A stretch of 59,550 nucleotides of DNA, taken from assembly GCA_011523395.1 (NCBI GenBank), contig WTGW01000006.1, forward strand, positions 1 through 59,550, written 5' to 3'. Under the pieces are notes generated by a model. The model was not told the origin of the DNA, made no database searches, and saw nothing but the letters and a program-made list of their open reading frames with translations. Made by a program: the position numbers and the translations under genes. This document shows, piece after piece, positions 1-59,550 of the stretch; the stretch's first letter is position 1, and every line of letters begins with the position of its first letter. The DNA is from Acidimicrobiia bacterium (lineage in GTDB: Bacteria > Actinomycetota > Acidimicrobiia > Spongiisociales > Spongiisociaceae).

Positions 1-2
1 TC

Positions 3-1268
3 GAGGTCACCGAGGTGGGCGAGGACACCGTTCTGGCCGAGGTGGTACGGATAGTGGAGCGGTCCCGGGCCACCAAGGCGCCGATCCAGCGCCTGGCGGA
101 CCGGGTATCGGGCGTCTTCGTCCCGGTGGTGGTGGTCGTGGCCGCGGCCACGCTCATCGGATGGCTGGTCGCGACCGGAGACTGGGCGGACGCGCTGCGG
201 AGCGCGGTGGCGGTGCTGATCATCGCCTGCCCCTGCGCGCTCGGCCTGGCGACCCCCACGGCTATCGCGGTCGGGGCGGGACGGGGCGCCGAGCTCGGCG
301 TGATATTCCGCTCGGCCGAGGTGTTCGAGCGGATGGAGAAGCTGGAACGGGTGGCGCTCGACAAGACCGGCACGCTTACTACCGGGCAGATGACCCTCCA
401 CTCGGTGGAGTCCGACCATCCCGACTTCCTTGCCCGTGTGGCGGGCGTGGAGGCCGGCACCGGGCACCCGCTGGGCCGGGCGGTGGAGGCCGGGGCGATC
501 GAGCGAGGCGTCCAGCCCTCCAAGGCCCGCGACGTCAGCGTGTTCCCCGGCATGGGAGCGGAGGGCACTGTCGACGGCACGGTCGTGACAGTGGGAACGT
601 CCGATCTGATGGAGAGACGCGGGATGGCGGTGGGCGCCCGCTGGACCGAGGCGTTGGAGCGGGCCGGAGGCCGGGGTCGGACCGCCTTCCTGGCCGGTTG
701 GGACGGCGCCGTCCACGGCGTGATGACGGTCAGCGACACCCCCCGATCATCATCGGCCGGCGCCATCGCCGCTTTGAACGAGCGGCAGTTCACGACAGCC
801 ATGCTCACCGGAGACGCCCCCACCGCCGCCCGGGTGGTGGCGGACCAGCTGGGTATCACGGAGGTGCATGCCCGCCTCTCGCCGCAGCAGAAAGCCAACC
901 TCATAGAGTCCTGGCAGGGCGAAGGCCAGGCCGTGGCATTCGTCGGGGACGGCGTCAACGACGCTCCGGCGCTGGCGGTGGCGTCGGTCGGAATGGGGAT
1001 CGGCACCGGCAGCGACCTGGCCATCGAGACCGCCGACGTGAGCCTGATGTCGGGCAATCCGGCGCTGGCGGTGACCGCCATCGACCTGGCGCGACGCATC
1101 CTGCGCGGCATCCGGCAGAACCTCTGGTGGGCCTTCGCCTACAACGTGGCGGCCATCCCCCTGGCTGCCGCCGGGCTGCTCGACCCGATGGTTGCCTCCG
1201 TAGCCATGGCGCTGTCCAGCGTTTCCGTGGTGGCCAACAGCCTCCGCATGAGGAACTGGTCCCCCTAG
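3..1268 (+). CDS. copA: Heavy-metal (Cu+-type) P1B ATPase, 5'-truncated by the window edge
   Basis: CPC in TM6, DKTGT phosphorylation motif, HP motif, GDGVNDAP hinge, YN and MxxSS motifs of P1B-1 copper pumps. Confidence 0.9.
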   Translation, partial: EVTEVGEDTVLAEVVRIVERSRATKAPIQRLADRVSGVFVPVVVVVAAATLIGWLVATGDWADALRSAVAVLIIACPCALGLATPTAIAVGAGRGAELGVIFRSAEVFERMEKLERVALDKTGTLTTGQMTLHSVESDHPDFLARVAGVEAGTGHPLGRAVEAGAIERGVQPSKARDVSVFPGMGAEGTVDGTVVTVGTSDLMERRGMAVGARWTEALERAGGRGRTAFLAGWDGAVHGVMTVSDTPRSSSAGAIAALNERQFTTAMLTGDAPTAARVVADQLGITEVHARLSPQQKANLIESWQGEGQAVAFVGDGVNDAPALAVASVGMGIGTGSDLAIETADVSLMSGNPALAVTAIDLARRILRGIRQNLWWAFAYNVAAIPLAAAGLLDPMVASVAMALSSVSVVANSLRMRNWSP

Positions 1269-1312
1269 CGGGGGCTTCCGCTTTATGACTCCCCTCGCTA
1301 CGATTCCTTAGC

Positions 1313-2158
1313 GTGGCGTCCGATGTCGAGTGGCTCGAGGAGCATTCGCTACGTGATCCGGTAGCGGTACTGGCCTTCGAGGGCTGGAATGACGCTTCCG
1401 ACGCCGCCACCCGGGTGCTCTACTACCTCATGGAGCACCACGACGTCACTCCGTTGGCTCGGCTCGATCTCGAGGACTACGTCAACTACCAGGAGTCCCG
1501 GCCGCTGGTCACGCTGGAGGGGCGGTTACGGAACATCCGCTGGCCCACGGTCGGCTTCTTCGGCCTCGCCATTCCCGATCACTCCCATGACCTGGTGCTG
1601 ATCCTCGGAGAGGAGCCGCACCTGCGGTGGCGCCGGTTCTGCCTTGACGTAGCTTCCGTGCTCCGGCAGTTGGGAGTCCGCCAGGCCGTGGCCCTCGGAG
1701 CGTTCGTCGGCGAGATCGCCCACACGCTCCCGGTGCCGATCTTCGGAAGCTCCTCGGATCCCAACTTCGCCGACCGGTTCGGATTGCACGCCTCCGCCTA
1801 CGAAGGGCCGACCGGCATCACCGGGGTCATCACCAAGGCACTCGAGGACGAGGGCATCGAGGCGGCGGGCATGTGGGCCGGCATACCCCACTATCTGGCG
1901 GCTAACCCCAGCCCTACCGGGACCCGGGCCCTCCTTTACGCGCTTGGCGACGTGATCGGGCGGCGCTTCGACGTCAAGGAGTTGGATGAGGAGGTGGCCG
2001 ACTACGAGGCGCGGGTGCAGGAGGCGATCGCCGGATCCAGCGAGCTGGTCGGATACGTCCGGGGCCTGGAGGCGGAGAGCGAGAAGCGCGCCATATCGCT
2101 GACGGGTAGCCGCCGGCTGGTGGAGGAGATCGAGCGCTTCCTGCGCAACCCGAACTAG
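1313..2158 (+). CDS. PAC2 family (proteasome assembly chaperone-like) protein
   Basis: AFEGWNDA, EPHLRW, YEGPTGI and PHY motifs typical of actinobacterial PAC2 proteins. Confidence 0.85.
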   Translation: MASDVEWLEEHSLRDPVAVLAFEGWNDASDAATRVLYYLMEHHDVTPLARLDLEDYVNYQESRPLVTLEGRLRNIRWPTVGFFGLAIPDHSHDLVLILGEEPHLRWRRFCLDVASVLRQLGVRQAVALGAFVGEIAHTLPVPIFGSSSDPNFADRFGLHASAYEGPTGITGVITKALEDEGIEAAGMWAGIPHYLAANPSPTGTRALLYALGDVIGRRFDVKELDEEVADYEARVQEAIAGSSELVGYVRGLEAESEKRAISLTGSRRLVEEIERFLRNPN

Positions 2159-2189
2159 TTTCTAGTTTCTAGTCGCTAGTTTGTAGTCA
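2155..2189. repeat. Heptamer tandem array (CTAGTTT-like, 5 copies)
   Basis: ctagttt ctagttt ctagtcg ctagttt gtagtca. Confidence 0.75.
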
Positions 2190-2429
2190 GTTATAGTATG
2201 AATAACTAGTTTTATTTGCGTCATTTGTCGGTTCGCGTGGTGCACCACACCGATGTACGGCAGGCCACGTCGACGTCATGAATTGCTGGTGGCCCCTGTA
2301 CGCCCAGGGGGCATGTCACGCGCAGGCAGGACCGGAGTTGCCGAGAATTCAGAACCCCAGTCCAGGAGACCAAGACCCCTACTTCCAATCACCGTACAGA
2401 CCTCTCATCCATGAAAAATTGGGGCTATC

Positions 2430-2457
2430 AACTAACAACTAGTAACTAGCAACTAAC
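2430..2457. repeat. Heptamer tandem array (AACTAGC-like, 4 copies), inverted relative to 2155-2189
   Basis: aactaac aactagt aactagc aactaac, approximately the reverse complement of the upstream array. Confidence 0.75.
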
Positions 2458-2523
2458 CTTCCGGCTTGCGGCCAACCCGTCCAGCGACAACAATCGGGGC
2501 CTGTATCGGAACAAGGATGTGTA

Positions 2524-2616
2524 TTGGGCTCGCTGGTTAAGAAACGCCGCAAAAAAATGAGCAAGCACAAGTATCGCAAGCGGATCAAGGCTAACCGCCA
2601 CAAGAAGAAGCAGTAG
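2524..2616 (+). CDS. 30S ribosomal protein bS22 (AURKAIP1/COX24/DUF1713 family), 30 aa, missing from the ORF track
   Basis: TTG start with AAGGA 6 nt upstream; MGSLVKKRRKKMSKHKYRKRIKANRHKKKQ matches the actinobacterial bS22 pattern MGSVIKKRRKRMSK. Confidence 0.9.
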   Translation: MGSLVKKRRKKMSKHKYRKRIKANRHKKKQ

Positions 2617-2677
2617 GTTCGCCTCAGGGGGTACTGGAAGGGCGAGGATGTACTCCCGCCCGGCCAAGTGAATGTTT

Positions 2678-2815
2678 CTAGGGGGTCGACTCCGGCCGGT
2701 AGTAGCGCCGGATCGCCCAGCCGACCACCGCGACGACGAAGCCGCTGGACGGGTTACCGCCGATGATGGCCAGAGCCAGGCCGTAGACGATCGCGACGGT
2801 GCCAAGCATGCGCAT
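2678..2815 (-). CDS. Possible small membrane protein (45 aa) or gene fragment
   Basis: MRMLGTVAIVYGLALAIIGGNPSSGFVVAVVGWAIRRYYRPESTP: two hydrophobic stretches and GC-ending codons; RBS spacing is poor. Confidence 0.35.
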   Translation of the reverse strand: MRMLGTVAIVYGLALAIIGGNPSSGFVVAVVGWAIRRYYRPESTP

Positions 2816-2926
2816 CGTGGTTAGAACAGTGCTCCTCGGGTCATCGGTCTACCTGTGTCGGGATTGTCCGCGGTAACCGGACTAGGGCGCTGGTGCCCCT
2901 ATCGCTCAGCCGATCGAGACGCGAAC

Positions 2927-3772
2927 CTAGCCGGCGCCTGTGACATCCGGCTGCAGCACCATCGCCTTGCCCTCGCCGCGCAGGACAGCAGCGAGAGCTT
3001 CCTCCACCGTGGACACGTGGTCTCGCCGGGCCAGGCTGAGGATTGAGGGGCCGGCGCCCGACAGGCAGGCGTACACAGCTCCTGCTTCGAGGGCGACTTC
3101 CATCAGCCGGGCCGGTACCGGGTAGCTGGCCAGGCGGGCCGTCTCGTGGATCTCGTCGCCGCCGGCGTTGTCGAGTATCTCCTGCGAACCGGTGCGCAGC
3201 CCCTCGATCAGCGCGGTGAGCCGTCCGAGGGTGCGAACCGCCACGTCCAGGGGGACGCAATCCGGTACCACCTTGCGGGAGTCGCTGGTGGGGATCTCGA
3301 AGTCGGGGACCACCAGTACCGGCACCAGGTCGGGTGACAGTGAGTGGTGCACCACCCATCCTTGGGCCACCGACACCAGACCCCCGTATACGGCGGCGGC
3401 GGCGTTGTCGGGGTGGCCCTCCAGGTACTTGACGTACTGGAACAGCTCGTCGTGGGTCGGATCCTTGCCGTTGGCGCGCAAGGCGGCCAGGGTGCCGGCG
3501 GTGAAGGCGGCCGCGCTCGATCCCAGGCCGCTGCAAAGAGGCACGTGGTTGGCGATCTCCATCCGGAGCGGACGGTCGCTCACCGCACGAGCCGCCGCCA
3601 GGACGGCGTCGCGGTCCTCATCACCCAGGTAGGGCTCGGGTCCCACGTGCCGGGTGGACCACGAGCCGGCAACTTCGGCGGTCACCCGGCACCGCAGGTC
3701 GAGCGCCAAAGCCATGGTGTCGAAGCCCGGCCCCAGGTTGGCGGAGGAGGCCGGGGCGGAGGCGGTGCTCAT
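2927..3772 (-). CDS. thrB: Homoserine kinase
   Basis: PASSANLGPGFD, GLGSSAA GHMP motif, EGHPDN, SGAGP. Confidence 0.95.
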   Translation of the reverse strand: MSTASAPASSANLGPGFDTMALALDLRCRVTAEVAGSWSTRHVGPEPYLGDEDRDAVLAAARAVSDRPLRMEIANHVPLCSGLGSSAAAFTAGTLAALRANGKDPTHDELFQYVKYLEGHPDNAAAAVYGGLVSVAQGWVVHHSLSPDLVPVLVVPDFEIPTSDSRKVVPDCVPLDVAVRTLGRLTALIEGLRTGSQEILDNAGGDEIHETARLASYPVPARLMEVALEAGAVYACLSGAGPSILSLARRDHVSTVEEALAAVLRGEGKAMVLQPDVTGAG

Positions 3773-4677
3773 GATCCGATGTCGATCTCGACGAAGATGT
3801 TCCCGGCCGCCGGCAGTGCGATCCGGATGGCATCCTCGACATCCTCGATGGTCTGGTGGACCTCTTTACCGGAGAGGCCTTCCACCAACTCGACATCGAG
3901 GTTGACCAGGATGTCCTCGGGACCCATGTGCATGGTGAGCAGGCGGTCCACGCCGGTGACGTTGGCGTGGGCCAGCACGCGTGCCCGGATGGTGGCCCGG
4001 TCCCGGCGTCCGGCTGCTTCCCCGATCAGCAGTCCCTTGATTTCGAAGGCCAGGAAGAACGCCACGCAGGCCAGCAGCACTCCGATCAGGATCGACGCGA
4101 GGGCGTCCCAGATGGGGTCGCCGGTGAGATGGGAGGCGATCACGCCCGCCAGCGCGACGCTCAGCCCGCCGACCGCGGCGCTGTCCTCGAACAGGACGAC
4201 CAGCAGGGCGGCGTCCTTGGTGTCGCGCAGGGTGCGCCACAGGGCCCGCGAGCCCCGGACCCGGTTGAACTCCCGCGCCGCCACCGTCCAGGGGATGGCC
4301 TCGAAGAGGATCGCCCCCCCGAGGACAGCCACGGAGATACCGAAGCTCTCTATGGCATGGGGATGCCGGAGGGCGTTGACGCCGTGCTGGATGGAGAACA
4401 CGGCGCCGCCCACGAACAGCATGACCGCCACCATGAAGCTCCAGAAGTAGACCTCCTTGCCCCGCCCGAACGGATGGCGCTGCCCGCCGGCGCGTTTGGC
4501 GACCGTCATGCCCCACAACAGCATCCCCTGGTTACCGGAGTCGGCCACCGAGTGGATCGCCTCGGCCAGCATCGCCGCCGACCCGGTGATGGCGGCCGCT
4601 ATGAACTTGGCTACCGCGATGGCCGAGTTGGCGGCCAGCGCGGCGACTACAGCGAGACGGGAGCCTTGGGAAGCCAT
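3769..4677 (-). CDS. Cation diffusion facilitator family transporter
   Basis: AEAIHSVADSGNQ, HPFGRGKE, FEDSAA; multiple TM helices. Confidence 0.9.
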   Translation of the reverse strand: MASQGSRLAVVAALAANSAIAVAKFIAAAITGSAAMLAEAIHSVADSGNQGMLLWGMTVAKRAGGQRHPFGRGKEVYFWSFMVAVMLFVGGAVFSIQHGVNALRHPHAIESFGISVAVLGGAILFEAIPWTVAAREFNRVRGSRALWRTLRDTKDAALLVVLFEDSAAVGGLSVALAGVIASHLTGDPIWDALASILIGVLLACVAFFLAFEIKGLLIGEAAGRRDRATIRARVLAHANVTGVDRLLTMHMGPEDILVNLDVELVEGLSGKEVHQTIEDVEDAIRIALPAAGNIFVEIDIGS

Positions 4678-4741
4678 TCGGGTGCCAGTGTACGAGGTCG
4701 TGGGCTCCTCAGCACCGCAGCAGGGCTACGGTAAGCAGGTC

Positions 4742-4957
4742 ATGGCGGACATTCTCGGGTTGGACGCCCTGCTGGGGCAGATGATGACCGCGCTAGGTCT
4801 GGCGATGGTGGCGGGGAACGGTTTCGCCATGTGGAAACACGCCCGCGGTCAGGCTCCCGAGGGCGCCAAGGGCGCTTACCGGCCGGGGCGGGTTCGCTTC
4901 CTGCTGGGGATCGGCCTGGTGATCAGCATCTGGGGCCTGGCCGGGATGTTGACCTGA
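4742..4957 (+). CDS. Small two-TM hypothetical membrane protein
   Basis: ATG at 4742 (MADILGLDALL...); two hydrophobic segments; upstream part of the longer ORF is antisense to the CDF gene. Confidence 0.6.
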   Translation: MADILGLDALLGQMMTALGLAMVAGNGFAMWKHARGQAPEGAKGAYRPGRVRFLLGIGLVISIWGLAGMLT

Positions 4958-5047
4958 TCCGACGGCGTGGTGGAAAGGTCCAACTCATATGACACCCACG
5001 TTGATGGACCACTACCATCGCGCCGGGCCGGTACGTCTAGCTCACCG

Positions 5048-5118
5048 GCGGGTGTAGTTCAGTGGTAGAACATCAGCTTCCCAAGCTGAGAACGGGGGTT
5101 CGATTCCCCTCACCCGCT
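5048..5118 (+). tRNA. tRNA-Gly (anticodon CCC)
   Basis: GCGGGTG/CACCCGC acceptor stem, TCAGC-TTCCCAA-GCTGA anticodon arm, GGTTCGATTCC T arm; 3' CCA not encoded (TCCC follows). Confidence 0.95.
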
Positions 5119-5169
5119 CCCTTCCCTTGACGCGCTGATTCCATCGCTCAGCAACCTGGGAGCAGAGCG

Positions 5170-5733
5170 GTGATACTTTCGGACCGGGACATCAAAGCTG
5201 CCATCGAGGCGGAACGCATCGGGATCGATCCCTACGATCCCGAGAACGTCCAGCCCTCGTCGATCGACCTGCGGGTGGATCGTTTCTTCCGGGTGTTCGA
5301 GAACCACCTCTACCCGTACATCGATCCCAAGACGGCCCAGCCCGACCTCACCCAGGAAAGGGCGGTCAGCCCTGACGGCCGCTTCATCCTCCACCCCGGC
5401 AAGTTCGTGCTCGGGGCCACCCTCGAGCGGATCCACCTGCCCGACGACCTCGTGGCCCGGCTCGAGGGCAAGTCCAGCCTGGGCCGGATCGGCCTGCTGA
5501 TCCATTCCACCGCCGGGTTCGTGGATCCCGGCTTCAACGGTTTCCTGACCCTCGAACTGGCCAACGTGGCCAACCTGCCGATCGCCATCTATCCAGGAAT
5601 GCTGATCGGACAGATCAGCTTCTATGAGCTCTCCAGCCCGGCGGAGCACCCCTACGGCTCGCTGTGGGCGGGGTCCAAGTACCAGGGCCAGCGCGGCCCT
5701 ACCGCATCCCGGGTCCACGAGAACTTCCGCTAG
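5170..5733 (+). CDS. dcd: dCTP deaminase
   Basis: [36 protein letters not shown]. Confidence 0.95.
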
Positions 5734-5747
5734 GAGCTGTTAACGGA

Positions 5748-7193
5748 TCAGAGCAGGGTCTCCGGCCGGTACGTCGCCGCGTGTGGATGGGCGTCGACCA
5801 CCCCCGCGACCGCCCTGGCAACACTGTCCACCTGCGAGCCTGCCCGCCCCGCCAGACCGTCGCCGGTGGCCGCCTCTCGGATCTGAACCGTGTCCAGGGG
5901 GAACGCCGGGTCGTCGCCGAGCGATGCCCAGAGGTCGTGGTCGTCCCCATCCCGGCGGGCGGTAGCCGCCCTTAGGGCATGGGACCGGATGACCCGGTGG
6001 GCCTGCTCCCGGCCCATCCCCGCCGCGACCGCCGCCAGCAGGACCCGGGTAGTGGACAGGAACGGCAGCTCGGCGGCCAGTTCCTCCTCCACCGGCACGG
6101 GAAACACCGCCATGTCGCGCACCACGTGCAGGGCGGCCTCCAGCAACCCGTCGGTGGCGAAGAAGGAGTCGGGGAGCATCACCCGCCGTACTACGGAGTC
6201 GCTGACATCGCCCTCGTTCCACTGGTGCCCTGACAGTCCGGCGGCCATTGCCAGGTAGCCGCCGAGAACGACGGCCAGCCCGTTGATCCGCTCGCAGGTC
6301 CGCATGTTCGTCTTGTGGGGCATGGCCGATGATCCCACCTGGCCGGACCGGAAACCCTCGGAGACCAGGTCGGCGCCGGCCATCAGCCGGAGGGTGGTTG
6401 CCAGGCTGGAGGGGCCGGCCACCAACTGGGCCAGCGTGGCCACCACCTCCAGGTCGAGCGATCTGGGATAGATCTGGCCCACCGAGACCAGGCGCCGGGA
6501 GAATCCCAGCCCGTCCGCCACCCTCGCCTCGAACCGGTCCACGGCCTCCTCGTTCCCGCCGAACAGGTCCAGGAGGTCCTGCTGTGTCCCTACCGGGCCC
6601 TTGATCGCCCTGAGGGGGTAGTCGGCGATCAGTGCCTCGAGCCGCCGGTAGGCGGCCAGGGTTTCCTCGGCGGCGGAGGCAAGGCGTTTCCCCACGGTGG
6701 TGGGCTGGGCCGGCACGTTGTGGCTGCGGCCCACCACGACCATGTCCCGGTACTCGGCTGCCCGGCCCGCCAGGGCGGCTAGCACCGCCACCGTCTTGTC
6801 CCGCAGCGTTTCGAGGGACCGCCGGATCAGCAGCTGCTCCACGTTCTCGGTGACGTCCCGGGAGGTGAGCCCCCGATGGATGTGCTCGTGGCCCGCCAGC
6901 GCGCAGAACTCCTCGATGCGGGCCGCGAGGTCGTGACGGGTGGCTTCCTCCCTCGACCGGATCGAGGCCAGGTCGACCTGATGGATGACCGCCCGGTAGT
7001 CGTCGACCACTCCTTCGGGCACCGGCACTCCCAGCTCGATCTGGGCCTCGAGGACCGCTACCCACAGCTCCCGCTCCATGACCACCCGACCCACCGGTGA
7101 CCAGAGGCGACGGATCTCGCTGCCGGCGTAGCGGGAGGCCAGGACATTGGGAACGTCGGACTGTCCGGAGAGATCCGCCGGGGTCGGTGCCAT
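5748..7193 (-). CDS. purB: Adenylosuccinate lyase
   Basis: PNVLASRY, TSRDVTEN, GSSAMPHKTN fumarase-superfamily signature; start moved to ATG 7193. Confidence 0.92.
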   Translation of the reverse strand: MAPTPADLSGQSDVPNVLASRYAGSEIRRLWSPVGRVVMERELWVAVLEAQIELGVPVPEGVVDDYRAVIHQVDLASIRSREEATRHDLAARIEEFCALAGHEHIHRGLTSRDVTENVEQLLIRRSLETLRDKTVAVLAALAGRAAEYRDMVVVGRSHNVPAQPTTVGKRLASAAEETLAAYRRLEALIADYPLRAIKGPVGTQQDLLDLFGGNEEAVDRFEARVADGLGFSRRLVSVGQIYPRSLDLEVVATLAQLVAGPSSLATTLRLMAGADLVSEGFRSGQVGSSAMPHKTNMRTCERINGLAVVLGGYLAMAAGLSGHQWNEGDVSDSVVRRVMLPDSFFATDGLLEAALHVVRDMAVFPVPVEEELAAELPFLSTTRVLLAAVAAGMGREQAHRVIRSHALRAATARRDGDDHDLWASLGDDPAFPLDTVQIREAATGDGLAGRAGSQVDSVARAVAGVVDAHPHAATYRPETLL

Positions 7194-7207
7194 CGTCTCG
7201 ACTCCGC

Positions 7208-8119
7208 TCAGGTCTCCGTCTCGGATGGGTCCCACTCCACCCCCGCCAGGCGGGCCAGGGCCAGGATCAGGGACTGGGTGCCCTTGCGCCCCAGCCCCTG
7301 GGCCTGGAGCGACACGTAGAGCTCGTGGGCCATGGCCAGACCGGGCGCCGGGAGCTTCATGGCAGCGGCCTCCCGCAGGGCGATTCCCATGTCCTTGACG
7401 AAGTGATCCACGAAGAAGCCCGGCTCGAAGTCGCCCCCGAGCATCCGGGGACCGTAGTTCGAGAGCGACCACGACCCGGCCGCCCCGCCGCTGACCGACC
7501 CCATCACCGTGTCGAGGTCGAGCCCGGCCTGCTGGCCGTAGAGCAACGCCTCGGACAACCCGATCATGCCGGTGGCGATCAGGATCTGGTTCACCGCCTT
7601 GGTGTGCTGGCCGGCGCCCGGCCCTCCCTGGCGGACGATGGTCTTGCCCATGGTCTCGAACACCGGCCGCACCTGCTCCACGGGGTCCGGGTCGCCGCCG
7701 ATCATGATCGACAATGTGCCGTTGCGGGCGCCTATGTCGCCCCCGCTCACCGGAGCGTCGATGGCCGCCACGCCCCGTTCGCCACAGGTGCCGGCGATCT
7801 CGATGGCGAGGGCGGGTTCGGAGGTGGTCATGTCCACCAGCACGTCGCCGGGCGAGGCGCCCTCCAGCAGGCCGTCCGGCCCGAGGAACACCTGGCGGAC
7901 ATCCTCGGGGAAGCCGACGATGGCGAACGACATCTCCGATGCGGCGGCCACCTCGGCGGGGGTGTCGGCCCAGGTGGCGCCGCGGGCGATCAAGGCCTCA
8001 GCCCTGGACCGGGTCCGAGTGGTCACCGTCACCGGATATCCGGCGTCCAGGACGTGCCCGCACATGGAGACGCCCATCACCCCGGTCCCGACCCAGCCGA
8101 TGGCAGGCTTTCCAGTCAC
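7208..8119 (-). CDS. NAD(P)-dependent oxidoreductase, 3-hydroxyisobutyrate dehydrogenase/tartronate semialdehyde reductase family
   Basis: GWVGTGVMG Rossmann motif, DAPVSGG, K-x-x-NQ; GTG start overlapping the upstream stop (GTGA). Confidence 0.9.
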
Positions 8120-9129
8120 GTTCCGCTCCTTTCGATGACCAGCTTGCCCTGATGATCCCCGGCCTTCATGCGGTTCAATGCCTCCGGCAGATCCTCGAAC
8201 GGGTAGACGCTGTCCACGAGCACAGGCAACTCGCCTCCGGCCACCCACTCCGACACCCGGGCGAAGTCCTCGTGGTCGAACATCGTGGAGCCGATGATCT
8301 CCAGGTGGCGGAAGAAGAGCGGCGGGACGCTGACTTCCACCTTGGGGCCGCTGGTGGATCCGCAGGTCACCAACCGGCCGCCCGGCGCCAACGACCGCAT
8401 CGACTGGCTCCAGGTGGCGGGTCCGACGTTCTCGAACACCACGTCGGCCTGCCGTCCCGCGGCTTGGCGGAGCTCCTTGGAGAACTCGCCTCCGGACGCG
8501 AACCCGCCCGCCGCGCCGAGCTGCACGGCCCGTTCGATCTTGGCCGGGTTCCGGGAGGTGACGTAGACCTCGGCGCCCATCAGGCGGCCGATCATCAGCC
8601 CGGCCGAGCTGACCCCTCCGCCGACCCCCACCACCAGCATCAGATGCCCGTCACGGAGGCGGGCGCGGCGCAGCATCCGGTAGGCGGTGGAGTAGGCCAA
8701 CCCGTAGGCCGCCGCCCGATCCCAGGGGAGGTGGTCCGGCTTGGGCGCGAGGTTGGTGGCCGGGACGACCACATAGTCGGCGAGCGTTCCCCAGGAGTGC
8801 TCGCCCAGCACTCCGAGCTTCCCTCCGAAGGGTATGTGGTCGGTGGTGGGGGCGTAGCCGAGGCTCGGGTTGACGATCACCTCGACGCCCGGCGCCCATC
8901 CGTCCACACCGTCACCCACCGCGTCCACCACCCCGGCGCCGTCCCCGCCTGGCACATGAGGGAAGTGCTTGGGCGCGGGCAGGCCCATCGACATCCACAG
9001 GTCGAGGCGGTTGAGCGCGGACGCCACCAGCCTCACCCTCACCTGGCCCGGCCCTGGAACGGGCGTTTCCACCTCCGCCAGCGTGTAGGAGGAAGGCCCC
9101 CGCGTGTCGTTCAGAATCCATGCTCGCAT
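8116..9129 (-). CDS. Medium-chain dehydrogenase/quinone oxidoreductase family protein
   Basis: [22 protein letters not shown] nucleotide-binding motif, GKLVI C-terminus. Confidence 0.88.
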
Positions 9130-9139
9130 GGGGCCAAGG

Positions 9140-9306
9140 CTAGTGGTCGGTCTGCGAACAACCGGGTGCTCTGGCGGCCATCGGCGCCCCGTCGCTGCGT
9201 TCCGCTTCCTCTACGTACCGCTGCGGGTACGCCTTCGTCAGCGGGCCTTGCGAGGAACACCGCTGCCTCGCCATACCACACCGCCATTCCACAGACAGAC
9301 CACTAG
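9140..9306. mobile_element. MITE-like element, 167 bp, CTAG-ended terminal inverted repeats
   Basis: Left end CTAGTGGTCGGTCTG versus right end (revcomp) CTAGTGGTCTGTCTG, 14/15 match; no credible ORF; internal stem-loop. Confidence 0.7.
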
Positions 9307-9350
9307 ACCGCGACCATGGCGGCGTTGCCACCTGATGCCGAACAGTCAGG

Positions 9351-10148
9351 CTACGTCCAGCCGAAGTGGTCGATGGGGCCTTCGCCGCGGCCCAGGTCCC
9401 ATCCGGCGGCGCCGGTGATGGCGCGCGACACCCAGGCTCGGGCGTCGGCGATGGCCACGATCAGGTCGGCGCCGGTGGCCAGGCGGGCCGCTATGGAGGC
9501 CGACAGCGCATCCCCGGTTCCGTGGACGTTACGCGACCGCACCCGGCGTCCCGGGAGTGCATGGGTCCGGACCCCGTCCGAGAACACGTCCAGGAGAGGC
9601 TTGTCGTCAGCCATCCGGCCGCCGGTCACCAGGAAGGGTGTCCGGGTGGTGCGGGCGAGGAACTCTGCCGCGGCCCGCTGGTCCCGTTCGTTCTCGACAG
9701 GTCGGCCAGCCAGTAGCGCAGCCTCCCGATGGTTGGGGGTGGCCAGGCGGGCGGTCGGGATCAGGGCTTCGCGGTAGGCGGCGACGGTCGCACGATCCGC
9801 CAGCGATCTGCCGTCTCGATCCACCAGAACCGGGTCGATCACCAGGTTGGGCAGCCGGGCCGCCAGGTCAGCCACCAGCCGGACCACCTCGGGCCGGCCC
9901 AGGAGACCCGTCTTGGTGGCGTCGGGCGGCAGGTCGGTGGCGACCGCGTCCAACTGGGCCGAGATCATCTCGACGGGTACTTGCTCGGCCCGGGTCACCC
10001 CCCGGGTGTTCTGCGCGGTGACGGTGGTGATCACCGTGGTGGCGAACACGCCGTGCGCCGACAGCGTCTTGAGGTCGGCCTGGATCCCGGCGCCGGCCCC
10101 GGAGTCGCTGCCGCCGATCGTCATCACCGTCTTGGGGGTATCTGTCAT
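9351..10148 (-). CDS. thiD: Hydroxymethylpyrimidine/phosphomethylpyrimidine kinase
   Basis: [24 protein letters not shown], TPNxxEA, HGTGD. Confidence 0.93.
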
Positions 10149-11941
10149 GTCCTCCAGCTGACCAAGCTGTCGTGGGCGGTCCGGCGCTCGCAGCCGGATC
10201 TCTGCACGATGCCGAGCTCGTCCGGTTCAACCGTGGTGTTCGTGCATCCGCCCGCATCGTAGGCCTGGTAGGTCACGCGACCGCGGTCCACCGGGACAGG
10301 CTCGCCGTCGAGGCTGAGGGCGGACGGCTCGCTCCACCGTACTTCGATGGGAGGGTCGTCGCATCGGGTGAAGAGCTCGGACCACACGACCGGCGACCGA
10401 AGGTGGTCGCCGTCGCACAGGAGGTAGCGCACCAGCACGTCCTCGCCGGTGTCGAGACCCTCGATCCTGGCCGGCCACCGGCTCGGGCCCTGGACGCCGG
10501 GGCTACCCGGTCCGATGGTGAGCCGGTACCGGGCACCCGGCTCCCAGGCGAAATCTCTGGTGTTCGGGTCGAGGGGAGTGGACGGCAGGGACGACTCGGT
10601 TCCCGGCAGGATGGCGCCACCGTGGTCGTATCCACCCCAGTTGACGGCCAGGTTCCGGGGATGGCGGGGATTCCACTGGAGCCCGGTGTGGGCGCCTCCT
10701 TCGTGGCGGGTGGGCGACCAGAAGGATGCCTGAATCGCGAAGAAGGCCAGGCGGCTGACCGCCGGTGGCTCCAGCACTTCCAGGACCACCGAGACGGACG
10801 CCAGGGGGACATCGGGAACATCCCACCAGACATGGAACGAGGAAGCCCCGTTCGGAGACGGTGGCAACCCCCGGTCGCGCACGGGATCCGAGGCCACCGG
10901 TTCGAAACGCGCTCGGGGAGCGTCGGCGGGGTGTGCCGGCTCGGACAGAGCGACAACCATCTCCGGGTCGATCTCCACGAGCACGCGGGTCCCTCTAGGA
11001 GGGCCGGTACCCGCGGTCTGGACGACAAGAGGATGACCGGAGCAGTCCACCTCCACACGGGTCTGCCCGGCCACGAAGGTGGTCGCGTCCACCGTCCCGG
11101 CCAGGCTCCCGGTCGGACTCAAGGCAGCGCCATCGGGCCGGATGACCACCCGGTGGCGGCCGTCCGGAAGGTGCGTGGGAATGGCGCCCCACCGGGAGGT
11201 GGCGGAACCGGATTCGACCGCTAAATCGGCGAAGTTCTCGAACCCGAGGAAGCGGGCCACGAACTCGGTGGCCGGGCGGCTCCATAGTTCCTCAGGGGTG
11301 TCGACCTGGCGTATCCGACCCCGGTGCAATATCGCCACCCGGTCGGCGATGGCAAAGGCCTCGTCCTGGTCGTGGGTGACGTAGAGGGCCGTGATGCCTA
11401 TCCGGCGCAGGAGTTCGGACAGTTCCGGGACCAGACGGGCGCGCAGGGCCCGGTCAAGGGCGCCCACCGGTTCGTCGAGCATCAAGAGGGCCGGTTCGGG
11501 CGCCAGCGACCGGGCCAGGGCGACCCGCTGCTGCTCGCCACCCGAGAGGGAGTCGACTCCGCGGTCGCCGTAGTCGCCGAGGTCGACCCACGAGAGCACC
11601 TCCTCCACCCGTTCGCGGATGGCCCGCCGGTCCCTTCCCTGCATCCGGAGTCCGAAGGTCACGTTCTCGGTCACGTTCAGGTGGGGGAACAGCGCGTAGT
11701 CCTGGAACATCAGGCCCACCCCCCGGCGGTGAACGTCGACGCGGGTGATGTCGCGCGACGCCAACTCGACACGCCCTGCTGCTGGCTTCTCGAGGCCGGC
11801 GATCACCCGCAGGAGGCTCGACTTTCCCGAGCCTGACGGCCCCAGTACGGCCATCACCTCCCCGGATCCCACCGACAGGTCGATACCGTCCAGGGCGCGG
11901 TGCTTCCCGTAGTCCAGCGTGATGCCGGTGATCTCGAGCAT
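10145..11941 (-). CDS. thiQ: Thiamine ABC transporter ATP-binding subunit fused to an unknown ~250-aa C-terminal domain (598 aa)
   Basis: [33 protein letters not shown]-like region, then an in-frame extra domain; ATG 11941 overlaps the thiP stop and its own stop overlaps the thiD start. Confidence 0.85.
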
Positions 11942-13575
11942 CAGAACTCCCCGAGCCCAGCGACCCGGTAGCGGTCGATGGCCATGATTATCACTGTCGT
12001 GAGGAGCATCAGGACGGTACTCAGGGCCAGCGCCTGCCCGAGGTTGGCCGCCCCCGGCTGGCCGAGTAGGCGGAAGATTGCGGTCGGGATGGTCGGCCGG
12101 CCGGGCCGGATTAGGAAGGCGGTTGCGCCGAACTCGCCGAGTGACACGGCGGCCGCGAAACCGGCCCCGACCATTGCGGCCCGGCTGATGATCGGCAGTT
12201 CCACCTCCCGGAAGACCCGCCGGGGCGAGGCTCCGAGGATGGCCGCCGCCTCGCGGAGGCGGGGCTGCACCGACCGGAGGACCGGGGTCACGGTGCGGAT
12301 CACGAACGGCGCCGCGACGACCGAATGGGCCAGGGGTATCAGCCAGATCGAGGTACGGAGATCCACCGGCCAGTCGAAGGCGACCAGGAACCCGAAGCCG
12401 ATCGTGACGGCCGACGTGCCGAGCGGGAGCATCAGGAAGGTGTCGAGCCGCGCGCCCAACCGGCCGGGGCGCCGCGCGATCACCACGGCCGCGACGAGCC
12501 CGGCCGCCACGGCGGGCACCACGGCGGCCGCTGCGAACCACAACGAGTTCACGATCGCCTCGGCAGGGTCGACGAAGGGGGTAGCGCCTCGGACCAGGCT
12601 CGCGTAGTGGTCCAGACCCGGCCCGGCCGACGTGCGCAGCGATCGCCACATCAGCGTGCCGATCGGGGCGCCCAGGTAGAGGACCATCGAGGCGATGGTC
12701 CCTCCCACGACCAGGTACTGACCCGGGGTGGCGGGGCGGCGGGCCACGGTTCGGCTCGAACGCAGGGGGAGGCGCCGGGCGTGGCGCTGCTGGAGCCGGG
12801 TGTACGCCCACAGGGCCGTAGCCACACCCGCCATCTGGACCAGCGCCAGGGCAGCCGAGGCGGCCAGGTCCAGGTTGATGGTGGCCTCCCGCCAGACCGC
12901 CACCTCGATGGTGGCGTAGCTGAAACCCCCCAGGATCAGCACCACCCCGAACGACGTGAAGGTGAACAGGAAGACGATGGAGGCGGCCGCCGCGATCGAA
13001 GGGAACAGGAGGGGTAGCGTGACAGCCAGGAACGCCCGCGCCCGGTTGGCGCCCAACGCCCGGGCCGCCTCCTCGATCCTCGGATCGATGAGCTCCCAGA
13101 AGCTGCCCACGATGCGGACCACCACGGCGTAGTTGAAGAACACGTGGGCGATGAGGATCGCCCAGGCCGTCTGGCGCAGATCCACCCCGAGCGGGCCACC
13201 CGGTCCGAGAAGGGCCAGGTAGGCGGCTCCCACGACCACTGTCGGCAACACGAACGGGACCGTCACCGCCGCCCTCAGCAACCTCCTGCCGAAGAACGAG
13301 TACCTGGAGAGGACGTAGGCGCCCGGTAGGGCGAACAGCAGGGTGGCCATGGTGGAGACCGTGGCCTGCCAGACCGTGAACCAGGCGGCCCGCCGCAGCG
13401 AGCCCTTGGTGGCGATCTCCACGAAGGGCGACAGGTCGAGTTGCCCATCCAGGGTCAGGCTGCGCAGCACCACCCGCACCAGCGGGTATGCGAAGAACAG
13501 CCCGAAGAAGGCGAGCGGGACGGCGACCAGCCACCGTCCGGCGCCGGACTTCAGGAGGCTACGACCTCGATCCAT
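11941..13575 (-). CDS. thiP: Thiamine ABC transporter permease (two BPD_transp_1 halves)
   Basis: About 12 TM helices, two EAA loops (EEAARALGA, EAAAILGA), within the TPP operon. Confidence 0.9.
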   Translation of the reverse strand: MDRGRSLLKSGAGRWLVAVPLAFFGLFFAYPLVRVVLRSLTLDGQLDLSPFVEIATKGSLRRAAWFTVWQATVSTMATLLFALPGAYVLSRYSFFGRRLLRAAVTVPFVLPTVVVGAAYLALLGPGGPLGVDLRQTAWAILIAHVFFNYAVVVRIVGSFWELIDPRIEEAARALGANRARAFLAVTLPLLFPSIAAAASIVFLFTFTSFGVVLILGGFSYATIEVAVWREATINLDLAASAALALVQMAGVATALWAYTRLQQRHARRLPLRSSRTVARRPATPGQYLVVGGTIASMVLYLGAPIGTLMWRSLRTSAGPGLDHYASLVRGATPFVDPAEAIVNSLWFAAAAVVPAVAAGLVAAVVIARRPGRLGARLDTFLMLPLGTSAVTIGFGFLVAFDWPVDLRTSIWLIPLAHSVVAAPFVIRTVTPVLRSVQPRLREAAAILGASPRRVFREVELPIISRAAMVGAGFAAAVSLGEFGATAFLIRPGRPTIPTAIFRLLGQPGAANLGQALALSTVLMLLTTVIIMAIDRYRVAGLGEF

Positions 13576-14600
13576 TCCTCGATCCAGCGGGAACGGTTGG
13601 CGTCGATCTCCTCGGGAGCCACGGTGGCCGGATCATCCGGTATCTCCGTGTACCGGACGAACTCGTCGGGCAATCCAGCCTTCTCATTGGCGGGGAAAAC
13701 GAACATGTTGAGCGGTATGTCCTCCTGGAAGGTGAGCCCGAGCATGAAGTCGACCAGTTGCCGGGCCGCGTTGGGGACCGGCGTCCCGGCCAGGACCCCG
13801 GCGAACTCGATCTGGCGGAAGCAACCGGCCAGCACCACACCGGTGGGCGCCTCGGTGACCGGCGGGTCGGCGTATATGACCTCCGCCGGCGGGGAGGATG
13901 CATACGACACCACGATAGGACGGTCGCCTTCCCCCGATCCGCCGGAGAAGGCCCCGTAGTAGGCGTCCTCCCATCCGGCGGTTACCAGCACGTCGTTGGC
14001 GACGAGGTCCGCCCAGAAGCTCTGCCACGGGTAGTCACCGTCCTCGCCGAAAGTGGCGACGGTCGCCAGCAGGAAGGCCAGGCCCGGGGACGACGTGCCC
14101 GGATGTTCCACCACCAGCAGCCCGGCGTACTCCGGGCTGGTCAGGTCCCTCAGCGTCGAGGGTGGCTCGAGGCCCATCCCCGCCAGCCCGGCTATGTCGT
14201 AGTTGAGGCACACATCGCCGAAGTCGATCGGCGTCACCCGGGAGTCCAGCTTCAAGGAGTCGGGGACGTCGGCGAGTCCCGGCGACTCGTATTCCACGAA
14301 CAGGTCCTCGGCAAGCGCGCGGCCCAGGAAAGTGTTGTCGATCCCGAACATCACGTCCGCCACCGGGTTGTCCTTCGTGAGCACCGCCTGGTTCACCATC
14401 GTGCCGGCATCGCCGGCCTCCAGGTGCTCGACCGTGTGGCCGGTCTCCGCCTCGAACTGCTCCAGCGTGCCCTCGCTGACGTAGAACGAGTCGTGGGTGA
14501 CCAGCCGGATGGTCTGGGGCCCCTCGTCCTCGGGCGTGTCATCGGCACACCCGGCCGCGACCAGCATCAGCGCCGCCAGCGCGATCCCTAGTCTTCTCAT
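13551..14600 (-). CDS. thiB: Thiamine ABC transporter substrate-binding lipoprotein
   Basis: Lipobox VAAGC, THDSF, GIDNTF, SSPGLAFL, SYASSP, CFRQIEFAG; TPP riboswitch upstream. Confidence 0.92.
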   Translation of the reverse strand: MRRLGIALAALMLVAAGCADDTPEDEGPQTIRLVTHDSFYVSEGTLEQFEAETGHTVEHLEAGDAGTMVNQAVLTKDNPVADVMFGIDNTFLGRALAEDLFVEYESPGLADVPDSLKLDSRVTPIDFGDVCLNYDIAGLAGMGLEPPSTLRDLTSPEYAGLLVVEHPGTSSPGLAFLLATVATFGEDGDYPWQSFWADLVANDVLVTAGWEDAYYGAFSGGSGEGDRPIVVSYASSPPAEVIYADPPVTEAPTGVVLAGCFRQIEFAGVLAGTPVPNAARQLVDFMLGLTFQEDIPLNMFVFPANEKAGLPDEFVRYTEIPDDPATVAPEEIDANRSRWIEEWIEVVAS

Positions 14601-14640
14601 GCGCGCAACCTCCCGCCTTGTGGGGTTTCGGGAGGGCGAG

Positions 14641-14731
14641 ATCACTTCCTTCGCCGGTATTACCCGGATCAGGTTCTACGGTCGGAGATGCAGTCTCCCT
14701 CTCAGCTCTTCCCGGGCTCCCGTGTGTGAGG
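14641..14731 (-). ncRNA. TPP (THI-box) riboswitch
   Basis: Minus strand CACGGGAGC...CTGAGAG...GACCGTAGAACCTGATCCGGGTAATACCGGCGAAGGAAGTG; downstream CCTCCCG/CGGGAGG stem (14609-14635) covers the thiB Shine-Dalgarno, implying translational control. Confidence 0.95.
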
Positions 14732-14737
14732 CCTACC

Positions 14738-16406
14738 TTACACCGGGGTGGTCGATGGATGGAGCGTGAGCACGAGGGTGGCCCTGCTGTAGTCGCCGTC
14801 GGTCCCCACGGCCAGAGCCATCGGGCCCAACCATTGCGACAGCATCGAGAGCAGTCCGTCATCCGACCCGATCCCGGCGGAACCTATCCGGTCGATGACG
14901 CTCGCAAGGTCGACGTAGGCCAGGAGAAGCGGGTCGTAGGAGATGTGCTCCACGGTCCGGCGGTACCGATCGGTGTCGGATACCGCCTCTCTCGTTCCCT
15001 GCTGGACGGCCACCGTGGTCTTGAGCGCGTCCGTACCGGTTCCGATCGTGAGGAACCCGCCATGGAGGAGGTATCCGAGGGAGGGCGTCCCGTCCTCCAT
15101 CAGGCGCGCAGGCCGGCCGGCGCCCGGGAGTTGGTGCAGGGACACCCCCGTCAGCGAGGTGACACCGCCCGCGATGCCGTCCATCGTCCCTGCCAGGGCG
15201 TTCGCGGACAGGGGCCGGTAGGACAGCGCGGCCACCACCTCGACGGAAGAGCCCTCGCGGTCCGGGCTGTGGGCGGCGATGACCAGTTGGCCGCGCAGAT
15301 GGTCGAACAGGTCCGCCTCGGCATCGAGCCCGGTTCCGAGGTCCACGAATCCCAGGGCGAGGTCCAGGGCATCGGCCAGCGTGGCGCCCTGATCGAAGCC
15401 GCCGCCATCCTCATCCGACGGTGGGTCGAACAGGTAGCCGCCGGGTATCAGACCGGCTATCTCGCACCCGTCCAGGACCTCCCGCCAGCGGTCGATGTCG
15501 GGGTCGAACCCTATGGAGACGAACCCCAACGCACCGGCCGGGACGATGGCGTCGGTGACATCGGCCGAGGTATCGGTCCACCAGCTGGTCACATCCGGCG
15601 TCGCCAGGTCGACGACCAGACCGTCACCGATCCAATCGGCCGAGACCATCAACCATTCGGGCGTGTCGAACGGAACTCCGGAACAGAGGCTGCGATCGGG
15701 ATCACCCATCCGCCCGGCTAGCCATGCCAGGTCCACGTACGCCGACGCGAAACGTCCGTCACGCGCCGCGGCCCGTGCCTCCTCGAAGCGCCGGGTGGAA
15801 CCGAGGGTCTCTGGATGATCACCGTCGATCCTTCCCAGTATCTCTTCAAGCAGCCCGCTGTCGGTGCCGAAGAGCAGGAGGTCCCCGGCCCTGCTCCTCC
15901 ATCCACCCGTTGCCACTTCCTACCCAGAGAACGCCATCATCGACGACGCTGCGCTCGAAGGAAGTGGACGTCCTCTCCTCCTGCTTCCGGAGCCAACTCC
16001 GCAGGAACTCGGCAGCGGCATCCCTGTCGCTCACGCCCACGGCGACCGCGACGCCGATCTCGCCGTCCTCCAGGTCGACCAGCGCCGCCGACACCTCGGT
16101 CCCTAACCAGGTGCCCAGTTCCCCCAAGATGGTCCCGATGGCGTCGGGCAGAGTGCTGTCTCCTTCGGCTGCTGACCCGAGGGCCCCCTCGAGTTGATCG
16201 AACAGGAGAGGAATGATCCCGGTTGGACTCTCTCCACTCCCCAGATCCAGCCATACGTAAGCGACGGCGTCCTCCGGGTAGTAAGAGGCGGATGCCTCCG
16301 CCGGTGTCACGGAGCGGGGAGGGTCGGCGCGAAAGGCCCGCCAGACCCACACGGACGCGATGGCGGCCGTCACCAGCGCGATAGCGATCATCTCTTTACG
16401 AGTCAC
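14738..16406 (-). pseudogene. Membrane-anchored DUF3352-like protein split by a frameshift near 15890
   Basis: ORFs 15846-16406 (N-terminal TM, YYPEDAVAYVWLD) and 14738-15916 overlap in different frames and read as one protein across EEQ/AGDLLLFGTD; family call tentative. Confidence 0.6.
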
Positions 16407-16546
16407 GGGTCACCACGGTACTGAAGGACCGCGACAAACGGTACCGGCCATCCGAATCGACGGCCGACGGATGATCCCCGCCCGGGGATCGCCGGCTCGG
16501 CCATAATCAACGGAACCGAAGCATCGACCCGATCACGGCTGCCGGC

Positions 16547-17356
16547 ATGGGAGAGCACATGTCAACCAGTTCATCCCGCCCCGTACTCCGCGTCAGCGAG
16601 GAGGGTCGAGCGGCGCTCACCGACCTGTTGCCGACCGAGGATCCGGTCGAGTTCCGGCTCCAAGGAGTCCCGATCGCGGTCCTGATGCGGACTCCGGGTC
16701 ATGACGAGGAGCTGGCCCGGGGGTTCGCCCTCACCGAGGGCATCATCCTGCACCCGAAGGAGCTGGCCGAAGTCCGGGCGCTGCCGGGCCTGGACGGGGC
16801 AGGACGCTACGACCTGGTCCTCGCCGACGGGATCCATGTCGACGAGGAGCAGTTCCGCCGCAACCTCTACGCCACCTCTTCATGCGGGGTGTGCGGCAAG
16901 GCCTCCATCGACGCGGTCCGCGTGGCGGCGCCGTCCCTCCCGGCCGGTCCCGTCATTCCTGGTGGCATGCTGCTGGACCTCGTGGAGTCGATGCGCGCGG
17001 CCCAGGCCGGTTTCGACGCCACCGGGGGGCTCCACGCCGCCGCCGCCTTCACCGGCGACGGCGACTTCCTGGGTGCCCGCGAGGACGTGGGCCGGCACAA
17101 CGCCATGGACAAGCTGGTCGGCCGTCTCTCGTCCCGCCGCTGGCCGATGGGGGAGATGGTCGTCACCGTCTCCGGCCGGGTCTCGTTCGAGCTGGTGCAG
17201 AAGGCGGCGGTCGCCGGGATCAGCATCCTGGCCGGCGTCTCGGCCGCCTCCTCACTGGCGGTGGATCTCGCCGGCGAGCTGGGCCTGACCGTGGCGGGCT
17301 TCGTCAGGCCGGGCGGCTTCAACCTCTACACCCATCCCCACCGCATAGCCCCCTGA
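16547..17356 (+). CDS. fdhD: Formate dehydrogenase accessory sulfurtransferase
   Basis: MRTPG, SSCGVCGK, TGGLHAA, REDVGRHNAMDK. Confidence 0.95.
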   Translation: MGEHMSTSSSRPVLRVSEEGRAALTDLLPTEDPVEFRLQGVPIAVLMRTPGHDEELARGFALTEGIILHPKELAEVRALPGLDGAGRYDLVLADGIHVDEEQFRRNLYATSSCGVCGKASIDAVRVAAPSLPAGPVIPGGMLLDLVESMRAAQAGFDATGGLHAAAAFTGDGDFLGAREDVGRHNAMDKLVGRLSSRRWPMGEMVVTVSGRVSFELVQKAAVAGISILAGVSAASSLAVDLAGELGLTVAGFVRPGGFNLYTHPHRIAP

Positions 17357-17464
17357 GGGGTGGAACCCTCCTGCCAACATGCCCCGGGTCGTCGCCGTCG
17401 TCCTGGACGTCCTGCGCCCTGGACATCCGTCAATGGCTGATGAAAGGTAGGCAGCGCCGTTACG

Positions 17465-18115
17465 ATGACGTGGGTGGGGTCCACATCGGAAGTCGATCAG
17501 AATCGAAGGGCCTTCCGCGAGGCCGGGGCCTTCTTCGTTGAAACCGTCGGCCGGGTACCGCCGCACGCCCTGGACGATCCCGGGCTGGGGGTGTGGAGCG
17601 TTCGCGAGCTGATCGGGCACACCTGCCGCGCCCTCCTCGCGGTGGAGCACGGTTCGGGTAGTGAGCCCGGCATACCGGCTCGGCTGGCCCGCCCGGCGGA
17701 CTACTTCTGCGAGGCGTTGAAGGACACAAGCATCCATGACGCCATTGCCGAGGGCGGGGCTGGCGCCGCCGCCGCCCTGGGCGAGGACGTGTCAACGGCT
17801 GTGGCCGGAATCGTGGACGGTGTTTTCCGCTTCGTGGATTCGCTGCCCGACGATCACCCGGTAGGTACGCCGTGGGGCGAGATGCGGCTCGCCGACTACC
17901 TGCCGACCAGGACCTTCGAGTTGGTGGTCCATACCCTCGATCTAGCGGGGGCGCTGGGCCGGGCCAGCCGGGTACCCGAGCCGGCGTTGTCGGTTGCGCT
18001 GGGGTTGCTCACCGAGGCCGCAGCCCGCACGGGACGGGCCGAAGAACTGCTGATGGCCCTAGCCGGCCGGGCGCCGCTCCGCTCGAATCTCCTCGCCCTG
18101 GGACCGGACTCCTAG
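17465..18115 (+). CDS. Maleylpyruvate isomerase family (mycothiol-dependent, DinB-like) protein
   Basis: WSVRELIGH and [12 protein letters not shown] metal-binding motifs. Confidence 0.8.
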
Positions 18116-18600
18116 CCGTGCTCGGTGTCTCCGGCCAGCAGCTGGAGGATGTGGGGCAGTAGCGGTTCGAGGGCGCCCATGCCCTCGGCCACGGCTTTGG
18201 GGCTGCCGGGGAGGTTGACCACCAGGCAGGCGCTGATCACGCCCGCCACGCCGCGTGACAGGGCGGCCATGGGCGTGTGGCGCAGGCCTTCCGCCCGGAT
18301 CAGCTCCGCCAGGCCGGCCGCCGGACGGTCGATCAGGGACGCGGTGGCCTCGGGCGTCACGTCCCTGGGCCCGAAGCCCGTGCCACCGGTGGTGACGATC
18401 AGACTGCTTCGCGGGGCCAGCCGCGCCAGCAAGTCCTCGATCAGCTCCCGATCATCCGAGACCAGATGGCGGTCGACCCGGAAGCCCAGGCCGGAGAGCC
18501 GGGCGGCCAGGACGTCGCCGGACGTGTCTGCCCGGGTCCCGTGGGTCACCCCGTCGCTGACGGTCACCGCAGATGCCTTGATGGTGTCCATGGCCCCCAT
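18112..18600 (-). CDS. moaB: MogA/MoaB family molybdenum cofactor biosynthesis protein
   Basis: [29 protein letters not shown]; start could also be 18591. Confidence 0.88.
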
Positions 18601-18664
18601 GGTACGGGACCGTCGCGCCACCTCGGTCGCCCGATGCCGGTCCTGGGCGGGCTAGCCTGCCCGC

Positions 18665-19462
18665 GTGTCCTGGATCCTCCTCACCAACGACGACGGCGTG
18701 GACAGTCCCGCCCTGCCGGCCTTCCGCGCCGCCCTCCGGTCGCTGGGGGATGTGCGCACGGTGGTCCCGTCGGGGCAGCGGAGCTGGATCGGGAAGGCCC
18801 TGACCCGTTTCGAGCCCATCGAGGTGGCCGAGGTGGACCAGGACGGCGCCACCGTCGTAACCGTGTCGGGCACTCCCGCCGATGCCGTGCAGGTGGCGGC
18901 CGGCTACTTCGGGTCACCGCCGGACCTGGTGGTCTCCGGCATCAACATCGGCTACAACCACGGCGCCGGCTACATCATCAGCTCCGGGACGGTCGGCGCC
19001 GCCTTCGAAGGATGGGAACTCGGGATCCGGTCCGTGGCCTTCTCCGCCGGGGTGCGGGGACGCTGGCATACCTGGTACCCGATCATGCGATCCGCTGCCT
19101 CCGCGCCGGACTGGGAGCGCCTGGCGGCGGTCTGCGCCGACATCCTCGGCGATCTCCTCGAAGCGGACCTCCCCGCAGACGTGGTCACCGTCAACCTGCC
19201 GTGGGAGGCCGACCTCGCCACCCCCCGCAGGGTGGTGCCGCCCGCCCGGGTCACCTACGGACAGATGCACCATCGCCTCTCCGACGGGACCTACACCCAC
19301 AACTACCAGGAGGACTTCGGAGACGTCCCGCTGGACGGCACCGACATCGGCGTGAACCATGCGGGCGAGATCGCCATCACCCCCCTGATGGCCCCGGCCT
19401 CGCCCCCGGTCGCCGAGGAGGCCAGAGCCCGACTCGAACGCCCTGCGGGCGCGGCGACTTAG
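18665..19462 (+). CDS. surE: 5'/3'-nucleotidase SurE
   Basis: ILLTNDDG, GTPADAV, VSGINIG, SGTVGAA. Confidence 0.92.
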   Translation: MSWILLTNDDGVDSPALPAFRAALRSLGDVRTVVPSGQRSWIGKALTRFEPIEVAEVDQDGATVVTVSGTPADAVQVAAGYFGSPPDLVVSGINIGYNHGAGYIISSGTVGAAFEGWELGIRSVAFSAGVRGRWHTWYPIMRSAASAPDWERLAAVCADILGDLLEADLPADVVTVNLPWEADLATPRRVVPPARVTYGQMHHRLSDGTYTHNYQEDFGDVPLDGTDIGVNHAGEIAITPLMAPASPPVAEEARARLERPAGAAT

Positions 19463-19478
19463 CGAGAGAGGCCCGGAA

Positions 19479-19766
19479 ATGAGCTACAACGTTGATCGGA
19501 TTAGCCAGTCCAAGCTACCCACAGTGGTGGCGCTCGCCGCCCTGCTCATCGCTACCTGGATGGATTGGCAATGGGTCTGGGGAGTCTTCTTTCTGTACTG
19601 GGCAGTTCTCGGCATCATGACCGGACAGGCCTTCGTCGTGCGGACCGTCGACCAAGATGAGAGTCCCCTCCTGTTCTGGCTGATAAGCGTGACGTGGCTG
19701 GTGGTCGCCGCGCTGTCCATCTTCTACGACCTCTTCTCCGAGACCGCCCGCCTCTGGTTGGGATAG
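19479..19766 (+). CDS. Small three-TM hypothetical membrane protein, first gene of the Rieske cluster
   Basis: Hydrophobic, Trp-rich; ends 4 bp before the oxygenase gene. Confidence 0.7.
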   Translation: MSYNVDRISQSKLPTVVALAALLIATWMDWQWVWGVFFLYWAVLGIMTGQAFVVRTVDQDESPLLFWLISVTWLVVAALSIFYDLFSETARLWLG

Positions 19767-19770
19767 AGCC

Positions 19771-20910
19771 GTGGCCGACCGGAGAGGAATGCCCATCCTG
19801 CCCGTGGAGGCCTACACGTCGAGGGAGTGGTTCGACCGCGAGCAGGAGCGCATCTTCTCCCGCACCTGGGCTTGCGCCGGTCTCGCCGAGGATGTGACCG
19901 AGCCGGGCCGGTACGTGTCGGTCCAGGCCGGGCTGAACAACATCTTCATCGTGATGGGCAGGGACCGCCGGTTGCGGGCCTTCCACAACATCTGCCGGCA
20001 CCGGGGTACGCAGCTGCTCAGGGCGGTGGGCCAGACCCAGCGCGCCATCGTCTGCCCCTACCACGACTGGACCTATGACCTCGAGGGGCGCCTCGTCTCC
20101 GTGCCGGACCGCGAACGCCAGTTCCCGGGAGTCGACCTGGACTGCGTCAGCCTCAAGAAGGCCTCCGTGGACCTGTGGCGGGGGATGCTATGGGTGCATC
20201 CCGACGAGAACGCGGGTTCGATAATGGACTGGTTCGGCGAGGTGGAGCCGCACCTGGGGCCGCACGAGGTGGACGAGCTTCCCGAGTACGCGAAGGGCCG
20301 CACCGAGCACACCATCGCGGCCAACTGGAAGATCGTGGTCGAGAACTACATCGACGGATACCACCTGGCGCACCTCCACTCCGGGACGCTGGGGATGTAC
20401 GACCACTCGCGCATCGAGTCGGGATTCATCGGCCCGCACTTCGCGTTCTGGGAGCCCCTGGCGCCCGACTACGCCGAGAACGTCGAGAAGAACTCGCCCT
20501 ATCCGCTGGTCATTCCCGCCGACCAGGCGGGCGCGTGGGTGCCGATGCTCTTCCCCGGCATCGGGCTGGCGGAGACCGAGAGCACCTGGTCCCTGTTCCA
20601 TGTGAACCCCATCTCGCCCGACCGCACCCGGGTGGTCATCCGCACCAGGGTGGCCGCCGCTTCGTCCTGGGCCTTCACGCGCCAGGCGGCGCGCTCGAGA
20701 AGGTTCTGGACCAGGCGCGTCTCCGGGAAATACGAAGGGCACGGCGACGACCCCATGGCCTCGGGTGACTTCATGGCCGAGGACATATATGCCTGCGAGC
20801 AGCAGCAGCGGTCCCTTGGGAGCCCTTACTTCGAGCACGGCCCTTCGTCGGAGGGGGAGGCCGGGGTGCGGGCGCACCAGGAGCTGGTGCGGCGCTGGGT
20901 CGAGGGATAG
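19771..20910 (+). CDS. Rieske non-heme iron oxygenase, alpha subunit
   Basis: CRHRG...CPYH Rieske motif; ENYIDGYHxxxxH and EDxxACE mononuclear-iron ligands. Confidence 0.92.
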   Translation: MADRRGMPILPVEAYTSREWFDREQERIFSRTWACAGLAEDVTEPGRYVSVQAGLNNIFIVMGRDRRLRAFHNICRHRGTQLLRAVGQTQRAIVCPYHDWTYDLEGRLVSVPDRERQFPGVDLDCVSLKKASVDLWRGMLWVHPDENAGSIMDWFGEVEPHLGPHEVDELPEYAKGRTEHTIAANWKIVVENYIDGYHLAHLHSGTLGMYDHSRIESGFIGPHFAFWEPLAPDYAENVEKNSPYPLVIPADQAGAWVPMLFPGIGLAETESTWSLFHVNPISPDRTRVVIRTRVAAASSWAFTRQAARSRRFWTRRVSGKYEGHGDDPMASGDFMAEDIYACEQQQRSLGSPYFEHGPSSEGEAGVRAHQELVRRWVEG

Positions 20911-21966
20911 GTGGACGGAACATTCCACCGGCTCCGGGTATCGGCGACCCGGGCCGAGACGGAGCGGGCCACCAGCCTGGTCTTCGAGGTTCCCGAAGGG
21001 CTGCGGGAGACCTTTCGCTGGAAGGCCGGTCAGCACGTCACGCTGCGCTTCCACCTCGGTGGTGAAGAGGTACGGAGGCCCTACTCGATCTCCGACAGGC
21101 CGGAGGACGGACTCCTGCGCGTCACCGTCAAGCGTCACCAAGGCGGCCTGGTCTCCAATCACGTGAACGAAGGCGTGGCCGCCGGCGACGTGGTGGATGT
21201 GATGCCTCCCTTCGGCGGCTTCTGCCTGGATCCCGATCCCAGGGCCCGGCGCACCTATTACTTCTTCGGCGCGGGCAGCGGCATCACGCCGTTGTTCGCC
21301 ATGATCGGCTCCGTCCTGGCGTCCGAGCCCCATTCCGTGGCCCGGCTGGCCTATGGCAACGTCGACGCCGGATCGGCCATCTTCCGTGAGGATTTGGCCC
21401 GGATGGAGGAGGGCTCGGAGGGTCGTCTCCGGGTCCGGCACGTGCTGTCGTCTCCCTCCCGGGTGTCATCCCTCGCGCCTTGGAGACGGGGACGCATCGA
21501 CGCCGGGTGCGTGGCCGATTTCATCAACGAGCATCCCCCCTACGCCCAGGACACCCGGTACTACGTCTGCGGCCCGGGAGGGATGAACACCGCCGTCCGG
21601 CGTGCCTTGTTGGACATCGACGTGCCGGACACGCGCATCCACATGGAGAGCTACGGCCCGGTCGAGCCGCCTGACGACTCGGTGGCGGGCGTGGCGGCGG
21701 AGGCCACGGTACGGCTCGGAGGCGCCACCCTCACCGTTCCGGTGGCGGCGGGGCAGACGGTGCTGGGCGCGACCCGGGCCGCCGGCGAGACTCCGCCCTA
21801 CTCGTGCGAGTCAGGCGTCTGCGGCGCCTGCCGGGCACGGCTACGGCGGGGGAGAATCCACCTGAGAGCTCGCATGGCCCTGACCGACGCCGACATCTCC
21901 AGAGGGGCGATCCTCACGTGCCAGGCGCTACCCGTCACCCCTCGGCTCACGGTGGAATACGACTGA
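20911..21966 (+). CDS. FAD/NAD(P)H ferredoxin reductase with C-terminal 2Fe-2S domain (PaaE/KshB-type architecture)
   Basis: RPYSI, GLVSN, GAGSGITP, YVCGP, CESGVCGAC...C. Confidence 0.92.
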   Translation: MDGTFHRLRVSATRAETERATSLVFEVPEGLRETFRWKAGQHVTLRFHLGGEEVRRPYSISDRPEDGLLRVTVKRHQGGLVSNHVNEGVAAGDVVDVMPPFGGFCLDPDPRARRTYYFFGAGSGITPLFAMIGSVLASEPHSVARLAYGNVDAGSAIFREDLARMEEGSEGRLRVRHVLSSPSRVSSLAPWRRGRIDAGCVADFINEHPPYAQDTRYYVCGPGGMNTAVRRALLDIDVPDTRIHMESYGPVEPPDDSVAGVAAEATVRLGGATLTVPVAAGQTVLGATRAAGETPPYSCESGVCGACRARLRRGRIHLRARMALTDADISRGAILTCQALPVTPRLTVEYD

Positions 21967-21994
21967 GAGCCGGCCACCGGACCCGGCCCCCCTG

Positions 21995-23173
21995 CTAGCC
22001 GCCGTGGCGAGCGATCGCCTCGTACAGGGCGGTCGTGAGGGCGCGGGGGCGGGGGTCGGTTCGCGCTTCCATGTACGTCTGGTTCATGGCGTATCCGAAG
22101 CCCACCTCTGCGACCGGGTCGGCGTAGCCGACGGCACCTCCTATGCCCTGCATCCCGAACGTCTCGTCGTTGGGTCCCAGCGACATGCCGCCGCCGATGG
22201 AGCGGCCGTAGCCGAGGGCGACGCGGGAGACGCCTCCGAATAGGGCATCCACGCCCCGGGCCTGTTCGGCCGAGTGGGTGACGACCGACTCCCCGGACAC
22301 GATCCGCACCCCGTCGAGCACGCCTCCCCCGGCCAGCATGGCGTACATGCGGGCCACGCTCCGGGCGTCGCCGATCCCGTTGATGGCAGGGGCCTCCGCC
22401 GTCCAGAAGTCCGGGTCGTTGGCCAGATCGACCGGGCTCCGCCCCGTAGGTCCGATGAAGAGCGCGGCCGCGGCGGGGTTAGCGGGCCCCCAGATGGCCC
22501 TCAGGAGGTCGGCCGCAGGGTCGGGATCGTGCAGGAGCCGGGCCACCCGCCCGTGCTGCTCGACGGGAAGCCCGATCCACAGGTCCAAGCCGAGCGGGCG
22601 GGCCACCTCGTCCGCGAAGAACGTCCCGAGAGTGCGGCCGTCGATCCGCCGCACCAGCTCGCCCACCAGCCAGCCGTAGCTGATCGAGTGGTAGCCGAGG
22701 GTGGTACCCGGCTCCCAGGCCAAGGGTGCGGCGGCGAGGCGGGCCGCGATCTCATCAGTGCGATGCCACCCCGCCTGGTCGTCGCCGCTCACGACATCCC
22801 AGTACCGGGGGAACGACGGAAGCCCGAGCGTGTGGCTGAGGATATGCCGTACGAGCGCCCTGTCCTTGCCCTGTGCGGCGAACTCGGGCCAGTAGGCGGC
22901 TACCGGGGCGTCGAGATCCATCAGACCGCGGTCGGCCAGGATCTGGGCCACCAGGGCCGTTGGCCCCTTCGTAACCGAGAAAAGGAAGACGAGCGTGTCA
23001 TGTGTCCACGGGCGCTCCGGCGTGGCCATCCCCGCCCACAGGTTGACCACGCAGTCGCCCCCCACGTATGCGCAGAACTCGGCCCCCACCTCGCCCCGGA
23101 TGGCGAAGTTCTCTTCGAACGCGTCTACGACTCGTTCGAAGCCGGCGGCTGCGTGCCCACTGATGTCGGTCAC
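21995..23173 (-). CDS. Serine hydrolase, beta-lactamase/esterase family
   Basis: FSVTK (SxxK), LSHTLGL, GYH; start moved to GTG 23173 because the longer ORF overlaps glyA. Confidence 0.88.
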   Translation of the reverse strand: MTDISGHAAAGFERVVDAFEENFAIRGEVGAEFCAYVGGDCVVNLWAGMATPERPWTHDTLVFLFSVTKGPTALVAQILADRGLMDLDAPVAAYWPEFAAQGKDRALVRHILSHTLGLPSFPRYWDVVSGDDQAGWHRTDEIAARLAAAPLAWEPGTTLGYHSISYGWLVGELVRRIDGRTLGTFFADEVARPLGLDLWIGLPVEQHGRVARLLHDPDPAADLLRAIWGPANPAAAALFIGPTGRSPVDLANDPDFWTAEAPAINGIGDARSVARMYAMLAGGGVLDGVRIVSGESVVTHSAEQARGVDALFGGVSRVALGYGRSIGGGMSLGPNDETFGMQGIGGAVGYADPVAEVGFGYAMNQTYMEARTDPRPRALTTALYEAIARHGG

Positions 23174-23321
23174 TGTCGGCGTCTCACCCGAGAAGGACAC
23201 TACGAGGACGCTCCGCCGCCGCGCAAGGGAGCTGGCATGACAGCCCCTTGCAGCATCCGATTCCAGCGCCGCACTAGTACCCTGGGGCCGCGTCCAGAGC
23301 GGAGGTGACGGCATCACCGAC

Positions 23322-24584
23322 ATGCGACCGATCGAGCAGGTCGACTCCGAGGTAGCGGACCTCATCAGCCGGGATGTGGCCCGCCAGAACACCCACATCC
23401 ACCTGATCGCGTCGGAGAACTTCGCCTCGCCCGCCGTCATGGAGGCGTGCGGATCGATCTACACCAACAAGTACGCGGAGGGCTACCCCGGGCGGCGCTA
23501 CTACGAGGGCTGCGAGTGGGTGGACGGCCTCGAGAGCCTGGCCATCCACCGGGCCAAGGCGCTGTTCGGCGCGGAGTACGTCAACGTCCAACCCCACTCC
23601 GGCGCCCAGGCCAACATGGGGGTCTACTTCGCGCATCTCGAACCGGGCGACACGGTGCTCGGCCTCAGCCTGGCCGAGGGCGGCCACCTGACCCACGGCT
23701 CGCCGGTGAACTTCTCCGGCCGCCTCTACCGGTTCGTGGCCTACGGGGTCGATCGCCACACCGAGCGGATCGACATGGACGAGGTGAGGGCCAAGGCGCT
23801 CGAACACCGTCCCAAGATCGTCCTCGCCGGCTACTCCGCCTATTCCCGCCACCTCGACTACGACGCCTTCCGGTCCATCGCCGACGAGATCGGGGCGCTG
23901 CTGATGGTGGACGCGGCCCACTTCATCGGCCTGGTGGCGGGCGGGGCGTCGCCCAATCCCGTGCCGATCGCCGACATCGTCACAGCCACCACCCACAAGG
24001 CGCTCCGGGGACCCCGGGGCGGCATGATCATGGCCAAGGAGCAGTACGGGGCCGGTCTCAACAAGGCGGTCTTCCCCGACATGCAAGGCGGGCCCATCAT
24101 CAGCCAGATCGCAGGCAAGGCGGTCTGCTTCCGGGAGGCCTCGACGGAGGCCTACCAGGCCTACGCCCACCAGATCGTGGCCAACGCCTCGGCCATGGCC
24201 GGAGCGTTCATGGAGCGCGGGGTGCGGGTGGTCTCGGGCGGCACTGACAACCACCTGCTACTGCTCGACATGCGGTCCATCGACGAGGACCTGACCGGCA
24301 AGGAAGCCTCGACCCTCCTCGACTCGATCGGGATCACCCTGAACCGGAACGGCATTCCGTTCGACCCGAGGCCGCCCTTCATCACCAGCGGCCTCCGCAT
24401 CGGCACGCCCGGCATCACCACCTGCGGGATGGAAGAAGCCGAGGCGGCCCGGATCGCCGCCCTGATCACCCGCGCCCTCCGGCACCGGACAGAAGAGGCG
24501 ATAGTCAGAGAGGTCCAGACCGACGTGGCGGAACTGGCCTCGGCCTTCCCCCCCTATCCCCCCGACTTCCCCGGCCACGTCTAG
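23322..24584 (+). CDS. glyA: Serine hydroxymethyltransferase
   Basis: LIASEN, NKYAEGYPGRRYY, GGHLTHGS, TTHK PLP lysine. Confidence 0.97.
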   Translation: MRPIEQVDSEVADLISRDVARQNTHIHLIASENFASPAVMEACGSIYTNKYAEGYPGRRYYEGCEWVDGLESLAIHRAKALFGAEYVNVQPHSGAQANMGVYFAHLEPGDTVLGLSLAEGGHLTHGSPVNFSGRLYRFVAYGVDRHTERIDMDEVRAKALEHRPKIVLAGYSAYSRHLDYDAFRSIADEIGALLMVDAAHFIGLVAGGASPNPVPIADIVTATTHKALRGPRGGMIMAKEQYGAGLNKAVFPDMQGGPIISQIAGKAVCFREASTEAYQAYAHQIVANASAMAGAFMERGVRVVSGGTDNHLLLLDMRSIDEDLTGKEASTLLDSIGITLNRNGIPFDPRPPFITSGLRIGTPGITTCGMEEAEAARIAALITRALRHRTEEAIVREVQTDVAELASAFPPYPPDFPGHV

Positions 24585-24623
24585 CCGCTCAAGAGCCGTC
24601 CCCGCGAGGGTTGGCTGGACGAG

Positions 24624-24663
24624 AATCTAAGGTGCAACTTTAGATTATCATGATAATCTAAAG
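24624..24663. promoter_or_regulatory. AT-rich operator-like palindrome with a third half-site
   Basis: Perfect 26-bp palindrome CTTTAGATTATCA/TGATAATCTAAAG (24638-24663) plus AATCTAA at 24624; ends 3 bp before the ATG at 24667. Confidence 0.7.
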
Positions 24664-24666
24664 GAC

Positions 24667-25818
24667 ATGTTTAGACGATCATTGCTGCTGCCGCCGCCGG
24701 GGACGGAGACTTTCTTTCTCTGGGGGCCGCGGCAGGTGGGCAAGAGCACGTTGCTCAGGCAGCGGTATCCCGACGGTGTGTGGGTCGATCTGCTCAAGGC
24801 CGACGAGTTCCGCCGCTATGCGGGGCGTCCTGAGTTGCTGCGCCAGGAGCTTGAGGCGGCGGGTCCGGATCCGTCCCGGCACGTGGTCATCGACGAGGTC
24901 CAGAAAGTGCCCGCACTGCTCGACGAGGTGCACTGGCTGATCGAGAACCGCGGGCTGTGCTTCGCGCTGTGCGGGTCCAGCGCGCGCAAGGTGCGGCGCG
25001 GTGCGGCCAACCTGTTGGGCGGGCGCGCCCTGCGTTACGATCTGCGCGGTCTCACCGCCGGAGAGATCGGGGAGGGCTTCGACCTCGACCGGGTACTCAA
25101 CCACGGCTACCTGCCCAGGATGTACCAGTCCGCCCGGCCCCGGCGCCTACTCGACGCCTACATCGGAGACTATTTGCGCCAGGAGGTCGCTGCCGAGGGC
25201 CTGGTGCGGAACCTACCCGCGTTCTCGGACTTCCTCGACGCGGCCGCCCTGAGCGACGGCGACCCCGTCAACTACTCGAACATCGCCCGCGACTGCGGTG
25301 TGTCGGGACCCACCGCCAAGGCATACTTCGGCATCCTCGAGGACACGTTGCTGGCGCGGCGACTGCCCCGCTGGCGGCGGCGGGCGAAGCGCCGCCTTGC
25401 CGGAGCGCCGAAGCTCTACTTCGAGGACGTGGGGGTTGTGAACCGCCTGGCCCGCCGTGGAGAGCTCGAACGGGGCACGGATCGGTACGGCAAGGCGTTC
25501 GAGAACTGGGTCTTCCACGAGCTTTCCGCCTTCATCGCCTACCGCGACCGCGACGAGGAACTGGCCTACTGGAGACTCCCCAGCGGCATCGAGGTCGATT
25601 TCGTGATCGGCGACATGCGCCTCGCAGTCGAGGCGAAGGCGAGCGCCCGGATCGGCAGCCAGCACCTCAAGGGACTCCGCACCCTGGCCGAGGAACACCC
25701 CGGTGTGCGCCGGATCATGGTGTGCCTCGAACCCCGCCCGCGCCGCACCGACGACGGCATCGACATCCTCCCGGCGACAGACTTCGCTCGCCGCCTCTGG
25801 CAGGGTGACCTTGATTAG
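24667..25818 (+). CDS. AAA_14 ATPase with DUF4143 and C-terminal PD-(D/E)xK-like domain
   Basis: GPRQVGKST, IDEVQK, GSSA, PKLYFEDVG, FENWV, EVDF...VEAK. Confidence 0.88.
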   Translation: MFRRSLLLPPPGTETFFLWGPRQVGKSTLLRQRYPDGVWVDLLKADEFRRYAGRPELLRQELEAAGPDPSRHVVIDEVQKVPALLDEVHWLIENRGLCFALCGSSARKVRRGAANLLGGRALRYDLRGLTAGEIGEGFDLDRVLNHGYLPRMYQSARPRRLLDAYIGDYLRQEVAAEGLVRNLPAFSDFLDAAALSDGDPVNYSNIARDCGVSGPTAKAYFGILEDTLLARRLPRWRRRAKRRLAGAPKLYFEDVGVVNRLARRGELERGTDRYGKAFENWVFHELSAFIAYRDRDEELAYWRLPSGIEVDFVIGDMRLAVEAKASARIGSQHLKGLRTLAEEHPGVRRIMVCLEPRPRRTDDGIDILPATDFARRLWQGDLD

Positions 25819-25997
25819 TCCCCACCTCGGAGTGGGACCTTCGGAGATGTGGGATCAAAGTTGGAAGACGCACCGCGCGATCGACCCACCGAGGTGGTGC
25901 CAACGCCCGACGTCGGATCTCGAATCTGTCCATCCGCGATACATCGAGCGGCTCTTAGTAACCGGCGATCAGCCCGGGCGGCACCCCTCTGCTGATT

Positions 25998-26336
25998 GTG
26001 AAGCTGATCACAAGCTTGCTACGATCCGGGCCGATGCCCGAGCCCGTCGGCCAGCACCACTCCCAAGCGGAAACTCCCAGGTCACCTGCGGATTCAGCCC
26101 TCCGGACAGCACATGCCGGGGTTACCTCAGCAGTGGCTGACGGATGGGTTGCAGGAGGCTCCTTCTTCGGTTCGATTATGGCCGGCACCCTGCTGGGCTG
26201 GCTTGCCGATCGATGGCTCGATACCGAACCTTGGCTCATCGTGGCCGGCATCGTCCTGGGATCCGTCAACGGGTTCTATCGCCTGTGGATGGTGGGCAGG
26301 ATCCCCACCGGGAAGCAGCCCGTTGCCGGCCGCTGA
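25998..26336 (+). CDS. AtpZ/AtpI-family small membrane protein
   Basis: GWLADRWLDTEPWL motif; first gene of the atp operon; start uncertain. Confidence 0.8.
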   Translation: MKLITSLLRSGPMPEPVGQHHSQAETPRSPADSALRTAHAGVTSAVADGWVAGGSFFGSIMAGTLLGWLADRWLDTEPWLIVAGIVLGSVNGFYRLWMVGRIPTGKQPVAGR

Positions 26337-26364
26337 GACCCCTACCACGCACCCCAATGGCGGT

Positions 26365-26841
26365 GTGACCCGCCGCGAGGTCGAGGACTATCTGGCGGGC
26401 CGCCCTCCGGTCGAGCTGAACCTGGTGCGTTCCCTCCTGCGCCGCGTCGTGGTGGTGGGCCCGCTCGCGGTGGTGATGGCGGGCCTGATCAGGGGCCTCG
26501 ACGGCGCCGTCGCCGCGGCCATAGGGGTCGTCCTGGTGGTCGGCTACTACCTGCTGTCGGGGGCGCTGATGTCCTGGTTGGCTAGGGTGTCGCTCGGGGC
26601 CTATCATGCCGGTGCCCTCTTCGGGTTCGTGGCACGCCTCGGCCTGATAGTGGCAACGATGCTGGCTGTGGCAGCCCTCTTCGATGTGGATCGTCCGGCG
26701 CTCGGCCTGACCGTGATCGCGACCTACATGGTGTTGCTCCTCTGGGAGGCGGGAACGCGCGGGAGCCGGCGAGCCAGCAGATCCGGCAAGGCGTGGAAGG
26801 CCGGGACGGCGAGAGGAAGGAGTGATCGATCGCATGGGTGA
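26365..26841 (+). CDS. atpI: ATP synthase subunit I (four TM)
   Basis: Four hydrophobic helices immediately before atpB; GTG start inferred. Confidence 0.75.
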   Translation: MTRREVEDYLAGRPPVELNLVRSLLRRVVVVGPLAVVMAGLIRGLDGAVAAAIGVVLVVGYYLLSGALMSWLARVSLGAYHAGALFGFVARLGLIVATMLAVAALFDVDRPALGLTVIATYMVLLLWEAGTRGSRRASRSGKAWKAGTARGRSDRSHG

Positions 26842-27658
26842 GGTGATGATTCTGGCGATCGACTGTGACCTCGAGGCCGAGGTCATATGCGCGCCCACCG
26901 ACGTGAACAGCCTCTTCGAGTTCACCACGCCGCTGTTCTCGATAGGCGGGTTCCACTTCACCCGAACCGTCTTCCTGATCTTCGCCGCCATGGCCATCGT
27001 CCTGGGGCTCCTCTACTTCGGCCTGCGCCGCGGGCAGCTGGTCCCCTCCAAGTACGAGTTGGCGATAGAGAGCCTGGTGGGCTTCGTCCGGGACGACATC
27101 GCCAAGGGCGTGATCGGACCGGTGCACGGGATGCGCTACTTCCCCTACCTCCTGTCGGTCTTCTTCTTCCTGCTGGTGGGGAACCTCTTCAAGGTCACTC
27201 CGCTGGTGAACTTCCCCATCAGCTCGCGGATGGCCCTCTCCGGCTTCCTGGCCATCCTCACCTGGGTGATCTTCGTGTTCGTGGGCTTCGCCAAGAACGG
27301 CTTCAAGCACTACTTCTTCGATGCCCTCTGGCCGAAGTCGGTCCCCATCGCTATGCGCTGGCTGGTCGGGCTCATCGAGATCGTCTCGACCTTCGTGCTC
27401 CGACCCGTGACCCTGGCAGTGCGGCTGTTCGCCAACATGGTGGCCGGGCACCTCATGCTGACCCTGCTGCTCGTGTCGGGCCTGCTCTTCGTGGCCGGCG
27501 TGGGCGACATCGGCCTCAAGGCGGGTATCGGAGTCATCTGGTTCGCCTTCGGGCTGGCCATCTGGATCTTCGAATTTGTGGTGGCGGTGCTTCAGGCCTA
27601 CATCTTCACCCTGCTCTCCGCGGTCTACATCCAGACCTCGCTTGAGCCGGCCCACTGA
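26822..27658 (+). CDS. atpB: F0 subunit a
   Basis: RPVTLAVRLFANMVAGH, LQAYIF; start may be slightly downstream. Confidence 0.95.
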   Translation: MIDRMGEVMILAIDCDLEAEVICAPTDVNSLFEFTTPLFSIGGFHFTRTVFLIFAAMAIVLGLLYFGLRRGQLVPSKYELAIESLVGFVRDDIAKGVIGPVHGMRYFPYLLSVFFFLLVGNLFKVTPLVNFPISSRMALSGFLAILTWVIFVFVGFAKNGFKHYFFDALWPKSVPIAMRWLVGLIEIVSTFVLRPVTLAVRLFANMVAGHLMLTLLLVSGLLFVAGVGDIGLKAGIGVIWFAFGLAIWIFEFVVAVLQAYIFTLLSAVYIQTSLEPAH

Positions 27659-27713
27659 CGGTTAGCGAGCCGGACACGGGCGCACGGGCCTAACGACAAA
27701 AGTGACGAAATAG

Positions 27714-28006
<293 letters not shown>

Positions 28007-28007
<1 letters not shown>

Positions 28008-28576
28008 TGGTGACCTCGAACAGGCGATACATGGCGGCGGCGCCCCTGGTGGTGGCTGCCGAAGAGTCGGGAAGCAGCGGGATCGACCTGCTGCGGCCCG
28101 AGATGTCGGAATTGATCGCGGGTGTCATCGCCTTCGCGATCATCTTCTTCTTCGTCTGGCGATGGGTCGTGCCCACCTTGAGCGCCACGCTTGCCCGCCG
28201 CCAGGAGGCCGAGCGGTCCCGTCTCGAGGCGGCCGAGAACACCAAGGAGGAAGCCGAACAGCTGGCCTCCCAGTACCGCGAACAGTTGGCCGGCGCCAAG
28301 GACGAAGGGGCCCGCATTGTCGACGAGGCCCGCCAGGCGGCCGAGTCGGTGCGTGCCGAGACGATCGCCAGGGCGCAGCAGGAAGCGGACGAGATCGTGG
28401 CCAGGGCTCGCGATGAGGCGAACGCGGAGACCGCCCGCGCCCTCGCGGAAGCCCGCACCACGGTGGCCGGCCTGTCGGTCGACCTGGCCGAGAAGGTGGT
28501 CGGCCGCAACCTCGACCGGGAGACCCAGATGGACCTGGTCGAGGACTATCTCGCGGAGCTGGAGTCGAGCAAGTAG
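28007..28576 (+). CDS. atpF: F0 subunit b
   Basis: N-terminal TM followed by a long charged coiled coil; operon position. Confidence 0.92.
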
Positions 28577-28616
28577 TGGAATACGCGCACACCGCCACTC
28601 CACAGTCAGGCTGCTG

Positions 28617-29150
28617 ATGGCCGACGCACGGATTCAGGGTTACGCCGCCGCCATCTTCGAGTTGGCCCGCGGCGAGGGTGTCCTGGAGCGGGTCGAGAAC
28701 GAACTGTTCCTGGTGGCCCGGGCATTGGAGGGTTCCGAGGACCTGAGGGAGGCGCTCAGCGACCCGCGCCTGCCGATGGAACGCAAGCAGGCGGTGATCG
28801 ACGACCTCCTGGCTGCCCGCGCCCACCGTCTCACCGTCGCCTTCGTGAGCTTCGCGGTGGGGCTGGGTCGGGGCGAGGACCTGACGGCGATAGCCGACCA
28901 GTTCACGGCCCGCTCGGCCGAGGCGCGAGATCGGGCCGTCGCAGAGGTGCGGAGCGCGGTCCCGCTGGATGACGAGACCGTCGATCGCCTGGCCCGGGCC
29001 CTGGCCGAGCGGATCGGCAATCAAGTGGAGGTTCGGGTGGTGGTCGACGAGTCGGTCCTCGGTGGTCTGGTTGCCCGGGTGGGCGACACCGTGATCGACG
29101 GCTCCGTCCGCAAGCGTCTGGAACGGCTACGCGAGGCGGTGGCCGGATGA
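28617..29150 (+). CDS. atpH: F1 subunit delta
   Basis: [33 protein letters not shown]; ATG at 28617. Confidence 0.93.
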
Positions 29151-29202
29151 CCGGACTTGCCCCCGAAACAAGGTCAACCGAGATTCAGGAGTGGAGTATT
29201 CG

Positions 29203-30735
29203 ATGGCTCAACTGACCATTAGTCCCGATGACATAACCGCCGCGCTCCGGGAGCATGTGGAGAGCTGGTCGCCCAGCCTCGAGCAGGAGACAGTCGGTTA
29301 CGTGACCTCGGTCGCCGACGGCGTGGCCCGGGTCTCCGGACTCCCCAACGCGGCCGCCTCGGAGCTGATGGAGTTCCCGGGAGGCCTGCTCGGCGTGACC
29401 CTCAACCTCGACGAGGAGGATCTCGGAGTGGTGTTGATGGGCGACGCCTCCCACATCGAGGAGGGCGACGCGGTCCGCCAGACCGGACGCGTCCTCTCGG
29501 TTCCCGTGGGCGACGGGCTGCTGGGACGGGTGGTCGGCCCGCTGGGCGAGCCCCTGGACGGCAAGGGGGACATCCCCTCGACCGAGCGCCGCCTGCTGGA
29601 GACGCAGGCGCCGTCGGTGGTGCAACGCCAGCCCGTAACCGAGCCGCTCCAGACCGGCATCAAGGCGATCGACTCGATGACGCCGATCGGTCGGGGGCAG
29701 CGCCAGCTCATCATCGGCGACCGCCAGACCGGCAAGACCGCCATCGTGGTCGACACGATCATCAACCAGAAGCAGTTCCAGGGCACTCCCGACGAGGTCA
29801 AGTGCATCTACGTGGCGATCGGCCAGAAGGCCTCGACGGTCGCCGAGGTGGTGGCCGCCCTCGAGGAGGCCGGCGCCATGGAGTACACGGTGGTGGTGAC
29901 GGCCGCGGCCTCGGAGCCGCCGGCCCTCCAGATGTACGCGCCGTATGCCGGCTCCGCCATCGGCCAGCACTGGATGTACAACGGTCAGCACGCCCTGGTC
30001 ATCTTCGACGACCTGTCCAAGCAGGCGGTGGCCTACCGCGAGATCTCCCTCCTCCTGAGGCGCCCGCCGGGACGTGAAGCCTTCCCCGGCGACGTCTTCT
30101 ACCTGCACAGCCGGTTGCTGGAACGCTGCGCCAAGCTGTCGGACGAGATGGGCGGGGGATCCCTCACCGGCCTGCCGCTGATCGAGACCAAGGCCAACGA
30201 CGTGTCGGCCTACATCCCCACCAACGTGATCTCGATCACCGACGGCCAGATCTTCTTGGAGACCGACCTCTTCTTCGCGGGCATCCGTCCCGCCATGAAC
30301 GCCGGCATCTCGGTGTCGCGGGTGGGTGGCAACGCCCAGATCAGCGCCATGAAGAAGGTTGCCGGAACCCTGCGGCTCAACCTGGCCCAGTACCGCGAGC
30401 TGGAGGCCTTCGCCGAGTTCGGCTCCGAGCTGGACGCCGTGTCGCTGGCCCAGCTGGAGCGGGGCCGCCGGGTGGTCGAGGTCCTCAAGCAGCCCCAGTT
30501 TGCCCCCGTCCCGGTGGAGGAGCAGGTGCTGGCCATCTACGCGGTGACCCAGGGCCTCTTCGACGGAATCCCCGCCGAGGACATCTCGAGGGCCGAGCGA
30601 GAGCTGCGGGAGTTCGTGCGGGTACGGCACGGTCACCTGCTCGACAGCATCAAGCGCACCGGAAAGCTCCCCGACGCCGAGGCGCTGGAAGAAGCCATCT
30701 CGGCCTTCAAGGACTCCTTCGGGGGAGGGGAGTAG
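29203..30735 (+). CDS. atpA: F1 subunit alpha
   Basis: [31 protein letters not shown]. Confidence 0.98.
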
Positions 30736-30744
30736 CGCCCCGGA

Positions 30745-33073
<2,329 letters not shown>

Positions 33074-33093
33074 TGGTAGTCGCCTCGACCTCC

Positions 33094-33348
33094 ATGAAGG
33101 TCGACGTGGTCTCCCCCGAGGCCGTGTTGTGGTCCGGCGAGGCCGAGTTCGTGGTGGCCAGAACGGTGGAAGGCGAGATCGGCATCCTCGCCAACCACGA
33201 GCCCGTGATGGCGGCCCTAGCCGCCGGAACGGTCAACATCCAAGCCGGCGAGGACCGCATCAAGGCAACGGTGGGCGGAGGCTTCCTCCAGATCCTCAAC
33301 AACGCCGTGACGTTGCTAGTCGACGAGGCAACCCTCGAAGAAGACTGA
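33094..33348 (+). CDS. atpC: F1 subunit epsilon, short form (beta-sandwich only, 84 aa)
   Basis: VDVVSPE, GEIGILANHEP, GGFLQI; ends at VTLLVDEATLEED; alternative GTG start at 33073. Confidence 0.92.
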   Translation: MKVDVVSPEAVLWSGEAEFVVARTVEGEIGILANHEPVMAALAAGTVNIQAGEDRIKATVGGGFLQILNNAVTLLVDEATLEED

Positions 33349-33411
33349 ACCTCAGGGATGGGGCGAGGCATCCTTGATCGCCCCATGCCCAACCATCCCA
33401 GCCTCAAGAGA

Positions 33412-33551
33412 TACGAGGCGAGCCGGTGCCGGGTGAGGCAGTGTGCCACCACCTGATAGTCGATGCTTGGCATCGGTCGCACAGCGGCGATACAGTAGGC
33501 CCCGAAGACCCCGGAACCGTCCCTGCCTAGGCAAACGGCCGGGGTTACGCC
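33412..33551 (-). repeat. Copy 1 of a ~140-bp diverged direct repeat: structured hairpin followed by a decayed ORF stub
   Basis: Aligns with 43037-43175; terminal ~45 nt differ at only 2 positions. Confidence 0.85.
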
Positions 33552-33569
33552 CATGCCGGGCCGCCCCAT

Positions 33570-33661
33570 CACGAGCCCTTCATGGTGGCGCTCGCCGCAG
33601 GGATGGTGAACCTCCCCACGCGGGTGAGGATCGGATCAAAGCCACGGTGCCTAGCCTCCAG
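33570..33661 (+). pseudogene. Relic fragment of a second atpC
   Basis: HEPFMVALAAGMVNL/HAGEDRIKATV versus HEPVMAALAAGTVNIQAGEDRIKATV in atpC; 2-nt frameshift. Confidence 0.85.
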
Positions 33662-33812
33662 ACGACGGGCCTGCTCCAGCATCCCAAGCTGGCCCCAGCC
33701 CGCATAGGCGTGTCACACTGAGGCTGGATAATGGGTTCCAGACAGTGAACGAAGGGTTCCGTTCGTGCCTATAGCATGTGCGGTCGGCGGCTGACCGGGA
33801 GGCTGTATCCGG

Positions 33813-36800
33813 ATGGATGGGACAGAGCGACGGAGTGGCGGTGATCTCTTCATCGTCGACAACAGCCTTTCCCGCTGGACGGGCCTCGAGTACCTGCGCG
33901 AGTGGACCGACCTGGCCCGATCATTCGATGTAGCGACCGGCTTCTTCGAGATCAGCTCGCTACTCGCCCTTGATGGCAAGTGGCAGCAGCTCGACAAGAT
34001 ACGCATACTCATGGGGGATCAGGTGTCGTTGAAGACGAAGCGGGCCTTCGTCGATGCTCTCCACACTCGGATCGGGCACCTTGACGCCGACTTGGAGGAC
34101 CAGAAGCGAACCAACCCCTTCCTGCGCGGGGTCGAGGCCGTGGTCGAAGCGATAAAGAGCGGTAAGATCGAGTGCCGGGTCTACCGGAAGAAGAAGTTCC
34201 ACGCCAAGGTCTACATCACCCATGCCAAGTTCGATGTGATCGGCGCCCAGGCGCTGGTCGGGTCCAGTAACTTCACCCGGCCGGGGCTCACGCAGAACGT
34301 AGAACTCAACATCCAGATCCAGAGCGGCCAGGAGGTCGCTCAGCTTCAGGACTGGTTCGAGACCCATTGGTCGGAAGCGGAACCGGTGACCGATGAGGTG
34401 CTGCGCACCGTTAGCCGGCACATCCATACATATACCCCCTTCGAGGTATATGCCAAGGCCCTTCACGAGTACTTCCGCGGTCACGAGCTTACGGCGGGTG
34501 AATGGGACGAGCACCGGTCACAGATGTTCCCCCAACTGGACCGGTACCAGAAGGAGGCCTACTGGTCGCTGATGAAGATCGCCCGCCGCTACGGAGGCGC
34601 CTTCCTCTGCGACGGGGTCGGGCTTGGCAAGACCTTCGTGGGTCTGATGCTGATCGAGCGTTTGATCCAGCACGAGAACAAGCGGGTGGTCGTGTTCGCA
34701 CCAAAGGCTGCTCGAGAGGGAGTCTGGGAACCGCATCTACGTGAGTGGTTACCCGACCTCGGAGGCATAGGCGGGACTTCAGACTTCTCCAGTCTGGTCC
34801 TGTTCAACCACACCGATCTGCACCGCATGGGCGACTTCCCGGAGCGGTTCCGGCACATCACGGCCCAGGCCGATGCGGTGATCGTCGACGAGGCCCATCA
34901 CTTCCGCAACCGGGGGCGAGCCGCCAGGCCCGACGACGAAGAGGACCGCAGGTCCCGGTACTGGCGCATGTTCGACCTACTCGACGGGAGCATCCGGCCC
35001 AAACTCCTGTTCCTGCTCACGGCTACGCCCGTCAACAACCGGCTGGCCGACTTTCGGCACATGGCCGAACTCTTTACCAGGGGTGACGACACCTACTTCG
35101 CCCGCACCCTCGGCGTGAACAACTTCACCGCCCGGTTCAACCATTTGGAGAAACGACTGCAGATCTCGCTCGGCGGTAAGGCGGCTTCGCTGCAGAACGG
35201 CCTTCACGAACAAGCCCGTGAAGTGCTGGACGCAGACCAGATCTTCGAGGCGCTGGTCGTGCAACGCAGCCGCGCCTACGCCAAGGCCAGCCAACTCCAG
35301 GAGCGTGATGAGACCGCTGACTTTCCGGTGCGGCGACCACCGCAGGTGGCGGAGTACTCCATCCGCAAGTCCTACGGTCAGGCCCTCGACATGTTCCAGC
35401 GGGCGTTCGAGAAGACGAATCCGCTCTTTTCGCTGCCCATCTACTACCCGCTTGCCTACTACATCGGACCAGACGACGGCATCGATCCGCTCGAAGAGAA
35501 CCGCCAGAAACAGGTGGTCGGCCTCATTCGCATCCTCTTCCTCAAGCGGTTCGAGAGTTCGGTCCACGCGTTCGAACGGTCCCTCGACCGGCTGATGCGC
35601 AAGCTGCTGGCCTTCGCCGAGGTCCACAGCACAACACCCGCGGAGGAGGAACGGTACAAACGCTGGAAGCGTGCCAACGCAGAAGTGATCGCCTACCGAC
35701 CGACCGAACAACTCGGGCTCTCGTTCGACGAAGCGGCCACAGAGGACGAGGACGAGCCCGAAGAGGACATCGTTCCCCCGGAGCTGCTCGAAGACGTCCC
35801 GGATCTAACGCGAGACGAGTACGACGTGGCCGCAATCCTGAAGGAGGTCTTCTCGGACCTCGACCAGATCGCCCGGTTCCTGTCGTTCACTCGGGCGTTC
35901 CAACCGGCCCAGGACGACAAGCTGAAGAAGCTGATCCGCCTGCTGCGAACCAAGGACATGGCGGGTCGCAAGGTCCTGGTATTCACGGAGTTCGCCGATA
36001 CCGCCCGCTACCTGCGCGCCCAACTGATGGAGGCCGGCATCGACGGCCTCACTCAACTCGACGGCGGATCGAAAGTGGACCGGGCCGAGATAATCCGGCG
36101 TTTCTCGCCCTACTACAACGGGTCGAGTTCTGGTCAGCTTCGGGAAGAGGGTCAGGAAGAGATCCGGGTCCTCGTGTCTACGGACGTCCTCTCCGAAGGC
36201 CTCAACCTCCAGGACGCCACCCGGTTGGTCAACTACGACATCCATTGGAACCCGGTGCGCCTCATGCAGCGCATCGGACGGGTAGACCGGCGGATGAACC
36301 CGGCGGTGGAGGAGCGCCTGGCAACCGATCATCCGGAGTCCGCCGCCGACCGGGGCAAGGTCGCATTCTGGAACTTCCTGCCTCCGAACGAGCTCAACCG
36401 GATACTCACCCTGTACACCCGCGTTACCAACAAGACGCTGCTGATCTCCAAGACCTTCGGCATCGAGGGTCGCAAGCTGTTGCGCCCAGACGACGACTTC
36501 GACGCTCTACGGGAGTTCAACGCCTCCTACGAGGGGAAGAAGTCCCGCGCCGAAGAGATGCATCTCGAGTACCAGAAGCTGCTGAAGCAAGACCCTCAGC
36601 TGGCGAACCGGCTGGAGATGATGCCCGGTTCGGTGTTTTCCGGCCGTCGTAAGCTCTCCAAGGGCGCGCGGGGCGTTTTCTTCTGCTACTCGCTACCCGC
36701 CCTCGACAAGCAACAGGGTGGTTTCACGCTCGAAGCCGGACCGACCCGCTGGTACCTCTACGATCTCAACCAGGATGAGATCATCGAGTCCACCGGGCCG

Positions 36801-36983
36801 ATCATTGAGAGCATCCGATCCAAGCCCCGAACATTGCGCCGGTGCATGATGGAGGAGAAGACATTGAAGTACATCCGCCAGGAGGTGCTGCGTCATGTTC
36901 GGAACACCTATCTCAAGCAAGTACAGGCACCCCTCAACGCTCCGAAGCCCAAGCTCATGTGCTGGATGGAGTTGAACGGATGA
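33813..36983 (+). CDS. PLD-like nuclease domain fused to SNF2-family helicase/ATPase
   Basis: FHAKVY...GSSNFT; DGVGLGKT, DEAH, TATPVNN, STDVLSEGLNLQ, WNPVRLMQRIGRVDR. Confidence 0.9.
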   Translation: MDGTERRSGGDLFIVDNSLSRWTGLEYLREWTDLARSFDVATGFFEISSLLALDGKWQQLDKIRILMGDQVSLKTKRAFVDALHTRIGHLDADLEDQKRTNPFLRGVEAVVEAIKSGKIECRVYRKKKFHAKVYITHAKFDVIGAQALVGSSNFTRPGLTQNVELNIQIQSGQEVAQLQDWFETHWSEAEPVTDEVLRTVSRHIHTYTPFEVYAKALHEYFRGHELTAGEWDEHRSQMFPQLDRYQKEAYWSLMKIARRYGGAFLCDGVGLGKTFVGLMLIERLIQHENKRVVVFAPKAAREGVWEPHLREWLPDLGGIGGTSDFSSLVLFNHTDLHRMGDFPERFRHITAQADAVIVDEAHHFRNRGRAARPDDEEDRRSRYWRMFDLLDGSIRPKLLFLLTATPVNNRLADFRHMAELFTRGDDTYFARTLGVNNFTARFNHLEKRLQISLGGKAASLQNGLHEQAREVLDADQIFEALVVQRSRAYAKASQLQERDETADFPVRRPPQVAEYSIRKSYGQALDMFQRAFEKTNPLFSLPIYYPLAYYIGPDDGIDPLEENRQKQVVGLIRILFLKRFESSVHAFERSLDRLMRKLLAFAEVHSTTPAEEERYKRWKRANAEVIAYRPTEQLGLSFDEAATEDEDEPEEDIVPPELLEDVPDLTRDEYDVAAILKEVFSDLDQIARFLSFTRAFQPAQDDKLKKLIRLLRTKDMAGRKVLVFTEFADTARYLRAQLMEAGIDGLTQLDGGSKVDRAEIIRRFSPYYNGSSSGQLREEGQEEIRVLVSTDVLSEGLNLQDATRLVNYDIHWNPVRLMQRIGRVDRRMNPAVEERLATDHPESAADRGKVAFWNFLPPNELNRILTLYTRVTNKTLLISKTFGIEGRKLLRPDDDFDALREFNASYEGKKSRAEEMHLEYQKLLKQDPQLANRLEMMPGSVFSGRRKLSKGARGVFFCYSLPALDKQQGGFTLEAGPTRWYLYDLNQDEIIESTGPIIESIRSKPRTLRRCMMEEKTLKYIRQEVLRHVRNTYLKQVQAPLNAPKPKLMCWMELNG

Positions 36984-39900
36984 GAAGACGACCCGATGAC
37001 GCGTTGCAACACCTGAAGTCGGTCCGAACCGCCGATGACCTACTCCGCTACTTCATCGACGAGCTGGACTGGCCGCTCGAGGACGAGACCATGCTCGAGG
37101 ACGAGGATGTGGACGATCTCACCTTCGATTGGGACCTCGAAGAGTTGGGCGTTCCCCGCCTGATCAGGGCCCGGATCGAGCGGGTCCGCCAGGTACGCCC
37201 CTTCACCGCCGACCAGCCGTGGGGAATCTTCTTCGTTGATCTGTCCGGTGAGAGGCTGTTGATCACTCGTCTGCGCGGCATCCTGAACGCTCTAATCACC
37301 AAGAGAAGATCTGTCACGGACAGCGACCGCCGTTCATGGATCCTCGACGACCTCCTCTTCGTCGTCACAACTGGCGAGGGTGACAGGACCGAGCTCCATC
37401 TGCTGGTCTTCTACAAGGCCGCCGCGAAGGTCGAGTTCCGCTGCCTCTCGTGGCGGCCCGCCGACTCGACCCACCGACTGCGCCGCCTTGCCGAGGAACT
37501 ACTACCAAAGCTCGCCTGGCCCGACGATGAGACCGACGCTGATGCCTGGCGCGCGGCGTGGCGGGACCCGTTCACACTGCAACCTGGTGAAGAAATCAAC
37601 TCGGCCACTCGCCTAGCTGATCGAATGTCGCGGAGCGCCCGCTGTTTGCGCGTTCAGATCGCGGATGCGTTGGCCGATGAGGAGGGTGAAGGCCCCTTCT
37701 CGGAACTCATGGGTGACATCCGTAGGCAGCTGGTCGCCGATGTGGATGACGAACGGTTCGCCGACATGTGTGCTCAGACCCTGGTTTACGGCCTGCTTGC
37801 CAGCCGGGTGGGCGATCCCGACGGATTCGGTGCCACACCGGTGCTGTCAGCGATTCCGCTCAGCAACCCGTTCCTCTCCAGTCTCTTCGAGCGGATCCAG
37901 GGAGAAGCCGCCACGCTCGACCTCGACGGCAGCGGGCTCGAATTGTTAATAGCCGATCTTCGCGAGAGCGACGTAGAGGCGATTCTGGACAACTTCGGAT
38001 CTACCGCCAAGGGCGGCGATCCTGTGATCCATTTCTATGAAGAGTTCCTCAAGAAATACGACAAGAAGATCCGGACCGATGCTGGCGCCTTCTACACTCC
38101 GGAGCCGGTTGTCGAGTTCATAGTCCGGGGCGTCGACGAACTGCTCCGGACAAGGTTCGGACTCGAAGCCGGCATCGCCGATGAGTCCACATGGCGGGAC
38201 GTCGCCGAACGGGTCGGGTTTGAGGTTCCGGATGGCGTAGACTCTGCGAAGCCATTCGTCTCCATGATCGATCCGGCCGCGGGAACTGGCACGTTTCTGG
38301 TTCATTGGCTCCGACAGGCGAAACGATCCTTCGAGAGAACGCACGCGGGCGAGAGTTGGCGGCAACAACTCAGCGAGTGGGTGCTACCCGCGATGCACGG
38401 ATTCGAGCTCATGCTCGGCCCTTATACGGTCGCCCATCTCAAGCTCGCCCTGCAACTGCACGACGAAGGTCTGCCGACTGACGCTGTACAGATCCTGCTG
38501 ACCGACACCCTCGATCACGATCCTCCGCAGATGGCATTCGATCTGATGGAAGATCCAGTGGCGGCCGAGGGAAGACGTGCCGCCCGACTCAAGAAAGATG
38601 AACGCTTCACGGTCGTCATTGGTAACCCTCCCTATGACCGAGAGCAGCGGGCCGTGGACGACACCGGCAAGCGAAAAGGTGGAGTCGTGCGCCATGGCGC
38701 GGCAGGCATCAAGCCCCTGCTCGACGACGTGACCAGGCCCATGCAGGAGGCGGGCCTAGGAGTACACATCAAGAACCTGTACAACGACTACGTGTACTTC
38801 TGGCGCTGGGCAGTTTGGCAAGCAGCCGAACTGCCGCCGGGTCCTGGTGTCATCGCCTTCATCACGGCCTCCTCCTATCTTGACGGCCTTTCGATGGGAG
38901 GCGTCCGATCACTGCTCCGCAAGGCCTTCGACGAACTGCTGATCGTCGATCTCGGAGGAGAGGGTCGTGGCGCTCTGGTGGAGGAGAACGTGTTCGACAT
39001 CCGCACTCCGGTCGCCGTAGCCTTCGCCGTAAGGAAGACGATGTCAGATTCGCCATGCTCTGTCCGCTACCTACGCGTCCTTGGAACCCGGCAAGAGAAG
39101 TTCGAACAGTTGAGCGCCCTGTCCCTTCCAGGATGTATGAGTACCGACGTGTCTGGCGGCGGACTCGAAGCCTTCGTACCACGTAGCGAGGCCGAGTACT
39201 GGTCATGGCCTACACTTACCAGCCTGTTTCCCTGGTACCACTCTGGCGCACAATTCAAGAGAGCTTGGCCCATAGCGACAACGAAGGGTCTTTTGAATAG
39301 ACGGTGGGCGCGGCTGGTCACCGAGGTCCCACGTGAACGCAAGAATCTGCTCAAGGAGACGAGAGATCGCAAGACCACCAGTAGTCCGAAGCCAATCCTG
39401 GGCGGTGTTGAGCGGCTCCGTCCACTTCGGAGTCTTGATAGATCCGATCGACCTGAAGGTACTGAACGGTACGGGTACCGAAGTTTCGATAGGCAGTGGG
39501 CTATCGCCGACCATCGAGTGGCGGACTTTCCGAGGCCTGACCTATGGCGTGTCAGGGGAACCCGTCAGCTGTTTCTGACAACCCTAACCTCGACCAAGTT
39601 CGGTCGTGGACCAGCGCTCACCGTCACACCCTATGTACCTGACCTCCATCACTTCAGCGGTCGCGGTGCCAAAAACGTGATACCGATGTACCGTGATGGG
39701 TCAGCTCAGGAACCCAACCTCCCCGCTGGACTGCTGGAGTCCTTGGGTGACGTTATCGGGAACCCGGTGGCGGTCGAAGGTCTTGTCGCCTATGTCCATG
39801 CCCTGCTAGGTACGGGGGCCTTCAGCGCTCGGTACGCCGACGAACTGGCCGAAGTGGCCGAGCCGGTCCACGTCCCGGTCACCCGCGATCCCGATCTGTT

Positions 39901-40387
39901 CAACAGAGCGGTACAACTCGGCCGCGATCTGCTCTGGTACCACAGCTGGGGCGAGCGTTTCGGAGACGGTGGCCACGCAACTCTCCCCGCCGGGTCGGTC
40001 ACCGAGATATCACCCGTAGTGGGCTACCCGAACAGCTTCGGCTATCGGCCCAAGGACAAGACGCTCGAAGTAGGTACCGGCCGGTTCGGCCCCGTTAGCG
40101 AGGAGGTCTGGAGCTTCGAGGTCTCCGGCCTCAAGGTCCTCCAGTCGTGGCTCGGCTACCGCATGGCCAACCGCAAAGGAAGGAAGTCCAGTCCCCTTGA
40201 CGATCTCCGCCCGAAGACCTGGGTCTTCACCGACGAACTCCTCCGCCTCATCGCCATCCTCCAACACACGATCGACGTAACCCCGACCGCGGCCCAACTC
40301 CTAGACGAGATCGTGAACGGCCCCCTCCTCCTAGCAGCCGACCTCCCCCAACCCACCGAAGCCGAACGCAAACCTCCGAAGGTTTAG
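36980..40387 (+). CDS. N6-adenine DNA methyltransferase with type ISP (LlaBIII-like) C-terminal specificity domain
   Basis: GAFYTP, DPAAGTGTF, GNPPY, LYNDYVYFWRWA, YRSFDRQW, VLQSWLGYR; ATGA overlap with the helicase stop. Confidence 0.88.
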   Translation: MRRRPDDALQHLKSVRTADDLLRYFIDELDWPLEDETMLEDEDVDDLTFDWDLEELGVPRLIRARIERVRQVRPFTADQPWGIFFVDLSGERLLITRLRGILNALITKRRSVTDSDRRSWILDDLLFVVTTGEGDRTELHLLVFYKAAAKVEFRCLSWRPADSTHRLRRLAEELLPKLAWPDDETDADAWRAAWRDPFTLQPGEEINSATRLADRMSRSARCLRVQIADALADEEGEGPFSELMGDIRRQLVADVDDERFADMCAQTLVYGLLASRVGDPDGFGATPVLSAIPLSNPFLSSLFERIQGEAATLDLDGSGLELLIADLRESDVEAILDNFGSTAKGGDPVIHFYEEFLKKYDKKIRTDAGAFYTPEPVVEFIVRGVDELLRTRFGLEAGIADESTWRDVAERVGFEVPDGVDSAKPFVSMIDPAAGTGTFLVHWLRQAKRSFERTHAGESWRQQLSEWVLPAMHGFELMLGPYTVAHLKLALQLHDEGLPTDAVQILLTDTLDHDPPQMAFDLMEDPVAAEGRRAARLKKDERFTVVIGNPPYDREQRAVDDTGKRKGGVVRHGAAGIKPLLDDVTRPMQEAGLGVHIKNLYNDYVYFWRWAVWQAAELPPGPGVIAFITASSYLDGLSMGGVRSLLRKAFDELLIVDLGGEGRGALVEENVFDIRTPVAVAFAVRKTMSDSPCSVRYLRVLGTRQEKFEQLSALSLPGCMSTDVSGGGLEAFVPRSEAEYWSWPTLTSLFPWYHSGAQFKRAWPIATTKGLLNRRWARLVTEVPRERKNLLKETRDRKTTSSPKPILGGVERLRPLRSLDRSDRPEGTERYGYRSFDRQWAIADHRVADFPRPDLWRVRGTRQLFLTTLTSTKFGRGPALTVTPYVPDLHHFSGRGAKNVIPMYRDGSAQEPNLPAGLLESLGDVIGNPVAVEGLVAYVHALLGTGAFSARYADELAEVAEPVHVPVTRDPDLFNRAVQLGRDLLWYHSWGERFGDGGHATLPAGSVTEISPVVGYPNSFGYRPKDKTLEVGTGRFGPVSEEVWSFEVSGLKVLQSWLGYRMANRKGRKSSPLDDLRPKTWVFTDELLRLIAILQHTIDVTPTAAQLLDEIVNGPLLLAADLPQPTEAERKPPKV

Positions 40388-40389
40388 CC

Positions 40390-42423
40390 ATGGTCTCGGA
40401 CTCGCTTCCCCAACCCGGCACGTCGGATTGTCAGATTCTGCCGGTCCGGTATCCCAGCCCAGAGTTCGATTGCATCGTCGACCTCTGGAGGCGTAACAGT
40501 CGCTGGCTGGGCTTCATGCCAACACAAGGCTTCCAGGACCGAGTTGAACGCGAGACCCTCCTCGCTGCACTCGTTGACGGCCAAGTCGCTGGTTATGTGC
40601 TATTTGACCTTCCGCGGGAAGTAGTCAAGATCATCCACCTGTGTGTCAATGCTGCCCATCAAGGAACAGGCATGGCCCGTTCGCTCGTAGATGCAGTTAG
40701 CGAGCGCTACCAAGACCGACGGGGCATCGAACTCGCCTGCCGAGATGACTACCCGGCCAATACGCTCTGGCCACGGTTCGGGTTCATCAACATCGGGGAG
40801 CGTCCCGGTCGAAGCCAACAAGGCACACTCCTCCGCATCTGGTTCCGCAGCCACGGGCATCATAGTCTCTTTATGCCAACTGCTGATAATGACAATCTAC
40901 GCGTTACAGCTGTAATCGACTTCAATGTCGTAAGGGACATACTTGGTGCGTCCGCCGAGCGCGGCCTTCCTAGCCAGCATCTCTTGGACGACTGGATCAC
41001 CCAGTTAGCTGACATCTGCATCACGGACGAAACATATCAGGAGGCTGGTCACCTTCCGACTCTCGACATGCGAAACGAGATAAGAGGTCAGCTTGAACAG
41101 TTCCTCAGACTACCTGTAGCAAGAGATCCTCAATGGCATCGCCTAGTGGCGCAGATAGCCGATCTCCTGCCTCGTGCTCAAGGACCCGACCACCGGCACC
41201 TAGCCGATACAATTTCAGGTCAGGGCCAATACTTCGTAACGCGTGATCAGGAACTGACAAAGCGTTCTAACTTATTGATGAACGAATTCGGACTAAGTGT
41301 CGTGTCTCCAACGCGGTTCATAGCAAACCTCGACCAACTCCGCTCGGAGGACCGCTATGAGCCAAGGCAACTAAACGCAACGCCAATCTCAATCCGTTTT
41401 TCGGTAGACGAGGAACGATCCTTCATACTCTCCTTTCAGAATTATGCGCAGTCCGAACCACGTCGCAGTCTTGTGGGTATCCTACGAACCGCTCTAGCGA
41501 CACCTGATTCCAGCCACATCATAATCATCCAAACAGCCGAATCCCACAATATTGGGAGTGCAATAAGTTATATAGACGGCAGTACTCTCGTAGTCAATGC
41601 ATTGAGATTGGCGAGCAAGGATCGGCTAGCTGACACTATTGGCAGGCAGCTCTGCTCAATGCTGAGGAACTACGCTCTCGACAATGAGCTATCCTCCGTT
41701 CGGGTCGTAGACCGGTATTTGGCCGTTTCGTTGGAGAGGTCTCTAGAGGATGAGGGTTATCTGTATAAGGATAACAACTGGATTTGTAACCTCAATACTG
41801 GACTGATATCAGCTTCATCATTCTTTGGACACGAGAGAGCGACAGCATCTGACATCGCTCTATACGAACACCAACGCTGGCCCCTAAAACTACTAGGTGG
41901 GAGCTTAAGAACCTTCTTGATACCGATACGCCCTTCGTTCGCCGAGCAGTTGATCGACACTCGTAGTGCTGCGGGGACACTATTCGGCCGTTCCGAAGGC
42001 TTGGGCATAAGTAGAGAACACGTCTACTATCGGAGCTGGAGGAATTCATATGGATTGGCACCGCCCGCCAGGATATTGTGGTATGTATCAGGTGCTACAC
42101 CTTACCAGACTGAGGGCCATATCAGGGCTGCTTCGCAATTGCGAGAGGTACGAATTGGCCTTCCCTTAACTCTTTATCGACGATTTTCGCGTCTAGGCGT
42201 ATACACGGAATACGAAGTCAAGAAGGCAGCAGCGCCCGACGGTCGAGTCATGGCATTGCGTTTCGTAGGCACTGAGCTATTCGACAACCCAATGAGTCTA
42301 TCCAGAATTCGTGAGGTAGCAGAGAGCGTAGGCGAGAAAATGCCAGTGCTGCGGTCGCCGAGTCCAATAGCGGAGGAGTTCTTCTCTGCCATCTACAAGG
42401 AGAGTTCGCGCTATGTCAAGTGA
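40390..42423 (+). CDS. GNAT - PIN - (degenerate GNAT) - ASCH/EVE-like multidomain protein
   Basis: HLCV..HQGTGMARSLV (GNAT motif A); VIDFNVV, DHRHLA, FVTRD (PIN acidic residues); LIPIRPSFA..REHVYYRS..ILWYVS (PUA-like); visibly lower GC. Confidence 0.75.
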   Translation: MVSDSLPQPGTSDCQILPVRYPSPEFDCIVDLWRRNSRWLGFMPTQGFQDRVERETLLAALVDGQVAGYVLFDLPREVVKIIHLCVNAAHQGTGMARSLVDAVSERYQDRRGIELACRDDYPANTLWPRFGFINIGERPGRSQQGTLLRIWFRSHGHHSLFMPTADNDNLRVTAVIDFNVVRDILGASAERGLPSQHLLDDWITQLADICITDETYQEAGHLPTLDMRNEIRGQLEQFLRLPVARDPQWHRLVAQIADLLPRAQGPDHRHLADTISGQGQYFVTRDQELTKRSNLLMNEFGLSVVSPTRFIANLDQLRSEDRYEPRQLNATPISIRFSVDEERSFILSFQNYAQSEPRRSLVGILRTALATPDSSHIIIIQTAESHNIGSAISYIDGSTLVVNALRLASKDRLADTIGRQLCSMLRNYALDNELSSVRVVDRYLAVSLERSLEDEGYLYKDNNWICNLNTGLISASSFFGHERATASDIALYEHQRWPLKLLGGSLRTFLIPIRPSFAEQLIDTRSAAGTLFGRSEGLGISREHVYYRSWRNSYGLAPPARILWYVSGATPYQTEGHIRAASQLREVRIGLPLTLYRRFSRLGVYTEYEVKKAAAPDGRVMALRFVGTELFDNPMSLSRIREVAESVGEKMPVLRSPSPIAEEFFSAIYKESSRYVK

Positions 42424-42847
42424 CCAGGGTACGCTACTCTTGTCGGTAAAGCCTCGCTTTGCTGACTTGATACTCGATGGAACGAAGACGGTTGAGCTAA
42501 GGCGGGTAGCACCTACTATAGAACCCGGAGCCTTTGCATTGTTATATGCTTCTTCTCCACTTTGCCAGTTGCTAGGCACATGCCGGATTATCGACGTGAA
42601 TGTTTCATCGACAGCAGAGATTTGGAAGCGATATGGCCAGCAATGTGCCTTGACAGAGGAAGAGTATACATCGTACTTCGAAGGAGCACGGCGTGCCGTG
42701 GCTATTGTGTTGGATAACCCGTCTCGTCTGTTAGAACAACCGTCTCTCAAAACCCTCCGTCAGCGGATGGCTGGATTCACTCCACCGCAGAGCTTCAGAT
42801 ACCTGAGTCCGAGCATGCTAGAACAACTACAGCTACAGCCTGCCTAG
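42413..42847 (+). CDS. ASCH domain protein
   Basis: LLSVKPRFADLILDGTKTVELRR, LYASSP, PPQSFRY. Confidence 0.9.
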   Translation: MSSDQGTLLLSVKPRFADLILDGTKTVELRRVAPTIEPGAFALLYASSPLCQLLGTCRIIDVNVSSTAEIWKRYGQQCALTEEEYTSYFEGARRAVAIVLDNPSRLLEQPSLKTLRQRMAGFTPPQSFRYLSPSMLEQLQLQPA

Positions 42848-43036
42848 TGCATCGGGCTTATCCGGGGCGCACTGATCGTTAGAGGAATATCCAGAGCGAT
42901 GCCACCGCGCCCTCCATTTGACGGAGGCGTCTCACGGCAGGTTCGCGGTTGTTGTAGCTAGGACGGGGTGACACCCCCCAGCGGGCGGTGTGCGGTTCGT
43001 CTCGTTCGAACGACGCAGATTCCGGTTACGTTGCGG

Positions 43037-43175
43037 TACGAGGGAGCCGGTTCCGCGTGATGCGCTGCGCGAAGACCTGGTGGTTGGTGCTTGACATCTG
43101 TCCTACGGCGGCGATACGTTGAGCCTTGAAAACCCCGGAACCGTCCCTGCTTCGGCAAACGGCCGGGGTTACGCC
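43037..43175 (-). repeat. Copy 2 of the ~140-bp diverged direct repeat
   Basis: Aligns with 33412-33551 with one 1-nt indel. Confidence 0.85.
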
Positions 43176-43226
43176 TTTCTGTGCCGTCCGTCGCCACCGG
43201 GGCCCGGAGATGGTACGTTGACCGGT

Positions 43227-43511
43227 ATGGAAACCAAGCAGGCACGCGAGGCCGCGCCCGAGGAGGCGCCGAAGCTGTACGCCATTTTTGTGGCCGGTCC
43301 CAACCCAGACATGGATCAGGACCTGGCCGTGGCTATGGAGGAGATCCACCAGGCCAGCCTCAGCAACCCTGACAACTTCTACAACAATCCGCAGAAGCAT
43401 CGGGAGGCGCTGGAGGGCCTCGGCCGACTCCTCGATGAATGGCAGGAGGAGAATGGGGCGTTCACCGACGAGGAGATGGAGGCTGCCCGGCGCAGCCTGT
43501 ACGGGGAATGA
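43227..43511 (+). CDS. Probable VapB-like antitoxin
   Basis: C-terminal LLDEWQEENGAFTDEEMEAARR resembles actinobacterial antitoxins; ATGA-coupled to a PIN stub. Confidence 0.55.
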   Translation: METKQAREAAPEEAPKLYAIFVAGPNPDMDQDLAVAMEEIHQASLSNPDNFYNNPQKHREALEGLGRLLDEWQEENGAFTDEEMEAARRSLYGE

Positions 43512-43561
43512 TGATCGTCCTCGATACCGGAGCGCTCATCGTCCTCGACCGCATCCGCTAA
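43508..43561 (+). pseudogene. Truncated VapC/PIN toxin stub (17 aa)
   Basis: MMIVLDTGALIVLDRIR then stop; IVLDTGALI is a typical PIN first strand and helix. Confidence 0.65.
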
Positions 43562-43604
43562 GGGTCACGGCTGTAGACGGGACCAGATAAGGTCGGGAGT
43601 ACGC

Positions 43605-44699
43605 ATGACACGTTTTCCGCACATCAGCGACGAGCGGCGGATGGAGATGCTGGCGCCGCAGTTGGGCAGGGTTCGGGTCTTGATCGATACCGATGCGGCG
43701 AACGAGGTCGACGACCAGTTCGCCATCACCTGGGGCCTGCTATCGCCCGAGCGTCTCGACATCGAGGCCATGGTCGCTGCGCCGTTCTCGCGGGCTTACT
43801 TCAGGGAGCCTCTCCTGGCGGCGGCGCGGGCGGATGTGGACGCCTCGACCGCTGGGGAGGTTGACGACATCGCGGCCTGGTTGCACAGGCTGAGGGCCGC
43901 CGGGGTCGAGCCCGAGGATGTCGAGTTCGAGACGGTGGCCGAGGGCATGGAGATGTCGTACGCCGAGATCGGTACCCTCATGAGGTGCCTCGGCATGTCA
44001 TCGGACGGGGTGGCCTTCCGGGGCGCCGACCGGTTCATGGAGTCACCCGACGACATCGTGGACAGCGAAGGCGCCCGGCGGATCATCGAAGCCGCTATGG
44101 CGGACGACGACCGCCTGCTCCACGTGGTTGCGATCGGGGCGGTCACCAACATCGCCGCGGCGCTGCTGATGGAACCCGAGATCATCACCCGGATGGTGGT
44201 GTCGTGGACATCCGCATACCCGACGTTCGTGAGGTTCAGCAACTCCCCCTCGATGAACCTGGTGCAGGATCAGCACGCCTCCCGCCTACTCTTCGACTCG
44301 GGAGTGCCGCTCCTGTACCTGCCGGGCTACTACATCGGCGAGCAACTCGTGATGTCGTTGCCGGAGTCGGAGCGGTGGGTCGACGGCCGCGGCGAGATCG
44401 GCAGTTACCTCCACTACCTGTACACGCACAACCGCCTCCGGGCCCAACGGCTCGTAGAGCCCTTCCCGGGCCAGTCCTGGGTGTGCTGGGACTTCATCAA
44501 CTTCGCATGGCTGATCGATCCCACCTGGGTGCCGACCGCATTCGTACCGACCCCCGCCCTGAACGAGGAACTCAAGTGGCGACACCTTCCCGGCCGGCCG
44601 TTGATGAGCGAGGCCACCGACGTCGACAGGGACGCCGTGTACCGAGACTTCTTCCACAAACTCGACCAGCACAGCAAGGCGGCGGGCAACCCTCGTTGA
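43605..44699 (+). CDS. Nucleoside hydrolase (inosine-uridine preferring family)
   Basis: IDTDAANEVDDQFA, AIGAVTNIAAAL, NLVQD, WD motif. Confidence 0.85.
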   Translation: MTRFPHISDERRMEMLAPQLGRVRVLIDTDAANEVDDQFAITWGLLSPERLDIEAMVAAPFSRAYFREPLLAAARADVDASTAGEVDDIAAWLHRLRAAGVEPEDVEFETVAEGMEMSYAEIGTLMRCLGMSSDGVAFRGADRFMESPDDIVDSEGARRIIEAAMADDDRLLHVVAIGAVTNIAAALLMEPEIITRMVVSWTSAYPTFVRFSNSPSMNLVQDQHASRLLFDSGVPLLYLPGYYIGEQLVMSLPESERWVDGRGEIGSYLHYLYTHNRLRAQRLVEPFPGQSWVCWDFINFAWLIDPTWVPTAFVPTPALNEELKWRHLPGRPLMSEATDVDRDAVYRDFFHKLDQHSKAAGNPR

Positions 44700-44822
44700 G
44701 CGGCAGCCGCGGTGCCGTCGGTTACGAAGTGTTGCTACGTGGACTCGATCCAGGCGGCGGATCCAGACCCTGATTGGAGGAGTGGTCGGCCAAACTCGAA
44801 CCCGGATAGTGTGTAACGAGCC

Positions 44823-45062
44823 ATGCGATTACACATTCACCTGGATGACGAGTTGGTGGTGGCACTCGACAGGAGGGCGGGGCCGAGGGGTCGTAGTGCC
44901 TTGATTGCCGAGTTGATCAGACGCGGTCTTGATGACGAGTGTCGGTGGGACGACATCGAAGCATCTTTGGGGACCATCTCGGACACCGGCCACGAGTGGG
45001 ACGAGGATCCCGCGGGGTGGGTGCGGGCGCAGCGAGGCAGTGACTCTTGGCGGTCCGGCTGA
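44823..45062 (+). CDS. Ribbon-helix-helix (CopG/VapB-like) antitoxin, orphan
   Basis: MRLHIHLDDELV..LD..GRSALIAELIRRGL; C-terminal WVRAQR; no toxin follows. Confidence 0.7.
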   Translation: MRLHIHLDDELVVALDRRAGPRGRSALIAELIRRGLDDECRWDDIEASLGTISDTGHEWDEDPAGWVRAQRGSDSWRSG

Positions 45063-45074
45063 GCACATCGCGGC

Positions 45075-45677
45075 ATGAACGAGGCTGATCCGGCTGGTAC
45101 GGGTGATCCCCCGCTTTTGTCCATCGGTCACTCGACGCATCCGATCGAGGTCTTCGTGGCACTCCTCCAAGGGCATAGGGTCGAGTCGGTGGCCGACGTG
45201 CGCTCCTCGCCGTTCTCGCGCCTTAACCCCCAATTCAACCGGCAGGCACTGGAGCGAGATCTGCGCGCAGCCGGTATCCGGTACTTGTTCCTGGGGGTAG
45301 AACTCGGTGGGAGGCCTGACGGGGACCGGTTTTACGATCAGGAGGGGCATGTGCTCTACGGACGGGTGGCAGAGAGCCCGAAGTTCGAGTCCGGTCTAGC
45401 CCGGCTGGTCGAGCGGGCGGAGCGCTCCCGGGTAGCGGTCATGTGTAGCGAGGAGAACCCATCCGGCTGCCATCGCTTCCTGCTCGTCACCCGGGTCCTG
45501 TACATCCGAGGTATCGAGGTCGCCCATATCCGAGGTGACGGCTCAGTACAGCAAACCGAGGATGTGGATGCTTTCCGAGGTTGGTCGGACCCTGTCTACG
45601 AGGACGTGTCGCTCCTAGACGGGTCGGTGAGAAGTTCATGGAGATCCACGCGGCCGATCTCGCGAGGCCAGGCGTAG
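45075..45677 (+). CDS. DUF488 family protein
   Basis: SIGHS, DVRSSPFSR, LGGRP, MCSEENPSGCHR. Confidence 0.88.
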   Translation: MNEADPAGTGDPPLLSIGHSTHPIEVFVALLQGHRVESVADVRSSPFSRLNPQFNRQALERDLRAAGIRYLFLGVELGGRPDGDRFYDQEGHVLYGRVAESPKFESGLARLVERAERSRVAVMCSEENPSGCHRFLLVTRVLYIRGIEVAHIRGDGSVQQTEDVDAFRGWSDPVYEDVSLLDGSVRSSWRSTRPISRGQA

Positions 45678-46116
45678 CGGCCCGGCTGCCTCCAGCGGCG
45701 ACTCGTGCTGTCATGTCCGAAGGTACCCGGGATTGATGCCGGCGTGTCCTTGCTGGGTGATTTGTCCGGCTGTGTGTGGTGGAGACGACATTCCGGAACC
45801 AGCGTCGGTCGTTCGCGAGCTGTTGGTGATGTCGGTGATGGCGCCACCCGTTCGAGATCGTATGGACCTCCGGTGGTTGACCTATGCTTCGAGGAGCTAT
45901 ACTGAAGGGGTCGGGCCGCCAGCCTCATGCTCTTCGATTACTTGGCTTCTCCTGGAAACCGCTCAGATATGTGCTTAGGGAGTGTACCACTCCTGAAATC
46001 CCTCTGACCAGGGGTGTAGCTCGCACCACGGGACGTGGTGTTGGCATTCCTTGCCTGTTGGATTTGCTGCAGCTATAGTCGCGCGGCACCATCGTACTTG
46101 AGGAAGAGGCACATTC

Positions 46117-46728
46117 ATGGCACCTGTCAACCCTCCATACCTCGCTGCCCACAGCACTATCACTAGGACCCTCGAACGCGTGAAGCTGGCGCCGACACCG
46201 GAGAAATTCAGCCAGGACTTCCTAGCGACCAAGCTCGGCCTCAAGGGTGGCTCGCCTAAGCAGGTGATCCCCTACCTGAAGCGGATTGGATTCCTTCGAT
46301 CCGACGGTACGCCAACCCCTATCTATGAGCGGTTCCGAAACGAATCGCAAAGCGGAGCCGCCGTTGCTGAAGCGATGCGCCACGGTTACCAAACTCTGTA
46401 TGACGTCAACGAGTACCTCCACGAAGCTACCGACGAGGACATTAGGGGTGTAATCCTTCAGGTGACGGGTCAGGAGAAGGGCTCGAGTGTGGTCCGGGCG
46501 ATTCTCGGGTCCTTCAAAGCCTTACGTGCGTTCGCGGACTTCAGCACGCCAACGGTTCCCACGATTGAGTCAACCGAGGAAGACAGCGTGGTCTCGGAGA
46601 CAGCAGAGGGTTCGTCGTTGGCAGGCTTCGGGATTGGTTACACCATCAACCTGCATCTACCTGCAACGTCAGACATTGCGGTGTTCAACGCGATTTTCAG
46701 AAGCCTTCGTGAGAATTTGTTTCGGTGA
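46117..46728 (+). CDS. DUF5343-like protein
   Basis: PEKFSQDFL..LG, LKRIGFL..DGTPT, C-terminal YTINLHLPATSDIAVFNAIFRSL; good RBS (GAGGAAGAGG). Confidence 0.75.
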   Translation: MAPVNPPYLAAHSTITRTLERVKLAPTPEKFSQDFLATKLGLKGGSPKQVIPYLKRIGFLRSDGTPTPIYERFRNESQSGAAVAEAMRHGYQTLYDVNEYLHEATDEDIRGVILQVTGQEKGSSVVRAILGSFKALRAFADFSTPTVPTIESTEEDSVVSETAEGSSLAGFGIGYTINLHLPATSDIAVFNAIFRSLRENLFR

Positions 46729-47321
46729 TGTGTAGTACGAGCCAGGAGAGAGCGCTGCGCCTGTTCGTCATGGCGAACCTGCTGACCGAGTATGCGCTAG
46801 ATCGCGTCGAGACCGAGTACGGCATCGGCCTGGATCGCGACCACGGGCGCGCTGTCTCGACCGAGGAGGATTACTACCCGCAAATCGAGAAGGCGATCCG
46901 AGTTGAGGCTGCGCAGATGGCACCTCACTATGAGGTCTTCTACTCACTTGAGAAGACCATACGGGGTCTTGTCCGCGACGTGCTCGAAGAGGCCGAGGGC
47001 TACGAGTGGTGGCTATCGGACCGAGTGCCCGACCAGATACGAGACGAATGTAAGAAACGGATGCGGCGCGAACTCGACTCCGGTACCACCGTCCGCTCTA
47101 CACATCAGCTCGACTTCAGCACCTTCGGTGAACTCGGTGAGATCATCAAGACAAACTGGGATCTATTCGGTGGTCAGTTCACCAGCAAGAAGGCCGTGGA
47201 AACAGTCATGACGAGGCTCAACGGCCTCAGGGGTCCGATTGCTCACTGCTCGCCTCTTGCTGAGGACGAGATCCTCCGCCTGCAGTTAAGCGTGAGGGAC
47301 TGGTTCAGACTGATGGAGTAG
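46725..47321 (+). CDS. Swt1-like HEPN domain protein
   Basis: FYSLEKTIR, FGELGEII..NW..F and an intact Rx4H motif (RGPIAH); overlaps the upstream stop codon. Confidence 0.8.
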   Translation: MMCSTSQERALRLFVMANLLTEYALDRVETEYGIGLDRDHGRAVSTEEDYYPQIEKAIRVEAAQMAPHYEVFYSLEKTIRGLVRDVLEEAEGYEWWLSDRVPDQIRDECKKRMRRELDSGTTVRSTHQLDFSTFGELGEIIKTNWDLFGGQFTSKKAVETVMTRLNGLRGPIAHCSPLAEDEILRLQLSVRDWFRLME

Positions 47322-47414
47322 ATGGCTACTCCGAGAGATCTAGCGGCTTACCTGAGCGGTATCTGGCTACGAGTAGGGCAGCCATAGACTTTGTTGTGAG
47401 CACCGACGAGGTGC

Positions 47415-48908
47415 GTGGCTCGGACTGACCGCCGTGAGGAGGATCTGGTGGCGAGCGTGCTGGTTTTAGGGGCCTCCGGGTATGTGGGGAGCCATCTGAT
47501 CCCGCGGCTGGTGGAGCGGGGGCATGAGGTCCGGGCTGCCGGGCGGCGGCCGGAGGCTCTGGCAGGCCGTGGATGGGACGGCGTCGAGCCGGTCCGCGCT
47601 GACGCTCTCGATCCGGAGTCGCTGGCTGAGGCATTCGAAGGGGTCGATCTCGTCTATTACCTGATCCACTCGATGGCATCGGGGAAGGACTTTCCGGAAC
47701 TGGACCGCCGGGCGGCCGCCCACGTTCGGGATGCTGCGGAACGCGCCGGGGTGGCCCACATCGTCTACCTGGGCGGGTTGCAGCCGCGGGAGGCCGCCTC
47801 GGCGCACCTCGACTCGCGGCGGGAGACCGGCGAGGTGCTCCGATCGGGCTCGGTGCCGGTGACCGAGATCCGGGCCGGGATAGTGGTGGGGCCGGGCTCG
47901 GCGGCCTTCGAAGTCATCCGCGACCTGGTCTACCACTTGCCCGTGATGGTGACGCCCAGGTGGGTGGATTCCATGACCCAGCCGATCGCCCTGGATGACC
48001 TGATCGAGTACCTGCTCCGGCTTCCGGAGACGGAAGGGTCAGAAAGCCGGATACGCGATGTCGGAGGCCCCGAGGCTTTGCGCTACCGGGACATGCTCAC
48101 CGGCTTCGCCCGGGTCATTGGCAAGCGGCTCCTGATCGTTCCCGTGCCTGTCCTCACCCCGCGGCTGTCCTCCTACTGGCTGAACCTGGTCACGGCCGTA
48201 CCCACGAACGTTGCCAGGCCGCTGATAGACGGTCTCAGGCACGACCTGGTCATCGATCCCGGCGCCGACCTGGCCACCTCGATTCCCCTCCCTCTCCACA
48301 CCTATGAAGAGGCGGTGAGCGCGGCCCTCGAGGCCGAGCGGGATGCCGAGATGCCGGCGCGCTGGACGGAAGGCTCGTTCGCGATGCGCGACTACCGCTC
48401 GGACGTGTCCTTCTACAGCCGGGGCGAGCGGGTCGAGCGCATGTGCGCAGCGGAACCGGAGACTGTCTGGGAGGTCGTGTCGTCGATCGGAGGGACGAAC
48501 GGCTGGTATTACGCCGACCCGTTGTGGAACCTGCGCGGCATCCTGGATCGCATGGTCGGGGGAGCCGGCAGGCGCCGCGGTCGCCGCCATCCGACCCGGT
48601 TGCGGGTGGGCGATGCGGTCGACTTCTGGCGGGTGGCGGCCATCGAGCCGGGTCGCCGCCTGACGCTCCTGGCGGAGATGCGCCTCCCCGGCACGGCAAT
48701 CCTCGAGTTCGAGGTGCTGCCCGAGGCAGACGGATCCCGCACGGTCACCGCCGCCTACTTCCATCCGGCGGGTGTTCTGGGCCTTCTCTACTGGTACGCG
48801 TTGTGGCCCATCCACAAGCGCATATTCGCCGGCCTGGCCGATGCCGTAGTCAAGCGCTCGGTGGACCGGATGCCCGCAAACGTACGGGTGGTGCCCCACA
48901 GCAGCTAG
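47415..48908 (+). CDS. NAD(P)-binding SDR-like oxidoreductase with DUF2867 (YbjT-like)
   Basis: GASGYVG, YYLIHSM, GDAVDFWRV, AEMRLPG, GLLYWY; start may be 47448. Confidence 0.85.
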   Translation: MARTDRREEDLVASVLVLGASGYVGSHLIPRLVERGHEVRAAGRRPEALAGRGWDGVEPVRADALDPESLAEAFEGVDLVYYLIHSMASGKDFPELDRRAAAHVRDAAERAGVAHIVYLGGLQPREAASAHLDSRRETGEVLRSGSVPVTEIRAGIVVGPGSAAFEVIRDLVYHLPVMVTPRWVDSMTQPIALDDLIEYLLRLPETEGSESRIRDVGGPEALRYRDMLTGFARVIGKRLLIVPVPVLTPRLSSYWLNLVTAVPTNVARPLIDGLRHDLVIDPGADLATSIPLPLHTYEEAVSAALEAERDAEMPARWTEGSFAMRDYRSDVSFYSRGERVERMCAAEPETVWEVVSSIGGTNGWYYADPLWNLRGILDRMVGGAGRRRGRRHPTRLRVGDAVDFWRVAAIEPGRRLTLLAEMRLPGTAILEFEVLPEADGSRTVTAAYFHPAGVLGLLYWYALWPIHKRIFAGLADAVVKRSVDRMPANVRVVPHSS

Positions 48909-48952
48909 CCGTATTGCCGCCACGGAGACGTGGCCGTTACCCGGAGTGTGTG

Positions 48953-49120
48953 TGAGCCGCCCGGGTTTGCCGGAGAGTGTGATGGATACCCGGATTCGTG
49001 GAGTCGGGCTACTTGAATCTGGTGGTGTGTTGACCCGTGAAGGAGGGGTCTCATGCTGTACCGATATCCACCCCAGTTCCGCCGCAAGGTCCTGGACTCG
49101 GTGGCTGCTGGCAGGTCGCA
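48953..49120 (+). mobile_element. IS3-family left-end relic with truncated OrfA
   Basis: TGAGCCGCCCGGGTTTGCCGGAG resembles IS3/IS51-group inverted repeats; GAAGGAGG RBS then ATG 49053 MLYRYPPQFRRKVLDSVAAGRS (HTH_Tnp_1-like start). Confidence 0.65.
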
Positions 49121-49179
49121 GCCAGTGTGTGAGGACACTCTCCACGCCCGTTGTCGCTCGTTCGGCCGTCGAAGGCCCC

Positions 49180-49209
49180 AAAAAAGACCCGGCCCTAAGT
49201 GGGCCGGGT
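49180..49209 (-). terminator. Intrinsic terminator
   Basis: ACCCGGCCC-ACTTA-GGGCCGGGT-CTTTTTT on the minus strand. Confidence 0.85.
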
Positions 49210-49258
49210 GGGTAACCACTCCTGATACAAACTTACCGGGAGCTAAGCGCTTGTACCC
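49180..49258 (-). ncRNA. Candidate small structured RNA directly 3' of the NYN gene
   Basis: Promoter-like GTGACC-N18-TAAATT with TG extension, GCTCC..GGAGT hairpin, then a 9-bp hairpin and U-tract. Confidence 0.5.
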
Positions 49259-49305
49259 AAATTTAGCACGAGCATTAGCCCGAGGTCACGGGAAACAGCG
49301 TCGGG

Positions 49306-50043
49306 TTACCAGCGTGGTGGACGCCGATAATCGCCCACTGTTCCTGCTAGCTGGCAAGCGTGGAAGTCATTGGCTTCCAGCCGGTACCACCAGTGTCCAC
49401 CGACACCGTCGCCGGGTCTACCGGCCAGATCACCAGCCAGACGGTTGGTGCTCGGGTTGACAACGCCCACCGGAACCCGTTGGCGCGCTAACCGTATCGG
49501 TAGCCGTAGATCACTGTCATTCGAGATCACAATCGCGGCGTCCACTCGGCTGGTCAAGACGTCGGACAGCAGATGGGAGGCAACGTTCACGTCCGTTGCC
49601 TTTTCCTCCTCCCTCAGGTAGGAGACCATGAACCGGGCGTCGCGGACCTCCTTACCGGTGCCGTCCTGCACCATCACCGGCCAACGAGAGGTGTGGATAA
49701 CCGGCCGACCGTTATGGTCGCGTGTCGCCAACAGGCCGGTCTTCCGGCGAGCCGTGAACCTGCCCTCCTCAAGATGATCAAACGAGCGGTTAGCTCTCAA
49801 CGCGGCCACGTACACTTGCTGCCGTCGGTGCTCCGCCGGGTGGAGACTCCCGTCTATGAACGCTGTGCAGTACACCACACGGTGGACCAGCGCACCTCGC
49901 CCCAACCAGTCGGCGCGGCGCGCCAGTATCCGTTGGCTCAGTTGACGCAGGTCAAGCCACCGCCACCCGGATGCAGACCTACCGAAGAGACTTCGGCCGC
50001 CATAGTACAGGTTCAGACCATCGACATACACACCGACCTTCAC
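49306..50043 (-). CDS. NYN domain (LabA/DUF88, PIN-like fold) ribonuclease
   Basis: VYVDGLNLYYG, EEKATDVN, SNDSD: all four catalytic aspartate positions present. Confidence 0.9.
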   Translation of the reverse strand: MKVGVYVDGLNLYYGGRSLFGRSASGWRWLDLRQLSQRILARRADWLGRGALVHRVVYCTAFIDGSLHPAEHRRQQVYVAALRANRSFDHLEEGRFTARRKTGLLATRDHNGRPVIHTSRWPVMVQDGTGKEVRDARFMVSYLREEEKATDVNVASHLLSDVLTSRVDAAIVISNDSDLRLPIRLARQRVPVGVVNPSTNRLAGDLAGRPGDGVGGHWWYRLEANDFHACQLAGTVGDYRRPPRW

Positions 50044-50275
50044 AAACTCTTCTCTCCACCGCTCGATACTCCATCAAATAAACAACCATACAACGGAGCA
50101 GGCACCTCGGCGAGGCTCGCCACGGACGCGATTTCCTCGCCTAGATCGTGGATGCAGATGTGTCGGTGGCGGGTGATAAGTTCGCCTCTGTGGAGGACCA
50201 GCACCGGACACGCGCTCTGAACCGATCGGGCAAGCCGGGTTCGCCCCCGCACTGCTGCCGTCCACCGGAGGCCCT

Positions 50276-53200
50276 GTGGCGCTGCTGATCCACGTCGGGT
50301 CGCATCCCGACGAGTTGGTGGGTGGGTTGTGCGAGATGCTGGCGTCACCCCCGGACGATCCCTTCGTGCAGGAGGTGGTGGCCGTCCCGACGCGCGGTAT
50401 CGAGCGCTGGCTCACCCAGCGGATCGCCTCGGAATTGGCCGACCGGACATCCGGCGACGGGGTGTGTGCCAACGTGGAGTTCCCCTCCCCGCGTCGCCTT
50501 GTCCGGGAAGTGCTACGAGCGGTTCCCGAACTGGCTTCGGCGCTTGATGCCTGGGAGGGACCCGCTCTAACCCGCACATTGGTCTCGGTGGTGGACGATC
50601 ACCTCGATGAGCCGTGGATGTGGCTCCTGGCCCGCTTCATCGACGCGCCGAATGCGGTCGGCACGCTCGGCAACAGCCAGCGCCTGCGGGCGGCCCGCAA
50701 GATATCCGGGCTGTTCACGCGCTACGCCCGGCGCCGGCCTGAGATGGTCCGCGCCTGGATGGAGGGAGAGGATGTCGGGCCCGATGGAGGGGCCCTTCCC
50801 GAGGCGGACGCCTGGCAGGCGCGCTTGTGGCGTTTGGTCCGGGCGCGGATCGGGATCCCCGGCCTGGCGGAGCTGATCCCCTCGGCCCTGGAGCCGGTCC
50901 GGAGCGGTGCGCTCGACCTGGACCTGCCGGAGCGGATCTTCGTGTACGGGCTCACCTCGGTGGACCCGATGGATGTCGAGGTGTTCGAGGCGCTGGCCGC
51001 TACGCGCGATGTACATCTCCACCTGCTCCATCCCTCTCCCGTCCTGTGGCGGGACACGGCGGTCCTCGCCGGACGGGACGGTGTGGATGCCGGTTCGGCG
51101 AGGGGGTCCGATCCCAGCGCGCATCTGCCCCGGCATCCGTTGCTGCGCTCCTGGGCGCAGGAGAGCCGCGAGCTCCAGCTGGTCCTGGCGAGCCGGAGCT
51201 ATACGGGCGAACCATCCGGAGGCCGATCGGGCACCGCGGCCGCCACCCTGCTCGGGCGGCTCCAGCAGGACATCCGCTCCAACATCCTCCCCACGAGGCA
51301 GACCGCTGCAATCGACGCCGCCGGCGACGAGGACCGGTCGGTCCAGATCCACGTCTGTTACGGCGCCCGGAGGCAGGTGGAGGTCCTTCGTGACGCCATC
51401 CTCCATATGCTCGCGGCCGACAGCACCCTGGAACCGCGCGATGTCGTCATCATGACGCCGGACCTCGGCACCTTCGCCCCTCTCCTGGAAGCGGTGTTCC
51501 TCGGCAAGGCCGCCGGTGGGGACCCCGATGCCGGTGGGGACCTCGATGCCGGCGGGGATTCCCTGCCTGATCTGCGCCTCCGGATCGCCGACCGGGCGCC
51601 CGCCGCCACCAACCCACTGGTCCGGTTCGCCGCAACCGTCCTCGACCTGGCCTGCGACCGCCTCGAAGCGGGCACGGTCCGCGAGCTGGTGGCGATGCCG
51701 GTCGTGCGGCGACTGTTCGGCTTCGACGAGGAGACGGCCGACGCGATCGCCACGGTGATCGAGGACACCAACGTGCGGTGGGGCCTCGATGCCGACCACC
51801 GCGCCCGGTGGAACGCCGGCCGGGTGGGGGACCACACCTGGCGGCGCGGGCTCGACCGGGCTCTCTCCGGCGTCTTCTACGCGGACAGCAGCGTCCGCGT
51901 GGTCGGAGCGATCGCCCCCCTCTACGGGGCCGAGGGGCAGGAGGCATTGCCGATCGGGCTATTGGCCCAGATCATGGACCGGATCGTCACGGTCCGGGAG
52001 CTTCTCGGCGGGCCTCGGCCTTACTCCGAGTGGGGGCCGGCCATCGCCGCGGCCGTGCGGCTGCTGGCGGCGCCCGCCTGGGACGACCAGTGGCAGTGGG
52101 GCCAGTTGGAGCGCCTGCTCGAGGAGAGCTTCCCGGGGGTGGAGGCAGGCGGCGACGATCCGCTGCTCGAGCCTGCGGAAGCCCGGTTGGTGGTGGACTA
52201 CTGGTCGGAGGATGTGCCGAGCCCCCTGCACTTCAGGACCGGGGACATCACGGTCTGCACGCTGGTTCCGATGCGTTCGGTGCCCTACCGGGTGGTGTGC
52301 CTGCTCGGTATGGACGACCGGCGCTTCCCCAGGAGCAGCCGGGCCGACGGCGACGACCTGCTGGTCGACAACGAGATCATCGGTGACTCCGACCGCGGCG
52401 CGGAGGACCGCCAGCTCCTCCTGGATGCGGTCATGGCGGCCGGGGACCACCTGGTCGTCACCTACTCGGGGCGTGACCCTCTGACCAACGCCGAGTACCC
52501 GCCGGCGGTTCCCATCGCCGAGTTGGCAGACTTGCTGTCCGCCATGGCGGGGGAGGCCGGTCTCGAGAGCCTCCGGACCCACCATCCTCTGCAGCCGTTC
52601 AGCGAGACCAACTTCGTCCCGGGAAGTCTCGGCGTGCCCGGACCGTGGGGGTTCGACCCCATGCAGTTCCAGGGGTCGCTGGCCGTCCAGCATCGCACCG
52701 GTGGGGAGGCGCCCCATCTCCTGTTGCCCGCCCCCGAGGACGACGTTTTCACGGAGATCCGGCTCGCGGACCTGGGCCGCTTTCTCGAGCATCCCGCCCG
52801 CGAGTTCATCCGCACCAGGCTCGGCTTCATGATCCCGCGCCAGGGAGAGATCCCCGACGACACGGTGCCCACCGAACTCGGTCCCTTGGAGGAGTGGAAG
52901 GTCACCGACCGCTTCCTGGCCGGACTGCTGTCGGGTCATCCGATCGAGTTGCTCGAAGCCCATCAGCGAGCCGGCGACAACCTGCCCCCCGGCGACCTCG
53001 GGCGGGCAGGTCTCGACCGGGCTCGGCAGCGGGCGGTCGAACTGTGGGAGGCCGCCACGGGAGTGGGATACGACCCGGAGCGGCACGAGCAGTTCGCCGG
53101 AGCGGTGCGGGTGGGCGGCCGCACGGTCGAGGGCGTGACAACGGCCGATCCGGGTGCCTCCCGGGTCGACATGGTCACCCCGTCGAGGCTCAAGGGAAAG

Positions 53201-53665
53201 CAACGCCTGAGAGCCTTCCTCCAGATGGTCTTCCTGTCCGCGCTGGACCCGCACCACTCCTGGCAGGGGCTGCTGATCGGCCGCCACCTGCGGGGCCAAA
53301 AGCTCCGGAGCGTGAGGATCGGACCCATCCGCGGCGACGCGGAGCGCCGCCGGGACCAGGCGGAGCGTTTGCTGTCGGGCCTCGTCGACCTGTACGTCGA
53401 AGGCCTCATCACCCCCATCCCGTTGCCCTGCGAAACGGCCTTCAACTGGCAGATGAAGGTGGGCGGAGACCTCGGGAGCGCCCGCAAACAGGCCCAGAAC
53501 GCGTGGGAGACGGACCGCTTCTCCCCGGAGGCCAAGGATCCGGCCAACGAGTTCCTGCTCCGCGACCTGGGGACGATGGCCGCCCTGGAGCGGAGTTCCT
53601 TCCCTGACTACGCCCGGAGGCTGTGGGGGCCGATCCTCCCGCTGCTGGTGGAGAAGTCGCTATGA
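50276..53665 (+). CDS. recC: Exodeoxyribonuclease V gamma subunit
   Basis: RWLTQRIA, RQVEVLRDAIL, CTLVPMRSVPYRVVCLLG, HPLQPF. Confidence 0.95.
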   Translation: MALLIHVGSHPDELVGGLCEMLASPPDDPFVQEVVAVPTRGIERWLTQRIASELADRTSGDGVCANVEFPSPRRLVREVLRAVPELASALDAWEGPALTRTLVSVVDDHLDEPWMWLLARFIDAPNAVGTLGNSQRLRAARKISGLFTRYARRRPEMVRAWMEGEDVGPDGGALPEADAWQARLWRLVRARIGIPGLAELIPSALEPVRSGALDLDLPERIFVYGLTSVDPMDVEVFEALAATRDVHLHLLHPSPVLWRDTAVLAGRDGVDAGSARGSDPSAHLPRHPLLRSWAQESRELQLVLASRSYTGEPSGGRSGTAAATLLGRLQQDIRSNILPTRQTAAIDAAGDEDRSVQIHVCYGARRQVEVLRDAILHMLAADSTLEPRDVVIMTPDLGTFAPLLEAVFLGKAAGGDPDAGGDLDAGGDSLPDLRLRIADRAPAATNPLVRFAATVLDLACDRLEAGTVRELVAMPVVRRLFGFDEETADAIATVIEDTNVRWGLDADHRARWNAGRVGDHTWRRGLDRALSGVFYADSSVRVVGAIAPLYGAEGQEALPIGLLAQIMDRIVTVRELLGGPRPYSEWGPAIAAAVRLLAAPAWDDQWQWGQLERLLEESFPGVEAGGDDPLLEPAEARLVVDYWSEDVPSPLHFRTGDITVCTLVPMRSVPYRVVCLLGMDDRRFPRSSRADGDDLLVDNEIIGDSDRGAEDRQLLLDAVMAAGDHLVVTYSGRDPLTNAEYPPAVPIAELADLLSAMAGEAGLESLRTHHPLQPFSETNFVPGSLGVPGPWGFDPMQFQGSLAVQHRTGGEAPHLLLPAPEDDVFTEIRLADLGRFLEHPAREFIRTRLGFMIPRQGEIPDDTVPTELGPLEEWKVTDRFLAGLLSGHPIELLEAHQRAGDNLPPGDLGRAGLDRARQRAVELWEAATGVGYDPERHEQFAGAVRVGGRTVEGVTTADPGASRVDMVTPSRLKGKQRLRAFLQMVFLSALDPHHSWQGLLIGRHLRGQKLRSVRIGPIRGDAERRRDQAERLLSGLVDLYVEGLITPIPLPCETAFNWQMKVGGDLGSARKQAQNAWETDRFSPEAKDPANEFLLRDLGTMAALERSSFPDYARRLWGPILPLLVEKSL
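51512..51558 (+). repeat. In-frame 18-bp tandem repeat (about 2.6 copies) inside recC
   Basis: gccggtggggaccccgat gccggtggggacctcgat gccggcgggga, encoding AGGDPD AGGDLD AGGD. Confidence 0.8.
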
Positions 53666-56600
53666 CCGAGGTCGGTCGCTACGACCCCCACGCGCCCATC
53701 GCCGGGGGCCGCACGGTGATCGAGGCGAGCGCCGGTACCGGCAAGACGTTCACGATCGCGGCCGTGGTCACCCGCCTGGTGGCCGAGGAGGGGCTTCCGC
53801 TCGAGCGCATCCTCGTGGTCACCTTCACCCGGGCCGCCACCGCCGAGCTCAAGGACCGGGTCAGGCGGCGCATGGTCACCACCCTCAGTGCTCTCCGCGG
53901 TTCACATGTCGGGCCGGTTGATGACCACGTCAGCGTCCTGCTCGGCGCCGACCCCGACCGGCAGGGTGAGTACTCGGAACGGCTCGAGGAGGCTCTGACC
54001 CACTTCGACCGCGCCCAGATCTTCACCATCCACGGTTTCGCGCTCCGGTTGCTGGAGAAGCTCGGGTTCCGGTCACGGCTCTCCGGTGACATGGAGCCCC
54101 GTGAGATAGACGAACTGCTCTTGCGCCGGGCAGCCAGCGACCTGGTGGTGGGTCGTTTCGCGGCTCCCCGGCCGGATGAGAGATTCGAGCAGGTCACCCA
54201 GGAGCACCTGGCCCAGATCGGAAAGGTCGTGGTGACTGTCCCGGATGCCCGGATCACTCCTGAGCCTGCCTCCGTGGACGGACTGGCCAGAGTCCGGGCG
54301 GAGATGGCCCGGGAGATGAAGTCGGTGCTGTCCCGGCGGCTTTGGGCGGAAGGCATGGTCACCTTCGATGACACCCTGGTGGAGGCCCGCGACGCGCTGA
54401 ACGAGGAGCGGGTCGGCGCCGGTGCCCGCGATCTGCTGGGAAGGCGCTACTCCGTCGCCCTGGTCGACGAGGCCCAGGACACGGACCCCATCCAGTGGCA
54501 GATCCTCAGGGCGGTGTTCGACGAGTCCCGGCTGGTAGTGATCGGCGACCCGAAGCAGTCGATCTACGCCTTCCGGGGCGCCGACATCGAGTCCTACCTC
54601 TCGGCCGTCGACGATCCCGCCGGCCACCGCACCCTGGCCACCAACTGGCGCAGCGACGGCCCGCTGATCGACGCGCTCGACGCGTTGCTGGCGGGCGCCA
54701 CCTTCGGAGACGAACGCATCGGCTACCGGCGGGTGCAGGCATCCGACCGGAACCGGACCGCCCGGATCCGGGGCGTCCGCGGAGCCCTGGAGATCCGCCG
54801 TTTCTCCGACGACTTCCCGCTGCCCCGCCAGCAATTCAGACCGTTCTTCTACGTGAGGGAAGCTCGGGAGGCGGTCGCCTCGGACGTGGCCGCGGAGGTG
54901 GTCCGGCTCCTTGAGAACAGGGTTTTCTTGACGGCTGACGACGGTAAGGAACGACGGGTGGCCCCGGGGGACATCGCGGTGCTGTGCCGGACCGGGCGGC
55001 AGGTCGGAACGATCCGGGACGCCCTCGCGGCCGCGAGCGTGCCGTCGGTGGTGGCCCGGACCGGGAGCGTGTTCGCCACACAGGCGGCCGAGCATTGGCG
55101 CCGGTTCCTCCTAGCGATCGAACGGCCCAGCCGGTCGGACTATCTGCGCCTGGCGGCCACCACCCCCCTCGTCGGTATGGACCTTCCCGAGGTAGCGGGT
55201 CTGGAAGGGGACACGATCCTCGACCTGCAGCAACACTTCCTGCGCTGGCAGGGCCTGCTCCACGACCGCGGGGTGCCGGCCATGTTCGCCGACATCGACC
55301 GGACGACCGGTCTCACGGCCCGGATACTCTCCGGCTTCGAGGGCGAGAGGGAACTGACCGACCTCAACCATATCGCCGAGGAGATGCATGCCGCCTGGCG
55401 GAGGGGTCGGATCGGTTCATTGGTGGTGTGGATCGAGGTCGCCATGGACGAAGCCGCCCGAAACGCCGAGGCGAACGTCGAGGACGTGGAGTCCCGCCAG
55501 CGCCGGTTGGACACCGATGCGGCGGCGGTGCAGGTCCTGACGGTGCATGCCGCCAAGGGTCTGGAGTACCCCGTGGTGATGGCCCCTTACCTGTGGGACA
55601 TCCCCCGGATCACGCCCGCGATACCCGTCTTCCACGATCCCGAGCCTGCTCCGGAGGGGGAACCCCGGCGCCGTGTCATCGACGTCGGCGGTCCCACCTC
55701 TCCCGGCTTCAAGTCCCACCGGGAGGCAGCGATGGACGAGGACGCCGCCGAGGAGGGCCGGTTGCTGTACGTGGCGCTCACCAGGGCCAAGCACCGCCTG
55801 GTGGTGTGGTGGATCGAGAACACCATGAACTCGGCCAAGACCAAGCTCCACCAGATCCTGAGCCGCGGGCGTGACCCTGAGAGAGAGATCGAGCGGCTCG
55901 TAGAGGTCTCCGGGGGGACCATCAGCCAGACCATCCTGAGCAGGCCCCAGCCGACGGTGCCGTACACGGGGGAGCGGCGGACTCCCGGCCGCCTCGAACG
56001 GGCCCGCCTCGATCGTTCCCTCGACTACTTCTGGCGGCGGGTCTCCTTCACCTCCTTGTCGCCGGACCGTCCCCTGGGCGGGGAGACGGACACCACGGAC
56101 GAACCGGACCGGGTCGATGAACCGGCGGAGGCCGGCGAGCCGGGTGGCGCCGGCGGCGGGCTGTTGATGGGTGATCTCCCTCGGGGCCCCCGGTTCGGGT
56201 CGCTGGTGCACCGGGTCTTCCAGAACGTGCCCTTCGACTCTCCCGATCTATCCGGGGCGATCGGCGCCGAACTGGTCGGGCTCACCCGGCACGCTTCCTG
56301 GGACTTCGAGACGGATGCCTTCGTTCGAGGGATGACTGCGGCGATGCGAACACCCCTCGGACCCGGAGACGACGCCCTGTCCGTGCGGGACCTGGATCCG
56401 GGGCGGACCCTCAAGGAGGTGAGCTTCGAGTTGCCGCTCCGTACTTCCGCGTCGACCACCTCCCTGCGTGACATCGCAGCGGTCGTGCTCGAGTGCCTGG
56501 GCGAAGACGATCCCCACCGCGGCTATTTCTCGCGGCTGGGGGACCTGGAGCCTCATCGGTTCCGCGGTTTCCTGACCGGGGAGATCGACCTGGTCACCGT

Positions 56601-56964
56601 GCTTCCGGGCCGCCGCGGCGACCGCTACGTGGTGATGGACTTCAAGTCCAACACGCTTCCGGCCGCAGGAGAGCTGCCCGCCGCCACCGACTACGGGCCC
56701 GGCCCGCTCGTTGCCTCCATGCACCACGGCAACTACGTGCTCCAGGCCTTGCTGTACCAGGTGGCTCTCCACCGATACCTCGAGTGGCGCCTCCCCGGCT
56801 ACCGTCCGTCCGTCCACCTCGGCGGTTCCATGTACCTGTTCGTGAGGGGCATGATCGGTCCCGACACCCCGGTCATGGACGGGGAGCGGTGCGGGGTGGC
56901 GCGCTGGTTCCCGCCCCCGGAGGCAGTGGTGGCTGTGAGCGATCTCTTCGCAGGGCGTCGATGA
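53662..56964 (+). CDS. recB: Exodeoxyribonuclease V beta subunit
   Basis: EASAGTGKT, DEAQDTD, GDPKQSIYAFRGAD, HAAKGLE, YVALTRA, nuclease GEIDL..DFKSN; ATGA overlap with recC. Confidence 0.95.
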   Translation: MTEVGRYDPHAPIAGGRTVIEASAGTGKTFTIAAVVTRLVAEEGLPLERILVVTFTRAATAELKDRVRRRMVTTLSALRGSHVGPVDDHVSVLLGADPDRQGEYSERLEEALTHFDRAQIFTIHGFALRLLEKLGFRSRLSGDMEPREIDELLLRRAASDLVVGRFAAPRPDERFEQVTQEHLAQIGKVVVTVPDARITPEPASVDGLARVRAEMAREMKSVLSRRLWAEGMVTFDDTLVEARDALNEERVGAGARDLLGRRYSVALVDEAQDTDPIQWQILRAVFDESRLVVIGDPKQSIYAFRGADIESYLSAVDDPAGHRTLATNWRSDGPLIDALDALLAGATFGDERIGYRRVQASDRNRTARIRGVRGALEIRRFSDDFPLPRQQFRPFFYVREAREAVASDVAAEVVRLLENRVFLTADDGKERRVAPGDIAVLCRTGRQVGTIRDALAAASVPSVVARTGSVFATQAAEHWRRFLLAIERPSRSDYLRLAATTPLVGMDLPEVAGLEGDTILDLQQHFLRWQGLLHDRGVPAMFADIDRTTGLTARILSGFEGERELTDLNHIAEEMHAAWRRGRIGSLVVWIEVAMDEAARNAEANVEDVESRQRRLDTDAAAVQVLTVHAAKGLEYPVVMAPYLWDIPRITPAIPVFHDPEPAPEGEPRRRVIDVGGPTSPGFKSHREAAMDEDAAEEGRLLYVALTRAKHRLVVWWIENTMNSAKTKLHQILSRGRDPEREIERLVEVSGGTISQTILSRPQPTVPYTGERRTPGRLERARLDRSLDYFWRRVSFTSLSPDRPLGGETDTTDEPDRVDEPAEAGEPGGAGGGLLMGDLPRGPRFGSLVHRVFQNVPFDSPDLSGAIGAELVGLTRHASWDFETDAFVRGMTAAMRTPLGPGDDALSVRDLDPGRTLKEVSFELPLRTSASTTSLRDIAAVVLECLGEDDPHRGYFSRLGDLEPHRFRGFLTGEIDLVTVLPGRRGDRYVVMDFKSNTLPAAGELPAATDYGPGPLVASMHHGNYVLQALLYQVALHRYLEWRLPGYRPSVHLGGSMYLFVRGMIGPDTPVMDGERCGVARWFPPPEAVVAVSDLFAGRR

Positions 56965-58808
56965 TGGTTGCCACGGAACGGATCGAAGCCGCTGTCGGAG
57001 AACCGCGAGCGGTGGTCGGCGCGTCCGGCTTGCTGGCGGCCTTCAACGACGGGGGAGCGCTGTCGCCGCTGGAGGTCCACGCCGCGTCGGTGATAGCCCG
57101 GTTGTGGCACGAAACCGACCAGGCGGTGATGCTGGCGGCCGCCCTGGCCGTTCGGGGCACCCGCTTCGGGCACGTATGCATCCGTCTCGATACCCAGCGG
57201 GAAGCGATGGTGATCGAGGGCCAGCCTCCGGAGGTGGTGGAGGCGCTTCCCTGGCCGGATCCGGAGGAGTGGATGGCGGCGGTGTCGGGCAGCGCGATGG
57301 TCGGCGACGGCAGGGGAGAGGAGCCTCTCGTGCTGGACGGCGATCGCCTCTACCTAGAGCGTTACTTCCGGCACGAGGAGCGGGTCGTCAACCTGGTCGG
57401 AACCCGCACGGCCGCGCCCCGGGCCACCCTCTCTCCGGAGTCCCGGACGGTCCTGGACGAGTTGCTTCCCCCTGTCTGGGACGGCAGGCCGAACCTTCAG
57501 CATGCCGCCGCCGTCAATGCTCTGACCGGGAAGCTGACCGTGGTCGCCGGCGGTCCCGGCACCGGCAAGACGTACACGGTGGCGAGGATGCTGGCCGCCC
57601 TGGCCCGAACCTCCGCAGACTTCCCGAGGGTGGCGCTGTGCGCTCCTACCGGGAAGGCGGCCGCCCGGCTGGGGGAGGTCATCGACGATCTGGCAGCCGA
57701 GGCGGAGCACCCGATCGTCCGGGAGAGGCTGGAGACTCTGCAGACGGGCACCATCCACCGGCTGCTCGGCTGGGCGTGGGGCCGGGGCCGGTTCGCCCAC
57801 CACGAGCGGAACCGGCTTCCCCACGACATCGTGGTCGTGGACGAGATGTCGATGGTCTCGCTGCCGCTGGCCGCCAAGCTGGTAGCCGCGGTGCGGGCCG
57901 ACGCCACCCTGGTGCTGGTCGGGGATCCGTACCAGTTGGAGTCGATCGAGGCCGGAACGGTCCTGGCCGACATAGTGGGTCCCGCCGCCCGGTCGCTCGA
58001 TCCGGCACAGCGGCGTCCCGCTCCGGGCGAGCCCGAGATCGCCGGCTGTGTGGTGGTGCTGGAGCGGGTGCACCGCTTCGAGGAGCAAGGTCCGATCGCC
58101 GATTTCGCCGACGCGGTCCGGGACGCTGATCCGGACCGGGCGATAGATTTGCTCGACCGGGGAGTAGATGGTCTTGACTGGGTGAGGGATCGGACCGAGG
58201 CCGGCTTCCGGAGGCTCCGAGACCGGGTCACCGAGCACCGCGCCCGGTTGGTGCGGGCGGCATCGCAGCCGGGCAACGAGGAGGAGGCGCTGGCCCGCCT
58301 GAACGGGATGGCGGTGCTGTGCGCCAATCGCGACGGTCCCGGCAGCGTCGAGCAGTGGAGGCGCGACATAGAGGACGCCCTCGACGAGAGGTTCCCCGGG
58401 CTCCGGTACCGAGGCGAGTGGTACCCCGGGCGGCCGCTGATGATCACCAAGAACGACTACAACCTGGGCCTCTACAACGGGGACATCGGCGTGGTGGTCC
58501 GGGCCGGCCAGGACACGAGCGTCCTGTTCGACCGGGGCGGCGTCCGCTCCTTCCCGCCCGGCTACCTGGGGGAGCACAGCACGGTCCACGCCCTGACCAT
58601 CCACAAGAGCCAGGGCTCCCAGTTCGACGAGGTGGTCGTCTCGCTCCCGGTGGAGTCCTCGCGGTTGCTGACCCGCGAGCTTCTCTACACCGCCGTGACC
58701 CGGGCCTCCAAGAGCGTGACAGTCGTCGGTCCCGAATCCGCCATCCGCCTGGGCATCGAACGCTCGGTCCAGCGCGCCTCCGGCCTAAGGTCAAGGCTAT
58801 GGGGATGA
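56961..58808 (+). CDS. recD: Exodeoxyribonuclease V alpha subunit
   Basis: LYLERY, GGPGTGKT, APTGKAAARL, HKSQGSQF, ELLYTAVTRA; ATGA overlap with recB. Confidence 0.95.
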   Translation: MMVATERIEAAVGEPRAVVGASGLLAAFNDGGALSPLEVHAASVIARLWHETDQAVMLAAALAVRGTRFGHVCIRLDTQREAMVIEGQPPEVVEALPWPDPEEWMAAVSGSAMVGDGRGEEPLVLDGDRLYLERYFRHEERVVNLVGTRTAAPRATLSPESRTVLDELLPPVWDGRPNLQHAAAVNALTGKLTVVAGGPGTGKTYTVARMLAALARTSADFPRVALCAPTGKAAARLGEVIDDLAAEAEHPIVRERLETLQTGTIHRLLGWAWGRGRFAHHERNRLPHDIVVVDEMSMVSLPLAAKLVAAVRADATLVLVGDPYQLESIEAGTVLADIVGPAARSLDPAQRRPAPGEPEIAGCVVVLERVHRFEEQGPIADFADAVRDADPDRAIDLLDRGVDGLDWVRDRTEAGFRRLRDRVTEHRARLVRAASQPGNEEEALARLNGMAVLCANRDGPGSVEQWRRDIEDALDERFPGLRYRGEWYPGRPLMITKNDYNLGLYNGDIGVVVRAGQDTSVLFDRGGVRSFPPGYLGEHSTVHALTIHKSQGSQFDEVVVSLPVESSRLLTRELLYTAVTRASKSVTVVGPESAIRLGIERSVQRASGLRSRLWG

Positions 58809-58978
58809 AAGTGCCGGTTCAGGAGGATTCCGAGGAGGTGACGGCGCGTCTTGACGCCGTGTACTCCGACGAGCCCTCGGAGATTGACGACGAGTTGCTC
58901 GAGGCGCAGTGGAGAGCGTTGACCGCTGATGATCCGCCGGGGGCTCCGCCTATTCCCCGTTTGGCCTCTCGAGGCTGA
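58805..58978 (+). pseudogene. Relic of a ChpI/MazE-like antitoxin C-terminus with an overlapping MIRRG toxin-like start
   Basis: VTARLDAVYSDEPSEID..L..AQ.RAL; ATG ATC CGC CGG GGG at 58929 resembles MazF/PemK starts. Confidence 0.45.
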
Positions 58979-59008
58979 ACCCGGGTTCAACCCCCTGGAT
59001 GGCCGATG

Positions 59009-59218
59009 TCATCGGGGAACGTTGAGGATGATCGTGACGGCTATCCCGAAGGCGGCGATGATCACGGCCGTGGCCCGCCACACCAGGGCGGTGGTCTCTT
59101 TGTGAATGGTCAGTAGGGCTTGGGCGATGTCGGTCCGTACTTCTGCCTGCCTTGCCTCGTCCTTGGCGTCGACGAGCGGCTCGGTGACCCGTGCGGTGTC
59201 CACAGCAGTCATTCTCAT
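59009..59218 (-). CDS. Small coiled-coil protein with C-terminal TM anchor (DUF1640-like architecture)
   Basis: 69 aa, GAAAGGG RBS, AT-rich upstream region, hydrophobic C-terminus. Confidence 0.5.
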   Translation of the reverse strand: MRMTAVDTARVTEPLVDAKDEARQAEVRTDIAQALLTIHKETTALVWRATAVIIAAFGIAVTIILNVPR

Positions 59219-59336
59219 CTGCCCTTTCTCATAAATAACAAATTATTGGCATTTTTCGCGACCTCGCCTCGCCACCGGACTGTTCGACCCGCCGCGACCT
59301 GGCCGGTCCGGCGGACCTCGCCGATAGCATCGAACG

Positions 59337-59550
59337 ATGGCAGACAGCCCGGGACCGCCGGTAGTAGTCGGGCTCGATCCGGAGGCGAATCCCCGGCGGC
59401 GGCTCCACGACCTCGACGCTCTGCGAGGGTTCGCCATGCTGCTGGGCATCGGCCTGCACGCTTCGCTGGCATTCTTCCCGGCACCGTGGTGGGTGCAGGA
59501 CCGCACTTCCGGCTTCGACGGGCTGTTCGACGAGTTCCTGTGGGCGGTCC
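59337..59550 (+). CDS. Acyltransferase family 3 (OpgC/MdoC-like), 3'-truncated by the window edge
   Basis: RLHDLDALRGFAMLLGIGLH motif; not in the ORF track because it has no stop in the window. Confidence 0.85.
   Translation, partial: MADSPGPPVVVGLDPEANPRRRLHDLDALRGFAMLLGIGLHASLAFFPAPWWVQDRTSGFDGLFDEFLWAV

Follow-up and report, generated by a model that had tools for sequence, protein, structure and literature searches.

A mobile two-gene module pairs an NYN-fold nuclease with a dedicated small hairpin RNA, a candidate antitoxin

We analysed a 59,550-nt stretch of DNA from an Acidimicrobiia bacterium (hereafter, the window), focusing on a gene for an NYN-domain nuclease and a small structured RNA predicted directly downstream of it. 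Sequence comparisons indicated that the locus is a self-contained mobile module of two genes, an NYN-fold (PIN-like) ribonuclease gene and a small RNA gene dedicated to it. The gene pair recurred in genomes, metagenomes and plasmids, the RNA hairpin was conserved in structure, the RNA unit occurred in both orientations relative to the NYN gene, and the pair was inserted or missing as a cassette. We suggest, with a confidence a little short of even, that the small RNA acts in trans as an inhibitor (antitoxin) of the NYN nuclease, following a type III-like logic outside the known type III families.

Direct reading of the minus strand placed each sequence feature of the original prediction (promoter hexamers, 5′ box, hairpins and U6 tract) where it had been claimed. 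The promoter (49260..49289) consists of a -35-like GTGACC (49289-49284), an 18-nt spacer and an extended -10 element, TGcTAAATT (49268-49260), whose TG extension lies at 49268-49267 and whose hexamer TAAATT lies at 49265-49260. The predicted RNA gene, a long form of ~74 nt, occupies 49180..49253 on the same strand, and the covariance model R1 matched at exactly these ends with 83.6 bits. Its elements follow in the order AGCGCU box, hairpin P1, UUACCCA linker, hairpin P2 and U tract. The palindromic AGCGCU box (49246..49251) lies at or just past the predicted start, and P1 (49218..49243) varies in sequence while its pairing is kept. The core (49187..49217) comprises the leader or linker GGUUACCC (49217-49210) and P2 (49209-49187), which reads A-CCCGGCCC / ACUUA / GGGCCGGG-U; one C separates P2 from the U6 tract of intrinsic termination (49180..49185).

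A terminator scan picked up P2 (9 pairs, 8 of them G-C, then CTTTTTT), and the 3′ end of the RNA is by these features an intrinsic (Rho-independent) terminator, which leaves the promoter, the leader and the orientation independence unaccounted for. No promoter was found by a generic scan of 48700-50300; since the hexamers agree with the consensus at 8 of 12 positions, one short of the 9 that the scan requires, the promoter call rests on conservation. The 88-nt stretch folded at -36.7 kcal/mol (z = -2.66; 2 of 200 shuffles were as stable), and no tandem repeats were found in 48700-50400. With a hairpin and U6 tract immediately 3′ of the gene, an empty promoter scan and a modest fold z-score, the window by itself would suit nothing more than an intrinsic terminator of the NYN gene next to a chance promoter-like sequence; the comparative data presented below already contradict this explanation and leave it scarcely credible. 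Two open reading frames were considered as small peptides and rejected: 48905-49219 (minus strand) begins inside the RNA, reads through the terminator and is not conserved, and 49053-49460 (plus strand) is partly a remnant of an insertion sequence (IS) orfA.

The NYN gene (49306..50043, minus strand; stop TAA at 49308-49306) encodes a protein of 245 aa. Residues 2-189 matched Pfam NYN (PF01936) above the curated threshold (32.3 bits vs a cut-off of 24.2), and the PADLOC model HEC-09 matched in two stretches (E 1.2e-25, 88.3 bits). No other Pfam or NCBIfam match, and no sequence match to a solved structure (PDB), was found for this protein. Its AF2 model (pLDDT 81) returned as top Foldseek matches 2qip (E 3.9e-5) and the MARF1 NYN domains 5yaa and 6fdl. 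Alignment of homologues showed D8, E146, E147, D151, D176, D178 and H217-W218-W219 to be invariant in 23/23 sequences, bearing out the earlier statement that all catalytic aspartates are present (D8, D151, D176 and D178, with E146/E147). The structural model therefore places the window protein, as a prediction, in the PIN-like fold with conserved acidic active-site residues. The wider protein family numbers 2813 clusters at E ≤ 1e-10. Bacterial NYN (LabA/DUF88) proteins are numerous and, to our knowledge, lack an established function. As stated in the 2017 classification of PIN-like domains, none of them had been studied as a nuclease.

In the 29 genomes of the window's own family, the ~75-nt long form of the RNA was present beside all 8 intact NYN orthologues (the window and 7 other full-length genes) and was kept at 3/3 NYN remnants, so that degraded NYN genes were still accompanied by the RNA. 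The R1 model gave 17 matches in 12 of the 29 genomes; 13 of the 17 adjoined an NYN gene or remnant, and the other 4 were orphan copies without NYN. No such RNA was found near other NYN paralogues of the same genomes (0/15 loci), and this distribution suggests that the RNA is specific to this NYN subfamily. A TAnnnT box stood at the equivalent place in all orthologues, with TTGACA-type -35 boxes at three loci (L006, L008 and L009). Within the AGCGCU-box region, G4, C5, G6 and T8 were invariant in a 12-sequence alignment (A1). For P1, 10/10 pairs had changed on both sides and 85.9% of cells were paired in alignment A5, which was fitted to the covariance model itself; on a plain MAFFT alignment, 6/19 pairs were compensatory. 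Both P1 and the AGCGCU box occurred in all 17 family matches and in one copy from the genome collection (L130), and appear from these sequences to be an add-on found mainly in the window's own family. Two refinements of the original prediction were not borne out: the 5′ TACAAGC can pair with the P1 loop, as a switch or pseudoknot, only in the closest clade (5/19 long forms), and the GGGUA/UACCC pairing in a read-through transcript is not conserved.

To assess the linkage independently of the RNA, we selected metagenome loci with the NYN protein only, taking the 80 best of 574 or more relatives, of which 70 loci were assessable. Next to the NYN 3′ end, the covariance model detected a short form of ~40 nt in 65/70 loci, a count that overstates the number of independent events because related sequences are not independent. 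Three further loci carried the short form by eye, and the 2 loci without the RNA were the most distant homologues (30-32% identity). The RNA was also present at 5/5 actinobacterial plasmids inspected and beside the one close NYN homologue on a viral contig. Judged by these sequences, the linkage of NYN to the RNA is near-obligate, and close NYN homologues are almost never found without it.

The short form consists of a -10 box, a UAYACC leader, a CCCGG...CCGGG hairpin and a U tract. In its hairpin, 97.7-97.9% of cells were paired and 5-7 of 9 pairs were compensatory, and 0/500 shuffles reached the observed score, a pattern that indicates selection on the RNA structure. TANNNT was found 10-16 nt upstream of the stem in 46/51 short-form loci, compared with 0-1 in control windows and a shuffle mean of 4.0 (n=1000). 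Across the comparisons, the RNA core was a single-stranded leader of 6-8 nt (UAYACC/UUACCC) followed by a hairpin of 9-10 bp, in which the base A/G-CCCGG...CCGGG-U was nearly invariant and the top covaried. NYN identity fell to ~45-50% while the leader and stem base barely varied, suggesting that the RNA is more conserved in sequence than the NYN protein. These results support the part of the original prediction that foresaw a discrete conserved RNA and revise its description as a ~75-nt two-hairpin molecule, since the conserved core is the ~40-nt 3′ part with leader and terminator-like hairpin. The claim that no protein antitoxin is adjacent agreed with the survey as well: no conserved neighbour protein was found, and no neighbour family was common to more than 3/51 loci.

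Several observations revealed that the RNA behaves as a unit of its own. It was inverted, and thus convergent with NYN, in 6/65 metagenome loci and 4 genome loci, and at these loci the conserved leader remained on the small-RNA side, outside the NYN mRNA. Tandem second RNA copies were seen in two genomes (G014 and G019), with further second copies at L246 and L248. In pMARIA, the NYN stop and the RNA promoter are separated by a recombinase/transposase element of 6.8 kb, and both promoter and RNA are intact. A hairpin-only pattern scan of genomes gave at least 119 loci, mostly generic GC-rich palindromes, which were then filtered with tblastn and the covariance model; 14 of 36 model-positive loci showed no NYN, some of them being too short to assess. 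The RNA loci without NYN often lay beside integrases, transposases, Fic, HigBA or methylase genes, and the orphan copies retained their promoters. The predicted own promoter and discrete RNA thus match what looks, on sequence, like a gene-like unit, with a -10 box at fixed spacing, in both orientations and after 6.8 kb of displacement. The claim that there is more here than a terminator was likewise sustained: a terminator of NYN with a chance promoter would explain neither the conserved leader, the fixed -10 spacing and the orientation independence nor the tandem copies, the orphans and the retention after displacement, nor why the RNA should be better conserved than the protein.

The hairpin might instead serve mainly as a cis element of the NYN mRNA, a 3′ stem-loop for self-control by the nuclease, with the separately promoted copy serving as a competitor or arising incidentally. 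Eukaryotic Regnase-1 acts on 3′-UTR stem-loops, including its own, and would be a parallel for a nuclease controlling its own message in this way. At tandem loci no terminator precedes the RNA after the NYN stop, and transcription of NYN should therefore also finish at this hairpin; and because the ACCCGG...CCGGGU base is its own reverse complement, the NYN mRNA of inverted loci also ends in a near-identical stem. Both points favour a cis element. Against it, the leader always lies on the small-RNA side, even at inverted loci, the -10 box keeps a fixed spacing, the pMARIA NYN gene has lost the RNA in cis and yet RNA and promoter are kept 6.8 kb away, and orphan copies retain promoters. The RNA also has no complementarity to the NYN 5′ region. 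Overall, we consider a role mainly in cis improbable. Antisense control of NYN translation was rejected as well, as there was no excess complementarity to -80..+30 of the start (mean z -0.07, n = 45, with scattered sites); inspection by eye of the NYN upstream regions found no conserved complement of the leader.

To examine mobility, we compared the window with empty sites in relatives of the same genus. The ~1.2-kb NYN-RNA cassette (48909..50128; 1220 nt in the window) was missing from the same site in 7 genus relatives. The distance from the DUF2867 gene end to the recC side was ~3-35 nt in six of them (G001, G002, G004, G008, G009 and G010) and ~100 nt in the seventh (G006). Just past the RNA terminator lies the left-end remnant of an insertion sequence (48952..49120, plus strand), comprising an inverted repeat, a ribosome-binding site and ~25 codons of orfA. 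This remnant is a dispersed repeat in the genus, and alignment to 7 full copies showed that homology ends near 49120; reading of the orfA N-terminus, rather than a tool result, suggests the IS3 family. In the window, the NYN gene neighbours an NAD-binding/DUF2867 gene and recC, and a PDC-M34-like pair lies 2 kb away and is not an embedding system. On mycobacterial plasmids, NYN directly follows parA. The spread at class level was patchy (3/401 genomes), and the NYN protein family occurs across Actinomycetota, including small mycobacterial plasmids, where it lies beside partition genes. This context resembles that of toxin-antitoxin or defence modules.

This mobility also bears on the possibility that the palindrome acts as DNA, being either a site at which the cassette is recombined or mobilised or the operator of a DNA-binding protein. 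The near-invariant stem base would also fit such a site. The cassette is mobile, the palindrome sits at an insertion edge next to an IS remnant, and integrases or recombinases lie near several copies. However, compensatory changes preserve pairing in the upper stem and throughout P1, the U tract and promoter spacing are conserved, no recombinase is consistently linked (as the neighbour survey showed), and no clear target duplication was seen at the junctions of the window cassette. We therefore regard a DNA-level role as very unlikely.

In the mechanism that we propose for the antitoxin reading, an abundant, short-lived RNA, expressed from its own promoter, would bind the NYN protein in trans and hold the nuclease inactive, with the leader and stem base as the probable recognition element. 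Once RNA synthesis stopped, because the plasmid was lost or a phage shut off host transcription, NYN would be freed, and the freed nuclease, toxic in this scheme, would cut cellular or invader RNA. The outcome would be a toxin-antitoxin or abortive-infection logic of type III kind, with a toxin fold and an RNA architecture that known type III systems do not use. We infer expression, binding, inhibition and toxicity from the genomic pattern. RNA without NYN, but hardly NYN without RNA, is the asymmetry that would be expected of a toxin and its antidote; the orphan copies would be explained just as well by an RNA with a separate function.

A rather unlikely alternative is that the RNA works together with NYN instead of inhibiting it. 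NYN and RNA might form a small ribonucleoprotein in which the RNA is cofactor, scaffold or specificity subunit, or the RNA might be the dedicated substrate or product of the enzyme, for instance if NYN processes it to yield an active species. Near-obligate linkage, an independent promoter and a conserved leader and stem base would fit this equally well, and RNAs bound by proteins typically combine a recognition element that does not vary with a hairpin top that does. Similar hairpins also flank the gene on both sides at a locus whose NYN protein is 24% identical (L320). However, a cofactor useless on its own would be unexpected as an orphan or beside a degraded NYN gene, a point weakened by the small target size, and a location in plasmid partition regions together with mobile-cassette behaviour would better fit addiction or defence. 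Because the leader is conserved rather than variable, the RNA cannot be a programmable guide.

We then compared the module with known systems. Like the type III toxin-antitoxin systems (ToxIN, CptIN and TenpIN), it consists of a ribonuclease gene and a small non-coding RNA with no protein antitoxin, is mobile, patchily distributed and found on plasmids and in defence islands, and would share the logic of an unstable RNA that restrains a stable nuclease. The antitoxin RNA of type III systems is a tandem array of 34-36-nt repeats that is processed by the toxin. Here, in contrast, a single hairpin stands between promoter and terminator without a repeat array, the toxin candidate is NYN/PIN-like by Pfam and fold instead of ToxN/AbiQ-like, and the RNA, which has a promoter of its own, lies downstream of or convergent with the nuclease gene, whereas type III RNAs lie upstream and a terminator intervenes. 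As neither toxin fold nor repeat array nor gene order is that of type III, "type III-like" does not hold as a class assignment.

VapBC modules, which are frequent on actinobacterial and mycobacterial replicons, resemble the NYN module in that the toxic part is a PIN-like metal-dependent RNase, and differ in having a protein antitoxin upstream in the operon, whereas here there is an RNA gene and no conserved partner protein. The enterobacterial DapZ and MicL are 3′-UTR-type small RNAs that have an internal promoter and share the terminator of the mRNA. The tandem NYN arrangement is similar, as the RNA starts just past the stop codon and shares its terminator with the mRNA; however, the NYN RNA unit is also found inverted, displaced and orphaned, and it has only the conserved leader of 6-8 nt and no evident base-pairing seed. 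A 3.4-kb E. coli plasmid with a distant NYN carried a promoter-plus-hairpin that looked analogous; this is probably the RNA I / RNA II region of a ColE1-type origin, as known from ColE1/pBR322, and it was not counted as evidence.

Rfam 15 gave no family at threshold on the window (best, anti-hemB at 16.8 bits vs a gathering score of 49.5) and with the M. intracellulare plasmid copy, too, no family came near it; at E values up to 10 there was only noise. The abiF motif is itself an Rfam family, and the window NYN had no Abi_2 match. The literature covered, which lay outside subscription journals and supplements, yielded no description of an RNA partner of an NYN protein, in agreement with the earlier statement that none has been characterised. 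According to the available part of a preprint on AbiF-RCd22 of Clostridioides difficile, a structured RNA neutralises the Abi toxin in cis and in trans by direct RNA-protein contact and also reduces abiF expression (bioRxiv 10.1101/2025.04.15.648962). As far as that part goes, the pair is a precedent for what we propose for the NYN module, a non-ToxN nuclease-type toxin with an associated structured RNA; the proteins differ, Abi_2/HEPN-like there and NYN here, and the NYN RNA matches no Rfam family, is downstream or convergent and lacks complementarity to the NYN 5′ region. The available part of a second preprint describes HEC-09 as an NYN protein found within Hma defence loci, which was considered as a candidate system of one gene and did not protect E. 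coli against the phages tested (bioRxiv 10.1101/2024.01.29.577857). This result counts against our reading. On that account, HEC-09 and the window protein have in common a MARF1-like NYN fold, conserved aspartates and a defence-type context. The same part mentions no RNA partner for HEC-09, and the window NYN is not embedded in Hma (helicase-methylase-ATPase) or another multi-gene defence system.

We tentatively propose, at somewhat less than even confidence, that there is a large, so far unrecognised class of RNA-controlled toxin or defence modules, consisting of NYN nucleases and their dedicated, separately transcribed hairpin RNAs, in which an antitoxin of ~40 nt would act through its UAYACC leader and CCCGG base. 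If true, PIN-like/NYN toxins would have their first RNA antitoxin, which would also be the smallest antitoxin RNA known. An antitoxin role would widen RNA-antitoxin systems by a new fold of toxin and by an RNA reduced to promoter, hairpin and terminator. It would also account for the NYN gene in the maintenance region of small mycobacterial plasmids, and Actinomycetota would gain a candidate abortive-infection system. A cofactor role would instead make the pair a new small bacterial ribonucleoprotein. In both cases, an RNA family absent from Rfam can be added. Tiny RNA genes resembling plain terminators are easily missed by annotation. For one large NYN subfamily, the conserved RNA partner provides a concrete, testable handle.

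We read the sequence of the window directly and found in place all the features listed in the original prediction, which had proposed a NYN ribonuclease with its own downstream small structured RNA as a type III-like candidate. On the minus strand, a promoter-like GTGACC-N18-TAAATT with a TG upstream (49289-49260) was followed by an AGCGCU box (49251-49246), hairpin P1 (49243-49218), the linker GGUUACCC (49217-49210) and a 9-bp hairpin with a U6 tract (49209-49180), which a generic scan detected as a terminator. At this element, a generic promoter scan reported no promoter, Rfam 15 gave no family near threshold, and the fold z-score was modest (-2.66). The ORFs lying over it are mechanical only, and the element is non-coding. 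Just past the terminator, comparison with fuller copies, many of which occur in genus relatives, revealed an IS3-type insertion sequence cut down to part of its left end (48952-49120, plus strand), which holds an inverted repeat, a ribosome-binding site and ~25 orfA codons; this remnant explains the mechanical ORF at 49053-49460 (plus strand).

The adjoining gene (49306-50043, minus strand) encodes a predicted NYN nuclease of 245 aa (Pfam NYN, 32.3 bits; cut-off 24.2). Its protein matched the PADLOC candidate model HEC-09 (E = 1.2e-25), while NCBIfam gave no match, nor did a sequence-profile search against solved structures. An AlphaFold model with 23 homologues as input reached a mean pLDDT of 81, although an insert at residues 98-146 was predicted poorly, and its closest folds were the LabA-type 2qip and the MARF1 NYN domains 5yaa and 6fdl. 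Residues D8, N11, E146, E147, K148, D151, N153, N175, D176, S177 and D178, together with the C-terminal H217-W218-W219, were invariant in 23/23 homologues of 51-88% identity.

Among the 29 genomes of the window's family, full-length NYN orthologues (63-100% identity) were present in eight, the window's included, and remnants lay at three further places (frameshifted in genome G024; C-terminal fragments in G006 and G018). The same downstream element followed at all 11 loci. It consists of a TAnnnT -10 box, joined in more distant members by TTGACA-type -35 boxes, the AGCGCU box some 7 nt further on, a hairpin that varies in sequence but keeps its pairing, UUACCCA, and a nearly invariant hairpin (CCCGGCCC / loop / GGGCCGGG) ending in a U tract. 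The covariance model built for the long form (R1) matched 17 copies across 12/29 genomes: 13 adjoin a NYN gene or a NYN remnant, tandem second copies in G014 and G019 among them, and four are orphans (G011, G020, G023 and G026). In P1, 10/10 pairs were changed on both sides and 85.9% of cells were paired in a model-fitted alignment that includes five short-form rows and is biased towards structure; a plain MAFFT alignment gave 6/19 compensatory pairs. Because the box in G014 and G019 reads GCGCTAnnnT and resembles the extended -10 of short-form promoters, we speculate that the long form may have originated by promoter duplication. The orphan copy in G011 (L173, ~2446-3170) is convergent with an ORF whose N-terminus reads as PIN/VapC-toxin-like.

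Beyond the family, a shorter form (leader, CCCGG...CCGGG hairpin and U tract) was found, so that the conserved core is smaller than the long form and has a much wider distribution. A genome-collection scan with the hairpin alone yielded at least 119 loci, mainly generic palindromes; among the hairpin matches listed, 22 loci from Acidimicrobiia, Thermoleophilia/Solirubrobacterales, Microbacterium, Microlunatus and Nonomuraea had a NYN homologue (48-88% identity) directly beside the hairpin. Most of these 22 lack P1 and the AGCGCU box; the hairpin begins about 13 nt after the -10 box, and the 6-8 nt leading into the stem are UAYACC or UUACCC. In four loci (L076, L091, L137 and L093) the unit is inverted and convergent on NYN, its U tract overlapping the NYN stop codon. 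For an unbiased test, metagenome contigs were scanned by protein alignment only, and the best 80 by similarity of at least 574 relatives were taken, of which 10 were left out as the contig held the NYN 3' end or less than 50 nt of downstream DNA. A match to the short-form covariance model (R2) adjoined the NYN 3' end in 65 of the 70 assessable loci; here, as in the other counts, the sequences are related and do not represent independent events. Six of the 65 were inverted. By eye, three more (L218, L225 and L260) carried either a variant or a copy truncated where the contig stops, and the two loci without RNA (L269 and L270) held the most distant homologues (30-32% identity). In one locus (L266) the RNA comes after a NYN gene reduced to an N-terminal stump, and two loci (L246 and L248) had a second RNA copy 1.5 kb off. 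As a negative control, R2 matched 0/15 loci with other NYN paralogues of the same family genomes.

Viewed from the RNA, R2 matched 36 of the at least 119 hairpin-pattern loci at E <= 1e-5, with NYN beside the match in 22 and no NYN in the other 14, some of which are too short to judge. The low-scoring NYN-less loci are probably generic terminators; by ORF reading, the better-scoring ones adjoin an integrase, a transposase, a Fic gene, a HigBA pair or a DUF1156-type methylase. The only close homologue on viral contigs also had the RNA, and two others (37-38% identity) showed a variant stem, CCCCG...CGGGG, behind a TTGACG-N17-TATATT promoter. A further viral contig (L320), whose NYN is 24% identical to the window's, carries leader-plus-CCCGG-type hairpins with U tracts on both sides (2205-2243 and 2904-2940; R2 E about 1e-3), which hints that the RNA partner reaches past this NYN subfamily.

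A protein search among plasmids returned 148 NYN records, the close ones (45-55% identity) lying on small mycobacterial, Rhodococcus, Gordonia and Leifsonia plasmids. NYN directly followed parA and a small ORF in 3/3 mycobacterial plasmids inspected and also lay downstream of parA in the Leifsonia plasmid. The RNA adjoins NYN in M. intracellulare, M. abscessus, Rhodococcus and Leifsonia plasmids and is displaced in the M. avium plasmid pMARIA. In the mycobacterial-plasmid module (L272 3745-3790; L193, L150 and L116, 3' of NYN), an inverted repeat, TTGCGT-N5-ACGCAA, overlaps the RNA promoter and a conserved GGGAGGGGAA lies before the promoter, an arrangement that could be an operator controlling it. 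Distant NYN homologues (26-33% identity, without the C-terminal part) occur on enterobacterial plasmids of 3.4-9 kb; on tiny ColE1-like replicons from E. coli, Klebsiella and Serratia they are accompanied by just one other annotated gene. On the 3461-bp E. coli plasmid (L279), the gene has a 5' leader of three hairpins, and the hairpin after it is presumably part of the replication origin.

On comparative sequence evidence, the conserved element is an RNA gene and more than a terminator. In a plain alignment of 53 distinct sequences of the core, 97.7% of cells were paired and 5/9 pairs were compensatory; 0/500 shuffles scored as high, and shifting the partner by one column lowered pairing to 57-60%. 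The model-fitted alignment gave 97.9% and 7/9. Conservation of the palindrome as a DNA-level site would be an alternative reading of this stem, which we consider very improbable. A TANNNT box lay 10-16 nt 5' of the stem in 46/51 distinct loci, compared with 0 and 1 in two windows further upstream and a mean of 4.0 (maximum 11) in 1000 shuffles; a -35-like hexamer was present in 17/51. Another reading takes the hairpin as mainly a cis-acting, autoregulatory 3' element of NYN, and we hold it to be unlikely: the leader U A n A C C is conserved also in inverted loci, where it cannot belong to the NYN mRNA, and in pMARIA a 6.8-kb element (L278, 21.4-28.3 kb of the record) has inserted exactly between the stop codon of NYN and the promoter of the RNA, with promoter and RNA intact at its far side. 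Its genes encode three tyrosine recombinases, a DUF6262 protein and a transposase, and related sequence repeats are present at both junctions. A complementarity test made antisense control of NYN translation by the RNA unlikely.

The NYN family has a sparse, patchy distribution (3/401 genomes at class level versus 8/29 in the window's family), and no neighbouring protein family was common to more than 3/51 loci. The window cassette is an insertion: among genus relatives, the DUF2867 gene end and the recC side are ~3-35 nt apart in G001, G002, G004, G008, G009 and G010 and ~100 nt in G006, compared with 1220 nt (48909-50128) in the window. Both junctions of this 1.2-kb insertion (48909-48935 and 50100-50128) contain CGCCACGGA, which may be a duplicated target, a site of recombination or a coincidence. 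Two kilobases from the cassette, a DUF5343 gene (46117-46728, plus strand; E = 6e-44) overlaps a Swt1-like HEPN gene (46725-47321, plus strand; E = 8e-10), and the pair is matched by PADLOC's two-gene candidate system PDC-M34 A/B (E = 1e-46 and 2e-34), so the region next to recC resembles a small defence island.

At the level of sequence, these comparisons establish a two-part module of a NYN nuclease and a dedicated small RNA. Absence of the RNA is very rare among close NYN homologues, whereas the RNA itself is retained where NYN is missing or has decayed, a pattern expected of a toxin and its antidote; the partition-region site on plasmids, the mobility and the defence-type relatives point in the same direction. 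For these reasons we tentatively favour, with confidence just short of even, an RNA that would bind the NYN nuclease in trans and keep it silent, the leader and stem base being what NYN would recognise. That the RNA serves as a positive cofactor or a substrate of NYN is possible but doubtful. The logic of the favoured trans-silencing RNA is similar to that of type III toxin-antitoxin systems and, as outlined in its preprint, of the recently described AbiF-RCd22 pair (bioRxiv 10.1101/2025.04.15.648962). However, the module fails the sequence-testable features of type III, since its toxin has a NYN fold, there is no repeat array and the gene order differs. Our literature search for a NYN-small-RNA pairing found none, and the 2017 PIN-like classification records no functional study of NYN proteins from bacteria. 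The closest catalogued relative, HEC-09, gave no defence as a single gene according to its preprint (bioRxiv 10.1101/2024.01.29.577857); should HEC-09 too depend on or possess an RNA partner, this outcome would have to be reconsidered.
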